Origin: an uncultured Burkholderiales bacterium
GTDB taxonomy: Bacteria > Actinomycetota > Acidimicrobiia > IMCC26256 > JACPCJ01
Direction of reading: 5' to 3'
NCBI GenBank assembly: GCA_964615175.1
Contig: CAZTOV010000002.1
Location: 1 to 60,050, forward strand
DNA length: 60,050 nucleotides
In this document: positions 1 through 60,050 of the stretch, one piece after another
How positions within the stretch are numbered: the stretch's first letter is position 1
Layout: the number at the start of each line of letters is the position of its first letter
Position numbers and translations under genes: made by a program
Notes under the pieces: model-generated
Told to the model about the DNA's origin: nothing
Databases searched by the model: none
Seen by the model: only the letters and a program-made list of their open reading frames with translations

Positions 1-167
1 AGCTCGACGGCGAGGTCGGTGGAGGGGGCGTCGACGTCGATCCACACCCAGGCTTTGGACGCGATGTCGTCGAGACGCTCGAGGCTCAGTGGCTCGAGGC
101 GTCGATCGAGGGCCTTCACCCATGCGCGGAGGTGGGGTCCGCTCGTGGCGGTGCCGTCCTCGTTCAT
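1..167 (-). CDS. N-terminal fragment of a gene running off the window; possibly a CorA-like divalent cation transporter
   Basis: ATG at 167 (minus) opens MNEDGTATSGPHLRAWVKALDRRLEPLSLERLDDIASKAWVWIDVDAP...; the W-x-W-I-D-V-x-x-P motif resembles CorA N-termini. A TACGTT -10-like hexamer lies just upstream. Confidence 0.35.
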   Translation of the reverse strand, partial: MNEDGTATSGPHLRAWVKALDRRLEPLSLERLDDIASKAWVWIDVDAPSTDLAVE

Positions 168-324
168 GCCAAGCCAACGTACCCGACCCGACCGACCTCT
201 GTTCTCGACGCCGCCGGTCGTGCGTCGGCGGATTCTGGAGTCGGGGATCGTGCCCCCCGTGCCCGGACGGTTGTCGCGCCCGCACCACGCCATGCGAAGG
301 ATTCGATCAGCGCAGGTGTCATTG

Positions 325-351
325 TGGCATAAGCATGGTATCGTTATGCCA
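325..351 (+). promoter_or_regulatory. Leaderless promoter and palindromic operator of the toxin-antitoxin operon
   Basis: Inverted repeat TGGCATAA (325-332) / TTATGCCA (344-351) brackets an extended -10 TGG-TATCGT and ends at the antitoxin ATG, as is typical of TA autorepression. Confidence 0.5.
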
Positions 352-587
352 TGCCCAGGACCCGCGTCAGCACAACCGTCGATGAAGCGCTTCTCGCCGA
401 GGCGCGCCGTGTTCGCTCGGACTCGACAGACGCCGCGCTTCTCGACGCCGCGCTCGAAGCGCTTCTCGCGCGCGAGCGGGCGGCGGAACTTGATGCCGCC
501 TACGGCGCATACGACGAGCGCCCCATCGACACCAAGGACGAGTGGGGTGACCTCGCATCGTTCCGCGAGGGCGCGGCAGCATCGTGA
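351..587 (+). CDS. Type II antitoxin (MazE-like, ribbon-helix-helix N-terminus)
   Basis: 78 aa; [20 protein letters not shown]-like start and acidic tail (DEWGDL); GTGA overlap with the downstream toxin. Confidence 0.8.
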
Positions 588-907
588 GCGCTCCTGCCAG
601 AGGCGAGGTGTGGTGGTGCGAGCTTCCCGAGATCGGCCGACGTCCCATCGTGGTGCTGTCGCGGGACGCTGCGATCCCGCGGCTGCGCAGAGCGCTGGTC
701 GCGCCCTGCACCACCACGATCCGCGGCCTGGCGAGCGAGGTCGCGCTCGAGCCCGGTGAGGACCCAGTTCCCCAAGCGTGCGTGGCGAATCTCGACTCGG
801 TCGAGAGCGTCTCGACCACGGTTCTCGTCGAGCGACTTGGACGGCTGGCTGACACCAAAGTGAGAGAGCTGTGTGCCGCCCTCGAGGTCGCTGTTGACTG
901 CCAGTGA
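584..907 (+). CDS. mazF: PemK/MazF family endoribonuclease toxin
   Basis: 107 aa; [26 protein letters not shown] and terminal ALEVAVDC motifs of PemK/MazF. Confidence 0.9.
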
Positions 908-925
908 CTCCCCGCCACCGGGGAG
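908..925. terminator. Hairpin between mazF and the convergent tRNA 3' end
   Basis: CTCCCCG-CCAC-CGGGGAG, a 7-bp GC stem directly after the mazF stop. Confidence 0.5.
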
Positions 926-957
926 CGGCGCATTCGGTGTTCGTGAACCGGCAAGCG

Positions 958-1002
958 TGGCGCCCCCGGCAGGATTCGAACCTGCGGCACGCGGTTTAGG
1001 AA
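958..1002 (-). pseudogene. 3' half of the host tRNA-Arg(CCT), forming one island att junction
   Basis: Minus strand reads TTCCTAA-ACCGC-GTGCC-GCAGG-TTCGAAT-CCTGC-CGGGGGC-G-CCA: anticodon loop, T arm, acceptor strand and encoded CCA. No D arm lies upstream. Confidence 0.9.
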
Positions 1003-1110
1003 CTGAGAAAGGCGACGACGACGAACCTGCCTAGATTGAGCGTCGTCCCAGGTCAGACCCGTCTTTCGAGTGACCGCCAATGACCAGCGCCACCCCTGAG
1101 GGGCCGCCCG

Positions 1111-1129
1111 GTGGGGCACATGTGGGGCA
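1111..1129 (+). repeat. Putative integrase arm-type sites (left end)
   Basis: GTGGGGCA repeated with an 11-bp period (1111-1118, 1122-1129); TGACCAGCG at 1081 also recurs at 13060. Confidence 0.5.
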
Positions 1130-1395
1130 GCTGCTGAGTGCCGACTGCCGGCACTCAGGTCCCTCCCCATTTGCCGAGGACCTTGTGAGACACTGGCCCT
1201 GATTTACCCCGTCCCCGTGGCGGGACGCAATCGCGATGACGAAGAGGAGGTGACCTGCGATGACACCGAGATGTATATGCGTCCGGCGCGTTTAGCCGGG
1301 CGCAAAGGCGGCGACTTTGGGCCAGGCTCAGAGGCCTGACAGCGGCGCAGACGGTGGTCACAGAAACCCAACGTCTCCCAAGTCGTCCCTGAACA

Positions 1396-1698
1396 ATGGT
1401 TTGTGCCGCGTGCTCGTCCACTGAGGACGAGCGTCAGGCGCTGAGTCTTGACGTGCAATGCACGGAGAGGCTCATGCAAAAGACAATTGAAGCGCTCTAC
1501 GACTGGCTTGAGTGCCTGGACGGGATCCAGCGTTTCGCCGTATACCTCCGGTTCTGGTGTGACCTGACTGAGGCTCAAATCGGTGAATTGCTGTTCGGGG
1601 ACCTGGAGAACGTCTCACTGAGTGAGCGTCGAAGCCGTGCACACGATGTCCTCCGCGCCGCACTTCGGAAACTGCGGCGTAGGGCGGGTGTGGCGTGA
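1396..1698 (+). CDS. Small protein with a sigma-70 region 4-like helix-turn-helix (possibly a remnant)
   Basis: LDGIQRFAVYLRFWCDLTEAQIGELL...RAALRKLR resembles sigma region 4. No region 2 is present and the start is uncertain. Confidence 0.5.
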   Translation: MVCAACSSTEDERQALSLDVQCTERLMQKTIEALYDWLECLDGIQRFAVYLRFWCDLTEAQIGELLFGDLENVSLSERRSRAHDVLRAALRKLRRRAGVA

Positions 1699-2089
1699 CG
1701 GCCCGGTACGAGCAGTCCCCACGGAAGTCCTCGCGGCGATGGGTCTGGAAAGTGGCGGTGTGGATCGTTCAGGAGATTGCCAGGTTGCTGATCCGTCAAT
1801 GGTCGTAGCGTTCTGCAATGTGCGGTTGCTCCTCGTGCCCTCTGGTCATCAGCGCAAATTCAATGATTGGTGCTGAGACGGCCTCTGGTGCCCCATACCA
1901 CTGCACTCGTTGCAATGCCCCGGGGAGGGCTCGCCTGCGCCCCCGTGTTGCAGCTTCGCTGTATCTTCCAGCCGATACGCCGCGGAGGACGCTGACTGCG
2001 GAGTCGTCCGCTGCACCACTCCGGTGGCCGTCGGGTGCTTGGAGGTCCGAGTTGAACCCGCGAAGACGTCGGATTCGTCAGTCCACTAG

Positions 2090-5000
2090 ATGACTCTGTC
2101 TCCAGCTCACCGTGGGTACGTCCACCAGGACGTGGTCACGGCGTACGCGCTCGCATGCCTTCTCCTTCCAGGCTCCACTGATGATGAGGTTGTGGCCAAT
2201 CGGAAGCTGTCCGCTGACGATGTCTTCGATGATCTTGGTCTGTTCGGGAAGGCAACGCGACGCATTCAGATAAAGAGCCACGTAGGCGACCGTCGCCAGC
2301 TGTCGAGTGCTGATCTGGCCACTGACCAGATCAGCTTCCGGATCGACCGCGCGATTCGAAGCGTGGTTGGTGACGAGACGCTGGCTGATCAGTACCGGTT
2401 GGTTGTGACGTTTGATGCGCCCGACGACTCCCTACTCCCGTTTCTCACGCCCGCACCGCATCGCGACCCCTTTCTTCCGTACCTCTCCACGCTCCGATAC
2501 GAGCTTGACGTCGACGCCCTCTGGCCAGCAGACAGTGTCCCGAGCTGGCGTCAGTTGAACGCATTCGACCGACCGACGTTCGTGCGGTTTGCTGAGCGAT
2601 TTGTCGTTGAGACGGACTGCCCATCCTCCTCTGGTGATCTTGCCGCTCTGGGCAGTCTCGAGAGTGCGTTGCTTGAGCTCCTCGAGAGGAGTCTTGGCGC
2701 TGGCCACCCGCCCAATCGGGACCGCAGCCCCTTGGACGTGCTTGCCCACCTGGTCCAGTTCGCGCAAACGGCGCGGGTGCATCAGGCAAGCAGGAGGTCC
2801 GGGGAGGTGCTCATCGCGACTGGGCTTAGGGACGATTTCGGCCGCGTTGAAGAACGTTTGCCACTCGACAAAGACCGTCTTGTGGCTCGGGAGCCTGCGC
2901 TCGACGAGCTTGTCGAGGCCGTTCATGAAGGACCGCGTGTCGTGGTTAGGGGGCCACCGGGAATCGGTAAGTCCTGGATGTTGTCGCAGCTTCACGACCG
3001 TCTGGCGAAAGATGGTTGGATCGTTGCCACGCACTACTGCTTTATCGATCCGCTCGATGTGATGCGGGAGCGACGCATCGCCACGGACGTAATCTTCGGC
3101 AGCCTGATCGCCGAGCTTCTCGATGCTGACCCGTTGCTGAGGACCGATCGCGTACCGCGCTTCGCCGCTGGTCCTCGAGAACTGGAAACCATCCTCACCA
3201 ACGGCGCGGCCAACATCCCGAAGCGACGGATCGCCATAGTCGTCGACGGCCTCGACCATGCGGACCGGATCCACGCGGGTCTGCCCTCGCGCTTGGCGGG
3301 CGAAATCGCTGAAGAGCTCGCGGATCTCAACCTCCCAGACAGTGTTGTGTTGGTCGTTGGTTCACAGCCGGGGGACCATCTCGAACCCCTTCTCGCCCAA
3401 GCGCGGGCGTATGACCTCACGCGATGGGATGATCCGCACATCCAGGAGCTGGCTTTGCGAGCTGGAGTCGACGCTGCCCTCGCTGAAGCCGGACTGGACG
3501 ACGAAGCGGACGCGGTGATCGACGCGATCGTGTTGACTGCCGCAGGCAACCCTCTGTATGCGACATATCTGGCTCGAACCGCCATGCAGGTTGCCAGGGG
3601 CGACGCTGTACCGCCCGACGGCTTCGACCTCGCGGAGCACCTTCGTTCGGCGCCGCCGTTCGACGACTACTACGCATGGCTGTTGAAGAGTCTCGGGCTT
3701 GACACAGGGGTCACCTTCTTGGCCCAGCTTCTCGCGACAGTCGCGTTTCCGGTCACAACTGCCGAGATTGCTGAAATCCTCCCTGAAATGAGCCATCTCG
3801 TGCCGGAGATGCTCAGGCGACTCAGCCCAGTGCTAGCCGGGGATCCGGACCGAGGCGGAGTTCGTGCCTACCACGAGAGTTTCCAACGACACGTAGTCGC
3901 AGCCGACCCAGATCTCGATCATTCGAGGATGGTCGTTCCGGTGATCGATTGGCTTGTCGCTCGCGACTTCTTTGCCGATGAGAGAGCCTTCCGGTTTCTC
4001 TTCCCCCTCCTTCGCACGGCACAGCGCGACGAGGACCTGCTGGCGCTGATTGACGTTGATTTCGTGACGCGCGCCGCACAGCATTGTCAGCCTGGTGATG
4101 CGGTCATCGCGAACCTGAGTACGGCAGCGCAAGCAGCAGCCGGCCTTCAAGCGTGGGCTTCCCTCACCGAGCTTGTGGAACTCGCGCGTGCGGCTCAGTA
4201 CCTCTATTCGTGGCGGCTTGACGTTGACGAGTTTCTAGCCGAGAGCTTCGGGCGTGCCTACGCGGGTTTATTCGGAGCGCCCGCTCTGGCGGCACGTCTC
4301 CTCCACGACGGTCGTTGCACGTTCCGCCCGCGTCCGGGGTTGTTGCTCTGTCGACTATGCGATGACGAGGGTGTCGATGCACCGTGGGCCGAGTACAGAG
4401 CCGCGTACCACCAGCAGCGCCAGACAGACAACACCATCTACAGCGGTGACGGTGGGGCAATCACGGAGGCCAGGCTCGTGGGGACCCTTCGGATAGCCGG
4501 TCGCGACCGCTCCATCGAACTCGCGGTTCGCTGGCTTGCAAGCTCGGACGGTCCGCCGGTTCATCCGCATGAGCTTGTATGGCTCGTCGGCGACATGTAC
4601 GGCTTCGACGCCGCAACATCGGTCACCGACTCGCTGGAGCGAGGTGAGGAGCGTGCCTGGGGGCGCGTTGCAGCGGCACACTTCGCGGCCGAACTCGACA
4701 CGGCCAGTGCTCTCGCGGAAGCTGCGCTCCAGGACGGGCTCCCCCGGGAGGGCATTCCTGACTGCCTCATGCTCGGGGTTGACCCAGCGTTCGTACCGCC
4801 ATCGGGGACCGATCTCGAAAGTCTTACTCGTGAGATCTTGACCCGCGCAGTGCGACTTGAAGACAATCTGCTCACGCGATGGCTCACTGAACTCGATGTT
4901 TTAGGAGCCAAGGGCGACGAGGCAGCCCTCTTCCGGGTTGAGAACTTGATCCCCTCGGATACCTGGTATCACCGATGGCTTCGGTTCGCGGTCGCTCTGC

Positions 5001-8000
5001 GTCGCGATCTTGACGACGCCACCGTGCTTTCGGATCTCCACCGTCTCTCGGACGAGATCGAGGTGTTTCAGGGCGATCCCCGTGTCGTTGACCTGTACCC
5101 GATCCTTGGAGACATCCGAGCCTCATTCCGCCAGATGCTTGGTCGCCTGGACGACGAGGATTGGTCAACGGCGCTCGACGCTCTCGTCACGATCGGAGCA
5201 AAGACGACTACCTGGCTAGACGGTTCTCGCAACGGCCCCTTGCCGATCGATGCGCTGCTCGCACTCATCCTTGAAGCGGCTAACACCGAACCCAAGAGGA
5301 GGAAGGCGAGTCAGGTGGCAGCCCAGCTCCTCGAGGTGGGCGAGCTCGGAGGGGAGTTTTACGAGACCCACGCCGATGACCACTTCCTTTTGGCGAGGGT
5401 GCACGCTGCGGCTGGCAACCGGGAACTTGCAGAACGAGCATGGCGAACGGGCTGCCGCTACCTCTCAGGATACGGGTGGCGGAAGGACATCACCGTCTAC
5501 GAAGTGGTCGATCCGCTCAGCGCCCTCGCGGACGCGGACCCAGAACGCGTTCGCGCAGCGCTGAGAGAAGTCCAGTCGATTGTGGAGGGTGTGCTTGTTC
5601 ACACAGACGGCCGCGAGACGCGACATGCCATCCACGCGTGGATCGATCTTGCAGCTCGACGACATCCGGAAGGTGCCCTCACCCACCTCGCCAACGAAGA
5701 CATGCTCCGCGTTCCCTCGTTTGGCGATCTAGATCACGCATTCCCGATCGCACTATCAGCTCTTCACGAGGACCTGCCGGCCATCATTTCGGCCGCGGGA
5801 TGGGTCGGCGCCGGGACCGAAGTCCGACGGACCCCCCGGGCAGGTCTTGCAGGATGCGAAGTCGCCGCAACCGCAGACGCCGACACCGCCTGGTCCGCTG
5901 TGGTCGCCGCGGTTGTTGGCGACGGAACCGGGTGCCCACCCGGAGCAACAGCGGAAATCCTCGCGTCGGCCGAACGACTCGGTCGCACGGTTGGCGAACT
6001 TCCCGCCGAACCCGTGGACGATGGAGAACCTGCGAATCACCCCATCTCCCCCCTTCGTCATCAGCCGTTCTCCGACACACTCATTGGCCCCACGGTGTTC
6101 GAAATCGATCACGACGGCCTGCTGCAGATCGCAGCCGGGGTTCGGCGATGGCGCGCTCAGCCGGAACGGATCAGTGCTGACGCCGTTGTCAACGCGGTTG
6201 GCTGGCGGCTACTCGTCATGTACGACGCTGGTCGCCGCGACGAAGCAGAAGACCTCCTACGCCGCATCGCCCGCGACACGCCAACATGGCCCGCCGATGA
6301 TCTCTTGGTCGCGCTCGCCGAAGGTCTCACGCGCTTTGGGGCATCAAGCCTCGCAGCCCTGGCTGCAACGCTCGCCTACACGCGCGCCCGAGACGGGTGG
6401 CGGCGCTTTGCGGGTACGGACGGGCAAGATGTCTTTCTCAGCGGTGTGCATCTCGACGACAAGACTGCGTGGGCCACGCTTGCGGCGGAGGTGGCCGATG
6501 GCGTTGCCCGGGGCGGTGAGAACGGAATCACCGTCCACCTCATTGAGGTTCTAGCCGCCGCTGGGCGGACCGATGAGGCGTATGCTGCCTGGGCCGCGGC
6601 CCGTCGGGTGATCGAAAACCGCCTACCGGCAACAGGGCCCGCAGATTCCATTGAGGTTGTCTACGACGACACTGCCGCCGTCCCCCTCTCAGCGCTGACG
6701 GAGGCGCTTGTAGGTCGTCTCAACCACTGTCTTGTTGCGGAACGTCGCGCCGCCACGGCGGGCTTGGCCCTCCTTGCGTCGCAGGATGGGCTAGCCATCG
6801 GATCAGCGATTGAGTTTGCTGCGCACCGGGCTCCAGTGTCGGTACTGATCGCGGTACTTCAGATCGCCGACTCGTATGAGCCGGAGCCCTACGAAGGAAC
6901 GCGGCGATGTGAGGACGTGCTCCAGGAAATTGCCCGCGGTGAACTGGTCTCAGCGCGAGTGCTTGCACGGCGCCTCCTCCAACGAGCTGGCTTCTCGACC
7001 AATGTCGCTCCAGCCCTCGAAGTGCCAATCGCCCCAGCCCTCGACGATGAGCGGATCGACATGCTTCGACGCTTGATCGGGGAAGCACGCCTAAGACCAA
7101 TCGAAGCCGTATGGCCAGACTTTGGACGAGTAGCGGCCCAACAACTGGAACTCGTATGGAGCAGCGATGAGTTCCGCGACCAGATGAAGTCAGTGCTTCA
7201 GAGGCTCAAGCAGGATCGACACCGCCGCGACATCGACGCCTGGATGCCGGAGGCCGAGGCAAGGGTGCGCGTCCTGCAAACAACGGCAACTGCGGCCAGA
7301 TCGGCTCTGGCGTCAGCCGGCACCATTGATCCAAGGGTCGAGGACGAGGTTGGGCTGAGCCTGCTCGGAATGTTGGACCTGGGTGTGCGTTTCAGCCTCA
7401 GCCGAACGCTTCGACCGCAGGATTATCCGTTGCCGACCGAAACCGCGACCATGGACAGTGAAGCGGGTCTGCGAGCCGTCGACGAAGCCGGAGATTTCGA
7501 AGGTTGGATCGTGCTTGCCCATCACGAGCGTGAACTCGTCCGAGGAGACGAATACGACAAGCCCCTTGTGGCCAATCACGAGACCTGGTCCGGGCTGCAG
7601 TTCACCGAGGGCCCCTTGGACCTCAGCGGCCAACTGCCCCTCGGGATCGGAAATGCCGAACTATGGCTCAGGGTCGGTGCCACCGAAGCAGTACCTCCGG
7701 TGTTCCAAGGCCCAACCGCCGGCCTTGACGTCTGCCTGGACGCTTGGAGCACCGTCGAAGTGCTGACCCCTCATCCTGCCCTTGTCTTAGCGGCCGACCT
7801 GCGCCCGGCTCCCTTTGCAGATGGCCTGACTCTCCTCGATTCCGCCGGCAATCCGGCGGTCGTCGCGCGCCAGTGGCGACAGGAGACCCTCCGCGATGAG
7901 GAGCTGAGCGAGCAGGAGTACCGCATCGTCGGTAGAGATCTCCTTGCCCGACCAGATGTCGTGACAACACTCGCAGGCAGAGCCATTGGTGAGCCCGTAC

Positions 8001-8044
8001 ACATGACCACAACTGTTGTTCGAGACTCGCCCAGTAGTTGGTGA
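2090..8044 (+). CDS. Nuclease-STAND NTPase, AVAST/Avs-like anti-phage protein
   Basis: 1984 aa; N-terminal GYVHQD and FDD...IQIK (Cap4/Mrr-like PD-(D/E)xK pattern), Walker A GPPGIGKS, Walker B IAIVVDGLD, GNPLY motif and a long helical C-terminus. Confidence 0.8.
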   Translation: MTLSPAHRGYVHQDVVTAYALACLLLPGSTDDEVVANRKLSADDVFDDLGLFGKATRRIQIKSHVGDRRQLSSADLATDQISFRIDRAIRSVVGDETLADQYRLVVTFDAPDDSLLPFLTPAPHRDPFLPYLSTLRYELDVDALWPADSVPSWRQLNAFDRPTFVRFAERFVVETDCPSSSGDLAALGSLESALLELLERSLGAGHPPNRDRSPLDVLAHLVQFAQTARVHQASRRSGEVLIATGLRDDFGRVEERLPLDKDRLVAREPALDELVEAVHEGPRVVVRGPPGIGKSWMLSQLHDRLAKDGWIVATHYCFIDPLDVMRERRIATDVIFGSLIAELLDADPLLRTDRVPRFAAGPRELETILTNGAANIPKRRIAIVVDGLDHADRIHAGLPSRLAGEIAEELADLNLPDSVVLVVGSQPGDHLEPLLAQARAYDLTRWDDPHIQELALRAGVDAALAEAGLDDEADAVIDAIVLTAAGNPLYATYLARTAMQVARGDAVPPDGFDLAEHLRSAPPFDDYYAWLLKSLGLDTGVTFLAQLLATVAFPVTTAEIAEILPEMSHLVPEMLRRLSPVLAGDPDRGGVRAYHESFQRHVVAADPDLDHSRMVVPVIDWLVARDFFADERAFRFLFPLLRTAQRDEDLLALIDVDFVTRAAQHCQPGDAVIANLSTAAQAAAGLQAWASLTELVELARAAQYLYSWRLDVDEFLAESFGRAYAGLFGAPALAARLLHDGRCTFRPRPGLLLCRLCDDEGVDAPWAEYRAAYHQQRQTDNTIYSGDGGAITEARLVGTLRIAGRDRSIELAVRWLASSDGPPVHPHELVWLVGDMYGFDAATSVTDSLERGEERAWGRVAAAHFAAELDTASALAEAALQDGLPREGIPDCLMLGVDPAFVPPSGTDLESLTREILTRAVRLEDNLLTRWLTELDVLGAKGDEAALFRVENLIPSDTWYHRWLRFAVALRRDLDDATVLSDLHRLSDEIEVFQGDPRVVDLYPILGDIRASFRQMLGRLDDEDWSTALDALVTIGAKTTTWLDGSRNGPLPIDALLALILEAANTEPKRRKASQVAAQLLEVGELGGEFYETHADDHFLLARVHAAAGNRELAERAWRTGCRYLSGYGWRKDITVYEVVDPLSALADADPERVRAALREVQSIVEGVLVHTDGRETRHAIHAWIDLAARRHPEGALTHLANEDMLRVPSFGDLDHAFPIALSALHEDLPAIISAAGWVGAGTEVRRTPRAGLAGCEVAATADADTAWSAVVAAVVGDGTGCPPGATAEILASAERLGRTVGELPAEPVDDGEPANHPISPLRHQPFSDTLIGPTVFEIDHDGLLQIAAGVRRWRAQPERISADAVVNAVGWRLLVMYDAGRRDEAEDLLRRIARDTPTWPADDLLVALAEGLTRFGASSLAALAATLAYTRARDGWRRFAGTDGQDVFLSGVHLDDKTAWATLAAEVADGVARGGENGITVHLIEVLAAAGRTDEAYAAWAAARRVIENRLPATGPADSIEVVYDDTAAVPLSALTEALVGRLNHCLVAERRAATAGLALLASQDGLAIGSAIEFAAHRAPVSVLIAVLQIADSYEPEPYEGTRRCEDVLQEIARGELVSARVLARRLLQRAGFSTNVAPALEVPIAPALDDERIDMLRRLIGEARLRPIEAVWPDFGRVAAQQLELVWSSDEFRDQMKSVLQRLKQDRHRRDIDAWMPEAEARVRVLQTTATAARSALASAGTIDPRVEDEVGLSLLGMLDLGVRFSLSRTLRPQDYPLPTETATMDSEAGLRAVDEAGDFEGWIVLAHHERELVRGDEYDKPLVANHETWSGLQFTEGPLDLSGQLPLGIGNAELWLRVGATEAVPPVFQGPTAGLDVCLDAWSTVEVLTPHPALVLAADLRPAPFADGLTLLDSAGNPAVVARQWRQETLRDEELSEQEYRIVGRDLLARPDVVTTLAGRAIGEPVHMTTTVVRDSPSSW

Positions 8045-8324
8045 ACTCCGCTTTCGAGAATGCCAACTCGCGCGGTCAGTTCGTCTGGCGCCCGGGGCAA
8101 TGCCCGAAGGTCAATCCTGCTCCAAGCCTGGCTGGTTGACCCGTTCCCTTCTGGAGGCCGGCTCGGCGCTTCTGTGTAGATGGTCTCTCTTCCAGATGAT
8201 CTAGCGATGGGCCGCGTCTGATCGAGAAACGGCGTGCCTACATCATGTCAGCTGTCAAGGACAGAGCTGGTTCTGATCGCGCGGTCAGCCTCGCGTCCTT
8301 AGTGGATGCATCTGAACGCCGGCG

Positions 8325-10295
8325 TCATGAGAGCTCTGGATCTTGTAGTTCCAGTAGCGCTGATAGCGCTTGATGAATTTCGACGAGAGGCTTCTTCTGA
8401 TCCGCTGCCAGAATCCTCGTGCGTCGCCCCACTGTGGCGAGACGGTCAGCGACCTTGCGCTTCGAAGGAGGATCGACGCCGCGCTCATCGCACCAGGCAG
8501 CCAGTGCTACGGCACGACCCGGTGTTGTCAGGCTTCCTGCTTCGATCTGGACCTCAGTCCCATGAGATCGGCGCAGCTCCTCGTTCACCGCGTCAAGGAA
8601 GGCTTCCTCTGTCACTAGGTCCTCCGGCGTATATCTGTCGGGCAACCGTAAGATTTCCCTGTCTTCAACGCCGGCTCCCCGCAGCTTCGCCGCATGTGCT
8701 CGTCCACTCTTGTCTCCGTCAAGGAGATACGCCACGCGTGGCGCTTCGAGAGACAGAGCGGCCGCCTTCTCAGGCTCCACCTCCGCAAGGCCCGGCGCGA
8801 TCTGAAAGTGCAGGTGGTCGGCATCCAAGGCCTGTCTGAAAAGCGTGGGGAGCAGAATGAAATCTGCAGCGCCCTCGGTGATCACAGCTCGGCGAGTCGG
8901 GACTAGTGCTAGAACACTTGCGCCCATGGCCAGCATCAGGGGCGAGAATCCGGCCCCTTCTGTCCAGAAGGAATTGCTGACTTCGCTCTGGCCTATGTCT
9001 TCACCGTTGTCATCCAGCACCGGTCGTACAACGCGAACGCCGCGACCCAAATCCTGAGGAAGGCAACCTGCAGAGTGGGTCGTGTAGATGATCTGTGCCG
9101 CGGTCTTCTGTTCGGTGAACACGCGAACCAAATCCGCCTGGGCATCGTAATGGAGGTGATTCTCGGCCTCATCGATGAGGAGCACAGGCGGATTTTCAAA
9201 CGCATGAAGGAATGTGTACGCGTACATGGCCACGAATGTCCGTAGCCCATCCGACCGTTCAGCCAGGGGGGTGAAAACGCCTCCAGGAGCCGATACCTGC
9301 ACGCGCACGGCCGCTTCATCGATCTGCAATTCCGGCGTTACATCGGACTGACGCCACGCAGACCCGAACCGTTCGCGAAGTCGGCGATTCGCGCGATCTT
9401 GAATCGTGTACCGGTCTTCATGTCGGCCGGTCGCCATGGCCTGGCGAAGCTGGGCCTCGTCGACCTCGGCCAGTGCTAAGAGATTTCCGAGCGCCGCCGG
9501 CGGGTTGGCAAGCTGCTGTTCGCCGTATTCACTCGCGAGCTGGCGATCTTCGTCTTCAAACTTCAGAAGCGGTGGACACCGGGCTGAAAGGTACTCCAGC
9601 AGATCGGCTTGGGGGTGTCTTGCCCGCTCATGCTCAAGCAATGACCCTATGCACTCGATCAAGCCCGCAAGCCAGCGGTCCGCCACCTTTGACTCAGCGT
9701 GCTCCGAAAGCTTCTCAGCGGTTGAACGCGCGGTGTCGAGCGCTCCCAACACTTCGTTGTCAAGGGTTTCGTCTTCTGTATCGAGGTCAATCAGTAAGCC
9801 GTCCAGCTGCTGCGTCAACGGAGTATGTTCATCTGCCTCCTCGGCATCTTCGTCCTGAGGCGCAGCGAGTTCATCAGGCGGGGCAGATGGCGGCCTCGAT
9901 TCCATCATGCTGCTCAACTTCTGGCGTACCTCAACCCGGGGCCGTCTATCGCGGCGATAAGGGTCCGACAAGACATCGTTGACTTGTCCATCGGGACGCT
10001 TGTGGCGCACTAAGAAGCGCGGAGTCCCGATGCCGCCTAGCTGGTCGGCGTACGTACGCTCCTCTTCATTGAGGGCGTAGGTGAGTTCCACCACTCGGTG
10101 ATCGGCGGGTGGATGTGTTCCGCGAGTGATGTCCGAGCCGAATGCCTCGGTGTGTTCGAGGGAGACGAGCGCGTCAAGTAGAGAACTCTTCCCCGCTTCG
10201 TTGGGGCCGACGATTGCGACGACAGGCTCATCAAGATCGACTGTCACATTGTGGAATCGCCGAAAGCCTCGGAGTCGAGCCTTGATTAGATCCAT
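8325..10295 (-). CDS. OLD-family ATP-dependent nuclease (ABC ATPase + TOPRIM)
   Basis: Likely start MDLIKARLRGFRRF at 10295; Walker A GPNEAGKS, signature RSDGLR, Walker B LLIDEAENHLH, IYTTHS; TOPRIM motifs ITEGAAD and LLDGD. Confidence 0.85.
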   Translation of the reverse strand: MDLIKARLRGFRRFHNVTVDLDEPVVAIVGPNEAGKSSLLDALVSLEHTEAFGSDITRGTHPPADHRVVELTYALNEEERTYADQLGGIGTPRFLVRHKRPDGQVNDVLSDPYRRDRRPRVEVRQKLSSMMESRPPSAPPDELAAPQDEDAEEADEHTPLTQQLDGLLIDLDTEDETLDNEVLGALDTARSTAEKLSEHAESKVADRWLAGLIECIGSLLEHERARHPQADLLEYLSARCPPLLKFEDEDRQLASEYGEQQLANPPAALGNLLALAEVDEAQLRQAMATGRHEDRYTIQDRANRRLRERFGSAWRQSDVTPELQIDEAAVRVQVSAPGGVFTPLAERSDGLRTFVAMYAYTFLHAFENPPVLLIDEAENHLHYDAQADLVRVFTEQKTAAQIIYTTHSAGCLPQDLGRGVRVVRPVLDDNGEDIGQSEVSNSFWTEGAGFSPLMLAMGASVLALVPTRRAVITEGAADFILLPTLFRQALDADHLHFQIAPGLAEVEPEKAAALSLEAPRVAYLLDGDKSGRAHAAKLRGAGVEDREILRLPDRYTPEDLVTEEAFLDAVNEELRRSHGTEVQIEAGSLTTPGRAVALAAWCDERGVDPPSKRKVADRLATVGRRTRILAADQKKPLVEIHQALSALLELQDPELS

Positions 10296-10453
10296 CCAAG
10301 CACCGTAGCTACAGCACCAGCGGGAACGCTGGGAAGGCACGCACGACCTGGTCAACGAAAGCTTGCCCAGGAGAAGCTTGATGAACGATGGCCTGTGGGA
10401 CTTGTGCCCTTCCGTCTAAGACGATTCTGCGAAGCATGTGTGGGTGCATTGCG

Positions 10454-10918
10454 CTAGTCGGCGCGGATGGGAATGACGCACAGGAGGTGATTTGCCTCGC
10501 CCTGGATGGCATCCACCACCGCACCCAGCTCCCTGTTGAGACGCAACATGCCTACATTCCTGCGGTGGACAATGGAGTCCACTGCACGTGCGCCAGCGGC
10601 CTGTGCTTCAGCGACCACAGCTTCCTTGAGCTGACGCCCGTAGCCCTGACGCTGGGTTCCGACGGCGACCGCGATGACATCGACCCGACAGACCACCCAG
10701 TCCTGCGTCAATTCGGTGATGCGCCAGGCAGCGACACCGCGCAGAGCTGCGTGATTATCGAAGAGGCCGAGCGCCGAAATTCGACCGGCTGCAATCTGGT
10801 CGCTCAGATGATCGCGGACCGTCTCTTGGATGACCTCCGTCCAAGGTTCCCCCAGGCGGGCGCATGTGAATTGTTCAAGGGGCAGCTGGTCGTCGACGGT
10901 CAGCGGCCGTAGCAGCAC
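10454..10918 (-). CDS. GNAT acetyltransferase, probable toxin
   Basis: 154 aa; acetyl-CoA motif AV...QRQGYGRQL; N-terminal EQFTC recalls the F-x-C of AtaT/TacT-type toxins; starts 7 bp after the Panacea gene. Confidence 0.75.
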   Translation of the reverse strand: MLLRPLTVDDQLPLEQFTCARLGEPWTEVIQETVRDHLSDQIAAGRISALGLFDNHAALRGVAAWRITELTQDWVVCRVDVIAVAVGTQRQGYGRQLKEAVVAEAQAAGARAVDSIVHRRNVGMLRLNRELGAVVDAIQGEANHLLCVIPIRAD

Positions 10919-10925
10919 GTGGGCC

Positions 10926-11471
10926 CTATGCGTGTTCTCTCAGAACCCGGAGCGTTGCCTCGCGTAGATCGTCGTTGATCGCTGGTCCATCGAATCCGTA
11001 GATATCGCGCCGCTCGCGCAGCCGACGGACCTCGGCGTGGTGTGATTCAAAGTCGTCGTCTGATCGGAACCAAGCGGCGAGGCGGTCATGAGTGATTTCG
11101 GGATTTGCGACGGTGAAGCTGTGATCGGCCTCGGTCACCTCACGCCAAGGGTCTTCTAGGTGCGTCATTCTCTTCAATGTCGATCCGGAGTGGTGACCGT
11201 ACCGATCAACGACATAGTTGATGACCGCGAGCTGCTCATCCCCAAGGTTCTGCGTAGCTGGACGGGGACGGTCTCGCTTCTCGTCATGCCACAGGTCTGC
11301 CACGACCGGGCCTTGGTCCCAAGCTTCGATTGGTTCTTCGAATATGGGCTTGCCGAGCCACGTCACGTGCCAGCCCTGGCAGTAGTAGGCGAGTTTGTGG
11401 ATCTTCATGTCGCCAGCGTCAGGAAGGCGGCGCCGCAGTTCTTGAACTACGTCGTGAGCAGAGAGCATCAC
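10926..11471 (-). CDS. Panacea domain (DUF4065/SocA-like) antitoxin
   Basis: KIHKLAYYCQGWH, IFEEPIEAWDQGPVV and LKRMTHLEDPW motifs; GGAGG RBS and a TAATGT -10 (11495-11500) upstream. Confidence 0.9.
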   Translation of the reverse strand: MMLSAHDVVQELRRRLPDAGDMKIHKLAYYCQGWHVTWLGKPIFEEPIEAWDQGPVVADLWHDEKRDRPRPATQNLGDEQLAVINYVVDRYGHHSGSTLKRMTHLEDPWREVTEADHSFTVANPEITHDRLAAWFRSDDDFESHHAEVRRLRERRDIYGFDGPAINDDLREATLRVLREHA

Positions 11472-11614
11472 CTAGCACCTCCTCGTCGGTATCGACATTA
11501 ACGATTGGGTAAGACACTCAAGGCGATGCCCTGACTGCCTTCCCGCCCACCCTCGGCTCCTCGAGCAGTTGATCTGTCTAGCCACAGCATCGAGCCGAGA
11601 GGCGCTGACATGTG

Positions 11615-11687
11615 TGCCCCAGGCAGGATTCGAACCTGCGACCTACCGCTTAGGAGGCGGTTGCTCTCTCCCCTGAGCTACTGGGGC
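11615..11687 (-). tRNA. Complete island-encoded tRNA-Arg(CCT)
   Basis: GCCCCAG TA GCTC AGGGGAGA GAGC A ACCGC CTCCTAA GCGGT AGGTC GCAGG TTCGAAT CCTGC CTGGGGC A folds as a full cloverleaf (73 nt, CCA not encoded); TACGCT -10 at 11698-11703. Confidence 0.95.
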
Positions 11688-11855
11688 GGGACGGCCCAGC
11701 GTACGCCTCATCTTCCGGTCTCTCCGGTGTCCGAGGCGCCTGGTATATGTCGTGGATGCCTCGTCGAGGTTCATCCGAGGAGGGGTTGGGTCACAGCGCG
11801 GCCTCGATCGCCGCCAGGAACGCATGCGGTCTTGTGAGTTCTGGGGGCATCTGCG

Positions 11856-12965
11856 ATGGGTCGGAGACGCCACTTCGGTTCGATCCGGCGACTGCCGAGT
11901 GGTCGCTGGCAGGCGAGGTATCAGGGTCCGGACGGACGCCGAAGGTCCGCGCCGCGGACGTTTACGTCACATCGAGACGCGGCGCGGTGGCTCAGTGTCA
12001 CCGAGCACCGAATCCTTACCGGCGAGTGGGGTGATCCCGCGGCCGGCAATGTGAAGGTCAGCGAGTGGGCGGTGCGGTGGCTCGACGGCCGCATCGACCT
12101 GAAGCCCACGACCTACCGCACCTATCAGATGATCTTGCGGAGTCGGATCGTCCCGACGTTCGGTGAGATGCCGTTGCGCTCGCTCACTCCGATGGGCGTC
12201 CAGGAGTGGGCAGCGTCTATGCAGGAGCGAGGTCTTTCGGCGTCATCGATCCGCCAGTCGGTGCACCTGTTGGGAGCGATCATGAAGGGAGCGGTCCGCG
12301 AGGGAATGATCCGATCGAATCCATGTGAGGTGGTCAGACTCCCACCCCTTCCCCGAACTGAGATCGAGGTTCTCGACGCGGGGGAGGTCGAAGCGCTGGC
12401 GAACGCGATCCAGAAGCCCTTCGACCTGCTTGTCCACATCGGTGCGTATGGCGGGCTTCGTTTCGGTGAGCTTGGCGCGCTACGGCGACGCTCATGCGAT
12501 CTCGAGCGCCGGCGTCTCCACGTGACCGAGGCCGTGGTCGAAGTGGACGGTCGTCTGATCGTCGGGACGCCGAAGACTCATCAGTGGCGAAGCGTCGTCT
12601 TGCCCACCTTCGTCGTCAGTCGCCTTGCATCGCACTTCGAATCCATGGCGCCGGACGATGGAGAGTTCCTCTTCGGTGAGGCGATGGACAGGCCGCTTCG
12701 CTACAGCGCGTTCAGACGCCACGTCTGGAAGCCGGCCCTGGTGGCGGCAGGGCTCCACTCGACGTTGGGGGTCCATGTTCTCCGCCACACGTGCGCGTCC
12801 CTCCTCATCGCCAACGGCGCGTCGATCAAGCTCGTCCAACGCCAACTTGGCCACGCCAGCGCGGAGCTGACCCTCGACCGGTACGGGCACCTCTATCCCA
12901 GCGAGCTCGACGAACTCGTCGAGGCCTTCGACCGCATCCACACCCGTTCCCGCCGAGACGAGTGA
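11856..12965 (+). CDS. Tyrosine recombinase / phage-type integrase
   Basis: 369 aa; N-terminal GSIRRLPSGRWQARY arm-binding region; catalytic GLRFGE, TPKT, HVLRH, LGH and DRYGH motifs. Confidence 0.95.
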   Translation: MGRRRHFGSIRRLPSGRWQARYQGPDGRRRSAPRTFTSHRDAARWLSVTEHRILTGEWGDPAAGNVKVSEWAVRWLDGRIDLKPTTYRTYQMILRSRIVPTFGEMPLRSLTPMGVQEWAASMQERGLSASSIRQSVHLLGAIMKGAVREGMIRSNPCEVVRLPPLPRTEIEVLDAGEVEALANAIQKPFDLLVHIGAYGGLRFGELGALRRRSCDLERRRLHVTEAVVEVDGRLIVGTPKTHQWRSVVLPTFVVSRLASHFESMAPDDGEFLFGEAMDRPLRYSAFRRHVWKPALVAAGLHSTLGVHVLRHTCASLLIANGASIKLVQRQLGHASAELTLDRYGHLYPSELDELVEAFDRIHTRSRRDE

Positions 12966-12998
12966 GCCCGCCGTGAGCGGCTCATTTGGATTTCGCCT

Positions 12999-13017
12999 CG
13001 GGCACGCAGCGGGCACG
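12999..13017 (+). repeat. Putative integrase arm-type sites (right end)
   Basis: CGGGCACG repeated with an 11-bp period (12999-13006, 13010-13017), sharing the GGGCA core of the left-end pair. Confidence 0.5.
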
Positions 13018-13112
13018 AGCGATGGTGCAAAAAACCGCGTGTCGCCTCTCGCAACGCTCTGACCAGCGGAAACGGCCGACACCAGCGGCCATTCACGGCT
13101 ACCCGCGGGGAC

Positions 13113-13150
13113 TTAGGAAACCACTGCTCTATCCCCTGAGCTACGGGGGC
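13113..13150 (-). pseudogene. 5' half of the host tRNA-Arg(CCT), forming the other island att junction
   Basis: Minus strand GCCCCCG TA GCTC AGGGGATA GAGC A GTGGT TTCCTAA, followed by non-tRNA sequence; GCCCCCG pairs with CGGGGGC of the 3' half at 962-968. Confidence 0.9.
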
Positions 13151-13489
13151 GGGCGACGCGAACGGGCTGGTCAGGGGCCTGGTGGCCGGGGACGGCGCCG
13201 TTCGCGCTTCACGGCCGGTCATGTTACGCCGCGGCCTCGACGTGGCCTGTTGCGGCCTTCGGAGGTGTCGACGGCAGCGAAGCCGCTGGTCACCGCCGTG
13301 TCAATGTCGATTGAGGAGTTCGTCCACGACGGCCTGAGGCCGCGGACGGGACGCCGGCGCCGGCGATGCGTGGGGCCACCCGCATGGCGGCTCCGTCGGC
13401 GAAGAAACCGCTGAGACGGTACTGTCCGGGGCATCTCGTTCGACCTCGCCCGCCAGTTCGCCGCGCTCGACGCCACCGGACAGGCTGAG

Positions 13490-14851
13490 TTGCTCAGCTC
13501 GGGGGAGGTCTCCGCACAGGAAGCGGTCGAGGCGGCGATCGCGGCCTGCGAGGCGCTGAACCCGGAGTTGAACGCCGTCATCCATCCCGCCTACGACGAG
13601 GCCCGCGACGCGGCCGCGCATCGCACGGGGCCGCTCGCCGGGGTGCCGATGCTCACCAAGGACCTGGTCTGTCGCGAGGCCGGCCGACCGTTCCACGAGG
13701 GCAACCGGTTTCTCAAGGACCTCGGCTACACATCGGACTGGGACCAGGTGCTGGCTGAGCGGTTCCGCTCGGTGGGGATGGTGTCGATCGGGCGGACCAA
13801 CACCCCGGAGTTCGGCATGAGGCCGGTGTGCGAGCCGGAGGCATACGGGCCGACCCGCAACCCGTGGGAGACCAGTCGCGGCACGGGCGGTTCCAGTGGA
13901 GGATCAGCGGCAGCGGTCGCCGCGGGCATCGTGGCGGTGGCCCACGCCAACGACGTCGGCGGATCGATTCGCAACCCGGCCGCCAACTGCGGCCTCGTCG
14001 GGCTGAAGCCCAGCCGAGGGCGTAGCGACCTGGGCCCGGACTTCGGTGATTCGATGGGCGGCCTCGCCGAGGAGCTCGTCCTGACCCGTTCGGTACGCGA
14101 TACCGCGCTGTTGTTGCGTGAGCTGTGTCGTCCGGCGCCGGGGCAGTGGCAGGGGCATTGGCCGCTCGCCGACCCCGTCGAGGCGGCAGTCGCCGGCCCC
14201 GGGCGCATGCGCGTCGGATGGACCGCAGCACACCCGACGGTGGAGGTCGACCGGCGCATCGTCGAGGTGGTGGCGGCAGTGGCCGGGCTGCTCGGCGAGC
14301 TGGGTCACGAGGTCACCGACGATGCGCCTGCTGCCTTGACCGAGGAGGACATCGCGCCGTTCGCGCTCACGCACTACGCAGCCGGCACCGCGTGGGTCGT
14401 CGACCAGCACTGGCCGCGTGTCCTTGGACGCTCGATTCCCGACGACGGCATCGAGGCCGGGACGGCGATGCTCTGCGCCATCGGTCGCAGCATCACGGCT
14501 CCCCAGTTGCTCGAGGCACGGGAGTTGGCGCAGGCGTGGACGCGCCGCCTGTCGCAGTGGTGGGTCGATCACGACGTGCTGGTGCTGCCCACGTTGCCGA
14601 ATATCGCCCCGGAACTCGGCACCCGGGATCCCGCAGACGACGCCGACCTCCTCGCTTTCACGGCGCCGTTCAACGTGTCGGGCCAGCCGGCAATGTCACT
14701 CCCTCTGGGAACGATCGACGGCGTTCCGGTCGGCGTGCAACTGGTTGCGGCGCACGGTCGTGAGGACCTCCTCGTGGCCGTCGGTGCGCAGATCGAGCAA
14801 GCCCGACCGTGGGCGGACCGTCGGCCGGCCGTCCACGTGGACCACGCATGA
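13490..14851 (+). CDS. Amidase signature family protein
   Basis: LTKDL, GRTNTPEFG, GGSSGGSAAAVA and DVGGSIRNPA motifs; family similarity (LDATGQAEL) extends upstream in frame to about 13433. Confidence 0.9.
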   Translation: MLSSGEVSAQEAVEAAIAACEALNPELNAVIHPAYDEARDAAAHRTGPLAGVPMLTKDLVCREAGRPFHEGNRFLKDLGYTSDWDQVLAERFRSVGMVSIGRTNTPEFGMRPVCEPEAYGPTRNPWETSRGTGGSSGGSAAAVAAGIVAVAHANDVGGSIRNPAANCGLVGLKPSRGRSDLGPDFGDSMGGLAEELVLTRSVRDTALLLRELCRPAPGQWQGHWPLADPVEAAVAGPGRMRVGWTAAHPTVEVDRRIVEVVAAVAGLLGELGHEVTDDAPAALTEEDIAPFALTHYAAGTAWVVDQHWPRVLGRSIPDDGIEAGTAMLCAIGRSITAPQLLEARELAQAWTRRLSQWWVDHDVLVLPTLPNIAPELGTRDPADDADLLAFTAPFNVSGQPAMSLPLGTIDGVPVGVQLVAAHGREDLLVAVGAQIEQARPWADRRPAVHVDHA

Positions 14852-15001
14852 CCGCACCGTCGAGCGCGACCGAATCCACCTCTGAGAGGCGCGGAGTGGG
14901 CGGCTGACACGATCGCCCGAGGAGTCGGACGCCGGTGATTCCGGGGAGAGGCTGAGCACCTGACACGAGGGGGGCTCTTGCCGGAGGGTGGATGTGCTCC
15001 T

Positions 15002-15169
15002 AGGAGTCTGTTGAAGAAATCGATGCTGACATCTCGCCGGCCATCGACGCCCCTCGCTGCGTCCTCGCCCTCGACGCAGCTTGTGGCTGCGCCTTCGGGC
15101 TGCGTTCTTGCGAGATGACGCCGACTGGCTCGGCGACCTGCTCCATCACCATTTCTTCAACAGACTCCT
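15002..15169. mobile_element. MITE-like non-autonomous element
   Basis: Perfect 19-bp terminal inverted repeats AGGAGTCTGTTGAAGAAAT / ATTTCTTCAACAGACTCCT; 168 bp; no transposase; CTAG/CTGG at the edges. Confidence 0.7.
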
Positions 15170-15218
15170 GGCGCGCCACCTTGATCGACCCGAACGAGGC
15201 CCGGTCAGACCTCGGCGC

Positions 15219-18200
15219 CTATCCGCCGGGCGCAGGCGTCGTTGCGGCCTCGTCGGACCCGTCAGACCCGTCAGACCCGTCAGACCCGTCGGTCTCCTCG
15301 GCGTCGTCGGGTAACTCGGCCGGCGCGGACTCGCCCAGGGCTTCCTGGATGGCTTCCCGGGCAGCCTGGATGTGGCGCTCGAACCCGGAGAAGTCGCCCT
15401 CGCGCAGCGCGGCGTCAGCCGCCGCGAACGACTCGGAAGCCTCCTGGAGCAGGCGCCGGACCTCGGCCGTCGGGTCCTCGGCCTCCTCCTCGTCGGGGGT
15501 TGCGCCCTCCTCGAGCGTCTCGGGGGCGTCGCCAAAGACCGCGGTGAGGGCGCCCTGGAGCGTGTCGCGGATGGCGATGCGGTCGCCGAAGGCCACGATC
15601 ACCTGTTTCAGTTCCGGGACGGCGTTCTCGCCGGTGGCCTGCACGTACAGGGGACGGACGTAGATCAGCGACTGGTCGACGGGGATGATGAGGAGGTTGC
15701 CGAGCAGCACCTCCGACCCGGCGCGGCTCAGGAGCGTGATGAGCTGCGAGATCTCGGGCTCCTGGTTGATGCGGGCGTTCACGATGGCCGGGCCGTCGAC
15801 CTGGCGGTCCCGGGGCATGGCGAAGACCTCGAGTTGGCCGTAGTCCTCGGGGTCCGACTTCGCCACCATGAAGGCGGACAGCTCGCGCCGGGTGTCGTCG
15901 TCCGAGAACGGCACGAAGGGCTGGAGGATCAGGAACTCGGTGTTGGACGCGCCCGGCAGCCGCATGAGCAGGTAGTACGGGTCCATCCGTCCCTCGGTGG
16001 GTGCGGTGGTCCGCCCCGCGGCCGCGTCATCGTCGTCGTCGGCGGTGTCGTCATCGGCCGGGGGTGGGGGTGCCACCGGGCCGTCGGCCGATCCGGGATC
16101 CTGGGCGATGTTCCAGCGGTCGGACTGGGAGTAGAACTCGTCGGGGTCGCCGATGTGGTAGCGGCCCCACATGTTCGTCTGGACCCGGAAGAGGTCCTCG
16201 GGGAACCGGAAGTGCTCCCTGAGCTGATCAGGGACCTCGTCGGGCGGGGTGAAGAGCTTCGGGAACGCCTTCATGTAGGCGCGGATGACCGGGTCGTCGG
16301 GATCGATCACGTAGTAGGTCACGTCTCCGTCGAAGGCGTCGACGGTCACCTTGACGGAGTTCCGCGCGTAGTTGAAGTCGCGGCGGAGGCCGCTCGCCGA
16401 TTCCAGACGGCTGTTGTCGGCTCGCTGGGCGTACGGGTACTTGTCGGTGGTGGTGTAGGCGTCGAGCACCCACTGGATCCGACCGTCGAGCACCACCGGA
16501 TAGGGGTCGTGGTCGTAGTGGAGGAAGGGCGCCAGGGTGTCGGCCCGTTCGCGGATGTCGCGGATGTAGAGGATCCGCGACTCGGAGGTCATGAACCCGG
16601 AGATGAGCGGGTTGATGTCGCCGAAGCGGAGTGCGAAGGCGAGCCGTCGGGTGATCGATCCGACGCTCACCCCACCGTCTCCGTCGTAGCGGTTCGGCAC
16701 CGCGGTCCCGTCATCTCGGAGGAAGTCGATCTCGTCCCGGTCGGTGTTCACGATGGCGTACCCGCCGATCGCCTCACCGTGGTAGAGGCGGGGCTGTTCG
16801 ATGGCGGGTTCCCCCTGCGGTGGGATGTTCCTCACGAGGAAGTCGGGTTGCCCGTCGCTCGTCACCGCGTTGGCCGGCGACAGGACGCCCCCGAACCCGT
16901 GGGTGAACGCCAGGTGCCGGTTCTCCCACGTGTCCGAGGGCAGGCTGTCCGGGCTCAGCTCACGGGCCGAGAGCAGGATCTGGGTGAGCGAGCCGTCGAC
17001 GTCGTAGCGGTCGATGTCGACGTCGGTGAACCGGTAGAAGGTCCGGACCTCCTGGAGCCGCTGATAGGTGCGGCGGAGCACCCGGGGGTCCCACAGCCGG
17101 ATGTTGCGGATGGTCTCCGTGTTGCGGGTCAGCGCCTCCGCGTCCAGCTCCTCGTCGTACGCGAAGTCGCGGACCGTGACGTCGTCGAGGCCCATCGCCG
17201 TCCGCGTCGCCTCGATGTTGCGCTCGATGTAGACGGCCTCGCGGGTCGACTCGGCGGGTTCGACCTGGAATCGCTGGACGAAGGCCGGGTACGCCGTCCC
17301 CACGACGACGGCCACCAGCGCCCAGACCCCGACCGCGAGGGCCGGCAGGACCCAGCCCCGCCGGCGGATGTTGGCCAGCAGCAGGACCGCTGCCAGGATC
17401 GAGATGGCGATGAGCAGGTTGAAGGCCGGGATCTGCGCGTTGACGTCGGTGTAGCTCGCCCCGTCGACCACACCCCTCGTCGAGAACAGGAGCTCGAAGC
17501 GGTCGACGTAGTAGTTGGCCGCCTTGGTCAGCGCGACGAAGGCGAACAACAGCGAGAGGTGCACCTTGGCGGCGGTTGTCATGGTGAGGCCCGGCGAGCG
17601 TGGGCTGTCGGGCAACGCGCCCGGCGAAGGTTCCTCGGGCGGCTCTTCGGGCGGGTCGCCCCCTGACCGCCGGCCGAAGAGCCCGCCGGGCGGTCGCGCC
17701 GCCCCGGACGAGCCCCGGAACATCGCCGTGTCGGGGAGGTTCACCCGGATCCCGCCGTTGAAGAAATGGATTCCGGCGGTCACGAGCGCCGTCAGGATCA
17801 GGGCGACGAACAGCCAGTCGAGCACGAAGCTGATGAACGGGAGCTGGAAGACGTAGAAGCCGATGTCGTTCCCGAACTGCGGATCGGACGTGCCGAAGTC
17901 GACCCGGTGGCGGAACAGGATCCATTCGTTCCACTGCCCCGTCGCGCCAATCCCGAGGAAGAAGGCGAACACGAGGGCGAAGCCGCCGCGCACGAGCCCG
18001 CGCCGGCGATCGATGACCTCGTGCACCTCCGCCATGGCGTCCTCGTGGGGCGCGCTCGGCGTGTAGGGCGGCGACACGCGATCGGCGACGAAGAGGTTCG
18101 TCCACACGAGCGCGAAGGCCAGGATGACGAAGGCGAGCGCCACGCCGATTCGGGTCCCGATGAGCGTCGTCCACACCCCGCCGAAGTCGAGGTGGTCGAA

Positions 18201-18344
18201 CCAGAGGAAGTCGGTGTATAGCCCGGCGATCCCCCGGGCGGTGAGGAGCACGATGAGGAGGGCGAGGGCGCCGACACCGAGGACGACCCTCCGGCGGGAG
18301 AACGCCGAGTTCCGGGAATCAGAGTTCACGTCGTCGTCAGGCAC
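15219..18344 (-). CDS. UPF0182 family membrane protein
   Basis: 1041 aa; YTDFLWF, DPQFGNDIGFYVF, NIRLWDP and GNLLIIP...YVRPLY motifs; several N-terminal TM helices. Confidence 0.92.
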   Translation of the reverse strand: MPDDDVNSDSRNSAFSRRRVVLGVGALALLIVLLTARGIAGLYTDFLWFDHLDFGGVWTTLIGTRIGVALAFVILAFALVWTNLFVADRVSPPYTPSAPHEDAMAEVHEVIDRRRGLVRGGFALVFAFFLGIGATGQWNEWILFRHRVDFGTSDPQFGNDIGFYVFQLPFISFVLDWLFVALILTALVTAGIHFFNGGIRVNLPDTAMFRGSSGAARPPGGLFGRRSGGDPPEEPPEEPSPGALPDSPRSPGLTMTTAAKVHLSLLFAFVALTKAANYYVDRFELLFSTRGVVDGASYTDVNAQIPAFNLLIAISILAAVLLLANIRRRGWVLPALAVGVWALVAVVVGTAYPAFVQRFQVEPAESTREAVYIERNIEATRTAMGLDDVTVRDFAYDEELDAEALTRNTETIRNIRLWDPRVLRRTYQRLQEVRTFYRFTDVDIDRYDVDGSLTQILLSARELSPDSLPSDTWENRHLAFTHGFGGVLSPANAVTSDGQPDFLVRNIPPQGEPAIEQPRLYHGEAIGGYAIVNTDRDEIDFLRDDGTAVPNRYDGDGGVSVGSITRRLAFALRFGDINPLISGFMTSESRILYIRDIRERADTLAPFLHYDHDPYPVVLDGRIQWVLDAYTTTDKYPYAQRADNSRLESASGLRRDFNYARNSVKVTVDAFDGDVTYYVIDPDDPVIRAYMKAFPKLFTPPDEVPDQLREHFRFPEDLFRVQTNMWGRYHIGDPDEFYSQSDRWNIAQDPGSADGPVAPPPPADDDTADDDDDAAAGRTTAPTEGRMDPYYLLMRLPGASNTEFLILQPFVPFSDDDTRRELSAFMVAKSDPEDYGQLEVFAMPRDRQVDGPAIVNARINQEPEISQLITLLSRAGSEVLLGNLLIIPVDQSLIYVRPLYVQATGENAVPELKQVIVAFGDRIAIRDTLQGALTAVFGDAPETLEEGATPDEEEAEDPTAEVRRLLQEASESFAAADAALREGDFSGFERHIQAAREAIQEALGESAPAELPDDAEETDGSDGSDGSDGSDEAATTPAPGG

Positions 18345-18444
18345 TACCTCGGCAGCCTATCGGTGCGCGGAGCGTGCCGGCTCTCCTCATCGCCGAGCCC
18401 CCGCCCCTCCGTCGTTGTCACACCCGCGTGCGAATCTCATCGAC

Positions 18445-19257
18445 ATGAGCAGACAACGCGGCCGGCGAACCGGCAACCATCGCAGACCACGGACCGCACA
18501 CCGACCCGGCGGTGCGGATCCTCCGACCATCGATCGCCGGGCCCTCGCTCGCGTGCGGGCGCTGCTGGCGAAGGCCGAATCGACCGAATTCGAGGCCGAG
18601 GCCCATGCCTTGACCGCCAAGGCACAGGACCTCATGGCTCGGCACGCGCTCACACAAGCCATGCTCGAACACGGAGACGAGTCGGCCGATGGGCCGAGTC
18701 GCCGGGAGGTCGACCTCGATGCCCCCTACGTCTCGGCGAAGGCCTTCCTCCTGGGAGCCGTGGCATCGGCGAATCGCTGCCGGGTGGTCTGGAGCCGGGA
18801 GGACACCCGGGGGACCATCTTCGGATATCCGGCCGATCTCGAAGCCGTCGAACTGCTCTTCACCTCGCTGCTGGTCCAGGTCTCTCGCGCCATCACCCGC
18901 GTGGGTCCGATACGCGACGCGGCCGGAACCTCCCGCACGCGCTCGTTCCGCCGCTCGTTCATCCTCGGCTTCGCCAGCCGGGTGGGGGAGCGGTTGCACG
19001 AAGCCGCGGCTTCGACCACCAGCCAGGTCGCCTCGGAGGGTGAGGGGTCGCTGCTTCCCGTCCTGGCCGAGCGTTCGGATCGCATCGACCGGCTGGCCAG
19101 CGAGACCTTTCCGCACACGGTGGCCCGCACCGAGCGGGCCAGCAACGGGCAGGGGTTCGTGAAGGGGCGCGAGGCCGGCGACCGGGCATCGATCACGAAC
19201 CCCTCCGCGATCCACGACGCTCGGGGCGCGTCGCCCATCGGTCGAGGGGCCTCGTGA
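18445..19257 (+). CDS. DUF2786 domain-containing protein
   Basis: RVRALLAKAESTEFEAEAHALTAKAQDLMARH and FRRSFILGFASRVGERL; ATG at 18445 chosen. Confidence 0.8.
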   Translation: MSRQRGRRTGNHRRPRTAHRPGGADPPTIDRRALARVRALLAKAESTEFEAEAHALTAKAQDLMARHALTQAMLEHGDESADGPSRREVDLDAPYVSAKAFLLGAVASANRCRVVWSREDTRGTIFGYPADLEAVELLFTSLLVQVSRAITRVGPIRDAAGTSRTRSFRRSFILGFASRVGERLHEAAASTTSQVASEGEGSLLPVLAERSDRIDRLASETFPHTVARTERASNGQGFVKGREAGDRASITNPSAIHDARGASPIGRGAS

Positions 19258-19287
19258 CGGCTGCCCGCAAGCCCCGCGGTTCGCTCC

Positions 19288-19512
19288 TCAGCCTGGAGGG
19301 ATGTTCTGGTTGAGGTGGAAGATGTTCTGGGGGTCGTACTTCATCTTGAGCTCGGCGAGCCGCTGATGGGTCCGCTCGCCGTAGGCCTCACGGACCCGGT
19401 CGATGCCGTCGTCGTTCTCCGTCCCGGGGTGGCGTACTGGCCGACCGCGAGGACCTCACGCGCTGCCGGGGTCGATCCCTGTCGGGTCTGGTAGATGGGA
19501 GTGGATGGCCAT
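19288..19512 (-). pseudogene. Internally deleted FAD-linked oxidase (BBE C-terminal remnant)
   Basis: RBS GGAGGAGG plus ATG at 19512 gives 18 codons and a stop; the 3' part encodes [37 protein letters not shown], the BBE-like C-terminal motif. Confidence 0.75.
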
Positions 19513-19528
19513 GTCGTCCTCCTCCGGC

Positions 19529-20335
19529 TCAGGCCGGTCGCTTCTGAGCCGCCACGATGTGGCAGACCAACGGTGCCTCGAGCGTCCCGTCGGCGGTGAC
19601 GAAGGGACCCAAGGCTTCTCGGGCGTCCTCCCGGATGCGGCGATAGGTGTCCTCGTCGATGCGGTCGATCAGGGGTGAGCCCTCGATCTCGGTGGCGACC
19701 AGGTCGTCAGGCGATGGCGCCCGTGCCGTTCCCGTACGGGTGCGGGTGCCGACGACGCGCAGTCCCGCGGACTCGACGACGTCGGTCAACTCGTCGAGGT
19801 CGCCGGCGGCCCAGTAGGTCCCGAGGAGCGACATCGCTTCCGGACCGGCATGACGAGCCGCCACCTCTACGAGGGGTCCATAGGCCGGCTGATCCTCGAG
19901 TGTGGCCGGGACGAGAATGGCCACGGTGCCGTCGTCGGTGGCCACCCGCGCCATCTCGGAGACCGCCCGCTTGCGGTCGGGGAAGAACATCAACGCCATC
20001 TGGCACACCACGGCGTCGAACGACCGGTCGTCGAACGGGAGGTCGGCAACGTCGCCCTGGCGCCAGTCGATGTCGGGCCGGACCCGTCCGGCGACGGTGA
20101 GCATGGCTTCGTTGAGGTCGACCCCCACCACGTTCCCGTCGGGCTCGACGCGCGGCGCGGCGGTGCGTGCCACGATGCCGGTGCCGCACGCGACGTCGAG
20201 CACGTGATCGCCTGGACCGACATCGGCCAGGTCGAGCAGGTGAGGTGCCCATTCGGCGAAGATCGCGGGCACGAAGTCGGCCTCGTAGGTCTCGGCGACC
20301 TCGAGGGGGATCTGGAAGTTCTCTGTTGCCGTCAT
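19529..20335 (-). CDS. Class I SAM-dependent methyltransferase
   Basis: VLDVACGTG, GVDLNEAML and LPFDDRSFDAV motifs; start MTATENF. Confidence 0.9.
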   Translation of the reverse strand: MTATENFQIPLEVAETYEADFVPAIFAEWAPHLLDLADVGPGDHVLDVACGTGIVARTAAPRVEPDGNVVGVDLNEAMLTVAGRVRPDIDWRQGDVADLPFDDRSFDAVVCQMALMFFPDRKRAVSEMARVATDDGTVAILVPATLEDQPAYGPLVEVAARHAGPEAMSLLGTYWAAGDLDELTDVVESAGLRVVGTRTRTGTARAPSPDDLVATEIEGSPLIDRIDEDTYRRIREDAREALGPFVTADGTLEAPLVCHIVAAQKRPA

Positions 20336-20432
20336 GTGGTGACGGTACGGAGAGGTCAGCGTCTGCCGCATCGCGCGAACGCGCCATTTTCCGGCGCTCG
20401 CCCCGATGGTCAGGGTTGACCATGCCACCCGA

Positions 20433-22052
20433 TCAGACGAGTTCGTGTTCGTACGCGTAGGCGGTGGCTGCCGCGCGTGACGTGACGCCGATCTTGGTGA
20501 AGATGTTGCTCAGGTGACGGGCCACGGTGTGGCGGCTCACCGTGAGCGCCTCGGCGATCTCGCGGTTCGTGTTCCCTCCGGCGACGAGCCCGAGCACTTC
20601 GATCTCGCGCTCGCTGAGCGGTGTCGGAACTGATTCGTCGCCCTCGAGCAGGCGCTGGGTTCGGTCGACGTCGGGCCTCGCTCCCAGTCGCTCGAAGCCG
20701 GCGAGCGCGGCCCGGAGTTCGAGCGACGCCGTGTCCTCGTCGCCTCCGGCGCGCGCGGCGAGCCCGAGGAGGACCTGAGCCCGTGCTGCCTCGTAGGGCA
20801 GACGGAGCTGCTGGAAGGCCGCGCAGGCCTCGCGGAGTCGCGCCGAGGCCCCGGTGGCGTCACCGTGTCCGAGGAGCACCCTTCCGTCGGCCGCGGCGGC
20901 CATCGCCGTCAGCACCGGACTGTCCGAGGCACCGGCGATCTCGGCAAGTTCGTCCGCTGCCGCTCGAGCGGCGGAGTCCTCACCGACGACGAGCTCTGCT
21001 TCGACGCAGGCGGCGAGGAGCTGCCCGCGGGGAAGCGGGCCCGAGGGGCCGGGTTGCAACGCGGAGCGGATCGCCTTCGCCGCGTCCGCGGCCCGGTGCT
21101 CGACCAGCCGCACCAGCCCCAGCCCGGGTTGCGGGACCCGACCCAGCTCGTGGGCCCGGGTGAATGCCTCCTGTGCCGCCTCCAGGTTTCCCTGGAGGCG
21201 CGCGAGCTCCCCGACCATGTAGAAGGCCTCACCCGCGAAGCGGGGGTCGTGGGATGTCAGCTCGTCGCACGCACGGCGTGCGTCGGTCGCGGCCGCGTCC
21301 CACGCGCCGCGGAGGCAGGCCAGCTCAACGGAATAGACGCGGCAGAGCCCCGGGTACATGAGCCCGTCCTGGAGCGAGTCGCACCATCGCATCGCCGCGT
21401 CCGACCACTCCACGGCGCGCCCCAGGTCGGCGAGTGTGTGGCAGGTGGAGATCACGTTGCAGAAGATCCAGCCGGTGAACAACGGAGCGAGTTCGCCGTT
21501 GATCACCGAGACCATGGCTTCGTCGAGGGCGGCGAGCCCCTCGCGGGTCTGTCCGAGCTCGATGACCGCCCGGCCCTTCGCCTGGAGTGCCATGGCCGTG
21601 AGATCGGGGTCACCGTGGCGGCGAGCGATCTCGAGGGCGCCCTGAGCACAGGCCCCGGCATCCCGAGGCCTCCCGTCGGCCAGTAGGCGGTCGGTCTCCG
21701 CGACCCCGAGCCACCCCGCGCCGACCGAATCCTCGGCTTCCGCGACGTGGCTACGCGCCCGTTCGAGCCAGCCGTTGGCGACCGCCACCTCGCCGACGAG
21801 GAAGTGGTCGTAGAACAGTCGCCACGCCGCCAGGGTTGCGCGGTCCGTGGCGTGATCGGCGACGTGGGCTTGGTAAGCGTCACGGCGCACCCCGACCGAC
21901 TCGTCGGGTCGGTCGAGCCAGAAGAGGGCGTCGGCGAGCAGGTCGAGTTCGTCTGGAGTCAGGTTCGACGACTCCCGCGCCGCGAGGCGTTCGTAGGTTT
22001 CGCGCCACGCCCCGACGACCGTGTCGCCGGTATTCGGACGGCCGGTGGCCAT
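20433..22052 (-). CDS. Large LuxR-family transcriptional regulator (helical repeats + HTH)
   Basis: C-terminal LSEREIEVLGLVAGGNTNREIAEALTVSRHTVARHLSNIFTK; start MATGRP at 22052. Confidence 0.9.
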   Translation of the reverse strand: MATGRPNTGDTVVGAWRETYERLAARESSNLTPDELDLLADALFWLDRPDESVGVRRDAYQAHVADHATDRATLAAWRLFYDHFLVGEVAVANGWLERARSHVAEAEDSVGAGWLGVAETDRLLADGRPRDAGACAQGALEIARRHGDPDLTAMALQAKGRAVIELGQTREGLAALDEAMVSVINGELAPLFTGWIFCNVISTCHTLADLGRAVEWSDAAMRWCDSLQDGLMYPGLCRVYSVELACLRGAWDAAATDARRACDELTSHDPRFAGEAFYMVGELARLQGNLEAAQEAFTRAHELGRVPQPGLGLVRLVEHRAADAAKAIRSALQPGPSGPLPRGQLLAACVEAELVVGEDSAARAAADELAEIAGASDSPVLTAMAAAADGRVLLGHGDATGASARLREACAAFQQLRLPYEAARAQVLLGLAARAGGDEDTASLELRAALAGFERLGARPDVDRTQRLLEGDESVPTPLSEREIEVLGLVAGGNTNREIAEALTVSRHTVARHLSNIFTKIGVTSRAAATAYAYEHELV

Positions 22053-22148
22053 GAGAGCGAAGGGTATCCACCGGCCGACGCAGGCGCTCGCCGACGCCGA
22101 CCGGCAGAATGACTGCGGAGGACTTGGACGAGGCACCGGAGGAGTGGG

Positions 22149-22727
22149 ATGTCGCGGTTCACCGAGGATGTCACGGTCACCAACCGGCTGTCGGGCAGGG
22201 TGCACCGCTGGAAACTCGAAGAGCTGGTTTCGTACCGCCTCGTCGATGCCGACGACTCGGAGGTGGTGACGGTGCCGCCGGGGTTCCACACTGACTTCGC
22301 GTCGATCCCGCGGCCGTTCTGGTTCTGGATCGCCCCCTGGGGGCGGCACGGCCGCGCCGCCATCGTCCACGACTTCCTCTACCAACTCGGTGCGGTGACC
22401 GATCCCGACACCAGGACCTTGCGTCGCCCGTCGAAGCGGGAGGCCGACCGCATCTTCCGTCAGGCGATGGCGGTGCTCGACCGGGTCATCCTCGGGAGGA
22501 GCGCCTTCTGGCGCCGCTTTCCGGCCCTCGTGCTGCACGTGCGCCTGATCTTCGCCGGTGTCCGTCGGTGGATCATGTGGGCGGCGGTGGCGCTCTTCGG
22601 CCACTTTGCCTACCAGCGCCAGCAGCGGAAGGGGTCGGCGCCCGCGGCCGAACACCGGATGCTCGAGGACGTCGCGGCGATGTTGCGCGCCGAAGCCGGC
22701 GCGGAGCCATCGACGCGGCAGGGGTGA
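22149..22727 (+). CDS. DUF1353 domain-containing protein
   Basis: VPPGFHTDFASIPR, AAIVHDFLY and EADRIFRQAM motifs; GGAG RBS. Confidence 0.8.
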   Translation: MSRFTEDVTVTNRLSGRVHRWKLEELVSYRLVDADDSEVVTVPPGFHTDFASIPRPFWFWIAPWGRHGRAAIVHDFLYQLGAVTDPDTRTLRRPSKREADRIFRQAMAVLDRVILGRSAFWRRFPALVLHVRLIFAGVRRWIMWAAVALFGHFAYQRQQRKGSAPAAEHRMLEDVAAMLRAEAGAEPSTRQG

Positions 22728-22731
22728 GGGC

Positions 22732-23040
22732 GTGCAACGCGCGATCACGGGATTCTTCGAAGACGAGCACGGCGACTGGGTGGCGACGCTCGACTGCCTG
22801 CACATCCAGCACGTGCGACACGATCCGCCGTTCACGTCGCGGCCGTGGGTCGTCACCGAGACCGGCCGCGCCGAGCACCTCGGTGCCACGCTCGACTGTC
22901 CGCTCTGCGATCGAGCCGAGATGCCGGACGGCCTGACCCGGAGCCGGACGGCCGGGCCCTTCGACGCCGACACCCTGCCGCCCGCCCTGCTGGAGTCGCA
23001 TGTCGTGCCGGACCGCACCTGGGGGCCGGCCGACGCCTGA
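22732..23040 (+). CDS. DUF3565 protein with a truncated DUF1971/TehB-N-like tail
   Basis: GTG start; ITGFFEDEHGDWVATLDCLHIQHVRHDPP and LDCPLCD, then PFDADTLPPALLESH...TWG cut off by a stop. Confidence 0.7.
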   Translation: MQRAITGFFEDEHGDWVATLDCLHIQHVRHDPPFTSRPWVVTETGRAEHLGATLDCPLCDRAEMPDGLTRSRTAGPFDADTLPPALLESHVVPDRTWGPADA

Positions 23041-23044
23041 GCGG

Positions 23045-23893
23045 CTACGCGGACCCGGCTTCGGAGACTTCGGGAGGTGCTTCGTCGAACAGCTCGGTCC
23101 GCCAGCGGGCGAGCAGCTCGGTGGCGTCCCAATCGTCGGGGTGGAAGTCGGGCCGGTTGTAGTCGCGGATCTTCCGCACGACGTCCCGGGTCAGGAACGG
23201 CGACGTGCGGAGGTTGCGCAGGCTGCGCCACACGCGGAGCGGATGGCGGCGGGCGACCGGATCCTTGAGCAGCGACACGGTGACCGACCCGATCAGGGCC
23301 GACAGGAACGCCGCCGTGGTCACGTTCATCAGGACGCGGCGCATGCGCTCGGTGCCGCCGACGTGGCGGTAGACGTCGAACGCGACGGCCTTGTGCTCCG
23401 ATTCCTCGAGCGCATGCCACAGGAACAGCGACTGGACCTCGGGGACGCCTTCGAGCCGTCGGCGTGCGTCCTCGCTCGAGAGGAGGGTCTCGGCGAGGGT
23501 CGCGGTGTAGTGCTCGAGGGCGGCGGTGACGGCGAGGTTGGCCTTCTTCGACTGGATCTTCTCGCGGAACCGAAGGCCCCGCTCGACCATCTTCTCGACG
23601 CCCCGGGTCGGGTAGCCGAGGGCAGCGAGACGTTCGTTGAAGTCGCGGTGCTCCCGCCCGTGCATGGCCTCCTGACCGATGAACCCGTTCACCTGGGCCT
23701 TGAGGGTCGGGTCGGTGACCCGGTCGCGGACGTTGCGGACCGAGCGGACGAAGAACTCCTCGCCGTCGGGGAACATCGCCGACAGCATCGCCACCACGTG
23801 GCTCATCACGATGTCGGCGCCGACGAAGTGTCGGGGCATGCCGTCGGTGGGGTAGTCGAAGTCGACTCGGCGGACCTTGACGGCGGTCGGCAC
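23045..23893 (-). CDS. Predicted metal-dependent hydrolase
   Basis: FPDGEEFF, QEAMHGREH, LEHYTA and WHALEESEHKAVAFD motifs; GGAGG RBS before the GTG at 23893. Confidence 0.85.
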   Translation of the reverse strand: MPTAVKVRRVDFDYPTDGMPRHFVGADIVMSHVVAMLSAMFPDGEEFFVRSVRNVRDRVTDPTLKAQVNGFIGQEAMHGREHRDFNERLAALGYPTRGVEKMVERGLRFREKIQSKKANLAVTAALEHYTATLAETLLSSEDARRRLEGVPEVQSLFLWHALEESEHKAVAFDVYRHVGGTERMRRVLMNVTTAAFLSALIGSVTVSLLKDPVARRHPLRVWRSLRNLRTSPFLTRDVVRKIRDYNRPDFHPDDWDATELLARWRTELFDEAPPEVSEAGSA

Positions 23894-23935
23894 GAGACAC
23901 CTCCTCTGGGTGGGTGCGGGTCGGTCGTGCTGGGG

Positions 23936-23965
23936 GTTACTCCCAGTAACGTTACCCACGGTAAC
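23936..23965. promoter_or_regulatory. Tandem palindromic operator between divergent genes
   Basis: GTTAC-TCCCA-GTAAC directly followed by GTTAC-CCACG-GTAAC. Confidence 0.6.
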
Positions 23966-24037
23966 CGTGAGGCATGCACGCGCCAACCCCGGAGCGGCGT
24001 GAACTCGGTCACCTCAGCGCCGCTAGCGTGCCCGGCC

Positions 24038-24817
24038 ATGACCGACACCACACGACTCCAGGGAACGCCGATTCTCGTCACCGGAGCCGCCAGCGGTATC
24101 GGGAGGGCGACCTGTCTTCGTGTCGCGGCCGAGGGTGCTTCCGTGGCTGCCCTCGACCTCGACGCCGACGGACTCGAGTCGGTGGTGGCCGACATCGAAG
24201 CCGCGGGCGGTACGGCCACGGCGGCGCCGGCCGACGTGAGCGACGAGGCATCGCTCGGTGCCGCCGTCGAGTGGGCGGTGACGGAGATGGGAGGCCTCCG
24301 CGGCGTGGTGGCGTGCGCGGGCATTCTCCTCGTCGACGACGACATGATGCGGCCGCTGCCCGAAGTCGACGTCGAGGCGTTCCAGCGCATCACCAAGGTC
24401 AACCTCACCGGGACCTTCCTCACCCTGAAGCACACGTTGCCGCACCTCGTCGACGCCGGCGGCGGCTCGGTGGTGCTGCTCAGCTCGATCGCCGCCCTGA
24501 TGCAGGGGGGCGGGCCCGGCTACGCGGCGAGCAAGGGTGGCGTCCTGGCTCTGGCCCGTTTGGTGGCGGGACAGTACGGGAGCCAGAACGTGCGGGCGAA
24601 CGCGCTGTGCCCCGGCGGCGTCGACACGCCGATGACCCAAGGGCTTTTCGGCGCCGATCAGGACGCCATGCGCGAGTACCTGAAGGTGACCACGCCACTG
24701 GGTCGCGCCGCCGAGCCGGAGGAGATCGCGTCGACCATCGCCTTCCTGCTCTCCGACGACGCCTCCTATGTCACCGGCGCCACCGTGGTCATCGACGGGG
24801 GGACCACGATCCAGTAG
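24038..24817 (+). CDS. SDR family NAD(P)-dependent oxidoreductase
   Basis: TGAASGIG, YAASK and NALCPG motifs; TAGCGT -10 just before the ATG (leaderless). Confidence 0.92.
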   Translation: MTDTTRLQGTPILVTGAASGIGRATCLRVAAEGASVAALDLDADGLESVVADIEAAGGTATAAPADVSDEASLGAAVEWAVTEMGGLRGVVACAGILLVDDDMMRPLPEVDVEAFQRITKVNLTGTFLTLKHTLPHLVDAGGGSVVLLSSIAALMQGGGPGYAASKGGVLALARLVAGQYGSQNVRANALCPGGVDTPMTQGLFGADQDAMREYLKVTTPLGRAAEPEEIASTIAFLLSDDASYVTGATVVIDGGTTIQ

Positions 24818-24884
24818 CCCGCCGGCGGCGCTGTTCTTTGTCGTCCTGACCACCGATGAGGGGGTGACGCCCCCAAAGAAGGCT

Positions 24885-25808
24885 TCAGAGGGACAGGACC
24901 TTGCGGGTGGTGGCGGTGACGTCGTCGAGGGCCCGCTGGGCGGGGGCGAGGAGGCCCGCGAAGCTGAGGAACCCGTGGAAGAGGGTGTCGAAGCGGAGGT
25001 GCTCGACGGGCACTCCGGCTTCGCGGAGGCGTCGGGCGTAGGCGTCGCCCTGGTCGCGCAGCGGGTCGGTGCCCGCGGTCACCACGACCGCCGGCGGGAG
25101 GCCTTCGAGCGATTCCGCCCGCAGCGGCGACGCGTACGGATGGGCGACGTCGGCGGCGTCGGGCAGGTACAGCTCCTGGAACCACGCCACATCACCGGCG
25201 GTGAGGAGCGGTGCCTCGGCGTTCTCGCGCATCGCCTCGTCGTCGCTCACGTGCGCGGTCACCGGATAGAGGAGCACCTGGGCGACGAGCGCCGGGCCGC
25301 CCTCGTCGCGGGCCCGCAATGCCGTCACCGCGCTGAGGTTGCCACCGGCGCTGTCACCGATCACCGCCACCCGCTCCGGGTCACCCCCGAGATCGGCCGC
25401 GTGCTCCGCCGCCCACACCGTGGCGGCGTAGGCGTCGTCGGGGGCGGCGGGAAACGGGTGCTCGGGAGCGAGGCGGTAATCGACCGCGAGGATGGGGCAG
25501 CCCGTGCCGAACGCCAGCGCCCGCACGACCGAGTCGTGCGACTCGAGCCCGCACAGCACGAACCCGCCGCCGTGGAAGAACACGAGGAGCGGCGCACCGC
25601 GATCGTCCTCGGTGGGCCGGTAGAGGCGGGCGGGGAGGTCGCCGGCCGCGCCGGGCACCGTGAGGTTCTCCACTACGGGGAGGGGGAGCGAATCGCCGAG
25701 GCCTCCCGCGTTGCTGAGCGCCCGGGCTTCGTCCAGCCCCACGGTGTGGAAGGGCGGGATCGCCACCGCGTCCAGCAGCGCCTGGGCCTCGGGATCGAGC
25801 GTCGGCAC
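24885..25808 (-). CDS. Alpha/beta hydrolase, HSL-family esterase/lipase
   Basis: HGGG, DYRLAPEHPFP, GDSAGG, DPLRD and HGF motifs. Confidence 0.92.
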   Translation of the reverse strand: MPTLDPEAQALLDAVAIPPFHTVGLDEARALSNAGGLGDSLPLPVVENLTVPGAAGDLPARLYRPTEDDRGAPLLVFFHGGGFVLCGLESHDSVVRALAFGTGCPILAVDYRLAPEHPFPAAPDDAYAATVWAAEHAADLGGDPERVAVIGDSAGGNLSAVTALRARDEGGPALVAQVLLYPVTAHVSDDEAMRENAEAPLLTAGDVAWFQELYLPDAADVAHPYASPLRAESLEGLPPAVVVTAGTDPLRDQGDAYARRLREAGVPVEHLRFDTLFHGFLSFAGLLAPAQRALDDVTATTRKVLSL

Positions 25809-25916
25809 GGGCGGGGTCTCCCTGGGGTCGTGAAGTTGACGGGCGTGTCAGGTTCGCGCAGCCTGGGTCGCCCCGGCGACCCCCGACGACCCCCGACGAC
25901 CGAATCAGGAGCGAGC

Positions 25917-26495
25917 GTGAGCGACGGCCGGATCCCCCTGTTGAGCGAAGAAGCGGCGGTGGCCGCCGCCGGGGAGGTCGGCGTGTCGGAGTACGTCACC
26001 GCCCTCAACCTCAACCGGGTGCTGCTGCGGCACCCGCAGATGGCCAAGCGGTTCATCGCCTACTTCTCCGACCTGATGTTCGAGAACCAGCTTCCGGCGC
26101 GCCTGCGCGAGCTGGCGATCATGCGGATCGCCTGGATGACCGGCTCGACCTACGAGTGGACCCAGCACTGGCCCCTCGCCACCGGCGCCGACATCGCCGA
26201 GGACGACCTCCTGGCCTTGCGCGGCGACTGGGACGGACACACCGGGTTCTCCGATGCCGACCGAGCCGTGCTCGCCGCGACCGACGACGTGATCGAGCGA
26301 GGCCGGATCACGACGGGGAACTGGGAGCGATGCGCGGAGCACCTCGCCGACCCGGCGCAGCTCATCGAGCTGGTGCTGGCGATCGCCGGATGGCGGATGG
26401 TGGCGACGATCCTCCAATCGCTCGAGGTGCCCCTCGAGGACGGCAACGCGCCCTGGCCGCCCGACGGTCGCGCTCCCGAGGAGATGAGCCGGTGA
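25917..26495 (+). CDS. Carboxymuconolactone decarboxylase (AhpD-like) family protein
   Basis: LPARLRELAIMR and YEWTQH motifs; AGGAG RBS before the GTG. Confidence 0.8.
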   Translation: MSDGRIPLLSEEAAVAAAGEVGVSEYVTALNLNRVLLRHPQMAKRFIAYFSDLMFENQLPARLRELAIMRIAWMTGSTYEWTQHWPLATGADIAEDDLLALRGDWDGHTGFSDADRAVLAATDDVIERGRITTGNWERCAEHLADPAQLIELVLAIAGWRMVATILQSLEVPLEDGNAPWPPDGRAPEEMSR

Positions 26496-27313
26496 CCGCC
26501 GCCGATTTCCTGGGCCTCGAATCATCCGGTGACGGCAGCGCCAAGACCGAAATGGGCCGCGATCTCCACGGGGCGTTCGGCGGCGTCTTCGGTGGGGGCG
26601 TCGCCGCCGCGACACTCGCCGCCGCCCGACCACGGGCCCCGGGGAGGCGACCGTTCTCCCTCCACTGCACGTTCGTCCGCACCCTGACCGCGCCGACGCA
26701 GGTTGCGGCCGCCGAAGTGGTCAGCGAGGGCCGCACCGTGACGAGCGTCGCCGTCGACCTGACCGACGACGAGGGAGGGCTGGTGGCCCGGGCCACCGCC
26801 ACCTTCGCCGAGCCCGACGCCCTCCACGTCTTCGACGCCGACGGAGCCATCACGTGCCCCGAGATCGAGTCGTTCGAAGAGGCGTGGGAGCTGCCCGTTC
26901 CCGAGGGGGTCGAGGCTCCCGTCATGGAGACCCTGCCTCTCCGGATCTCGGGAATGCCCCACGGCGGCTACGCCCACACGATCCGCGCGCCGTGGCAGTC
27001 ACGGGAGCACGTGGCCGAAGGGGCCTGCATGATCGCCGACTACTGCGCCGGCGTTCCCGTGGGCGCCGCCGTGGGCCCCGAGGGGACCCGCATCCCCGTG
27101 CCCAACCCCGACCTGTCGCTGCGCTTCGTCGGCGACGAGTGGGGCGAGGTGCTGGTGGGGGTGGGCCGCCTCGGCCGCATCGACCGGGGAATCGCCGGCA
27201 CCGCCATCGAGGTCTGGACCGGGCCCGATCGCGCCTGGACCGAGGGCGACGAGGGCCACCTCGTGGCTATCGGGCTCTCGTCGGCGGTGATGCTCTCGAT
27301 CGACCGCCGCTGA
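26492..27313 (+). CDS. Double-hotdog thioesterase family protein
   Basis: GAFGGVFGG, EGRTVT and PNPDLSLRF motifs; GTGA overlap with the upstream gene. Confidence 0.75.
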   Translation: MTAADFLGLESSGDGSAKTEMGRDLHGAFGGVFGGGVAAATLAAARPRAPGRRPFSLHCTFVRTLTAPTQVAAAEVVSEGRTVTSVAVDLTDDEGGLVARATATFAEPDALHVFDADGAITCPEIESFEEAWELPVPEGVEAPVMETLPLRISGMPHGGYAHTIRAPWQSREHVAEGACMIADYCAGVPVGAAVGPEGTRIPVPNPDLSLRFVGDEWGEVLVGVGRLGRIDRGIAGTAIEVWTGPDRAWTEGDEGHLVAIGLSSAVMLSIDRR

Positions 27314-28159
27314 CTACGGAGCCACGTCCTCCCGGTAGGGAGCCCACTGCTCGGAGAGGCGGTCGGCGAGCCGTTGGGTCCGCTCGTGGCGTTGGAGCGC
27401 GCCGAGCACGCCATCGGTGAGGGCCTGGAAGAACGGCTTGGCTTCGGGCGGCGACCACGCGACGCCGAGCTGTTCGAGCTGCTCGTCGCGCATGTCGTCG
27501 ATGGTCGCCCACTCCTCGACGAGCGTCGTCAGTTCGTCGCGGTCGACTCGCGCCTTCCACACGAACTCGCCTGAGCCGCGTGCGATCGCTTCCCATTCGT
27601 CCAGTAGCGATCGAAGCGTGTCGAGGGTCTCGCCCGACACTTCGATGACCTCGGGATGGGCGGCGACCGCGGCGGCGATCTTCTTGCTGTTGGCGACCCA
27701 GGCGCGCGCGGCGCCCGACGACACGGGCCCGACCCGCACCTCGACCTCGGCTCCGTGGGGACTCAGCCGATCCAGCAAGCCGGCGGTGAACTCGTCGATG
27801 AAGTCGGGGCCGGCGGTCTTGGTGAGCACGTCGAGCGCTCCGGCGGCCAGGGCCTCGTGGCGGACCGCCGAGTCGGACTGGGCGGTGTAGAGGACCACCG
27901 CGGTGTCGGGGGCGATCTCGCTGAGGGGTCCGATGATCTCGAGGCCGCCACGACCGGGCATGTTGCGGTCGAGGATCACCAGATCGGGGCGCAGCTCCTC
28001 GACGATGTCGATCGCCTCGTCACCGTTCGAGGCTTCACCGACCACCTCGAAGCGACCGTCGAGTTCGAGCTGAAGGCGCAGGATCATGCGGACGTCATCG
28101 ACATCGTCGACCACGACCACGCGAACCGGCGCCGTCGCTTCCCCCCGGGCGGCCTCCAT
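27314..28159 (-). CDS. Response regulator: receiver domain plus an unrecognised C-terminal domain
   Basis: VVVVDD, PDLVILDRNMP, VVLYT and LTK receiver motifs; no HTH evident. Confidence 0.8.
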   Translation of the reverse strand: MEAARGEATAPVRVVVVDDVDDVRMILRLQLELDGRFEVVGEASNGDEAIDIVEELRPDLVILDRNMPGRGGLEIIGPLSEIAPDTAVVLYTAQSDSAVRHEALAAGALDVLTKTAGPDFIDEFTAGLLDRLSPHGAEVEVRVGPVSSGAARAWVANSKKIAAAVAAHPEVIEVSGETLDTLRSLLDEWEAIARGSGEFVWKARVDRDELTTLVEEWATIDDMRDEQLEQLGVAWSPPEAKPFFQALTDGVLGALQRHERTQRLADRLSEQWAPYREDVAP

Positions 28160-28266
28160 GTCTGCAGTGTTCCACGATGAGAGTGCCGTTTGTGACGCGA
28201 CCTCAGGAAGGCATTGGACGAAGGCCGCGGAGGTCCGGTAAGAAGAGCGGCACACAACCAAGAGCG

Positions 28267-28401
28267 CACGGGGGAGCCCGACGGAACGGAAGCCGTCGGG
28301 ATCCAAAGAGGGGAAGCCGGTGAGAGTCCGGCGCTGTCCCGCAACTGTGAGCCGAACCTCCGCACGGAGGACCTCGGCGAGCCAGAGAACCCGCCCCCGT
28401 G
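28267..28401 (+). ncRNA. Cobalamin riboswitch
   Basis: GGGAA-GCCGGTG-AGAGT-CCGGC-GCTGTCCCGCAACTGT and GAGCCAG (B12-box) motifs; P1 formed by CACGGGGG (28267) and CCCCCGTG (28394-28401). Confidence 0.93.
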
Positions 28402-28455
28402 AACGCCCGAGCAACCCTTCGCGGAGAAAGGGGGAGGCGCATGGTGATCTGCCAC

Positions 28456-28492
28456 ACGACCCGTAGCGGCCCGTAGCCCGCGGGTCGTTTTT
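28456..28492 (+). terminator. Probable riboswitch-controlled intrinsic terminator
   Basis: ACGACCCG...CGGGTCGT stem followed by a T run, between the aptamer and the first gene. Confidence 0.55.
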
Positions 28493-28584
28493 CGCGTCCA
28501 CCCCCGGCGGGGAGGGACGCTCCGGTTCCTTTGTTTCGCATCTTCTCTGGACGCGCGCGTCCAGACCGACGAACAGGAGTAGGA

Positions 28585-29037
28585 ATGCGCAAGATCTTCG
28601 TGTCCGTGATCGCGGCCCTGGCCCTCTTCGGGGTCTCGGTCCCGTCGGCTCAGGCGGCCGACATCACCGTTCAACTCGACGTCACGCTCTTCGGTACCGC
28701 CGACGTGGCCGACTGCGACCTCACGGTGGCGGACGGCGCTGATGGCATCGCTCTGCTCGACGAGGCAGTCGATGACGACGACTGCGACGTCACCAGCTAC
28801 CAGACCAGCACCCACCCGATGTTCGGAACGGGTGTCGACTGCATCAACCGCATCTGCGGCGTGCCGTCGTTCTGCGTCGCCGGCGAATGCGTCGACGACG
28901 GGCAGCCGCCCCTGTGGGGCCTGGTGACGTTCTGGGGCATCCTCGAGGACGGTGCGCCGTCCGGAAGCGGAATCGAGGGACTCTCGCTCGAGGACGGCGA
29001 CGACATCGGGTTGGACTACACGAACTTCCTCATCTGA
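28585..29037 (+). CDS. Secreted DUF4430-like protein (candidate cobalamin-binding beta domain)
   Basis: Signal peptide ending AQA; FGTGVDCINRI and FWGILEDGAPSGSGIEGLSLEDGDDI resemble DUF4430; first gene under the B12 riboswitch. Confidence 0.65.
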   Translation: MRKIFVSVIAALALFGVSVPSAQAADITVQLDVTLFGTADVADCDLTVADGADGIALLDEAVDDDDCDVTSYQTSTHPMFGTGVDCINRICGVPSFCVAGECVDDGQPPLWGLVTFWGILEDGAPSGSGIEGLSLEDGDDIGLDYTNFLI

Positions 29038-29039
29038 TC

Positions 29040-30452
29040 ATGCCGATGCAACGCCGTATCGGACCGGGATTGGTGGCGATGTGCGCGTTCGCCGGAGCCT
29101 TCGTGGCTCCGGCGAACGCGGCCGACTTCCCCGACCCGGCCAGCGAGGAATCCGCCCGGCGAGGCGCGGAATACATCGCCGGGCAACAAGAGGAGAACGG
29201 CGGCATCCCGAGTCTCGGTGGTGGCGTCAGCGTGAGCGGGACCGCCGAGGCGGTCGTCGCGCTCCTGGCCGGTGGTCGACAACCCGAGTCCGTCGAGCAG
29301 GCCCTCGGCTACATCGCCGACCGGGCCGAGGCGTTCGTCGACGACTCCGATACGCAAGGTGGCCACATCGGCCCGGTCATCTGGGCGCTGGTCGCAGCCG
29401 GAGAACAACCCCGGGATTTCGCCGGCATCGACTGGATCGCGGAGTTGGAGGAGCGGTACATCCCGGCGACTGGGACCTACGGCGGCAATCTCTACGGAGA
29501 CTCGCTCGCCATGCTCGGTTGGCTGGCCGCGGGCGAAGAGCTGCCGTTCGCGGCCGAGAATCGGCTTCGACTCAATCAGTGCGGCGAAGGGGGGTGGTCC
29601 TGGAGTGTCGGCTGTGGCGGGGCGCCCGACACCGACACGACCTCCCTCGCCCTCTCCGTCCTCGCGGCCGCCGCGGGACCCTCCGACGAAGACGTGCAGC
29701 AGGCCCGCCAGTGGCTTCTCGATACGCAGAACCCATCCGGGTGTTGGAGTGTCATGGGGGGCAACGACCAGGCCAACTCCTGCGGGTTGGCTGTCTCGGC
29801 GATCGTCGCCCTGGCCGAGGACCCGGGTGCTTCACCCTGGGCCAGTGGCGAGCGCGATCCCGTGAAGACCTTGCGCGACGACTTCCAGCTCGACAACGGG
29901 GGCTTCTCCCGGAGCGCTGGAGACACCTCTGCCGACAACTACGCCACCGTCCAGGTCGTCCCCGGCATGGCCTACTGGTCGCACCCGGTATCGGCGCCCG
30001 AATCGGAATCCGATCCCGATCCCACCCCCGAAGGTGACGACGAGGAGGCCGACTCGGGTGACGACCGGGGTGAGGGGCGCACCACGACGAGCACCGAGAC
30101 CCGGCGCCAGGGGAGTGGCGACAACGAGACCCGCGAGGACGACGAGTCACGGGACCGTCGCCCGCCCCGAGTGGATGCGTCGCCGTACAGCACGACGACC
30201 CGCGCCGTCCCGAAGCCCACCACCACGACGGGGGCCGGAGTCACGGGTGAGGGTGCTTCGGGCGGCACGCCGGCGACGCGACAGCCCCCGCCCGGGGTCG
30301 CCAGCGCCAGTTACGGAGGTGACGGCGGTGGCGTCGGCATGGTGCCGACGGGGGTCGCCGTGGGATCGCTGGGCTCGGTTGGCTTGGCCGCCGGCTGGTA
30401 CTGGCGTCGCCGCGCCGTCGCGGCCGGTCTCGTCCCGTGGAGTCAGGGATGA
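29040..30452 (+). CDS. Surface-anchored protein with prenyltransferase/squalene-oxidase-type alpha-barrel repeats
   Basis: Signal peptide; repeats QQEENGG, NQCGEGGW, TQNPSGCW and FQLDNGGF; DTDTTSLAL; acidic/Thr linker and a C-terminal TM followed by RRR. Confidence 0.75.
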   Translation: MPMQRRIGPGLVAMCAFAGAFVAPANAADFPDPASEESARRGAEYIAGQQEENGGIPSLGGGVSVSGTAEAVVALLAGGRQPESVEQALGYIADRAEAFVDDSDTQGGHIGPVIWALVAAGEQPRDFAGIDWIAELEERYIPATGTYGGNLYGDSLAMLGWLAAGEELPFAAENRLRLNQCGEGGWSWSVGCGGAPDTDTTSLALSVLAAAAGPSDEDVQQARQWLLDTQNPSGCWSVMGGNDQANSCGLAVSAIVALAEDPGASPWASGERDPVKTLRDDFQLDNGGFSRSAGDTSADNYATVQVVPGMAYWSHPVSAPESESDPDPTPEGDDEEADSGDDRGEGRTTTSTETRRQGSGDNETREDDESRDRRPPRVDASPYSTTTRAVPKPTTTTGAGVTGEGASGGTPATRQPPPGVASASYGGDGGGVGMVPTGVAVGSLGSVGLAAGWYWRRRAVAAGLVPWSQG

Positions 30453-31093
30453 GACGCGTGGTCGCCGGCTTCGCTGTGTTCGCGGCGGCCGCGCTCGTCG
30501 CTCCGCCCGCCGCCGCCGGCGAGCGGTGTGAGGGCGACGCACCCGACGAGGTCGGCGTGGTCGTGGCGGTCGACTTCGGCGATCTGGCGGGTGGTCCCGC
30601 CTCCCCGAGCGTGACGTGTGTGTCGGTGCCCGAGGGCGCTACCGGGAACGACGTCCTCGAAGCACGCGCCCGCCACCTCGAGGTTTCCTCACCCCGGTAT
30701 GACTCGTCGGGGCTCCTCTGCGCCATCGACGGGCTGCCCGAGGACGGCTGCGGTGAACGGGTCGGGTCCGGCTACCTCTACTGGTCGTACTGGCTCGGCA
30801 CGGGCGACGGCTGGGAGCACGCACAGCAGGGCCCCGGCTTCCGCGACGCCGATCCCGAGGTCACCGAGGGCTGGCACTTCGTCGAGGGATCCGGCCGGCC
30901 GAGCGACCCGCCGCCCGAGGCTCCCTCGGCACCCGATGCGGCCATGACCGAGGTCGTGGCGGTCTCCGACGCCGGCCCGAACTCCGACGACTCGGGAGGC
31001 TCCGGCATTGCCGGCGCGGCGATCGGTGCCGGTGCCGTCCTCGCCCTCGTCGTCGGCGGCGTGGTCGTCGCGCGGCGACGGGGCTCGACGTGA
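30449..31093 (+). CDS. Membrane-anchored accessory protein of the B12 ECF operon (DUF4430/SCO2322-like)
   Basis: Signal peptide; VAVDFG, LLCAIDGLP and YWSYW motifs; C-terminal TM followed by RRR. Confidence 0.7.
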   Translation: MRRVVAGFAVFAAAALVAPPAAAGERCEGDAPDEVGVVVAVDFGDLAGGPASPSVTCVSVPEGATGNDVLEARARHLEVSSPRYDSSGLLCAIDGLPEDGCGERVGSGYLYWSYWLGTGDGWEHAQQGPGFRDADPEVTEGWHFVEGSGRPSDPPPEAPSAPDAAMTEVVAVSDAGPNSDDSGGSGIAGAAIGAGAVLALVVGGVVVARRRGST

Positions 31094-32151
31094 TTCGCCG
31101 TTCCCTGCACCCGGTGGCCTGGTGGCTCTGGGGCCTGCTGCTCGGTGCTGCCGCCATCCGGATCACCAACCCGTGGCTCAGCGGCCTCCTCATCGCGTCG
31201 ATCTGGCTGGTGGTGGCGGCCCGGCGGCGCGAGGTGCCCTGGGCGCGCTCCTACGGTCGCTTCCTCCGTCTCGGGATCGCGGTGGTGGTCATCCGGTTGG
31301 TGCTCCAGGCCGTCTTCGCCCCACAGGTTCCCGGGAGCGAGATCTTCGCCCTCCCCGAACTCGACCTGCCCTCATGGGCGGCCGGCGTCACCATCGGCGG
31401 GGCGGTGACGGCCGAGTCGATGCTCCAGGCGTTCTACGAGAGCCTCCGCCTGGTCGGGCTCCTCGCCGCGGTGGGGGCGGCGAACTCCCTCGCCGATCCC
31501 CACCGACTCCTCCGAACGCTCCCTTCGACCCTGTACGAAGCCGGCGTGGCGGTGACGGTGGCGCTGTCGCTGGCGCCGCAGGCGATCGGCGCGGCCGCTC
31601 AGGTACGCGACGCCCGCCGGCTGCGTGGGCGCCCGACCAAGGGCCTGGCGGCGGTGCGGGGCGTGGCGCTCCCCGTGCTGGAGGGCGCGCTCGAGCGTTC
31701 GGTGTCGATGGCGGCGTCCATGGACGCTCGCGGATTCGGTCGGAGCGAACTCGTCGCCCGCGGCCGCCGGCGGCTCGTGCATGGTCTCTCGCTCGCCGGC
31801 CTCGTGGCGTTGGCGATCGGCGCCTACGGCCTCCTCGACGCCGGCGCCCCCGCGGGCCTGCGGTTGCCGCCGATCGTGGTGGGTGTCGGGCTGCTGGCGG
31901 TGAGCCTGGTGGTGGGCCGGAACCGGACCCGGCGGACGCGCTATCGCCCCGATCCGTGGGCCGGACCCGAATGGGTCACCGTGGCCAGCGGCCTCGCGGT
32001 CCTCGGCGGTCTGGTGGTCGCCGGGTGGTGGGGTGCCGAGCTGACCGCGCCGATCCGACCCCTCGAGGCTCCCGGCCTGCCGATGTTGCCGGCCGCCATC
32101 GTGCTGGTGGCCGCGCTGCCCGCCTTCGCTACGCCGGAGCCGGTCTCGTGA
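31090..32151 (+). CDS. ECF transporter transmembrane (T) component, CbiQ/EcfT family
   Basis: LHPVAWW start, ARRLRG and SMDARGFG motifs; multiple TM helices. Confidence 0.9.
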   Translation: MIRRSLHPVAWWLWGLLLGAAAIRITNPWLSGLLIASIWLVVAARRREVPWARSYGRFLRLGIAVVVIRLVLQAVFAPQVPGSEIFALPELDLPSWAAGVTIGGAVTAESMLQAFYESLRLVGLLAAVGAANSLADPHRLLRTLPSTLYEAGVAVTVALSLAPQAIGAAAQVRDARRLRGRPTKGLAAVRGVALPVLEGALERSVSMAASMDARGFGRSELVARGRRRLVHGLSLAGLVALAIGAYGLLDAGAPAGLRLPPIVVGVGLLAVSLVVGRNRTRRTRYRPDPWAGPEWVTVASGLAVLGGLVVAGWWGAELTAPIRPLEAPGLPMLPAAIVLVAALPAFATPEPVS

Positions 32152-33770
32152 TCCGCTTCGAGCACGCCACCGTGACCTACCCGGGACTGTCGACCCCGGC
32201 GCTGAACGATGTGAGCCTCGACATCCCCGAGGGCGAGCTGTGTCTCGTGGTGGGGCGCACCGGTTCGGGGAAGTCCACTCTCCTCCGATCGGTCAACGGC
32301 CTCGTTCCCTGGTTCACCGGCGGTCTCCTGGAGGGATCGGTCTCGGTCGGCGACCGTTCCACCGCGAACAACCCGCCCCGCGAACTCGCCGACCTGGTCG
32401 GCATGGTGAGCCAGACGCCGGCGGCCGATTTCGTCACCGACGTGGTGGAGGACGAGCTGGCGTACACGATGGAGAACCTCGCCGTCCCCCCCGACGCCAT
32501 GCGGCAGCGGGTCGAGGAAGTGATCGACCTGCTCGGTCTGCAGGACGTGCGTCACCGGGCGCTGACGGAACTCTCGTCGGGCCAGCAGCAGCGGGTGGCG
32601 ATCGGTTCGGTGATGGCGGCGTCGCCGCGGGTCCTGCTGCTCGACGAGCCGACCTCGGCGCTCGACCCCGGCGCCGCCGAGGAGGTCCTGGCCGCCATCA
32701 CCCGGTTGGTCCACGATCTCGGAATCACGGTCGTGCTGGCCGAGCATCGCCTCGAGCGGGTCGTCCAATACGCCGACCGGGTGGTCGTCCTCGAAGAGGG
32801 TCGGATGCGGCAGGGCGCGCCGCCCGAGATGATGGAGGACGCGCCGGTGGCGCCCCCGGTGGTCGAGCTGGGGCGCCTGGCCCGGTGGTCTCCGCTCCCG
32901 CTGTCGGTACGCGAAGCCCGCCGCTCGGCCGGCCCTCTCCGCGACCGCCTCGGCCCGGACCCCGAGAGTGTGAGCATTCAGCGGGGTCATGACCCCGCTG
33001 AATGCTCACACTCCCTGGGGACGGTCGATGGCCTGGTGGCGCGTTACGGAGCGGTGACCGCGGTGGCCGGCGTCGACTTCGACGTCGGGCGGTCCGAGGT
33101 GGTGGCGGTGATGGGCCGTAACGGCGCCGGGAAGTCGACGCTGCTCGCGCACCTCGCCGGGATCAAGGCGCCCGAGCGGGGAACGGTGAGGGTCGGGGGC
33201 GACGCCCCGCACGAGCTGGCGCCGCGCGAACTCGTACGCCGCGTCGCACTTGTGCCGCCCGACCCGGCCTTGCTCCTCTACGGCAGTTCGGTGCGGGAGG
33301 AGTGCGAACTCGCGGACGGCGAGGGTGGGCTCGAGGCGGGGGCGACCGCTCGGGCGGTGGCCGAGTTGCTCCCCGGGGTCGACGGCGAGCGGCACCCGCG
33401 CGACCTCTCCGAGGGCCAGCGCCTCGCCCTGGCTCTGGGGATCGTCCTCGCGCCCGGTCCCGAGCTGGTCCTCCTCGACGAGCCGACCCGCGGGCTCGAC
33501 TACGAAGCGAAGCGTCACCTCATTGCCGCTCTGCGACGGCTGACCGTCGCAGGAGGTGGCGTCGTGCTCGCGACCCACGACGTGGAGTTGGTCGCCGAAG
33601 TGGCGACGCGTGCGGTGGTCATGGCCGAGGGCGAGATCGTCGCCGACGGGCCGGCCCGTGAGGTGGTGGGCGCATCACCGATGTTCGCCCCCCAGGTCGC
33701 CAAGATCCTCCAACCGGCCTCGTGGCTCACGGTGTCGGAGGTGCGCAACGCGCTGGAGGCGGCGGGATGA
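32148..33770 (+). CDS. ECF transporter ATPase with two ABC domains
   Basis: GRTGSGKS / LSSGQQQR / LLLDEP and GRNGAGKS / LSEGQR / LLDEP. Confidence 0.92.
   Translation: MIRFEHATVTYPGLSTPALNDVSLDIPEGELCLVVGRTGSGKSTLLRSVNGLVPWFTGGLLEGSVSVGDRSTANNPPRELADLVGMVSQTPAADFVTDVVEDELAYTMENLAVPPDAMRQRVEEVIDLLGLQDVRHRALTELSSGQQQRVAIGSVMAASPRVLLLDEPTSALDPGAAEEVLAAITRLVHDLGITVVLAEHRLERVVQYADRVVVLEEGRMRQGAPPEMMEDAPVAPPVVELGRLARWSPLPLSVREARRSAGPLRDRLGPDPESVSIQRGHDPAECSHSLGTVDGLVARYGAVTAVAGVDFDVGRSEVVAVMGRNGAGKSTLLAHLAGIKAPERGTVRVGGDAPHELAPRELVRRVALVPPDPALLLYGSSVREECELADGEGGLEAGATARAVAELLPGVDGERHPRDLSEGQRLALALGIVLAPGPELVLLDEPTRGLDYEAKRHLIAALRRLTVAGGGVVLATHDVELVAEVATRAVVMAEGEIVADGPAREVVGASPMFAPQVAKILQPASWLTVSEVRNALEAAG
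32966..33013. repeat. 48-bp perfect palindrome inside the ATPase linker
   Basis: GAGTGTGAGCATTCAGCGGGGTCA|TGACCCCGCTGAATGCTCACACTC. Confidence 0.9.
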
Positions 33771-34639
33771 GGGACACGGTCGCGCTCCCGCTGGCTCGGC
33801 GGAGCCGGGTGCTGCTGGTCGTCGTCTCCCTGTTCGGCGCGGTGGCGTTCACCTGGCCGCTGTTCGCCGACGCCACCGCCGAGCCCGACCTCGCCCACGC
33901 GGGCGACGCCCCGTGGATCTTCGCCGCCGTGCTTCCCCTGTTGCTGGCAATCCTCGTCGCCCAGCTCTCCGACGGCACGCTCGACGCCAAGGCGGTGGCC
34001 GTCCTGGGCGTGCTCATCGCCGCCGGCGCCGTCCTCCGGCTGCCGTCGGGGGGCCTCACCGGCTTTACCTTCCTGTTCTTCCTCCTCATTCCGGCCGGCC
34101 GGGTCTTCGGAGCCGGGTTCGGGTTCGTCCTCGGGGCCCTCACCCTGTTCGCGTCGGCCCTGATCACCGGAGGCGTGGGCCCGTGGCTCCCGTTCCAGAT
34201 GATCGCCGCCGGATGGGTGGGCCTCGGCGCCGGGCTCCTGCCCCGCGCCCGGGGCCGCCGGGAGGTGTGGCTCCTCGCGGCGTACGGAGCCGTCACCGGT
34301 CTCGTCTACGGACTGCTGTTGAACCTCTGGTTCTGGCCGTTCGGCGCCGGGGTGTCCGACCTCGCCTTCCTCCCCGGGGGCGGGCTCGCCGAGAACCTCC
34401 GCCGCTTCTGGGCCTTCCACCTCACCACCTCTCTGGGATTCGACATCCCCCGCGCGGTGGGGAACGCGGTCCTGATCGTGGTGACCGGTGGTCCCGTGCT
34501 GGCCGCGCTGCGCCGCACGGCCCGACGGGCGGCCTTCGGCGAGGTCCCTGAGTTCTCGGCGGTCGGGTTGCCCGTGGGTGAGGGGTCGCGCTCCGGCTCC
34601 GCCCCGGACCAACCGTCTCCGACTTCGGTGGTCGTCTGA
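33767..34639 (+). CDS. ECF transporter substrate (S) component, CbrT-like cobalamin importer
   Basis: LDAKAVAVLG, GRVFGAGFGF and GGVGPWLPFQM motifs; last gene of the B12-riboswitch operon. Confidence 0.85.
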   Translation: MRDTVALPLARRSRVLLVVVSLFGAVAFTWPLFADATAEPDLAHAGDAPWIFAAVLPLLLAILVAQLSDGTLDAKAVAVLGVLIAAGAVLRLPSGGLTGFTFLFFLLIPAGRVFGAGFGFVLGALTLFASALITGGVGPWLPFQMIAAGWVGLGAGLLPRARGRREVWLLAAYGAVTGLVYGLLLNLWFWPFGAGVSDLAFLPGGGLAENLRRFWAFHLTTSLGFDIPRAVGNAVLIVVTGGPVLAALRRTARRAAFGEVPEFSAVGLPVGEGSRSGSAPDQPSPTSVVV

Positions 34640-34652
34640 TCCCCGCCCGGAC

Positions 34653-34692
34653 GTGCCGAAGCCGCCCCTCGTGAGGGGCGGCTTCCGGGCAC
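34653..34692. terminator. Hairpin terminator between convergent genes
   Basis: GAAGCCGCCCCTC-GT-GAGGGGCGGCTTC, with flanking GTGCC/GGCAC. Confidence 0.75.
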
Positions 34693-34722
34693 CCGGTGGG
34701 TCGGAAGGGCTACCGGGGTTCG

Positions 34723-35355
34723 TTACCGGCGAGCGGGAACTCCGGCCGGGGGACCGTCGTCGGAGTCATGCGACTCGTTCTCGGTCTCCTCGATCTCGGC
34801 CTCTTCCTCGGAGTCCTCGTCGGAGTCCTCGGTTCCGAGGTCGTCGGAGTCGCCACCGCGGAGGTCGCGGTTGGCCTTGCCGTCCTCGCGGTTCTCCGTG
34901 CCCTCGTCAGACGCCTGGTCGGGCGTTTCGGTCAGGCCGGAGTCGTGCGGGTCGGGCCGGTCGTCGCAACCCTCTCGGGGATCGAAGGCACCGTCTTCGC
35001 GGGTCTCTTCGTCGCCCTGAGCCTCGGCGTTGCCCGAGACGCACGCGGTCCAGTCATGGATCGCCTGCGTGAACCCTTCGGCGGCGGCCTTCTTCTCTTC
35101 CGCCGTCGCCTGGCCGGCGACCGCTTCGTCGGGCAGCTCCTCGCCGTCGACCTTGGCCTCGTTCTCGCTCTCGGTCCCGGTCTCGGTCTCGGTCGTCTCG
35201 ACCTGCTCGACGGCCACCGGGTCGTTGCTCGGCAGTACGGGCACGTCGACCACGTCGGCCGCGTGCATGCCGCCCACGCTCGCCGCAGCTACCGCGCCGG
35301 TCACCGCGACCTTTCCGGCCGTTGTGGCCAGCAATCCTGTCAGTGCGCTGAACAT
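34723..35355 (-). CDS. Acidic, low-complexity exported hypothetical protein
   Basis: GAGGAGG RBS; MFSALTGLLATTAGKVAV... hydrophobic N-terminus and a D/E-rich body with two Cys. Confidence 0.7.
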   Translation of the reverse strand: MFSALTGLLATTAGKVAVTGAVAAASVGGMHAADVVDVPVLPSNDPVAVEQVETTETETGTESENEAKVDGEELPDEAVAGQATAEEKKAAAEGFTQAIHDWTACVSGNAEAQGDEETREDGAFDPREGCDDRPDPHDSGLTETPDQASDEGTENREDGKANRDLRGGDSDDLGTEDSDEDSEEEAEIEETENESHDSDDGPPAGVPARR

Positions 35356-35633
35356 CTCTTCCTCCTCGGAAGCCTTACTCACTTCGGCAGCCCGGCTTCC
35401 TGCATCGGGCAGGCCCGTGGCGTTGCTCGCCGCCGTCGCCGGCGGGTCGCCGTTGTCGGTGTCGAAAGGACCTCGGGAGGTTCCCGACGCCGAATCCACC
35501 TCAGCGGATCGGTCTCTCGAACTCGAACTTCACCTGGGGAAACGTCGGCCGGTCCCGAAAGGTTGTGGTCTCGGGACGATTTCTTCGTCGATTCCCTGTA
35601 CACATCGGACGAGTCGTGAGAGGGAGAGGTTCG

Positions 35634-36992
35634 ATGGAGCGTTATGACCTGATTGTCGTCGGGACGGGGTCGGGGAACATGATCCCGCCCGAGCTCGACG
35701 ACTGGAGGATCGCCGTCGTCGAACGCGACGCGTTCGGGGGCACCTGTGTCAATCGGGGGTGCATTCCCTCGAAGATGTTCGTCTACGCCGCCGACGTCGC
35801 CATGCACGTGCGCGAGTCGGAGCGCTACGGCGTCCGGGCGTCGCTCGACGGCGTCGACTGGCCCGCGGTGCGCGACCGGGTCTTCTCGCGCATCGATCCC
35901 ATCGCCGTCGACGGCGAGCGCTACCGGGTCGACGACTGCCCCAACATCGACGTGCACAAGGGAACGGGCCGTTTCGTCGACCACAAGGTGCTCGACGTGG
36001 ACGGCACCCCGATCACGGCCGACCGGTTCGTCCTCGGAGCCGGCGCCCGCCCCTTCGTCCCGCACGTGCCCGGCCTCGTCGACTCGGGCTTTCACACCTC
36101 GGACACGATCATGCGCATCGACGCCCTGCCCCGACGGCTGGTGATTATCGGCGGCGGCTACATCGCCGCCGAGCTGGGGCACGTGTTCGGCGCCTTCGGT
36201 TCGGAGGTGGCGATGGTGAACCGGGGGCCGCGCCTGTTGCGCTCGGAGGACGACGACATCTCGGCTCGCTTCACCGAGCGGGCGGCGGCCCGCTTCGACC
36301 TCACCCTCGGGGCCCGCCTCGAAGGGGTCGAACGATCCGGTGACGAGGTCCGGGTGACAGTCGACGTCGACGGCGAGTCCCGGGTGGTCACCGGCGACAC
36401 GCTGCTGGTCGCCACCGGGCGGATCCCCAACAGCGACGTCCTCGACGTGGAGCGCACCGGTGTCGGCTGCGACCCGGCCGGACGGGTGATCGTGCATTCC
36501 GACCTCCAGACCGACGTCGCCGGGATCTACGCCTTCGGCGACCTGGTCAACCACCACCAGCTCAAGCACGTGGCCAACGCGGAGGCCCGCATCGTCTTCC
36601 ACAACGTCCGCGAGCCGGAAGCGCCGCTCGAGATGGACGACTCGATCGTGCCCCACGCCGTGTTCGCCGACCCCCAGGTGGCGTCGGTGGGCCTCACCGA
36701 ACGCCAGGCCGCCGCCGACAACCTGCCGTTCGACGTGGCCGTGACCGACTACGGATCCACCGCCTACGGATGGGCGATGGAGGACACCACCTCGTTCGTG
36801 AAGCTGGTGGCCCACGCCGAGACCCGACGCCTCCTCGGCGCCCACATCATCGGCCCTCAGGCGTCGACCCTCATCCAGCTGCTGATCCAGGGCATGCGCT
36901 TCGGGCGCACGGTCGACGAGATGGCGACCGAGCAGATGTGGATCCACCCCGCCCTCACCGAGGTGGTCGAGAACGCCCTCTTGGAGTTCTGA
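35634..36992 (+). CDS. mtr: Mycothione reductase
   Basis: GTGSGN, GGTCVNRGCIPSK, TAYGWAMEDTT and WIHPALTEVVENALL, which are characteristic of Mtr. Confidence 0.88.
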   Translation: MERYDLIVVGTGSGNMIPPELDDWRIAVVERDAFGGTCVNRGCIPSKMFVYAADVAMHVRESERYGVRASLDGVDWPAVRDRVFSRIDPIAVDGERYRVDDCPNIDVHKGTGRFVDHKVLDVDGTPITADRFVLGAGARPFVPHVPGLVDSGFHTSDTIMRIDALPRRLVIIGGGYIAAELGHVFGAFGSEVAMVNRGPRLLRSEDDDISARFTERAAARFDLTLGARLEGVERSGDEVRVTVDVDGESRVVTGDTLLVATGRIPNSDVLDVERTGVGCDPAGRVIVHSDLQTDVAGIYAFGDLVNHHQLKHVANAEARIVFHNVREPEAPLEMDDSIVPHAVFADPQVASVGLTERQAAADNLPFDVAVTDYGSTAYGWAMEDTTSFVKLVAHAETRRLLGAHIIGPQASTLIQLLIQGMRFGRTVDEMATEQMWIHPALTEVVENALLEF

Positions 36993-37071
36993 AGCGCGTC
37001 GGAGCGGTTCTGGAGTCGAAATCCGTCGGCTGACGACGAGTTCCGACTCGAGGAGCCGTTGCGATGCCCGG

Positions 37072-37091
37072 TTCGGGACCTGGGTCCCACG
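37072..37091. promoter_or_regulatory. DosR/DevR-like binding box upstream of nirK
   Basis: TTCGGGACCTGGGTCCCACG fits the GGGAC-N4-GTCCC core of the mycobacterial DosR consensus. Confidence 0.55.
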
Positions 37092-37190
37092 CGCGGCTGA
37101 CTCCGGACCTTCCAGGCTGGTTCATCGGCCCGTGTTCCGCTCCCCCCGCCATGGCCGATTCTGGGTCCCACGGCCGGAACCGCCGCGCCC

Positions 37191-38762
37191 ATGCGCAGCC
37201 AGGAGGAGTCGAGGATGACCAACGGGGAGTCGAAGACGGGAATGGGACACACGGCGGCGGTGTCGCTCGCTGCGGTCTCGATGGTGGTGGCGATCGCCGC
37301 CGTCGGCATCAGCGTCACCTCTGGCGACGACGGCGCCACGACCGGCGTAGCGACGACCGGCGGCGAGCAGGCGCGCGGGTTCGAGCCCGGCGAAGCTCAG
37401 GAACCCACGATCGACGAGGTGTCGCGCCACGCCACCGAACTCCCGCCGTCGGCCGACTACACGCGCTACGAGAACGGTGAGTACTCCGACTTCGTCGAGC
37501 GCGACGGGCCCATCACCCAGGAGGTCCACTTCCAGATCGATGAGGGTGTCGCCGAGGTGCTGCCGGGCACGACCGTCAATGCGTGGACCTTCGACGGTGC
37601 GGTGCCCGGGCCGATGCTCCGCACCCAGGTGGGTGACACCGTCGACTTCTTCCTCCACAACCCCGAAGACAGCCAGATGCCGCACAACGTCGACTTCCAC
37701 GCGGTGACCGGCCCGGGCGGAGGTGCCGTGAAGCTCAACACGGCCCCCGGCGACACGAGCGAGTTGAAGGTCAAGATGCTCAACCCGGGGATCTACATCT
37801 ACCACTGCGCCTTCCCCGACATCCCCACCCACATCTCCCACGGGATGTACGGACTGATCGTGGTCGAGCCCGAAGGCGGGCTGCCCGAGGTGGACCACGA
37901 GTACTACGTGATGCAGCACGAGTGGTACACGAACGCGGGCGGTGACATGGGCATCAGCCGGCTCGAGGACGTGGGACACCTGGAGTTCTCCGGCGCCCAC
38001 GGCAACCTCGAGGAGCCCACCTTCGTGCCCTTCAACGGCCGGCCGGGTGCCCTCGCCGGCGATCGGGCCCTCGGGGTCTTCGGCGGCGACGCGGTGCAGC
38101 CGGGCCAGACGGTGCGGATGTTCGTCGGGAACATCGGACCCAACCTGATCTCGAGCTTCCACGTCATCGGCGAGATCTTCGACCGGGTCTACGTCGAAGG
38201 CTCGTTCGACCTCGTGAACCAGAACGTGCAGACCACCCTGGTGCCCTCCGGGGGTGCGGTCGGAGTGGAGTTCACCGTGGATGTGGGCGGCGACTACATC
38301 CTGGTCGACCACGCCATCTTCCGGGCCGTCCACAAGGGCGCCCTCGGAGTGCTCCACGTCGAGGGTGACCAGGATCCCGAGATCTACGATTCGATCACCT
38401 TCAGTGAGCAACTCGGTGGCGATGACGGCCACGGCGGTGACGGTGACGACGCTGATGCCGCCGATGCCGAACCGGCTGCCTCCGGCGACGGCACCGTGCG
38501 CCTGGGCGCACAGGACATCGCGTGGGCTCAGGACGAACTCACCGCTGCCGCCGGTGAGGTGACCTTCGAGATGGTCAACGAGGGTCAGACCATCCACAGT
38601 TTCGTGATCGAGGGTCGGGAGAGCGACCTGCGGCTCGAGGCCGCCTCCAACGGCGACACCGATTCCGGGTCCCTCGATCTCGAACCGGGCGAGTACGGCT
38701 TCTACTGCGACATCCCGGGCCACCAGGCCGCAGGGATGGAGGGAACGCTCACCGTGAGCTGA
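37191..38762 (+). CDS. nirK: Copper-containing nitrite reductase with a fused C-terminal cupredoxin
   Basis: PHNVDFHA, YHCA...HISHGMYG, SSFHVIGEIFD and LVDHA; an extra domain carries H...YCDIPGHQAAGM type-1 Cu ligands. The start may be the ATG at 37215 after the AGGAGGAG RBS. Confidence 0.9.
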   Translation: MRSQEESRMTNGESKTGMGHTAAVSLAAVSMVVAIAAVGISVTSGDDGATTGVATTGGEQARGFEPGEAQEPTIDEVSRHATELPPSADYTRYENGEYSDFVERDGPITQEVHFQIDEGVAEVLPGTTVNAWTFDGAVPGPMLRTQVGDTVDFFLHNPEDSQMPHNVDFHAVTGPGGGAVKLNTAPGDTSELKVKMLNPGIYIYHCAFPDIPTHISHGMYGLIVVEPEGGLPEVDHEYYVMQHEWYTNAGGDMGISRLEDVGHLEFSGAHGNLEEPTFVPFNGRPGALAGDRALGVFGGDAVQPGQTVRMFVGNIGPNLISSFHVIGEIFDRVYVEGSFDLVNQNVQTTLVPSGGAVGVEFTVDVGGDYILVDHAIFRAVHKGALGVLHVEGDQDPEIYDSITFSEQLGGDDGHGGDGDDADAADAEPAASGDGTVRLGAQDIAWAQDELTAAAGEVTFEMVNEGQTIHSFVIEGRESDLRLEAASNGDTDSGSLDLEPGEYGFYCDIPGHQAAGMEGTLTVS

Positions 38763-39495
38763 ACACCTGGTCTGCCAGCCGCCACCATTCGAGCGCTTCG
38801 AGGTGGCGGCGCTGGGAGGCAGAGGGGCGGATGGCGTCGACGGCCTCGGCGAGCCCGGGCCGCGACGCCATCCGTTCCGCGGGGGTGAGGATGCCGTACC
38901 CGAACAGCCCGGGCACCGTCACCAGGTCGAGGTCGAGCGCCGACTCGTCGACGAAGTCCTCGACCGCGGTGAGCACCCCGTTGCGGGGTCCGCCCTCGTG
39001 GGTGGCGTTGTGCTTCCCCGCGTTGAAGCCCCCGCCCTCCACGAGCTCGGAGCGTCCCGGCTCCATCCCGCCGGTGGCGAACGGTTGCCGGAACTCGTCG
39101 GGGATCCGCTCGGGCGCGTAGTAGAGGTCGCGGCGCCCGTAGGGCCAGCCGACGTCGTGGAGCAGCACCAGGGGATCGGTGGATCCGGGTGCTCCGAGGG
39201 CCTTCAGCTCGTGGAAGACCGTGTACCAGTTGTGATCGCCGTCGATCAGCGCCACGTCGACGTCGTCGATCTCGGCGAGGACCTCGAGGCTCGGGTCTGT
39301 GTGGACGTGAACGCCGGTGAGTTCGCTCGGGTCGAAGGCCGGCTCCGGGTCGATCGAGTGGATCGTCGCGTCGCCGCCGGCCCACTCGGCGAGCAGCCGG
39401 GTGTGCGCGCCTTCGAAGGCGCCGATCTCCACGATGACCTCGGGTTCGACGGCGTCGAGCAGCGGCCGGGTGAACGACTCCCAGAAGCGGAACAT
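38749..39495 (-). CDS. Class I SAM-dependent methyltransferase (Methyltransf_24-like)
   Basis: IVEIGAFEG, LIDGDHNWYTV and LLHD motifs. Confidence 0.8.
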   Translation of the reverse strand: MFRFWESFTRPLLDAVEPEVIVEIGAFEGAHTRLLAEWAGGDATIHSIDPEPAFDPSELTGVHVHTDPSLEVLAEIDDVDVALIDGDHNWYTVFHELKALGAPGSTDPLVLLHDVGWPYGRRDLYYAPERIPDEFRQPFATGGMEPGRSELVEGGGFNAGKHNATHEGGPRNGVLTAVEDFVDESALDLDLVTVPGLFGYGILTPAERMASRPGLAEAVDAIRPSASQRRHLEALEWWRLADQVFSSR

Positions 39496-39531
39496 TCCGG
39501 GAGCGTGCCACACCCACCCGCTGTCCACCGT

Positions 39532-39578
39532 GTCTCTGGCGCGTTGAGGGGAAGGAGTCCCCTCAACGCGCCACAGAC
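39532..39578. repeat. Intergenic REP-like palindrome
   Basis: GTCTCTGGCGCGTTGAGGGGA-AGGAG-TCCCCTCAACGCGCCACAGAC (21-bp arms, one mismatch). Confidence 0.7.
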
Positions 39579-39649
39579 GCTCGGATGGGCGCGGCGCCGG
39601 TTGGGCTCGTAGCCTCGGGGAGCATCATGACCGTCGAGGAGGTCTTCGC

Positions 39650-40129
39650 ATGACGGCGTTCCCGGAAGCGGCCGACCAGGTGCTCCGCGCCGCGCTGGTC
39701 GCCGAACTCACCGTGGTCGGTGACCGCGGCCCCACGACCTACCCGCTGATCCCGCTCTGGGACGGCGAGCGGATCTTCATGACCTCGAGCGTGCTCTTCA
39801 GCCGGAAGCTCGAGCACCTGAAGGGCGACCCACGCGTGGCCGTGAGCGTCACCGACGCCACGGCGACGCCCGGTGTCGACGTCTTCCACCCGATCACGGT
39901 GCAGGGAGACGCCCGGGTGATCGAGGACGACCCCCACGAGGGCTGGATGTCGCTGCTCCCGCTCTGGCGGGAGAAGGAGCCGGTGATCGACAAGTTCGTG
40001 AAGCAACGCTTCGCCCTCCCGCTGTTCTTCGAGCGCTCGATCATCGAGATCACGCCGCGCAAGGTCCTGGTGTGGCCCCCCGACGGCGGGAGCCCCGAGG
40101 TCACGACCCTCGAGGAGGTGGCGGCATGA
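39650..40129 (+). CDS. Pyridoxamine 5'-phosphate oxidase-like split-barrel protein (flavin/F420-binding)
   Basis: SRKLEHLKGDPRVAVSV, TVQGDARV and IIEITP motifs. Confidence 0.8.
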   Translation: MTAFPEAADQVLRAALVAELTVVGDRGPTTYPLIPLWDGERIFMTSSVLFSRKLEHLKGDPRVAVSVTDATATPGVDVFHPITVQGDARVIEDDPHEGWMSLLPLWREKEPVIDKFVKQRFALPLFFERSIIEITPRKVLVWPPDGGSPEVTTLEEVAA

Positions 40130-41472
40130 GCCCGGCGACCGTCCTCGATGCCGGGCGTCTCGAGCGCCTCGAGACCGACTTCGACCACGCGGTCGTGTCG
40201 TGGCTCGACGCCGACGGCTACCCGATCAACGCCCCCACGGCATTCCGCGTCGACGCCGGCGCCGACACCGTGCATCTCGATGCGCTCGACGTGCCCGAGC
40301 CTCCGAAGGCGGGCACCGAGGTGCTCGTGACCTTCAGCCACGTGCGGCCGCAACCGGGTGTCGGTTACGACGAGCGGCGGTACGTGAACGTTCGGGGTGT
40401 GCTCCGCGTGGCGGGCGACGGCTACGCCCTCGAGGCCACCCGGACCACCGGCTGGGACGAGGCCGAGGTGCCGTTCTTCGAGTACTGCGAGCGCAACGTG
40501 GCGCGCGGCCTCGACTACCTGCGCCGGATCTCCGAGGAGCAGGGGGCCGACTTCAAGCCCCGGCTCTCACGCTTCTGGACGTTCTTCACCGCCACCCGGA
40601 TGCCGTTCCTCACCGCCACCCTGGTGCCGGTGATGCTCGGCGCGGTGGTGGCGCGGGCGCACGGCTTCACCGCCTGGTGGCTGGTGGTGTTGGCCCTCGT
40701 CGGAGCCTCGTGTATCCACCTCGGGCTCAACGTGCTCAACGACGTCTTCGACGCCGACAGCGGCGCGGACGACGCCAACGTCACCCCGACACCCTTCAGC
40801 GGCGGGTCGAGGGTCATCCAGCACGGGATCGTGTCGCACCGGGCGATGTGGGCAGCGGCGACGGCGTTCTTCGTCGCCGGCTCCGGCATCGGTGTCGGGC
40901 TCGCCATGACCCGCGGTATCGAGATCCTCTGGCTCGGTGTTGCCGGAGTGTTCCTCTCGATCTTCTACACGGCGCCGCCGCTCAAGCTGGTGTACCGGGG
41001 TCTCGGTGACGTCGCCGTGGCGGCCGGATTCGGCCCGATCATGCTGCTCGGCACCTACTTCGTCGTCGCCCAGCGGTTCACCGCCGAGGCGATCGTGGTG
41101 TCGATCCCGGTGGCGATCCTGATCATGCTGGTGCTGTACGTGAACCAGATTCCCGACCGCCACGGCGACGCGGCGGCGGGGAAGCGCACGGTGGCGGTAC
41201 GGCTCTCGCAGGACGTCATCGTCACCGGCTACGCGCTCTTCGCCGGGGGCGCTTTCGCCGTGATCGTGGGCGGCGTGGCGGCCGGGGCGCTGACGGCGTG
41301 GACGCTGCTGGCGTTGGCTCCGGCGGCGTTGATCCCCAAGATCCACCGGGGACTGCGCGACCACTACGACGAGCCCTACGAGCTGATGGGCGCCATGGGC
41401 CTCAACATCGGCCTCCATGCCCTGACCGGCGTCGCCCTCATCCTCGCCTACGTCCTCGAGATCGCCGTCTGA
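40126..41472 (+). CDS. UbiA-family prenyltransferase (MenA-like) with an N-terminal split-barrel-like domain
   Basis: C-terminal ~300 aa has TRMPFL, NVLNDVFD, PFSGGSRV and NQIPDRHGDAAAGKRT; N-terminal ~140 aa (VSWLDADGYP...YVNVRG) is PNPOx-like. Confidence 0.8.
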   Translation: MSPATVLDAGRLERLETDFDHAVVSWLDADGYPINAPTAFRVDAGADTVHLDALDVPEPPKAGTEVLVTFSHVRPQPGVGYDERRYVNVRGVLRVAGDGYALEATRTTGWDEAEVPFFEYCERNVARGLDYLRRISEEQGADFKPRLSRFWTFFTATRMPFLTATLVPVMLGAVVARAHGFTAWWLVVLALVGASCIHLGLNVLNDVFDADSGADDANVTPTPFSGGSRVIQHGIVSHRAMWAAATAFFVAGSGIGVGLAMTRGIEILWLGVAGVFLSIFYTAPPLKLVYRGLGDVAVAAGFGPIMLLGTYFVVAQRFTAEAIVVSIPVAILIMLVLYVNQIPDRHGDAAAGKRTVAVRLSQDVIVTGYALFAGGAFAVIVGGVAAGALTAWTLLALAPAALIPKIHRGLRDHYDEPYELMGAMGLNIGLHALTGVALILAYVLEIAV

Positions 41473-41476
41473 CCGT

Positions 41477-41522
41477 GTCTCAGTCGCGTTTGCGCGACGG
41501 AATCGCGCCACGCGACTGAGAC
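41477..41522. repeat. Intergenic REP-like palindrome / terminator
   Basis: GTCTCAGTCGCGT ... ACGCGACTGAGAC directly after the prenyltransferase stop. Confidence 0.65.
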
Positions 41523-41660
41523 GCTCGAATCACCGTCGACCAACCCACGTTGAGTGGGTCTGCCACGCAGCGTTGATGCGTGTCTCACAGGCCGTGTTTG
41601 TCGTCACAAATCAGGGTCAAAAATCGCGACGTCAGGCCGGTTGCGGCGTAGAACATATGT

Positions 41661-42398
41661 ATGCGCGAGCAACTTCCAACCGATGGTGCGCAGGGCCTGA
41701 CCCTGGCGCTGCGTGAGGCCGACGACCTGGTCGCCGACCTGCTCGATCTCGCGCTCGCAGCCACCGGCGCCGACCGGGTCGCCCTGCTCCTCCTCGACGA
41801 CGACGGCACCCTCCGGTGTCGCTCCCAGACCGGCGAGGTCGTCGACGACGACCCGGCGGCAGTGGCTGTCGCCGGGCTCGTCCGCGACGCGCTCGAGGGC
41901 GACGACCCCGTGCTCGTCGCGACGACGAGGTTCCGGCGCTTCCCCCCGGAGTGGCGCGCATCGCTGGGGGCCCGCTCCGCCATCCTGGCGCCGCTGCCTA
42001 CGCCTGACGGCCCTCTCGGCCTGCTCGCCTTCGGGTGGGACGAACGACGCGCCGGCAACGCCGCCATGGCGCCTGCTGCGCAGAGCGCCGCATCGGTCGC
42101 CCGGGTACTCGATGCCGCCATCGAGGCCGAAGTCGAGCGGAGCCGGTCGATCTGGCGGGAGATGGCCCTCGACGTCGGCCGCGAGCCCACCGGTCGAGCA
42201 TTGGCCGCCATCTACCTGCGCGCCGGCCTCCTCCGGCTCGGTATGGAGGAAGGGGAGCTGGCCGACGACGCCGCCGAGATCGAGCGGCTGGCGCGCTCCG
42301 GGCTCGCGGCCCTGCGCCGGTCGGAGGAGTCACTCGGCGGCGGTGGCAGCCTGTCCGAAGAGCTGTTCCAGGCACTTCTCGAACTCACCGACGACTGA
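41661..42398 (+). CDS. GAF domain protein with a degenerate HisKA_3-like helical tail
   Basis: ATGADRVALLL and SAILAPL...PLGLLAFG GAF pattern; no ATPase domain. Confidence 0.65.
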   Translation: MREQLPTDGAQGLTLALREADDLVADLLDLALAATGADRVALLLLDDDGTLRCRSQTGEVVDDDPAAVAVAGLVRDALEGDDPVLVATTRFRRFPPEWRASLGARSAILAPLPTPDGPLGLLAFGWDERRAGNAAMAPAAQSAASVARVLDAAIEAEVERSRSIWREMALDVGREPTGRALAAIYLRAGLLRLGMEEGELADDAAEIERLARSGLAALRRSEESLGGGGSLSEELFQALLELTDD

Positions 42399-42426
42399 GC
42401 ATCGGCCGAAGGCCGAAGGCCCGCGG

Positions 42427-42951
42427 CTACAGGGTCGGGTCCTCGAAGGTGATGTGACCGAGCGTCCACGTCGCCGATCCGGACGCGCAGCTCCCAGAAC
42501 CCTGGCGGGTGAACGTGCCTGCTCCCGCAAAGCTCAGTCCCTTGATCAACGCCGTCGCCGTCGGGTTGAGCGTCTGAGGACCCGAAGCACCGTCGACGAT
42601 CATGACCACGTCGGGGAAGCTGTCGGTGCTGTTGCCGTGGACGGCGACGGTCACGGCGCCGCTGAATCCGCGGACGGCGCTTCCGCTGCACTGGAGCTTG
42701 ACGTTGGGAGCGGTGATCTGGATGGTGGCGGTCTGGGCGGCATTGGCGACGATGTTCGGTCCGACGTACTCGGTGACCGCGCAGAACCCGCCGCTCGGCG
42801 TGGTGAGTTGGCCGCCGTCCACCTTGATCGTGACGGCGTTACAGGACCCGGCGATCACACCGGCAGACGAAGCCTCACTCGGCGTCGTCACCCCGAAGGT
42901 GCCGGCAAGAAGGAGCCCGGCGATCACGGTCGAAAGCTGTTTCAGTCGCAT
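42427..42951 (-). CDS. Secreted hypothetical beta-rich protein
   Basis: Signal peptide MRLKQLSTVIAGLLLAG..., four Cys; overlaps the sigma gene stop. Confidence 0.7.
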   Translation of the reverse strand: MRLKQLSTVIAGLLLAGTFGVTTPSEASSAGVIAGSCNAVTIKVDGGQLTTPSGGFCAVTEYVGPNIVANAAQTATIQITAPNVKLQCSGSAVRGFSGAVTVAVHGNSTDSFPDVVMIVDGASGPQTLNPTATALIKGLSFAGAGTFTRQGSGSCASGSATWTLGHITFEDPTL

Positions 42952-44897
42952 GACGGGTCCCAGGTCGCGCCCCGGTCTTCGGAGCAGTAGATGTCGCCGC
43001 CGGCCTGAGCCAACGGGGCGGCCAGCAGCCGGCCGCCGGGGAGAACGGTGACGTTGGCGACGCCGTCAACGAGCGGGGTGCCCTCGCCCAGGACGGTCCC
43101 GCTCTGGCCGTCGTCGTCCGAGCGGAGCACTCCGGCCGCACCTCCCGACGGGCTGTGTGTCGCCGCGTAGACCACACCGGCACCGCTCGAGGTCACGCCG
43201 GAGACATGGAGGCCGCCGGGAAGCGGGGTCGCCGAGAACGTGAGCGCTCCGTCGATGGAGCGACGCATCTGGGAGCCTCCCCATGCCAACACGGTGTCGG
43301 AGCCGTTGACGACGGTCACCGCCGGCGGGCGTTCGAGCCCGGGGAGATTCGTCGACTCGATGCACGAGTCCTCTGAGAGTGCGTAGCGGCAACGGAACAC
43401 GGCGGCTTCGAAGTCGTCGGACCCGGCCGTTGCGGATCCGACGATCAGACGGCCCGAGGACGGGTAGCCGGTTTCGAACGCGAAGTACGAGGATGGCGAC
43501 GAGGGCGGCCCGACCAGGGGCGTCGCTGACCGGGTGGCGTCGTCCCAGACCAGCGCCGGGCCTGATCCGATGAAGACCCGCTCGTCGCCCGTGGCGAAGT
43601 CGGGGGAGAGGGCGAGCGGGGCCGGGCCCGTCGCGAGCGCCAATTCGAACGTCTCGCCCCCGTCACGCGAAACGCTCAGGCCCTCCTCGCCGACGGCGAA
43701 GATGCGAGGATCGCTCGGGTAGCCGGGCGCTGCCACCACCGTCGTGCCGGTGATCCCTTCGGCCGGAAGTCGTTCCCACGTGGAGCCGCCGTCCAACGAG
43801 CGGAAGAGGACGGTGCATCCGACGACGCAGCCCGGTCGACGGGTGCCGGCGGCGAGGACTGCATTTCCGTCGTTGCTCACCGCGAACGACGTGAACGTGG
43901 CATCGTCGGTGCTCTCCACGTCGTCGGGCGGTACGAGGACGTCGACGGCGGCCGAACCGGGCACGGGTTCGTCGAGCGGCGAAGACGGCCCGGTTTCGGG
44001 AGACGGGTTGCCGGGTCCCGCCGGCGCGCCGGCGTCGGCGTGCTCGGATGCTGCCGAGGTGGCCCCGCTCGGAGCGAGCGCCGCGGCGTCCGGGTCGGGT
44101 GTGTCGGTTCGGGGCTCGTCATCGACCGCGACGGGAGTGACACCGACCGCCACGCCGACGATCCCCGCCGTGATGATCTCACCCACGCGATCGAGCGGAG
44201 CGGACGAGAATGCCTGTTGCAACCGGACGTTGACCGACTGGGTCTTCCGGCGGAGCCACAGCATGGCGCCGGCGAGGGGAGCGGCGGCCGGTACCCCGAC
44301 GTCCTGGGTGATGGCGGTCCGAAGCTTCGCCCGTGCCCGCACCAACACCGAGCGCACCGAATGGACGGTCGATCCGTCCTCGTCCGCGAGGTCGGAGAGC
44401 GACAGGCCATCGTGCACTTGGAGCTGGAGGAGCCGGCGCTCGCGGTCGTTGAGCACACGCAGGGCTTCGCCGACCTCGCCCATGGCCTCATCGAGTTCGG
44501 CCCGCGCCTCGGGGCTCTCGTTGTCGGGGATCTCGTCCTCGGGCATGAACTCGAGGGGCGAGACCCGTTTGCGGGCCCGGATCTCATCGAGGCTGCGGCG
44601 ACGGGCCACCGTCGCCAGCCACGGCATCAGCGAGGGGCGGTCTTCGAGCTTGTCGACGTGCTTCAGCGCCCGAAGGTAGGTCTCTTGGACCATGTCATCG
44701 GCGGTGGCCGGATCGCCGACGATCTTGGCGCAGATCCGGTGCAGCTCGGCACGGTGCTCTTCCCAGAGCGCTTCGATGTCGACGTTACCGACGTCGAGGG
44801 ACTCTTCAGCCGTGAGGTCGACGTCGACGTCGTCGCCGCTCGCGTCGAGCGCCGCCGCGCTCTCGCGGTCGGTGTTCCTCGACGCCCGGATCGCCAT
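42942..44897 (-). CDS. ECF sigma factor fused to a TM segment and an extracellular BNR/beta-propeller domain
   Basis: Region 2 ADDMVQETYLRA / PWLATVARR; region 4 LNDRERRLL...VRSVLVRARAKL; hydrophobic IITAGIVGVAVGV; Asp-box repeats SLDGGSTW, SRDGGETF, SIDGALTF, SDDDGQS and SEDRGATW. Confidence 0.85.
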   Translation of the reverse strand: MAIRASRNTDRESAAALDASGDDVDVDLTAEESLDVGNVDIEALWEEHRAELHRICAKIVGDPATADDMVQETYLRALKHVDKLEDRPSLMPWLATVARRRSLDEIRARKRVSPLEFMPEDEIPDNESPEARAELDEAMGEVGEALRVLNDRERRLLQLQVHDGLSLSDLADEDGSTVHSVRSVLVRARAKLRTAITQDVGVPAAAPLAGAMLWLRRKTQSVNVRLQQAFSSAPLDRVGEIITAGIVGVAVGVTPVAVDDEPRTDTPDPDAAALAPSGATSAASEHADAGAPAGPGNPSPETGPSSPLDEPVPGSAAVDVLVPPDDVESTDDATFTSFAVSNDGNAVLAAGTRRPGCVVGCTVLFRSLDGGSTWERLPAEGITGTTVVAAPGYPSDPRIFAVGEEGLSVSRDGGETFELALATGPAPLALSPDFATGDERVFIGSGPALVWDDATRSATPLVGPPSSPSSYFAFETGYPSSGRLIVGSATAGSDDFEAAVFRCRYALSEDSCIESTNLPGLERPPAVTVVNGSDTVLAWGGSQMRRSIDGALTFSATPLPGGLHVSGVTSSGAGVVYAATHSPSGGAAGVLRSDDDGQSGTVLGEGTPLVDGVANVTVLPGGRLLAAPLAQAGGDIYCSEDRGATWDPSCD

Positions 44898-45214
44898 CCG
44901 TTCTCTCCTGTCGCACGGCGAAGGGCCGACCTCTTCTTGGGCCGGCTCTCCTGGTTTCCACACGCCAGGATCCGGGTGATCGCGGAGGAAATTCGGGCAA
45001 AAGCCCTTTCTCCCCGACCAGCACCGTCCACGGTCAGGCGTTCGTTGGGGTGACCAATTCGCCACGAGGCGTCGATCACCGCCCACACAGCGTAGTTCGG
45101 TCACCCGCTTCTGCCCAGTCCGCTTCTGCGCACTCCGCGGTTGCACGCGGTTACACGCGGTTACCAGGCCCGCGTGGTCGCGATCGTGATCGCTTCCGGG
45201 TGTGGAGGTGACGA

Positions 45215-46303
45215 ATGGCCAAGTTGCGCGTCCTCATCATCACCGTGGTCCTCGTCGCGGTCGTCCACCAGCCGGTGGCTCGGGGGGCCGTGGCTCCCGA
45301 ACCCTTCGAAGATCGGCAGTGGAACGTCGAGCGGCTCGAGGCGCGCCCGGCGTGGCAGCTCGGCGTCGACGGGTCGGGTGCGGTCGTCGCGGTGATCGAC
45401 ACCGGGGTCGACGTCGATCACCCGGAGTTCCCGGCGTCGAAGCTGGTCTGGCCGGCGAACTGCATCGATGCCGCCGAGCACGCCGAGTGTGTTCGGGGCT
45501 CGGACGCGGCCGACGACGATCACGGCCACGGCACCCACGTCGCCGGTATCGTCGCTGCCCCCCTCGACGGCATCGGCATTGCCGGCGTGGCGCCGGGAGC
45601 CCGGATCATGCCTGTCAAGGTCCTCGACGGTGAGGGGACGGGGACCTCTCGCGATGTCGCCAGCGGCGTTCGCTACGCCGCCGCCCACGGTGCCGACGTC
45701 ATCAACCTCAGCCTGTCCCAACTCCCGGTCGTTGCTCAGCTCTCGGCAATGGGCGTGCTCGATCGCGACCTTGCTCGCGCGATCGATGACGCCGGCGATC
45801 AGGGCGTGCTGGTGGTCGTGGCCGCGGGGAACGACAGCTTCCCGATCTGCTCCCACAAGGTCTTCGTCACCGGCGAAGGAATCTGCGTGGGCGCGACCGA
45901 CGCCAGGAATCTGAAGGCGCCGTACTCGAACTTCGGCAGCGGAACGGATGTCGTGGCTCCCGGAGGCTGGGGAACCGCAGGGTCGTGGTTCCCGCGACCG
46001 TGTCGTGAGCGGGTCCTGTCGACACACCCGACGGAAGGCGCAGGGTCGTGTAGTGACGGCAGGTCGGGATATGCCATGCGTGCCGGAACCTCGATGGCCG
46101 CACCGCACGTCGCCGGGGTGGGAGCGCTGCTCGCGTCGTCGACGCCGCCCATCACGGGCCCGGACGCGGCCCACCGGATCAGAGCAACCACCGTCGACCT
46201 CGGTGCCTTGGGATACGACCCCGTGTACGGCTACGGGCTCGTCAACGCTCGTCGGGCGGTGGAAGGCGACACCGGGTTCTCCTGGCGCCCGATCGGATCA
46301 TGA
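45215..46303 (+). CDS. Secreted S8 (subtilisin-like) serine peptidase
   Basis: VAVIDTG, HGTHVAG, AAGN and GTSMAAPHVAG catalytic motifs. Confidence 0.93.
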   Translation: MAKLRVLIITVVLVAVVHQPVARGAVAPEPFEDRQWNVERLEARPAWQLGVDGSGAVVAVIDTGVDVDHPEFPASKLVWPANCIDAAEHAECVRGSDAADDDHGHGTHVAGIVAAPLDGIGIAGVAPGARIMPVKVLDGEGTGTSRDVASGVRYAAAHGADVINLSLSQLPVVAQLSAMGVLDRDLARAIDDAGDQGVLVVVAAGNDSFPICSHKVFVTGEGICVGATDARNLKAPYSNFGSGTDVVAPGGWGTAGSWFPRPCRERVLSTHPTEGAGSCSDGRSGYAMRAGTSMAAPHVAGVGALLASSTPPITGPDAAHRIRATTVDLGALGYDPVYGYGLVNARRAVEGDTGFSWRPIGS

Positions 46304-47280
46304 GAGACGCCCCGGCCCAGGTGCCGCGACCCGATCACGCCGCCATTCTCGATTCACCGATCTTCATCCGCGGGATCCTGCCGCGCAGTGGAACCAATTT
46401 CCTCCATGACGCGCTGCTCCTGCATCCGGACTGCGCTCCGGCGCGGGCGCCCGTATGGGAGGACCACACGCTCATCGGCGTTCGTCAGTTGAAGCGGTAC
46501 GTGAACGAGGTCGTCCGGAGTTGGCACGACGCGACCGGTCGCCGCGGGGAGCTGGTGGCAGAACTCAGCCGTTCACTCGGTGACGGCATCACCGGATTCC
46601 TCGCCGAGACCGGGAACCGGCGGCTGGTGAGCAAGACTCCGTACGTCGACCATATCGACGAGTTCTTCACCTTCTTCCCCCGCGCGTTGCTGATCATCCT
46701 CGTGCGCGACGGACGGTCCGTCGTCCAATCGTCCCTCGACACCTTCGGCGGCGACTTCGAAACGACGGCACGGCTGTGGGCGGCCGCGGCCGACGAGATC
46801 GCCCGCTTCGATCAACAGCACCGCGAAGCGCCGCTCGCGTACCGCATCGTGCGCTACGAGGACCTCTACGAAGCACCTGAGAACACGCTCAGCGACCTGT
46901 TGGAGTTCTGCGGGCTCGACCGGGATCGCTACGACTTCGGTGCGGCCGCCCGATTGCCACTGCGCGGCTCATCGGTCCATCGGGGCGAAGGGCGCGACGT
47001 CCACTGGCACCCCGTGCAGCGGCCCCCGCAGTTCGATCCGACCGCCAGGTTCCGCGATTGGAGCCCCGCACGCCTTCGGCGTTTCGACTGGATCGCCGGT
47101 CACCAGCTCGAGCATTTCGGCTACGAGCGTTCGAAGGTGACGATGGCGCGCCCGCACGCCATCGGGCAGGTGGCCCGTGACGTCCGATGGTCGATCGGGA
47201 CTCCGTGGCGGGTGGCCCGCCACCGACTTGCCTATCGGCGGATTCGTCAAAGGCGAGAGCGAACGGCGGCGCTCGCGTAG
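46300..47280 (+). CDS. Sulfotransferase family protein
   Basis: PRSGTN, SKTP, LVRDGRSVV and VRYEDL motifs. Confidence 0.88.
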   Translation: MRDAPAQVPRPDHAAILDSPIFIRGILPRSGTNFLHDALLLHPDCAPARAPVWEDHTLIGVRQLKRYVNEVVRSWHDATGRRGELVAELSRSLGDGITGFLAETGNRRLVSKTPYVDHIDEFFTFFPRALLIILVRDGRSVVQSSLDTFGGDFETTARLWAAAADEIARFDQQHREAPLAYRIVRYEDLYEAPENTLSDLLEFCGLDRDRYDFGAAARLPLRGSSVHRGEGRDVHWHPVQRPPQFDPTARFRDWSPARLRRFDWIAGHQLEHFGYERSKVTMARPHAIGQVARDVRWSIGTPWRVARHRLAYRRIRQRRERTAALA

Positions 47281-48473
47281 GGAGCATCGGAAGCGTGGCG
47301 TGACAACACGTCTCGCTCGTGCAGCAGGTGCACCAGATCGCGACGGAACTGGTGCTCGGATGCTGCCTGGGCGTACGTGCGGAGGGCGGCGCCGTTCCAG
47401 GTGCGGCTCTCGAGCTTCTCCATCGCGTCGACCAACGCGTCCACCGATTGCTCGGGGAAGTGGATGCCGGTGACGCCGTCGACGACGGACTCGAGCGCTC
47501 CTCCCAGCCCGTAGGCGATGACCGGTCGACCAGCCGCGTTCGCCTCGAGGGGGACGAGCCCGAAGTCCTCGAGGCCCGGTTGGACGAGCGCTCGGCAGTT
47601 GGTGAGCAGGGCCGCCATCTCGGCGTCGCCGATGTCGTGGCGGAACTCGGTGTGCGAGTCCGCAGCCGCCCGCAGATCGGCCTCGGCCGGCCCGCTCCCG
47701 ACGACGATCAGACGTACCCCCCGGGCCTCGGCGGCCCGGACGGCCAGGTCGATGCGCTTGTACGGCAGCAGCCTCGACACGACGAGGTAGTAGGGCTCGT
47801 CCGGCACTCCCGCCGCGGTGTGGGGAACCGTGAACCGTTCGCGCCGCACCGGCGGGTACACGATTTCGGCGTGGCGCCGGTAGGCCCGTGCGATCCGTGC
47901 AGCGACCACCCGCGAGTTGGCCACGTACAGGTCCGGCCTGGTCGCGGCTTGCTGGTCCCAGCGGCGGAGGATCGGGAACAGCGGGCGGAGCAGTGGACGC
48001 GCCCAGCGGGGGACCGGTCCGCCCCTCTCGAGGTATTCGTCGGTCTGATAGAGCCAGCGGGGAGGGTTGTGGCAATAGCAGAGGTGGTAGGCGTCGCCGG
48101 CGTCGACGCCGTGCGCGAAGCGGGACGAGCTGGACACCACCAGGTCGTACCCGCTCGCATCGATGCGACCGATCGCCCACGGATACAGCGGGAGAAGCCC
48201 GCGAGCGGCGTTCCCCCCGTGAGGGAGCCGTTGGAGCGGCGTCACCCGCACGTCGAGATCTTCGAAGTCGGGGTAGGTGCGGTCGGGGTCGTAGACGGTC
48301 GTGAGAATCGGAGCGTCGGGGAAGAGTCGGTGGAGCGCGAGGACGACCTGTTCAGCGCCGCCGCGTTGGGTGAGGTCGTCGTGGACGATGGCGACGCGCA
48401 GCACCGATCCGGGAATCGTCCACGCGTGGTCGTCGGCATCCTCGGAGGTGTCGAACGGGGTGCTCACACCCAT
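47247..48473 (-). CDS. Glycosyltransferase family 4
   Basis: GGAEQV, SRLLPYKRIDL and EDFGLVPLEANAAGRPV motifs. Confidence 0.92.
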   Translation of the reverse strand: MGVSTPFDTSEDADDHAWTIPGSVLRVAIVHDDLTQRGGAEQVVLALHRLFPDAPILTTVYDPDRTYPDFEDLDVRVTPLQRLPHGGNAARGLLPLYPWAIGRIDASGYDLVVSSSSRFAHGVDAGDAYHLCYCHNPPRWLYQTDEYLERGGPVPRWARPLLRPLFPILRRWDQQAATRPDLYVANSRVVAARIARAYRRHAEIVYPPVRRERFTVPHTAAGVPDEPYYLVVSRLLPYKRIDLAVRAAEARGVRLIVVGSGPAEADLRAAADSHTEFRHDIGDAEMAALLTNCRALVQPGLEDFGLVPLEANAAGRPVIAYGLGGALESVVDGVTGIHFPEQSVDALVDAMEKLESRTWNGAALRTYAQAASEHQFRRDLVHLLHERDVLSRHASDAPYASAAVRSRL

Positions 48474-48515
48474 CCCACACCGCGCCTGCCCGCATGTCGC
48501 GGGGGTGTCGGGTGC

Positions 48516-49571
48516 TCACGGTTGGTCGTCGCTTCGGTCGTCCTCTCCGGCGAGGGGTACGCCGGTGGACTCGGGGATGGCCGATGCGGTGCTGTAGGGA
48601 GCCCGGCCGGTTCGCCTGCGCACCCACCAGACGAGGCGGTACAGAACCATGATGGCCCGATGGCCGATCAACGCACCCACCGCGCACCGGAACCACAGGC
48701 TCCGGACGCGACGGCCGACCACCGGCGACGTCGCGATCGCCGGGCGGAGACGCACGGCGCCGGAGAAGTGCCGGAGCGCGGCGCGTGGACGCCGTTCCAC
48801 CCACTCCATGACCCCGTGCCGGAACCGGATGCGCGCCTCCAGCGTCCGTTCGCCGCGTCGACGCCTCTCGGTCTCCGACCCTTCGAGGAACGTCCTCCGG
48901 TTGGCGTTTTCGATCTCGAAGGTGTCGGGCGGCCGTCGCTGCCCGGTGTGGCGCCGGTGCTCGACGACCACGTCGGGGACCAGCACCGTCGGACCGTGGC
49001 GGGAGAGCCGGAGCGCGAGGTCCTGGTCTTCCCCCTGGGTCAGGTCCGCTGCCCAGCCGTCCACCCGGCGCAGCGTCGCCACCCGGAACAGGGTCGCCGC
49101 CGGAAGCCCGACCCAGCCGAACATCACGTCGTCGAAGACGTCGCGGACGGTGCGCCGACGCGGATGCCGGAAGCGACGGCGGTGGCCTCGCTCGTCGAAC
49201 GCCTCGACGGCTCCGACCGCCGCCACCGCCCCGGGGTTCCGTTCGAGCGACGATGCCAGCGTCCCGAGCGCTCCGGGGCGCAGGCGGTCGTCGTCGTCGA
49301 GGAACAACACGAAGGCCCCGCGAGCGAGATCCAGTCCGGCGTTCCGTGCGGCCGAACGCTCGGAACGACTGTCGAGTCGGATGCCGCTCACCCGGGGGTC
49401 GTCGACGGTGGAGAGCCACTCGGTGGTGCCGTCGTCGGAGGCGTCATCGACGACGATCAGCTCCCAAGCGGCGGCGTCCTGGCTGCGGACGCTCTCGACG
49501 GCTTCCCGGAGGTACGTGAGCCGATTGCGGGTCGGAACGACCACCGAGACCCTGACCGTTCCGTCGTTCAC
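48516..49571 (-). CDS. Glycosyltransferase family 2
   Basis: VSVVVPTRNR, VDDASDD, ARNAGL and FLDDDD motifs. Confidence 0.92.
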   Translation of the reverse strand: MNDGTVRVSVVVPTRNRLTYLREAVESVRSQDAAAWELIVVDDASDDGTTEWLSTVDDPRVSGIRLDSRSERSAARNAGLDLARGAFVLFLDDDDRLRPGALGTLASSLERNPGAVAAVGAVEAFDERGHRRRFRHPRRRTVRDVFDDVMFGWVGLPAATLFRVATLRRVDGWAADLTQGEDQDLALRLSRHGPTVLVPDVVVEHRRHTGQRRPPDTFEIENANRRTFLEGSETERRRRGERTLEARIRFRHGVMEWVERRPRAALRHFSGAVRLRPAIATSPVVGRRVRSLWFRCAVGALIGHRAIMVLYRLVWWVRRRTGRAPYSTASAIPESTGVPLAGEDDRSDDQP

Positions 49572-49620
49572 CGGCCCGAGCCTACCGGCCTCGATCCGCT
49601 CGCCATCGCAGTCGGGTGGC

Positions 49621-50805
49621 TCAGGCCAGCTCGAAGATGTCGACGCTCAGGTGACCGGTGTTGGGTCCACTGGTCACCGGGTCGACGAGCGAGAAATCGA
49701 GCTGACCTCCGTTGGCGCTCACGACGGTCCAGTAGACGTGGCCCAGTCCGTCGCAGCCTTCGGTGGCGGCGGTGGCAGGAGTGTGGCGCGGGAACGTCCG
49801 CACGCCGACCTGGGCCGGGACGGCGGGGGTCCAGTCGAGGTCCAGGCCGTTCACGAGAAGCTCGCCGCCCGCATCGGCGAACCGGTCCCGCTCGTAGGTG
49901 GGGTCGTCCTTGGTGCGCGTGCACTCGGCATCGGCGAGGTCGAAGAGCGTGTTGTAGGTCCACATGCCCCGGACGACGAGGACGTAGTCACGGCTGCGGG
50001 GCGGGAGCGCGGTCGAGCCGGAGCCCGCGTTCTGCGGCGATACGAGGACCGTCTCGACGTGAGGCCCGACCGGCGCTCCCGCCCCGCCGACCTCCTCGAC
50101 CGTGACCGACAGGGACTCGGGCCCGTTGTCGTCGTAGAACACGTCGAAGATGCGGAAGTTCACCCTTCGGGTATCGGTCGGCGTGAAGAACACCTCGTAG
50201 CGGTGGGGGTCGGACGCCGGGTCTCCGTTGTGGCAGCCGAGCGGACTCGGCGGGTGTTCGACCGACACGTCGGCCGGTGATCGGTCGAGCGGCGGGAAGT
50301 GGGGGTGCGCCTCCGCCGAGACGTCCGGGACCGGCCACCACTCGACGTTGCGGTTGTCGATGTAGAGGTCCGGGGCGTCGTCGGTCGGATCGGGGTCGCG
50401 GTAGTCGGTGTTGGGGAGCGTGTACGGGTTGGGGTTTCCCGTGTTGGGATCGACCACCAGGGGCGACCCGTAGAACGCGAACCGGTATCGGGTCCAGATC
50501 GGGAACGGTTCGACGCCCGAGATGGGGTTGAAGCCGGAGCGGTCCATGGTGCACTCGGCGTCGCCGATCTGCTTGTTGGTCTGGACGCCGTAGTCAAAGG
50601 TCCCCTCGGCGACGGCGCGATACACCTTTCCGCGTTGGAGAATCTGCTCGGTCTCGACCCCGCTGATACTGGCGACCGGCACGCTCAGCGTCTCCGGTGT
50701 GAACCCCGCAGCCGTGGCCGGAGGCTCGATGGCCACGAGCGACGCCACGACCGCGGTCACCAGCGCGATCGCCGAGATCCTTCGCCGGGCTCGCCCGTAC
50801 CCCAT
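49621..50805 (-). CDS. Secreted hypothetical protein with two 'DAEC' domains
   Basis: Signal peptide; internal duplication GTFDYG...GDAECT / GMWTY...ADAECT; clear paralogue of the next gene. Confidence 0.8.
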   Translation of the reverse strand: MGYGRARRRISAIALVTAVVASLVAIEPPATAAGFTPETLSVPVASISGVETEQILQRGKVYRAVAEGTFDYGVQTNKQIGDAECTMDRSGFNPISGVEPFPIWTRYRFAFYGSPLVVDPNTGNPNPYTLPNTDYRDPDPTDDAPDLYIDNRNVEWWPVPDVSAEAHPHFPPLDRSPADVSVEHPPSPLGCHNGDPASDPHRYEVFFTPTDTRRVNFRIFDVFYDDNGPESLSVTVEEVGGAGAPVGPHVETVLVSPQNAGSGSTALPPRSRDYVLVVRGMWTYNTLFDLADAECTRTKDDPTYERDRFADAGGELLVNGLDLDWTPAVPAQVGVRTFPRHTPATAATEGCDGLGHVYWTVVSANGGQLDFSLVDPVTSGPNTGHLSVDIFELA

Positions 50806-50887
50806 CTCGCTTCCCTTCCGTGGTCCTGTCAGGCCGGTCCCACTTGTTCTACGGGCGAAGGCGGCACGATGCGCGCCCGGTCTTCGA

Positions 50888-52027
50888 TCACTCAGGAGTG
50901 TCCAGCTCGTAGATGTCGACCGACAGATGGCCGGTCACGACCCCGGCTGAGTCCGGCGGGACCGACATCTCGAAATGCAGCGGGGCGCCGGTGCCGGTGT
51001 GCCCGACCGTGTAGTAGTGGCTCATGCCGTCGCAACCCTGCACCGCGACGGTGGCGGGTTTGCCGAACGGCACGGTGCGCGCCCAGACCTGGGCCGGGAC
51101 GACCGGCTGCCACTCGACGGGGGCGCCGTCGATCCACATCTCGCCCGTGTCGGAGGCGCCGGCGCCGAACCGGTGGGGGTGGTACGCGGGGTCTCCCGGC
51201 GTGCGGGTGCACTCGGCGTCGGCGAGGTGGTAGGGCCCCTGGTACGTCCACATGCCGTGGGCGACGAGTACGAAGTCATCACCGCTGGGGAGCGGCGTCG
51301 ACGTGGCGCCCTCGGTTTCGGGGGAGACGAGGACCGTCTCGATGTGGCGGCCCAGCGACAGCCCGGTGTCCGCCACCTCTTCGACCGTGATCTCGATCGT
51401 GTTTTCACCGTCGGGCCCGGGGGGATCGTTGTCTTCGTAGAACACGTCGTACACGCGGAGGTTCACCGGTCTCGTCTGAGGAGCGAGGAAGAACACTTCG
51501 TAGCGGTGGGCATCGACCGCGGGATGGCCGTCGTGGCACCCCAGCGGACCGGTGGTGTGGCGAACCGACTCCCCGATCGGCGCCCATTCGACGTTGCGCT
51601 GGTCCACGTAGACGTCGCCGGGGTCATCCGTCGGGTCCGGGTCCCGCAGGTCGGTGTTGAGGACGTTGTAGGGATCGAGGGGATCGGGGGCGGCGAAGAA
51701 GGTCCAGCGGTGCCGGAGCCAGTTCGACGTGCGGCTCGGGGCGTCACGCACCGGGTCGACCTGGGTCGCGTCGTGGGTGCATTCGGCGTCGGCGAGCTGT
51801 GCCTGACGGAGTCCGTAGTCGTAGGTCCCCGAGGCGGTGAGCCGGTACAGGGTCCCCGATCGGAGCGGCTGCTGGGTCCACTCGCCGATCGGGTCGTTCC
51901 CGGCGAGGGTGATCGATTCGGTCGCGAAGCCCGAATCAGCGTGAGCCGTCGAACCGACCGCGGGGGACGAGACGACGCTCAACACGAGACCGAGCACCAT
52001 GCCGATGGTTCGGCGGCGCGCGCGCAT
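50888..52027 (-). CDS. Secreted hypothetical protein with two 'DAEC' domains (paralogue)
   Basis: MRARRRTIGMVLGLVL... signal; shares RDPDPTDD, PLGCH, HRYEVFF, ETVLVSP and GHLSVDI with 49621..50805. Confidence 0.8.
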   Translation of the reverse strand: MRARRRTIGMVLGLVLSVVSSPAVGSTAHADSGFATESITLAGNDPIGEWTQQPLRSGTLYRLTASGTYDYGLRQAQLADAECTHDATQVDPVRDAPSRTSNWLRHRWTFFAAPDPLDPYNVLNTDLRDPDPTDDPGDVYVDQRNVEWAPIGESVRHTTGPLGCHDGHPAVDAHRYEVFFLAPQTRPVNLRVYDVFYEDNDPPGPDGENTIEITVEEVADTGLSLGRHIETVLVSPETEGATSTPLPSGDDFVLVAHGMWTYQGPYHLADAECTRTPGDPAYHPHRFGAGASDTGEMWIDGAPVEWQPVVPAQVWARTVPFGKPATVAVQGCDGMSHYYTVGHTGTGAPLHFEMSVPPDSAGVVTGHLSVDIYELDTPE

Positions 52028-52145
52028 CGCGCAGGTGGGCGTCGTTCGCCGTAATGCATGTGAAGACCGCACACCCCACTCACGACCCAACTGGCAGTCG
52101 TGCGCGAAATGGGGTCGCCGGGAACCGAGCGAAGCCGAGGACGGC

Positions 52146-54188
52146 GTGAACCGAGGGCAACGACATCTCGCACCGACGATCGCCGTGACGCTCGCGGCGC
52201 TGTTCGCCGCGCTCCTCGTCCCCGCCCCGGCGCAGGCTCAATCCTCAGGAACCCTCCAACTCACGTATGACTTCGAGGGTGACGACCTCGGTCAGCCTCC
52301 GGCCGGGGTCTCGGCCGTGGCCGGCAAGGCCGAGGTGGCCCTCGATCTCGGCGCCAGCAAGGGGATGCGGCCGACCGAGGCCGGTCGGGTCGACACCAAG
52401 CCCCATGGCATCAAGCTCGCCGCGTTCGCGTTCGATGCCGTCGTCGGCTCCGACATGACGGTTACATGGAAGGAATCGGCGCTCCTCGGCGGGGACCGCC
52501 ACTCGATGACGTTGCGTCACTACGGGGAGATCAGCGGATACATCTTCACCGTCAGCAACGTCGTCCTCGAACAGAAGCGGGGCACTCACCACAACGAGGT
52601 GGCGATCTACCGGGCGACCGACGACAACCACATCGAGCTGCTCGCATCCACCCCATTGCTCGGTGCGCCGGTGCGTTCGTTCGAGGCCGCGGCGGTTGAT
52701 CGTCAGATGTCCGACGGCACCGTCGTGACCGATCTGCGCCTCTCGGCTTCGGACGACGGCGAGACGTTCACGCCGGTGCTCGAGCTCGTCGACGACGACC
52801 CCCTGCCGGCCGGGGGCCTCGAATACGTCGGTGGTTGGGAGGGAACCGACCCGACCCGCACCGTCATCGACGACGTCCGGGCCGATTTCATGCCCACGCC
52901 GTCGGTGGTCGTGACCTCGCCGGTCGACCACCAGGTGCTCCAGCGTGACGTCGTCGACACCGCGGACATCGCAGTGACCGGTACCTACCGGCTGCCCCCG
53001 GGATATGCGGCTCCGGCCGCGATCGAGGCTCGGTGGGATGGCGGCACCTGGTCGACCCTTGACGTGGCGCCCACCGACGGATCGTTCCAGGGAGTGCTCT
53101 CGGGTCTGTCGCAGGGCCAGGGGCGGCTCGAGGTGCGCTTCGCCAACGACACTGCCGTCGTCGCCGAACGCGATCCGGTCGGCATCGGCGATGTGTTCGT
53201 CATCGCCGGGCAGAGCAACGCGGCCGGGTTCGGCAAGCACGGTCAGGTCTACACGCCCGACGACGACCGGGCGTCGATGTTCTCGGTCGGGCTCCGCTGG
53301 CAGGAGCTCGAGGACCCGGTGGGCGGCGTCGAAGGCTCGGTGTGGCCGCTGGTCGCCTCGCACTACACGGTCGACCAGGGGGGTGTTCCCGTGGCGTTCG
53401 TACCCACCGCGGTGGGAGGTACCTCGATCACGCAGTGGCAACCCGGCGACAAGTACTACGAGCGAATGCTCGGTCACGTAGCGGGCGCCGGCGGGGGCGT
53501 GAGAGCCGTGTTGTTCTGGCAGGGTGAGACCGACGCCGTCGACGGGATGAGCGAGAGCGCCTACGGCGCGTTGCTCGACGGCTTCGCCGCGGGTGTCGAA
53601 AGCGACCTGGGTGTTCCCGTCGTGGTCGCGCAGATCGGAGAGGTGGCGACCGACGGCGCCAACCTCGATCCGATCCGCGCAGCGCAGCGCGCCGCCTGGG
53701 ACGCGGGTGGCAACGTGCTCGCCGGGCCCACGCTCTACGACGTCGATCTCGGTGACGATTCGTTCGACGACGGCACGCACTTTCGGTCGAACGACGATCT
53801 CCAGGTCGCGGCCCGACGGTGGTGGGCCGCGCTCGATGCCCACTTCTTCGATGGAAGCGACGGCCGCGGTCCCCAGCTCGCGTCGGCGACTCGCGACGCG
53901 TCCGGTACGCAGGTGACGGTGACGTTCTCGGACGCCACCCTTCCTCTCGAGCCCACAACCGGCCTCGACGGGTTCGTCGTCGAGGAGGGCGGGAGCGCTG
54001 TCTCGGTGACCTCCTCGAACCGGACGGCGGACGACACCATCGTGCTGGACCTCGGCACCGCCCTGTCCGGCCCGGCGACGTTGTCGCTGGGCAAGGGTCA
54101 CACGGCGGCCGGCAGGACGGTGCCCACCGACTCGACGGGCGCGCGACTCCCCGCCGAATCGTTCGTCGACGTGGCGATCGGGTCCTGA
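52146..54188 (+). CDS. Secreted carbohydrate acetylesterase (SASA/CE6-like SGNH domain) with accessory beta domains
   Basis: FVIAGQSNA, VLFWQGETD and DGTH motifs; signal peptide ending AQA; GTG start at 52146. Confidence 0.82.
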   Translation: MNRGQRHLAPTIAVTLAALFAALLVPAPAQAQSSGTLQLTYDFEGDDLGQPPAGVSAVAGKAEVALDLGASKGMRPTEAGRVDTKPHGIKLAAFAFDAVVGSDMTVTWKESALLGGDRHSMTLRHYGEISGYIFTVSNVVLEQKRGTHHNEVAIYRATDDNHIELLASTPLLGAPVRSFEAAAVDRQMSDGTVVTDLRLSASDDGETFTPVLELVDDDPLPAGGLEYVGGWEGTDPTRTVIDDVRADFMPTPSVVVTSPVDHQVLQRDVVDTADIAVTGTYRLPPGYAAPAAIEARWDGGTWSTLDVAPTDGSFQGVLSGLSQGQGRLEVRFANDTAVVAERDPVGIGDVFVIAGQSNAAGFGKHGQVYTPDDDRASMFSVGLRWQELEDPVGGVEGSVWPLVASHYTVDQGGVPVAFVPTAVGGTSITQWQPGDKYYERMLGHVAGAGGGVRAVLFWQGETDAVDGMSESAYGALLDGFAAGVESDLGVPVVVAQIGEVATDGANLDPIRAAQRAAWDAGGNVLAGPTLYDVDLGDDSFDDGTHFRSNDDLQVAARRWWAALDAHFFDGSDGRGPQLASATRDASGTQVTVTFSDATLPLEPTTGLDGFVVEEGGSAVSVTSSNRTADDTIVLDLGTALSGPATLSLGKGHTAAGRTVPTDSTGARLPAESFVDVAIGS

Positions 54189-54228
54189 CGCGCCGCGACC
54201 TGCGCCCGGGCCACGGGTGGGACGGTTG

Positions 54229-55578
54229 ATGACCGAACTCCGGGAACCGGCCGCAGCTCCAGGTGCACCGACGCGAGTCCCGTCGACCGCCGACCGGAAG
54301 GTGCTGGTCCGGGCGGATTCGCAGGCGCGATCGCTCGGTGAGGGGGTCGTCGACCGCCGCGACCCGCGGCTGTGGTCCTCGGAGCTCCAGCGGCGCCTGC
54401 GCACGTCGGGCGATGACGTGTACGTCGAGAACGCCGGCGTCGCCGGCCTCCGGATCGGCGACGCATGGCGGGGCTACGAGCGGGACCACCTCGTCAGGGC
54501 GCATTTCGACGACTTCGACACCGTCATCCTGGCCCTCGGGGTCAACGACTGGTGGCCGCTCGCCCGTCCTCGATCCGTGGCCCGAGCGATGGAACGGGTC
54601 CGCCCCGTTCGCCTGCGGGTGGCGCTGAACCGGGCGTATCAGCGCGCCCGCCCCGCGCTCGTCCGTTGTTCGAACGGGCGCTTCCGCCCGACTGATCCGT
54701 CGGAGGCGCGCCGAGACCTCGAATGCCTCGTCGCCGCCCTCCGTGACCGGCACGACGTGTCCCTGGTCACGCCCCTCCCGGTGCGCTCTCCCCGGAACCC
54801 CGGCTTCGACGGCAACACGGTGGAGGCCGCGGCCGCGGTGACTGCGATCGCTCGGGATGCCGGCGTGCCGGTGGTCGACACCCATCGACTGTTCGAACCG
54901 CTCGCGTGGGACGAGGTCTCAGCCGACCACGTGCACGTCAACTGGGCGGGCCACGAGGTGATCGCCGAGGCCGTGGCCGCGGCCATCGACCGCGTCGGCA
55001 CGCGACCGCGCCAGCAGCGGGTGGCGCACCATCCCGGCCCGGTCGGCGGTCCCCGGGTGGCGGATGTCGTGGTGCGCTGCGATCTCGCCGGCCTCGGTAT
55101 CACGACCTCGGCAGAGGGTCAGTTCGTTCGCGAGTTGGAGCGGGCGCTGGAGGCTCGAGGGCAGCGGGCGGTCGCGGTTCGCGATGGCTGCTTCCGGGAC
55201 CTCGACACCGGCTATCTCCATCGGAGTGTTCTCTACGATCCCCTGGTCCGGGAGCCGGTCAGTCGCGCGGATCTGACCGTGCTTGGTGTCGCCCCGCCGC
55301 GACGCGTCACCGCCCATTCCCGAGAGGCCGTTCGCTGGTTGGTGGACGTCACGCGGGAGGTCACGTCCCCGCTGTTGGTGATTCCACCCCTCGAGCCCTC
55401 GATGGCACGGTCACACCGCCGCTTCGCCGCGCTGGTGGCCGCCATCGGACGGGACGTCGAAGTCCCCGTGGTCGACCTGTCGCCCCTGTCGCCCGCGTCC
55501 GATGAGTCGTCGCTGGAAGCGCTCGTCATCCGGCTCGCGGAGGCGATCGCTTTCCAGATGGCACCCGAGTCGAGGTGA
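54229..55578 (+). CDS. SGNH/GDSL hydrolase family protein with a degenerate second SGNH-like half
   Basis: ADS (block I variant), LGVND and DHVH motifs. Confidence 0.75.
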   Translation: MTELREPAAAPGAPTRVPSTADRKVLVRADSQARSLGEGVVDRRDPRLWSSELQRRLRTSGDDVYVENAGVAGLRIGDAWRGYERDHLVRAHFDDFDTVILALGVNDWWPLARPRSVARAMERVRPVRLRVALNRAYQRARPALVRCSNGRFRPTDPSEARRDLECLVAALRDRHDVSLVTPLPVRSPRNPGFDGNTVEAAAAVTAIARDAGVPVVDTHRLFEPLAWDEVSADHVHVNWAGHEVIAEAVAAAIDRVGTRPRQQRVAHHPGPVGGPRVADVVVRCDLAGLGITTSAEGQFVRELERALEARGQRAVAVRDGCFRDLDTGYLHRSVLYDPLVREPVSRADLTVLGVAPPRRVTAHSREAVRWLVDVTREVTSPLLVIPPLEPSMARSHRRFAALVAAIGRDVEVPVVDLSPLSPASDESSLEALVIRLAEAIAFQMAPESR

Positions 55579-56267
55579 CCGCGCCGATGGCCGGCCACCA
55601 CAGCCAGGAACAACACGCGTTGCACGTGGTTCCCGTCCGCGACCGCTTCCGGCAGGTCCTCGCCGACGCGGCCGAGAAGATCCCCGCGCATGCCGATGTC
55701 CTGGATGTCGGCGCGGGGGAGGCGCCGTCGTATCGAGACGTGCTTCCCTCGTCGGCGCGGCTCGTCGACTACGACATCGGCGCCGGCGACGTGCGGGGGT
55801 CGGCCGACCGCCTTCCGTTTCGGGACAACAGCTTCGATGTCGTGGTGTCGTTCGCGGTGTTCGAGCACCTGCGCGACCCTGACCGCTCCCTTGCGGAGAT
55901 CCGGCGCGTGCTGCGTCCCGGCGGGGTCCTGCTGCTCGGGACGCACGGGGTGTACCCCTACCACCCGACGCCGGGCGACTACACGCGCTGGACGCGCGAA
56001 GGGTTGGTCGAACTGGTCGGCCGCAACTTCGAAGTGGAGTCGGTCGCTCCGGCGGGCGGCGTCGCCCTCACGCTGACCACCCTCGTCGGCTTCTACCTCG
56101 AAGCGCTGTCGAACCGTCGCCGTGTTCTCCGCCCCCTCCGGTGGTTGGTGCGGCTCCTCAACCGCATCGGCAGCGCGCTGGACCGAGTGGTTCCGACCGC
56201 CCGCGATGGCGAGGAGGCCTTCGGGGCCATGTCGGTCGCCTACCTCGTGGTCGCACACCAACGCTGA
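55575..56267 (+). CDS. Class I SAM-dependent methyltransferase (type 11)
   Basis: VLDVGAG, LPFRDNSFD, VFEHL and RVLRPGG motifs. Confidence 0.9.
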   Translation: MTAPMAGHHSQEQHALHVVPVRDRFRQVLADAAEKIPAHADVLDVGAGEAPSYRDVLPSSARLVDYDIGAGDVRGSADRLPFRDNSFDVVVSFAVFEHLRDPDRSLAEIRRVLRPGGVLLLGTHGVYPYHPTPGDYTRWTREGLVELVGRNFEVESVAPAGGVALTLTTLVGFYLEALSNRRRVLRPLRWLVRLLNRIGSALDRVVPTARDGEEAFGAMSVAYLVVAHQR

Positions 56268-56442
56268 TGGGACCACAGCGCAAGGACGTGTCGTTGGGCT
56301 CGACCGCGCGGCGAACGAGGAGCGCGATGCCCGGCCCGCTCGGGTGTGTACGGAGTGATGAAGTGGGAACGTCAGTACCCGGGGGGTCACCGGCAGAGCC
56401 TGAAGGGGCGCGTCGACCGGGTCGCCGTCAACGAGGCGCCTC

Positions 56443-58866
56443 GTGCTTGACGTCGTCATCCTGTGCGGCGGTCGGGGGACGCGCGCGTATCCCGACACGC
56501 TCGAGCTCCCGAAGCCGCTCCTTCCCGTGGCCGGCATCCCGATCGTCGAGCACGTCATGGGGATCTATGCGCGTCACGGTCATCGGCGGTTCATCCTGGC
56601 CAGCGGCTACCTGGGCGAACGTCTGGCCGAGCACTTCGCCACATCCCGCGGGGATTACGAGGTCGAGGTGGTCGACACCGGCCTCGACACCGACACGGGT
56701 GAGCGTCTCCGGCGCGTCTGCGACCACGTGCGGGGAGAGCGGTTCTTCGCCACCTACGCCGACGGCCTTGCCGACATCGACCTCGACGCGCTCGTTCAGC
56801 GTCACATGGAGCACGACGGTGCCGCCACCGTCACCACGGTCCCGCTCCCGTCGCAGTACGGGGTGCTCGAGTCCGGGGAAGACGGTCGAGTAGCGCGATT
56901 CCGAGAGAAGCCCCGTCTCGAGGAGCATTGGATCAACGGCGGCTTCTTCGTGTTCGAGCGCCGCGCGTTCGATACGTGGGAAGGCGAGAACCTCGAACGA
57001 GAGGTCCTTCCCGCGTTGAGCGAGCGCCACGACCTCTTCACGTTCCGCCATCGCGGGTTCTGGAAGTCGATGGACACCTTCAAGGATCGCGAAGAGTTGA
57101 ACCGGCTCGCGGAAATCGGCAGCCCGCCGTGGGAGGCCGCGAGGCACTTGGAGCGGGAAACGCAGCCCGCGGCCGCGTCGGTGGAGTCGGCTGCACGGGT
57201 CGGGGTGCCATCTGTCGCCTCCGTCGGCAACGGCTCCGACCGCGACGGCAATGGATCGCACCGGCTCGGAGACGGGAACGGCTCCGGCCATCGACATGGC
57301 GAAGCCGCGCCCGCCAGCGGCCCGGTCGCGCTGCTGACCGACGAAACCGACCACCAGGGCGGGAACGGGTCGCCCTCCGACGATTCCCGGACTCATCGTG
57401 AGGGGACCGGCAAGCTTCCCGGTCACGACGCCCTCGATCTCCCGCGAGCACCGACGCGTGCGGAGACGAACCGCCGGATGCGGATGGTCACGCTCGCCAC
57501 GGTGGTCGTCGACCTGCTCGCCGTGTACCTGGCGTACCACTTCGCAGGCTCGATCAAGACGGGATTCCTCGGCGAACGTTTGGTGGGTTCGGACCGGGCC
57601 GAACTGCTCGTGACCTGGCCGATCTGGTTGGGAGCCTTCGCCGCGTACGGTCTCTACAACCGCAGCCGCCTCGTCGCAGCCGGCGAAGAAGTGCGCAGGG
57701 TGCTCCAGGCCATCGGGCTCGGGGCGATCCTCGTGGTCGTCGTGACGTTCCTCCTCAGACAGGATGTCGGACGGTCCTTCGTCGCCGTCGTGGCCCTCTT
57801 CTCTCTCGGGTTCGTCATGTTCGGGCGTTTCGTGGTTCGCGGCATCGTGCAGTGGCTCGCCACGCGGGGGATCGTGGGTGTCCGGGTCCTGGTGGTCGGG
57901 TCGAACGGCGAGGCCCGGGCTCTCATCCGGCGTCTCGAGCGTCAGCCCTGGCTCGGATACGTTCCCGTCGGCCTGGTCACACCCGAGTGTCGCCACGCCG
58001 AGCCGCACGCGACCGAACCGCTGATCATCGGTTGCCTGGCCGACATCACCACCGTGGTCGAGGACGTCGAAGCGTCGGCGGTGATCATCGAGTCGACCGA
58101 TCTGCCGCCCGACCAGTTGGCGGACGTGTGCGCGGATCTCAATGCTCTGGGTCTCGACGTCCGGGTGACGCCGGGCCTGCCACTGGTGTCGGCCTCACGC
58201 ATTTCGGTTGCCCCCCTCGACGGGCTGGCCGTCCTCTCGATCAGGCGGAATCATCAACTGGCTCGACGTCAGGCCTTCATGAAGCGCGCGTTCGACCTCG
58301 TGGTCGGAGGTCTGTTGGTCCTGCTGACGCTTCCCCTGCTGATCACCCTCCTCCTCGTGGTTCGGCTCACTTCGAAGGGACCGGCCCTCTTCCGGCAGTT
58401 GCGGGTCGGTGAGGGAGGCAAGCGCTTCGTGCTCTACAAGCTCCGCACGATGTGCGTGGACGCGGAGAGTCAGGTCGTCGACCTCCGTGACCAGAACTCC
58501 GCCGACGGCGTCCTGTTCAAGCTCGAGGAGGATCCCCGCGTGACCCGGGTGGGCCGCGTCCTCCGTCGATGGGGCCTCGATGAACTTCCCCAGCTCTGGA
58601 ATGTGCTCCGAGGCGAGATGAGCCTCGTCGGACCCCGTCCCCCGCTTCCCGGCGAGACCGTTCGCTACGACGAGTGGGTGCGCGGTCGCCTGAACGTGAA
58701 GCCGGGAATCACCGGCCTCTGGCAGGTCAAGGGCGGCCATGTCCTGAGCTTCGACGACTACGTCCGGTACGACCTCTTCTACGTCGAGAACTGGTCGCTC
58801 GGACTCGATCTGTACGTGATGGCGAGCACGCTTCCGGCGCTGCTCTTCCGGAGAGGAATGGCATGA
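56443..58866 (+). CDS. Fusion of a sugar-1-phosphate nucleotidyltransferase (RfbF-like) and a WcaJ-type phosphoglycosyltransferase
   Basis: N-terminal [24 protein letters not shown] and FWKSMDT; C-terminal four [22 protein letters not shown] and SLVGPRP; one 807-aa ORF. Confidence 0.88.
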
Positions 58867-58916
58867 CGAACATCGTTGGCCGCATGCGAATCGGCGCACG
58901 CACACGGGGAGGTGCG

Positions 58917-60050
58917 ATGAAGACGACCGAGCGTTCGAAGTTGGTCAGGTTCGTCGCGGGACCGCTGGTCGCCGCGATGCTCGTTCCGCTGGCGGCGACC
59001 ACCGTCGTGCAGGTGACGACGAGTGCCGAGCTGCTTGCCGCGACCCCGTTCGAGGTCGTGGTCGTCGATGCGGCCAATCCGAGCGGGAGTTCGACGACCC
59101 GGGCGCTCCAGGCCGATACGACGTATGCGCTCGAGGCTTCGGGAACGTTCCAGCACGGGACCGGGGAGGCTGACGCGGAGTGCGCCCGGCTGCCCGGTGA
59201 TCCCCGCTGGCACCGCCAGCCCTTCCCGAGCGAGGGGGACCACTTCATCGATCTCCTCGTTGCCGAGAACGGCGTCGCGTGGGTCGCGACCAGCGCGGAT
59301 TCGATGGGCTGCAACACCTCGAACCATCGCTACACGTACACGTTCGTTCCCGCGTCCACCGGCCCCGTCAACTTCCGGATCAACGACGCTGCCTTCAACG
59401 ACAACCTCGGCACCCTCAGCGTCACCATCACCGAGGTGACCGAGAACGATCCCGCCCAGGACGTGCAGGACGAAGCCGAGCGGACGAAGGCCGAGGCCGA
59501 GGAGAAGCCGGGCGAGGTCGAAGAGGCCGTGGAACGGGAGCGCCAGAAGGCCGAGGAGGACGCCAAGGACGCCGAGGACGAGGCGGCGGCGGCCAAGCAG
59601 CAGGCCGAGGACGAGGCGATGGCGGCCAAGCAGCAGGCCGAGGACGACCTCATGGCCGAGAAGGAGAAGATCGAGGAGACCGCCACCGAGGAACTCGGCG
59701 ACGCCGGCGACGACGTCTTCGCGGCGAAGGAGCAGGCCGAGGAGGATGCCAAGCGGGCTGAAGATGACGCGATGGCGGCCAAGCAGCAAGCGGAGGACGA
59801 TGCCGCGGCCGCCGAGGACGAAGCGCGGCGCAGGGCCGCCGAGATCGCCGGCGATCCCGAACCCGGCCCCATTGCCGAAGCCGTGGTCGCTGCCGTCAAC
59901 AGCCTGAAGTCGGACGCCGAAAAGACGGCGGAAGACCTCGGCCGCAACGAGGTGCCCGTTCCATCCGACGACGATGACTCGGGTTCCGACGACGGTGACT
60001 CGGGTTCCGACGACGGTGACTCGGGTTCCGACGACGGTGACTCGGGTTCC
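58917..60050 (+). CDS. Secreted protein (3' end beyond the window) with one 'DAEC' domain, 11-mer helical repeats and a D/G/S tail
   Basis: GGGGAGG RBS; MKTTERSKLVRFVAGPLVAAML...GTFQHGTGEADAEC...HRYTYTF...VNFRIND...LSVTITEV, then AAKQQAEDEAM-type repeats. It is absent from the ORF track because it has no stop in the window. Confidence 0.85.
   Translation, partial: MKTTERSKLVRFVAGPLVAAMLVPLAATTVVQVTTSAELLAATPFEVVVVDAANPSGSSTTRALQADTTYALEASGTFQHGTGEADAECARLPGDPRWHRQPFPSEGDHFIDLLVAENGVAWVATSADSMGCNTSNHRYTYTFVPASTGPVNFRINDAAFNDNLGTLSVTITEVTENDPAQDVQDEAERTKAEAEEKPGEVEEAVERERQKAEEDAKDAEDEAAAAKQQAEDEAMAAKQQAEDDLMAEKEKIEETATEELGDAGDDVFAAKEQAEEDAKRAEDDAMAAKQQAEDDAAAAEDEARRRAAEIAGDPEPGPIAEAVVAAVNSLKSDAEKTAEDLGRNEVPVPSDDDDSGSDDGDSGSDDGDSGSDDGDSGS
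59976..60050 (+). repeat. 21-bp coding tandem repeat (DSGSDDG)n
   Basis: GACTCGGGTTCCGACGACGGT x3 plus a partial copy running to the window end. Confidence 0.92.

Follow-up and report, generated by a model that had tools for sequence, protein, structure and literature searches.

The window analysed here, 60,050 nucleotides in length, makes up the initial 60 kb of contig C2 in a metagenome-assembled genome of 3.23 Mb (69% GC, 461 contigs, 77% complete). The host of the island described below is a soil bacterium. In the window, the two halves of a host tRNA-Arg(CCT) gene flank a 12.1-kb island (1003-13112), with a GC content of 62% compared to 70% beyond position 13150. The island contains a second, complete tRNA-Arg(CCT) gene, a tyrosine integrase gene and cargo genes, of which the coordinates are given in Table 1.

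Table 1. Features of the island and of the split host tRNA gene (positions in the window).
Feature	Position	Strand	Remark
Host tRNA-Arg(CCT), 3' half (anticodon loop through encoded CCA)	958..1002	-	attR side
7-bp core TTCCTAA (anticodon loop), left copy	996..1002	-	TTAGGAA on the + strand
Paired TGCCC[C/G] direct repeat, candidate arm-type site	1113..1129	-	left end
Small ORF with weak similarity to sigma-70 region 4 (HTH)	1396..1698	+	below the Pfam cut-off
1984-aa STAND/NACHT-type NTPase, predicted Avs-like defence protein	2090..8044	+	AAA_16 and NPHP3_N above cut-off
ABC-type ATPase related to the OLD/GajA/AriA/PtuA defence ATPases	8325..10355	-	
GNAT acetyltransferase, predicted to be the toxin paired with the antitoxin upstream	10454..10918	-	21.5 bits, cut-off 20.7; toxin role from position
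SocA-like/Panacea-domain antitoxin	10926..11471	-	
Complete island tRNA-Arg(CCT), no encoded CCA	11614..11687	-	anticodon stem ACCGC/GCGGT, loop CTCCTAA
TACGCT, candidate -10 for the island tRNA	11698..11703	-	ends 10 nt before the tRNA
Tyrosine integrase, 369 aa	11856..12965	+	R202, K240, H307, R310, H333 and Y343 unchanged in all of 20 close homologues
Paired TGCCC[C/G] direct repeat, candidate arm-type site	12999..13015	-	right end, same orientation as left
7-bp core TTCCTAA, right copy	13113..13119	-	TTAGGAA on the + strand
Host tRNA-Arg(CCT), 5' half (up to the anticodon loop)	13113..13150	-	attL side

The preliminary description had stated that the two host halves lie 12 kb apart and share only the 7-nt anticodon loop, and this is what is seen. 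The identity between the two junctions is of 7 bp and ends there on both sides; a single further 7-mer is common to both 100-bp junction regions and is located off the junctions. A scripted join of 1-1002 with 13120 onward led to a 76-nt tRNA-Arg(CCT) with its CCA, called by ARAGORN, in which the acceptor strands of the two halves form 7 of 7 pairs, as had been claimed, and the anticodon stem 5 of 5, one of them being G.U. It was equally correct that neither actual junction rebuilds a tRNA: none was called, and the 76 nt at each junction folded no better than shuffles (z of 0.73 and 0.17). The circle junction made in silico gave no tRNA call. One of the combinations by which tRNA-dependent lysogeny is recognised, a short core (here 7 bp) with no functional tRNA at attL or attR, is present at this locus.

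The only tRNA called by ARAGORN in the window is the one inside the island (11687-11614), which folds as a perfect cloverleaf (z of -2.96; 72.7 bits with the Rfam tRNA model) and starts 168 bp from the divergent integrase start at 11856. Its head-to-head position with the integrase, its anticodon and its own candidate -10 had all been noted in the preliminary description, and the TACGCT element does lie at the spacing usual in this genome. A TANNNT motif ending 4-25 nt upstream was found in 25 of 45 regions (those of 44 tRNA genes of the genome, island copy included, and of the split 5' half), compared to about 1% of random sites, while a sigma-70 consensus scan detected no promoter. Of the first 73 positions, 15 are different between the island tRNA and the rebuilt host gene, among them the first base of the loop, seven positions of the anticodon stem and a compensated acceptor pair. 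The changed loop base and anticodon stem may prevent targeting of the island tRNA by the island's own integrase.

Alleles with a C at the first loop position (C32) were found in 16 of the 264 genomes of the order, one of them the unpublished G128 (relatives are denoted by G numbers), and the ACCGC/GCGGT stem in 12 of these genomes, this one included. In the DNA fetched around the 15 other C32-allele genes, five of which lie at contig ends, no integrase match or tRNA half was found, nor was there an integrase or a half within 1.5 kb at the 28 class-level loci closest to the island tRNA. A recoding of the anticodon stem inside the island as an adaptation was considered and rejected, since 11 other genomes of the order have the same stem with neither integrase nor half in the DNA fetched. 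Both halves of the island tRNA match the natural allele as one unit. Because such C32/ACCGC alleles occur elsewhere with no integrase or half seen near them, the island tRNA looks like an allele captured from the chromosome of another host, which we infer to have been of Acidimicrobiia type. One result speaks against a strict form of this reading: ARAGORN still accepts a chimera in which the host 5' half is joined to the island 3' half, with 4 of 5 stem pairs (one Watson-Crick and three G.U) and an acceptor mismatch. The reverse combination, island 5' with host 3' half, has 2 of 5 stem pairs and is not called.

Genome-wide, ARAGORN made 45 calls, and the only intact Arg(CCT) gene in this 77%-complete genome is the island copy. 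This is no proof of a single copy, because several expected tRNAs are absent from the assembly, with no calls for Ile(GAT), Trp and others; two Arg(CCT) genes each are present in G061 and G214. A tRNA-Arg(TCT) lies on contig C51, and the corresponding CCU tRNA of E. coli (argW) is stated in PMC4652775 to be dispensable owing to the TCT-type tRNA. Since the tRNA-Arg(TCT) is present and may read AGG, the case for dependence on the island tRNA is weakened. Among the arginine codons of 1498 long ORFs, AGG accounts for 7.4% (3505 codons, in 924 ORFs) and AGA for 1.9% (877). Loss of the host Arg(CCT) gene is more likely to entail a fitness cost than lethality, and the island tRNA is probably expressed and would offset this cost.

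The preliminary description went further and proposed that the tRNA would penalise partial deletion of the island. The gene arrangement speaks against this: the tRNA lies 1.4 kb inside one end and the cargo (11613-1003) is wholly beyond its 3' end, so that the cargo could be lost with the tRNA kept. Once excision is lost, the tRNA would rather favour retention of the 1.5-kb integrase-tRNA end alone. Such an arrangement may be seen in G062, where 9 nt separate a host-type 3' half from a preceding full gene of ACCGC type; in this gene the T-loop is atypical and the TACGCT is spaced as in the island. An orphan 5' half was not found in this 77%-complete genome, and the locus may be a relic of the same design.

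The integrase has intact catalytic residues, the 3' end of its gene faces the attL core, and its named close homologues belong to Acidimicrobiales and Acidimicrobiia assemblies, from which the host, too, is likely a member of this group. The gene lies inside the island, the attB is by sequence in a host tRNA gene, and the island falls within the 2-200 kb range for elements of this kind. Pairs of TGCCC[C/G] occur six times in 3.23 Mb, two of them about 100-130 bp inside the island ends; as the motif was defined after inspecting the ends, these counts are supporting evidence and not a clean test. No such pair lies beside the internal tRNA. The elements of relatives carry their own repeat pairs at both ends, and an overall alignment of the two island ends showed no likeness beyond the short repeat pairs (p of about 0.5).

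A tree was built of 37 integrases, three of them from the unpublished G056, G067 and G068, after removal of two short rows and with 3' labels given by geometry. In it, the island copy is sister to that of G012 (99/98), with G155 next (90/85). The elements of G012 and G155 are 5'-restoring at Arg(CCT), and so is that of G415, whose integrase, outside the tree, is 50% identical. The core runs parallel to the integrase gene in G012, G155 and G415, whereas it is reversed in the island. The loop and its reverse complement have the outer two bases on each side identical, and this near-symmetry makes a flip of the core plausible as an evolutionary step. Directly upstream of the integrase, G012 and G415 carry an HTH_17 excisionase-like gene, in the place where the island has its tRNA, and an excisionase-like match was likewise obtained at 11 of a further 23 integrase loci. 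In the island itself an excisionase could not be detected, the best match (E of 0.05) being on the opposite strand, and a remnant between tRNA and integrase was not significant (31% and 43% of shuffles); two weak excisionase homologues lie elsewhere in the genome. With the tRNA sitting at the excisionase place of its relatives, excision of the element is probably rare or dependent on factors supplied in trans.

Misassembly, named in the preliminary description as the possible undoing of the island, finds little room in the public sequencing runs. All three runs have single contigs that read exactly through the left junction. Under a 31-letter rule the right junction is crossed in one of the three, with 30 letters in a second run and the third uncovered. 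The three runs belong to one study and two are possibly the source of this DNA; runs X4-X9, with small shares, were excluded. The contig depth is even, with 12.5-15 over the island and 13.5-15 over the flanks (X1 and X2). The contigs of these runs break within the tRNA repeats and none covers the entire locus. An apparent empty-site joint of 995 to 13113, seen at 90% likeness with a depth of 6-10, was lost at 99% and was attributed to the tRNAs of other organisms. At 99% likeness, neither the excised circle nor the empty site was found in the public-run contigs, which drop rare variants. The claim that precise excision restores the host gene is thereby weakened: the in silico join does give a tRNA, but neither excisionase nor circle nor empty site was detected. 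Among relatives, none was found with an empty site and matching flanks. The flanks showed no synteny, the tblastx matches being far from the tRNA in the window, and the amidase, UPF0182, PemK and VapB genes had no orthologue adjoining the Arg(CCT) gene of a relative.

The cargo resembles defence genes. The 1984-aa NTPase has 110 homologues and no PADLOC match at E<=0.001; its N-terminus may be a Cap4-like nuclease, which we give as a lead only (0.90, in a cluster that is 46% Cap4, with 139 shared features). PADLOC matches in the island were confined to ATPase motifs and no named system was complete, so the defence label of the cargo is a prediction from domain resemblance. No virion or repressor families were found among the six island proteins with Pfam and PHROGs, and the Pfam scan found no replication or relaxase domain. 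The idea of a non-phage defence island using a phage strategy stands as far as layout, defence-like cargo and lack of phage genes are concerned, but its other part, the need for the tRNA, is weakened by the tRNA-Arg(TCT).

We then considered the relatives. Among the 264 genomes of the order, 24 have an orphan Arg(CCT) 5' half ending at the loop, the present one being counted. The pattern used gave zero control matches and misses about a quarter of cases by design (the unpublished G067 and G068 are part of this material). Apart from this genome, a full gene with a 5' half matching the orphan follows on the same contig in 12 of 23 and lies on another contig in G155, and 10 are without an assignable full gene in the fetched DNA. 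Judged from their sequences, the relatives with an orphan 5' half and a matching full gene are 5'-restoring islands. Displaced and restored halves differ at 0-2 of 38 nt in 11 relatives (8 pairs from the order and 3 from the class) and at 7 of 38 here. For orphan 3' halves the count is 13 genomes out of 264; besides the present one, the DNA of 11 out of 12 was fetched, and most of these fit 3'-restoring islands. In G214 and G216, the 5'- and 3'-restoring kinds lie around one tRNA. All order-level cases with a clear outcome keep a full Arg(CCT) gene after integration.

A second complete case was found neither in the 264 genomes nor among the new class-level matches that were followed up. In the same way, the split layout was seen at none of the 14 GTDB and 31 metagenome integrase loci and at none of 17 scanned loci out of 80; in G300, a truncated 5' copy and a divergent full gene are 260 bp apart, with no orphan 3' half found. 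One query of viral contigs gave no relative of the integrase. Twelve pattern matches in viral contigs led to nine orphan 5' halves, and these nine records, possibly fragments, contain no 3' half or full gene by pattern. As a single complete case, the layout is not demonstrated as a heritable family in this order.

Taken together, we consider it probable that a single element inserted through its own integrase at the 7-bp loop, that it carries neither half of the host gene, which stays split, and that its own tRNA likely supplies the reading of AGG. On this view, recombination by the integrase between a circular element and the anticodon loop would have split the host gene, and AGG decoding would have passed to the tRNA of the element. 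An unlikely alternative accepts the split and the internal tRNA as real and holds that compensation hardly matters, AGG being read by the TCT tRNA or by a missed second CCT gene and the island tRNA being a passenger picked up once. The presence of the tRNA-Arg(TCT), the dispensability of argW stated for E. coli (PMC4652775), the single complete case and the incomplete genome are consistent with this; the anticodon of the passenger, which is exactly the one destroyed, the perfect cloverleaf with its -10, the fourfold excess of AGG over AGA and the full Arg(CCT) gene retained in every order-level case with a clear outcome argue against it. An assembly artefact joining tRNA repeats is scarcely credible, in view of the even depth, the complementary halves and the single contigs that lead exactly through the left junction in all three runs and through the right one in X2, even if contigs break in the repeats, none covers the whole locus and the runs come from one study.

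Two ordinary elements around one chimeric tRNA, a 5'-restoring one (13112-11650) and a 3'-restoring one (11649-1003), would reproduce a layout that exists in G214 and G216, and the nearest integrases are indeed 5'-restoring. We regard this as very unlikely. The chimera of host 5' and island 3' halves is called by ARAGORN with 4 of 5 stem pairs, but has one Watson-Crick stem pair and an acceptor mismatch, and the reciprocal one, with 2 of 5, is not called; the island halves match a natural allele as a unit, and the first base of the internal loop is not that of the core. Moreover, there is one integrase, which points away from the tRNA whereas 5'-restoring integrases point towards theirs, and the repeat pairs match between the outer ends with none beside the internal tRNA. 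Still more improbable is an ordinary 3'-restoring island in which the duplicated 3' half at attL decayed after a spare tRNA was gained. The integrase faces attL at a distance typical of 3'-restoring relatives, and, scored with a 3'-half profile, the 34 nt that follow the core come 3rd among 36 orphan sites; however, the same score is reached by 18% of 20,000 shuffles, for which a decayed 3' half at attL was rejected. In addition, the GGTCAG at +49 has counterparts at +47 to +53 in ends of the 5' type, where a 3' half was never present, and the integrase groups with 5'-restoring ones.

As to how a single element could have come to this layout, one rather unlikely history is that capture of a full tRNA freed the attP from carrying either half, and that a 5'-restoring lineage flipped its core at TT-CCT-AA and lost its excisionase, leaving a locked-in island that permanently swaps the host tRNA allele. 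If true, the island would be a bridge between the 5'- and 3'-restoring islands, and such swaps would be a cause of the patchy spread of the ACCGC/GCGGT alleles, with G062 as an end state.

Compensation by an element-encoded tRNA is known in some actinobacteriophages, as the preliminary description stated: in tRNA-dependent lysogeny, phages with the same layout need the element's tRNA according to plasmid and deletion tests, with Fionnbharth/K4, cluster L, Cain, BrutonGaster, OneUp, Mollymur and Gaia as examples (PMC10865867). The island shares with them a tyrosine integrase, an attB in the anticodon region, a short core from which no tRNA is rebuilt, and a divergent element-borne tRNA of the same anticodon with its own promoter (a candidate -10 here). 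In contrast, it has no phage genes and no lysogeny, its core is of 7 bp compared to 8-17 bp in Table 2 of that paper, and its target is Arg(CCT) instead of Lys(TTT), Ile2(CAT) or Leu(CAA) (PMC10865867). It also differs in that its host has a wobble-capable TCT tRNA and that no excisionase was found in it (PMC10865867); the lack of an HTH_17 gene upstream of the integrase likewise sets it apart from the self-excising int-xis elements of G012 and G415. Among the annotated phage integrases listed, identity to the island integrase is 31-33%. By analogy, the island would work like tRNA-dependent lysogeny; it is no member, since it is not a phage and its dependence is putative.

Prophages of Sinorhizobium meliloti like vB_MloP_Lo5R7ANS target tRNA-Leu(UAG), and two Sinorhizobium prophages with the same tRNA replacement are described (PMC11476347; PMC12429752). 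There too the host tRNA is disrupted centrally and replaced by an element tRNA, which is about 80% identical to the host's and closer to genes of other species (PMC11476347). Those are intact alphaproteobacterial prophages, unlike the phage-less island (PMC11476347). Within the Islander collection, tDNA islands come with a 3' fragment in 3760 and a 5' fragment in 159 of 3919 cases, according to the figures given in PMC4383910. The island resembles its anticodon-site-A islands in integrase family, target sub-site and size, and the nearest relatives of its integrase correspond to the 5'-fragment class. Islander islands regenerate the tRNA at one junction, whereas this island does so at none and has two displaced halves around a third, different gene (PMC4383910).

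In the literature searched, which comprised few subscription papers and no supplements, we found no published non-phage case. Judged on its sequence, the finding is a well-formed instance of a strategy already known, in a type of carrier and in a lineage that are both new, to which the 5'-restoring, excisionase-bearing relatives add information; it is a single complete case with a putative function. The island extends a strategy shown experimentally only in phages to a phage-less island of an uncultured actinobacterium, with a new target tRNA and a core shorter than any listed in PMC10865867. Island finders that expect one regenerated tRNA and one fragment likely mis-map such elements, and tRNA annotation would mistake the island copy for the host gene. 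The design falls in a group of integrases of which the others rebuild this tRNA, some from its 5' and some from its 3' side, and it therefore bears on the question, raised in PMC10865867, of whether non-restoring integration preceded or followed restoring integration.

In the order studied, 5'-restoring islands, which carry the 5' half of the tRNA so that the gene is rebuilt and the other copy of that half is left as an orphan, are common at tRNA-Arg(CCT) and often stacked, one full gene being preceded by up to three orphan 5' halves. Order-wide, orphan 5' halves of this tRNA were found in 24 of the 264 genomes scanned, versus 13 with orphan 3' halves, whereas 5' fragments are the small minority (about 4%) of Islander islands (PMC4383910).

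The first base of the anticodon loop is T in each of the orphan 5' halves detected across the order (31/31), and the orphan-half matches include no sequence from the 15 further genomes of the order that have a C-type allele. The genome studied (G000) holds five further orphan tRNA 3' halves, which are likely the ends of ordinary 3'-restoring islands; a pattern search of this genome for a further orphan 5' half found none.

Coordinates of the features described (G, genome; C, contig; L, fetched DNA piece)
Feature	Location	Remarks
5'-restoring islands, tRNA-Arg(CCT)	G012:C4, G214:C20, G131:C5, G133:C5, G135:C1, G216:C2 and others	L065-L094, L119-L157, L245, L246
Five further orphan tRNA 3' halves	G000 C1:7318, C51:11349, C61:1231, C95:4473, C255:3057	
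VapB-like antitoxin and PemK/MazF-like toxin pair	window 351-907	just outside left junction
ACCGC-type full tRNA-Arg(CCT)	L249:246-373 (G062:C572)	9 nt ahead of orphan host-type 3' half
Truncated 5' copy of tRNA-Arg(CCT)	L324:19266-19639 (G300:C35)	260 bp upstream of divergent full gene
Duplication-like structure, 1 kb, at tRNA-Arg(TCT)	L060:2605-3703 (G219:C126)	
STAND NTPase	window 2090-8044	

Among the relatives, the G062 pair, whose full gene is of the ACCGC type, as is the island-borne tRNA, is possibly the relic of a replacement island; the adjoining ORF is presumably TnpB-like, judging from its motifs. No orphan 3' half was found at the G300 locus. At the G219 locus, the full tRNA-Arg(TCT) gene adjoins an integrase and is preceded by a degraded 5' copy together with its upstream sequence.

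The toxin-antitoxin pair next to the left junction of the island possibly belongs to an older stretch of accessory DNA on the downstream side of the tRNA. Roughly 20 nt in from the island's left end (window 1020-1031), nine nucleotides match the beginning of the T-arm in the same direction as the tRNA, a resemblance that is probably due to chance.

The island-encoded STAND NTPase has 110 homologues and falls into a family whose members are approximately 2000 residues long. This family, for which neither PADLOC nor NCBIfam gave a match, possibly represents an undescribed Avs-like system.

Follow-up and report, generated by a model that had tools for sequence, protein, structure and literature searches.

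A 12.1-kb integrase island that splits a host tRNA-Arg(CCT) gene and carries a likely captured natural allele, a predicted poor target for its own integrase

Architecture of the island

The window, which is the whole 60,050-nt stretch of DNA that was analysed, holds near its left end a tyrosine-integrase island of 12.1 kb with defence-like cargo, which interrupts the host tRNA-Arg(CCT) gene at a 7-bp overlap in the anticodon loop. The parts of the host gene, the replacement tRNA and the integrase are arranged as follows, in window coordinates.

958..995, (-) strand: orphan 3' half of the host tRNA-Arg(CCT), with the stem 3' strand ACCGC first, then the variable loop, T arm, acceptor 3' strand and an encoded CCA
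996..1002, (-) strand: attR copy of the overlap TTCCTAA (anticodon loop), 7 bp
11614..11687, (-) strand: complete replacement tRNA-Arg(CCT) found by ARAGORN, a natural allele of C32 type, with stem strands ACCGC/GCGGT and loop CTCCTAA
11856..12965, (+) strand: tyrosine integrase of 369 aa, with R202, K240, H307, R310, H333 and Y343 invariant in 28 relatives
13113..13119, (-) strand: attL copy of the overlap TTCCTAA, 7 bp
13120..13150, (-) strand: orphan 5' half of the host tRNA-Arg(CCT), which ends in the stem strand GTGGT and is followed by non-tRNA island DNA

The sequence identity between attL and attR is exactly 7 bp, that is, the duplicated loop heptamer TTCCTAA. Rejoined in silico, the host halves, which lie 12.1 kb apart, form a normal-scoring 76-nt tRNA-Arg(CCT), and ARAGORN finds no tRNA at attL or attR. 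A decayed tRNA 3' half was sought in attP, where 13 of 38 positions match in register, which is not significant (p 0.37), and inspection of attP by eye only for a 5'-half remnant left no significant one. GC content is about 60-65% between the junctions, against about 70% on the right flank. The island tRNA is the sole intact tRNA in the window and the sole intact CCT tRNA that ARAGORN finds in the genome (G000), whose assembly is 77% complete. The promoter and terminator scan was blank, with no sigma-70-type promoter upstream of the island tRNA.

Just beyond attR, positions 351-907 of the window hold a small antitoxin-like ORF and a MazF-like ORF, which are also present in related strains apparently devoid of the island. 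Farther right, there are a near-perfect, spacerless 35-bp inverted repeat (32955-33024), a repeat of 33-nt period (59491-59816) and four copies of a 21-nt tandem repeat (59943-60047), the last two near the window end. Three distinct tRNA-Arg(CCG) genes are found on contigs C93, C188 and C426 of G000, two of them at the edges of small contigs, which may reflect contamination or islands.

The island in public sequencing runs

In three soil samples of one study, which may include the source sample, island contigs occur at about host depth (8-15x), with even depth over the island and its flanks. The attR junction is bridged by one contig each in two of those three runs, and pieces of 1505 and 1507 nt, with 0 differences, link the island tRNA, the integrase and the host 5' half. 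A mis-assembly that joined the tRNAs of different organisms might be suspected from the fragmentation of G000 into 461 contigs and from the public contigs, which break at tRNAs; the bridged attR, the even depth and the two linking pieces make this scarcely credible, although these runs are from one study and possibly from the source.

Run X4, which belongs to another study, has contigs of equal depth (10.3) and about 93-96% identity that join the left flank to the 3' half and the 5' half to the right flank; the island is almost uncovered, and no single piece among those listed spans the empty site. A related strain with the site empty appears to be present in this run. In run X5, of a third study, short near-identical island pieces (such as one of 625 nt with 0 differences) give only a hint of the island there. 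Joints that skip the island in X1-X6 and X11 were considered as excision products and dropped, as they may be tRNAs of other organisms.

Integrase and attachment sites

The relatives of the integrase are labelled mostly Acidimicrobiia or Actinomycetota, so the host is probably a member of these groups. A single-protein scan of viral contigs gave no integrase relative, and an alignment scan replaced this query. In the tree (FastTree), the integrase belongs to an 8-row clade with support 99, in which the window's branch is long (0.69), and a tRNA-Arg(CCT) lies within 4.3 kb of the integrase in five of its seven clade-mates. These relatives are canonical tRNA islands at the same TTCCTAA site. They use the TT-CCT-AA overlap, which is near-palindromic, in either orientation (L033, L034 and L130 versus L030, L038, L084 and others), and their tRNA is restored by a 3' half or by a 5' half. 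The tRNA and the integrase share a strand in the closest clade-mates; in the window they are oppositely oriented. No second island that splits and replaces its target was found in 240 integrase loci, many of which are short and whose tRNA halves were found by pattern only, nor in the 26 counted from a further set of 30 loci, where three unpublished ones were left out and one was the window itself. In the L034 locus, a further 5' half and a TTCCTAA junction in inverted orientation lie beyond the restored tRNA on its downstream side, around +1475 to +1651 relative to the integrase.

Short motifs and repeats flank the two outer junctions:

1049..1054, (+) strand: CAGGTC motif, placed 47 nt inward of attR; the G012 element has a similar one at 45 nt from its overlap
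1114..1130, (+) strand: direct repeat pair GGGCAC/GGGCAG with an 11-nt period, predicted arm-type integrase sites
13000..13016, (+) strand: GGGCAC direct repeat pair, predicted arm-type sites
13060..13066, (+) strand: TGACCAG motif, 53 nt from the overlap; the distances are 55, 55 and 53 nt in the relatives L033, L038 and L179

The repeat pairs are taken as putative arm-type sites by analogy with the attP layout given in the legend of Fig S1 of PMC10865867. They lie 102-122 nt inside each outer junction and none adjoins the island tRNA, a placement that fits a single attP-derived unit. The island could instead consist of two tandem elements, the central tRNA being a junction product, with its 5' half from one element and its 3' half from the other, later converted to the C32 allele. 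Arrays are common at this site in the order, reaching as many as four 5' halves (G089, G155), and the exchange of alleles in place that is suggested in genus g15 (see below) would provide the conversion. Nevertheless, the central tRNA lacks arm-type repeats, the integrase points away from it on the opposite strand, such a layout is unseen in the 240 loci, and the 10.6-kb part would have no integrase, all of which renders a tandem origin very unlikely.

An excisionase-like HTH gene precedes the integrase in all seven clade-mates and in 82 of the 130 family loci with enough upstream DNA. The search of the island for such a gene found none, the best match (E 0.03) lying inside the span of another gene. 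The slot that the excisionase-like gene takes in the clade-mates (the region of 11688-11855, upstream of the integrase) is occupied here by the island tRNA. Excisionase-like genes are present elsewhere in the G000 genome, so supply in trans is possible.

Origin of the replacement tRNA

The first-pass annotation read the island tRNA as a replacement whose anticodon arm had been rewritten, and the sequences that it gave are correct: the host arm is GTGGT-TTCCTAA-ACCGC and the island arm ACCGC-CTCCTAA-GCGGT, and comparison of the genes confirms that the D arms are one base apart and the T arms identical. The swap of stem strands that it pointed out is literal, as the island 5' strand equals the host 3' strand and the island 3' strand equals the host 5' strand with one mismatch. 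In total, 15 of 73 positions differ between host and island tRNAs, more than had been listed, and the 17 positions of the anticodon arm take eight of them (hypergeometric p 0.004); the others comprise three in the variable loop, two in the acceptor pair 6-67, one in the D loop and the discriminator. The arginine identity bases A20, C35 and U36 are conserved in the island tRNA.

This concentration of differences and the swapped look of the strands speak for an island that itself recoded the arm of a copied host gene. The comparison with chromosomal genes largely refutes that origin. Among 19 loci compared, positions 8-65 of the island tRNA have 0 differences from native-locus tRNAs of other families (in G011, G094 and G096) and are one base off those of six further genomes, so the wording "recoded" is not borne out. 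The island-type (GCGG-type) 3' arm is found in 24 of 186 genomes of the order, which represent 12 of 66 genera, and the host-type arm in 117; these tallies take in G000 and the unpublished G045, G084, G085 and G176. In the class, 39 of 401 genomes have the island-type arm, and it is also present in 40 stretches of viral contigs with 29-68% GC, another point against recoding by the island. The possibility that the stem type is simply a common chromosomal form, which the first-pass annotation had named as fatal to its proposal, is thus largely realised, and the allele is not enriched beside integrases (0 of 38 loci).

In genus g15, either allele lies behind a common upstream sequence (40 of 45 nt), which suggests allele exchange in place within the genus. 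The two alleles of this genus differ at 12 positions, 11 of which are shared with the host-island comparison; hence the concentration of changes in the anticodon arm belongs to two natural classes of allele, and recoding by the island itself becomes highly improbable. The strand swap would likewise be a resemblance of two natural alleles, since an inversion would not produce it. The spare tRNA was likely captured from a related bacterium that carries the natural allele.

Either tRNA-Arg(CCT) allele is seen at one locus of one genus in G033 (L012, L027), G094 (L295) and G099-G101. G096 carries both alleles on two short contigs with matching upstream sequence and is likely a mixed bin. L293 (G096:C174:1-2042) shows a near-duplicate of tRNA-Arg(CCT), inverted and located where the contig begins, which may be an assembly artefact.

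The island tRNA as a target of integration

As a rule, tyrosine integrases need identity of the overlap between the recombining sites. The survey of tRNAs adjacent to integrase homologues that the first-pass annotation had proposed gives a uniform picture, as GGT-TTCCTAA-ACC is present in all 21 full tRNA-Arg(CCT) genes among the 240 integrase loci, which are thus of host type. In the island tRNA the flanks are CGC and GCG and the first loop base is C, which is a mismatch at overlap base 1.

Scars of integration show the same tendency. Extra tRNA halves occur in 38 of 114 host-type and 1 of 21 island-type published genomes (p 0.008), where the single island-type case is a contig overlap and 38 is an upper bound because the second copy in G041 is a divergent full tRNA and no scar. 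A strict count, restricted to 5' halves that were inspected or to repeats on a single contig, gives 20 of 114 versus 0 of 21 (p 0.04). Of 39 host-type loci, 6 have an integrase beside the tRNA; of 38 island-type loci (36 genomes), none has. The scar and adjacency counts exclude G000 and the two mixed genomes, G085 and G096. Doubled C32 matches in G132 and G244 were rejected as scars, being contig overlaps. Kinship reduces the signal: the 21 integrases fall into 10-18 clusters, for which the chance of all being host-type is 0.04-0.16, and a single draw for each island-type genus yields 0.02-0.15, so that the kin-corrected range is 0.02-0.16 overall.

Host-type genes form a hotspot: one array can contain as many as four 5' halves, each ending at TTCCTAA. 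Tandem arrays of small islands at tRNA-Arg(CCT), cut at TTCCTAA, are seen at G089:C5:284785-308704, at G155:C2:879297-902273 and on G090:C1; relatives of the present integrase were sought in the array stretches of G089 and G090 and gave no match.

By this comparison of sequences, the island tRNA is probably a poor target for the island's own integrase. The proposal that it cannot serve as attB gains comparative support in the weaker form of a likely poor target, and its attribution to recoding is not supported. Alternatively, the island tRNA may still be a usable secondary target, captured by chance as an allele of the order, with few lineages explaining the absence of scars. The base rate of the allele (24 of 141 typed genomes, about one in six of the order) makes chance capture plausible, and the kin-corrected signal is weak. 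Moreover, the attP flanks of the island match neither the host nor the island allele, so the integrase tolerates degenerate core sites on one partner, and integrases in three of 40 viral loci that have the island-type allele (one more locus has a duplicated 3' half) indicate that the allele is not universally immune. According to PMC10865867, some tyrosine integrases tolerate overlap mismatches, and tandem integration of cluster L plasmids into the replacement tRNA is proposed. By sequence, the spare tRNA of phage Fionnbharth keeps the loop of its attP region. The secondary sites of Fionnbharth, as PMC10865867 describes them, keep the left three core bases, which is the end altered in the island tRNA. 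The three comparative counts agree against a usable target, and the overlap and both half-sites are altered; we regard this alternative as rather unlikely, and a poor self-target as the better reading.

Cargo genes and escape from nucleases

The island carries the following genes besides the integrase:

1396..1698, (+) strand: small ORF with a weak sigma-70 region 4-like HTH, below curated cut-offs
2090..8044, (+) strand: STAND/NACHT-like NTPase of 1984 aa (AAA_16, NPHP3_N), predicted defence cargo
8325..10355, (-) strand: ABC-type ATPase, predicted OLD-family nuclease, with its true start probably near 10295 (656 aa)
10454..10918, (-) strand: GNAT acetyltransferase, putatively the toxin that pairs with the Panacea gene
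10926..11471, (-) strand: SocA/Panacea-domain antitoxin-like gene

No virion gene was found among the six island ORFs scanned (integrase, NTPase, ATPase-nuclease, GNAT, Panacea and small HTH). The Panacea gene followed by the GNAT gene (10454-11471) is likely a toxin-antitoxin pair. Relatives of the 8325..10355 product are named 'predicted ATP-dependent endonuclease of OLD family', and its C-terminal part has a weak match (E 1e-4) to a solved OLD protein; it also contains motifs, read by eye, that are presumably TOPRIM-like.

Nuclease-resistant phage tRNAs were reportedly described by van den Berg in 2023. The first-pass annotation raised the idea that the island tRNA might escape anticodon-directed nucleases or toxins, and the spare could be kept for such resistance, for instance against the island's own OLD-like protein or GNAT. 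The island encodes both the predicted OLD-family ATPase-nuclease and the GNAT-Panacea pair, and, according to PMC12445682, P2-OLD cuts tRNA anticodon stems with a preference for paired CNG at 28-30 and 40-42. The phage tRNAs resistant to P2-OLD in that source resemble the present case as mobile-element tRNAs with an altered anticodon arm, which here lies beside an OLD-like gene. However, the CNG motifs of those tRNAs are altered and their stem is shortened, whereas the island arm keeps a full 5-bp stem and both paired CNG motifs (CCG, CGG) and the host arm has one only (TGG, CCG). By the P2-OLD rule, the spare would then be no more resistant than the host tRNA, and the escape idea is unsupported; as the OLD match is also weak, a role in resistance is considered unlikely.

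Proposed mechanism and its meaning

With some confidence, we read the island as an element that splits the host tRNA gene unrepaired and carries as a spare a natural allele, likely captured, which is predicted to be a poor target for its own integrase. The tyrosine integrase likely inserted the 12.1-kb island at the 7-base anticodon loop and did not rebuild the gene, and the island spare would restore AGG decoding. The mismatch at overlap base 1 and the loss of the GGT/ACC flanks would block recombination with the spare. As no intact target is left and an excisionase-like gene is missing, the island would be largely locked in.

The codon AGG, at a frequency of 3.2 per 1000 codons, appears in 572 of the 838 long ORFs. 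A tRNA-Arg(TCT), which may decode AGG through wobble, is also present, and completeness of the assembly is 77%, so dependence on the spare is uncertain and may be weaker than in the phages described below.

Island finders that need a restored tRNA and a fragment would likely miss small non-phage islands of this design or place their bounds wrongly. The two alleles form a natural pair of tRNA-Arg(CCT) genes, one a hotspot and the other nearly free of island scars, which is a direct assay system for a tRNA gene that leaves the target range of an integrase family with its decoding kept. A broader proposal is possible but doubtful: the C32 allele may be a natural integration-resistant form that has spread repeatedly in the order and closes a hotspot at which several islands pile up in host-type genomes. 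The island would then exploit it by destroying the hotspot and putting a non-target allele where its excisionase gene had been, which would lock the island in and exclude competitors by target replacement.

Comparison with known systems

The closest system is the tRNA-dependent lysogeny of the actinobacteriophages Fionnbharth/K4, cluster L, Cain and Gaia (Guerrero-Bustamante and Hatfull 2024, PMC10865867). Three of its defining features are shared by the island and a fourth, being a temperate phage, is not. [quoted passage not shown] In contrast to the phages described there, the island has 12 kb, defence-like cargo, no excisionase found and a core of 7 bp rather than 8-17 bp, and its target tRNA-Arg(CCT) is absent from Table 2 of PMC10865867. 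The island spare differs from attP inside the loop, whereas the Fionnbharth spare keeps the 7-nt loop and differs in the stem, where the position of the Fionnbharth core was deduced from its sequence and from the text of PMC10865867; a loop mismatch is therefore not required for the design. The allele pair bears on whether replacement tRNAs avoid self-targeting, which that text leaves open.

In the Sinorhizobium meliloti prophages described in PMC11476347, central integration likewise inactivates a host tRNA and a replacement tRNA-Leu(UAG) is carried, which has 97.6% identity to a tRNA of another species and 80.6% to that of the host. Unlike the present non-phage island, these are prophages of Alphaproteobacteria. 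Canonical tDNA islands (Islander, PMC4383910) also have an on-board tyrosine integrase at a tRNA gene and mapped endpoints, but in the account given there the tRNA fragment of attP repairs the gene, and a target stays available to later islands; the island described here has no such fragment.

The split-and-replace design is already published for phages, and the present small island is a non-phage variant of it. The literature search, whose coverage excluded most subscription journals, listed no paper on non-phage split-and-replace islands or on allele-based target escape. The tRNA of Arthrobacter phage Elesar was considered as a match to this gene and rejected, as it is Arg(TCT) and not Arg(CCT). 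In Elesar (L548, MK392368), the complete tRNA-Arg(TCT) lies directly beside a tyrosine integrase at 4004-5000, which is possibly a further case of tRNA dependence.
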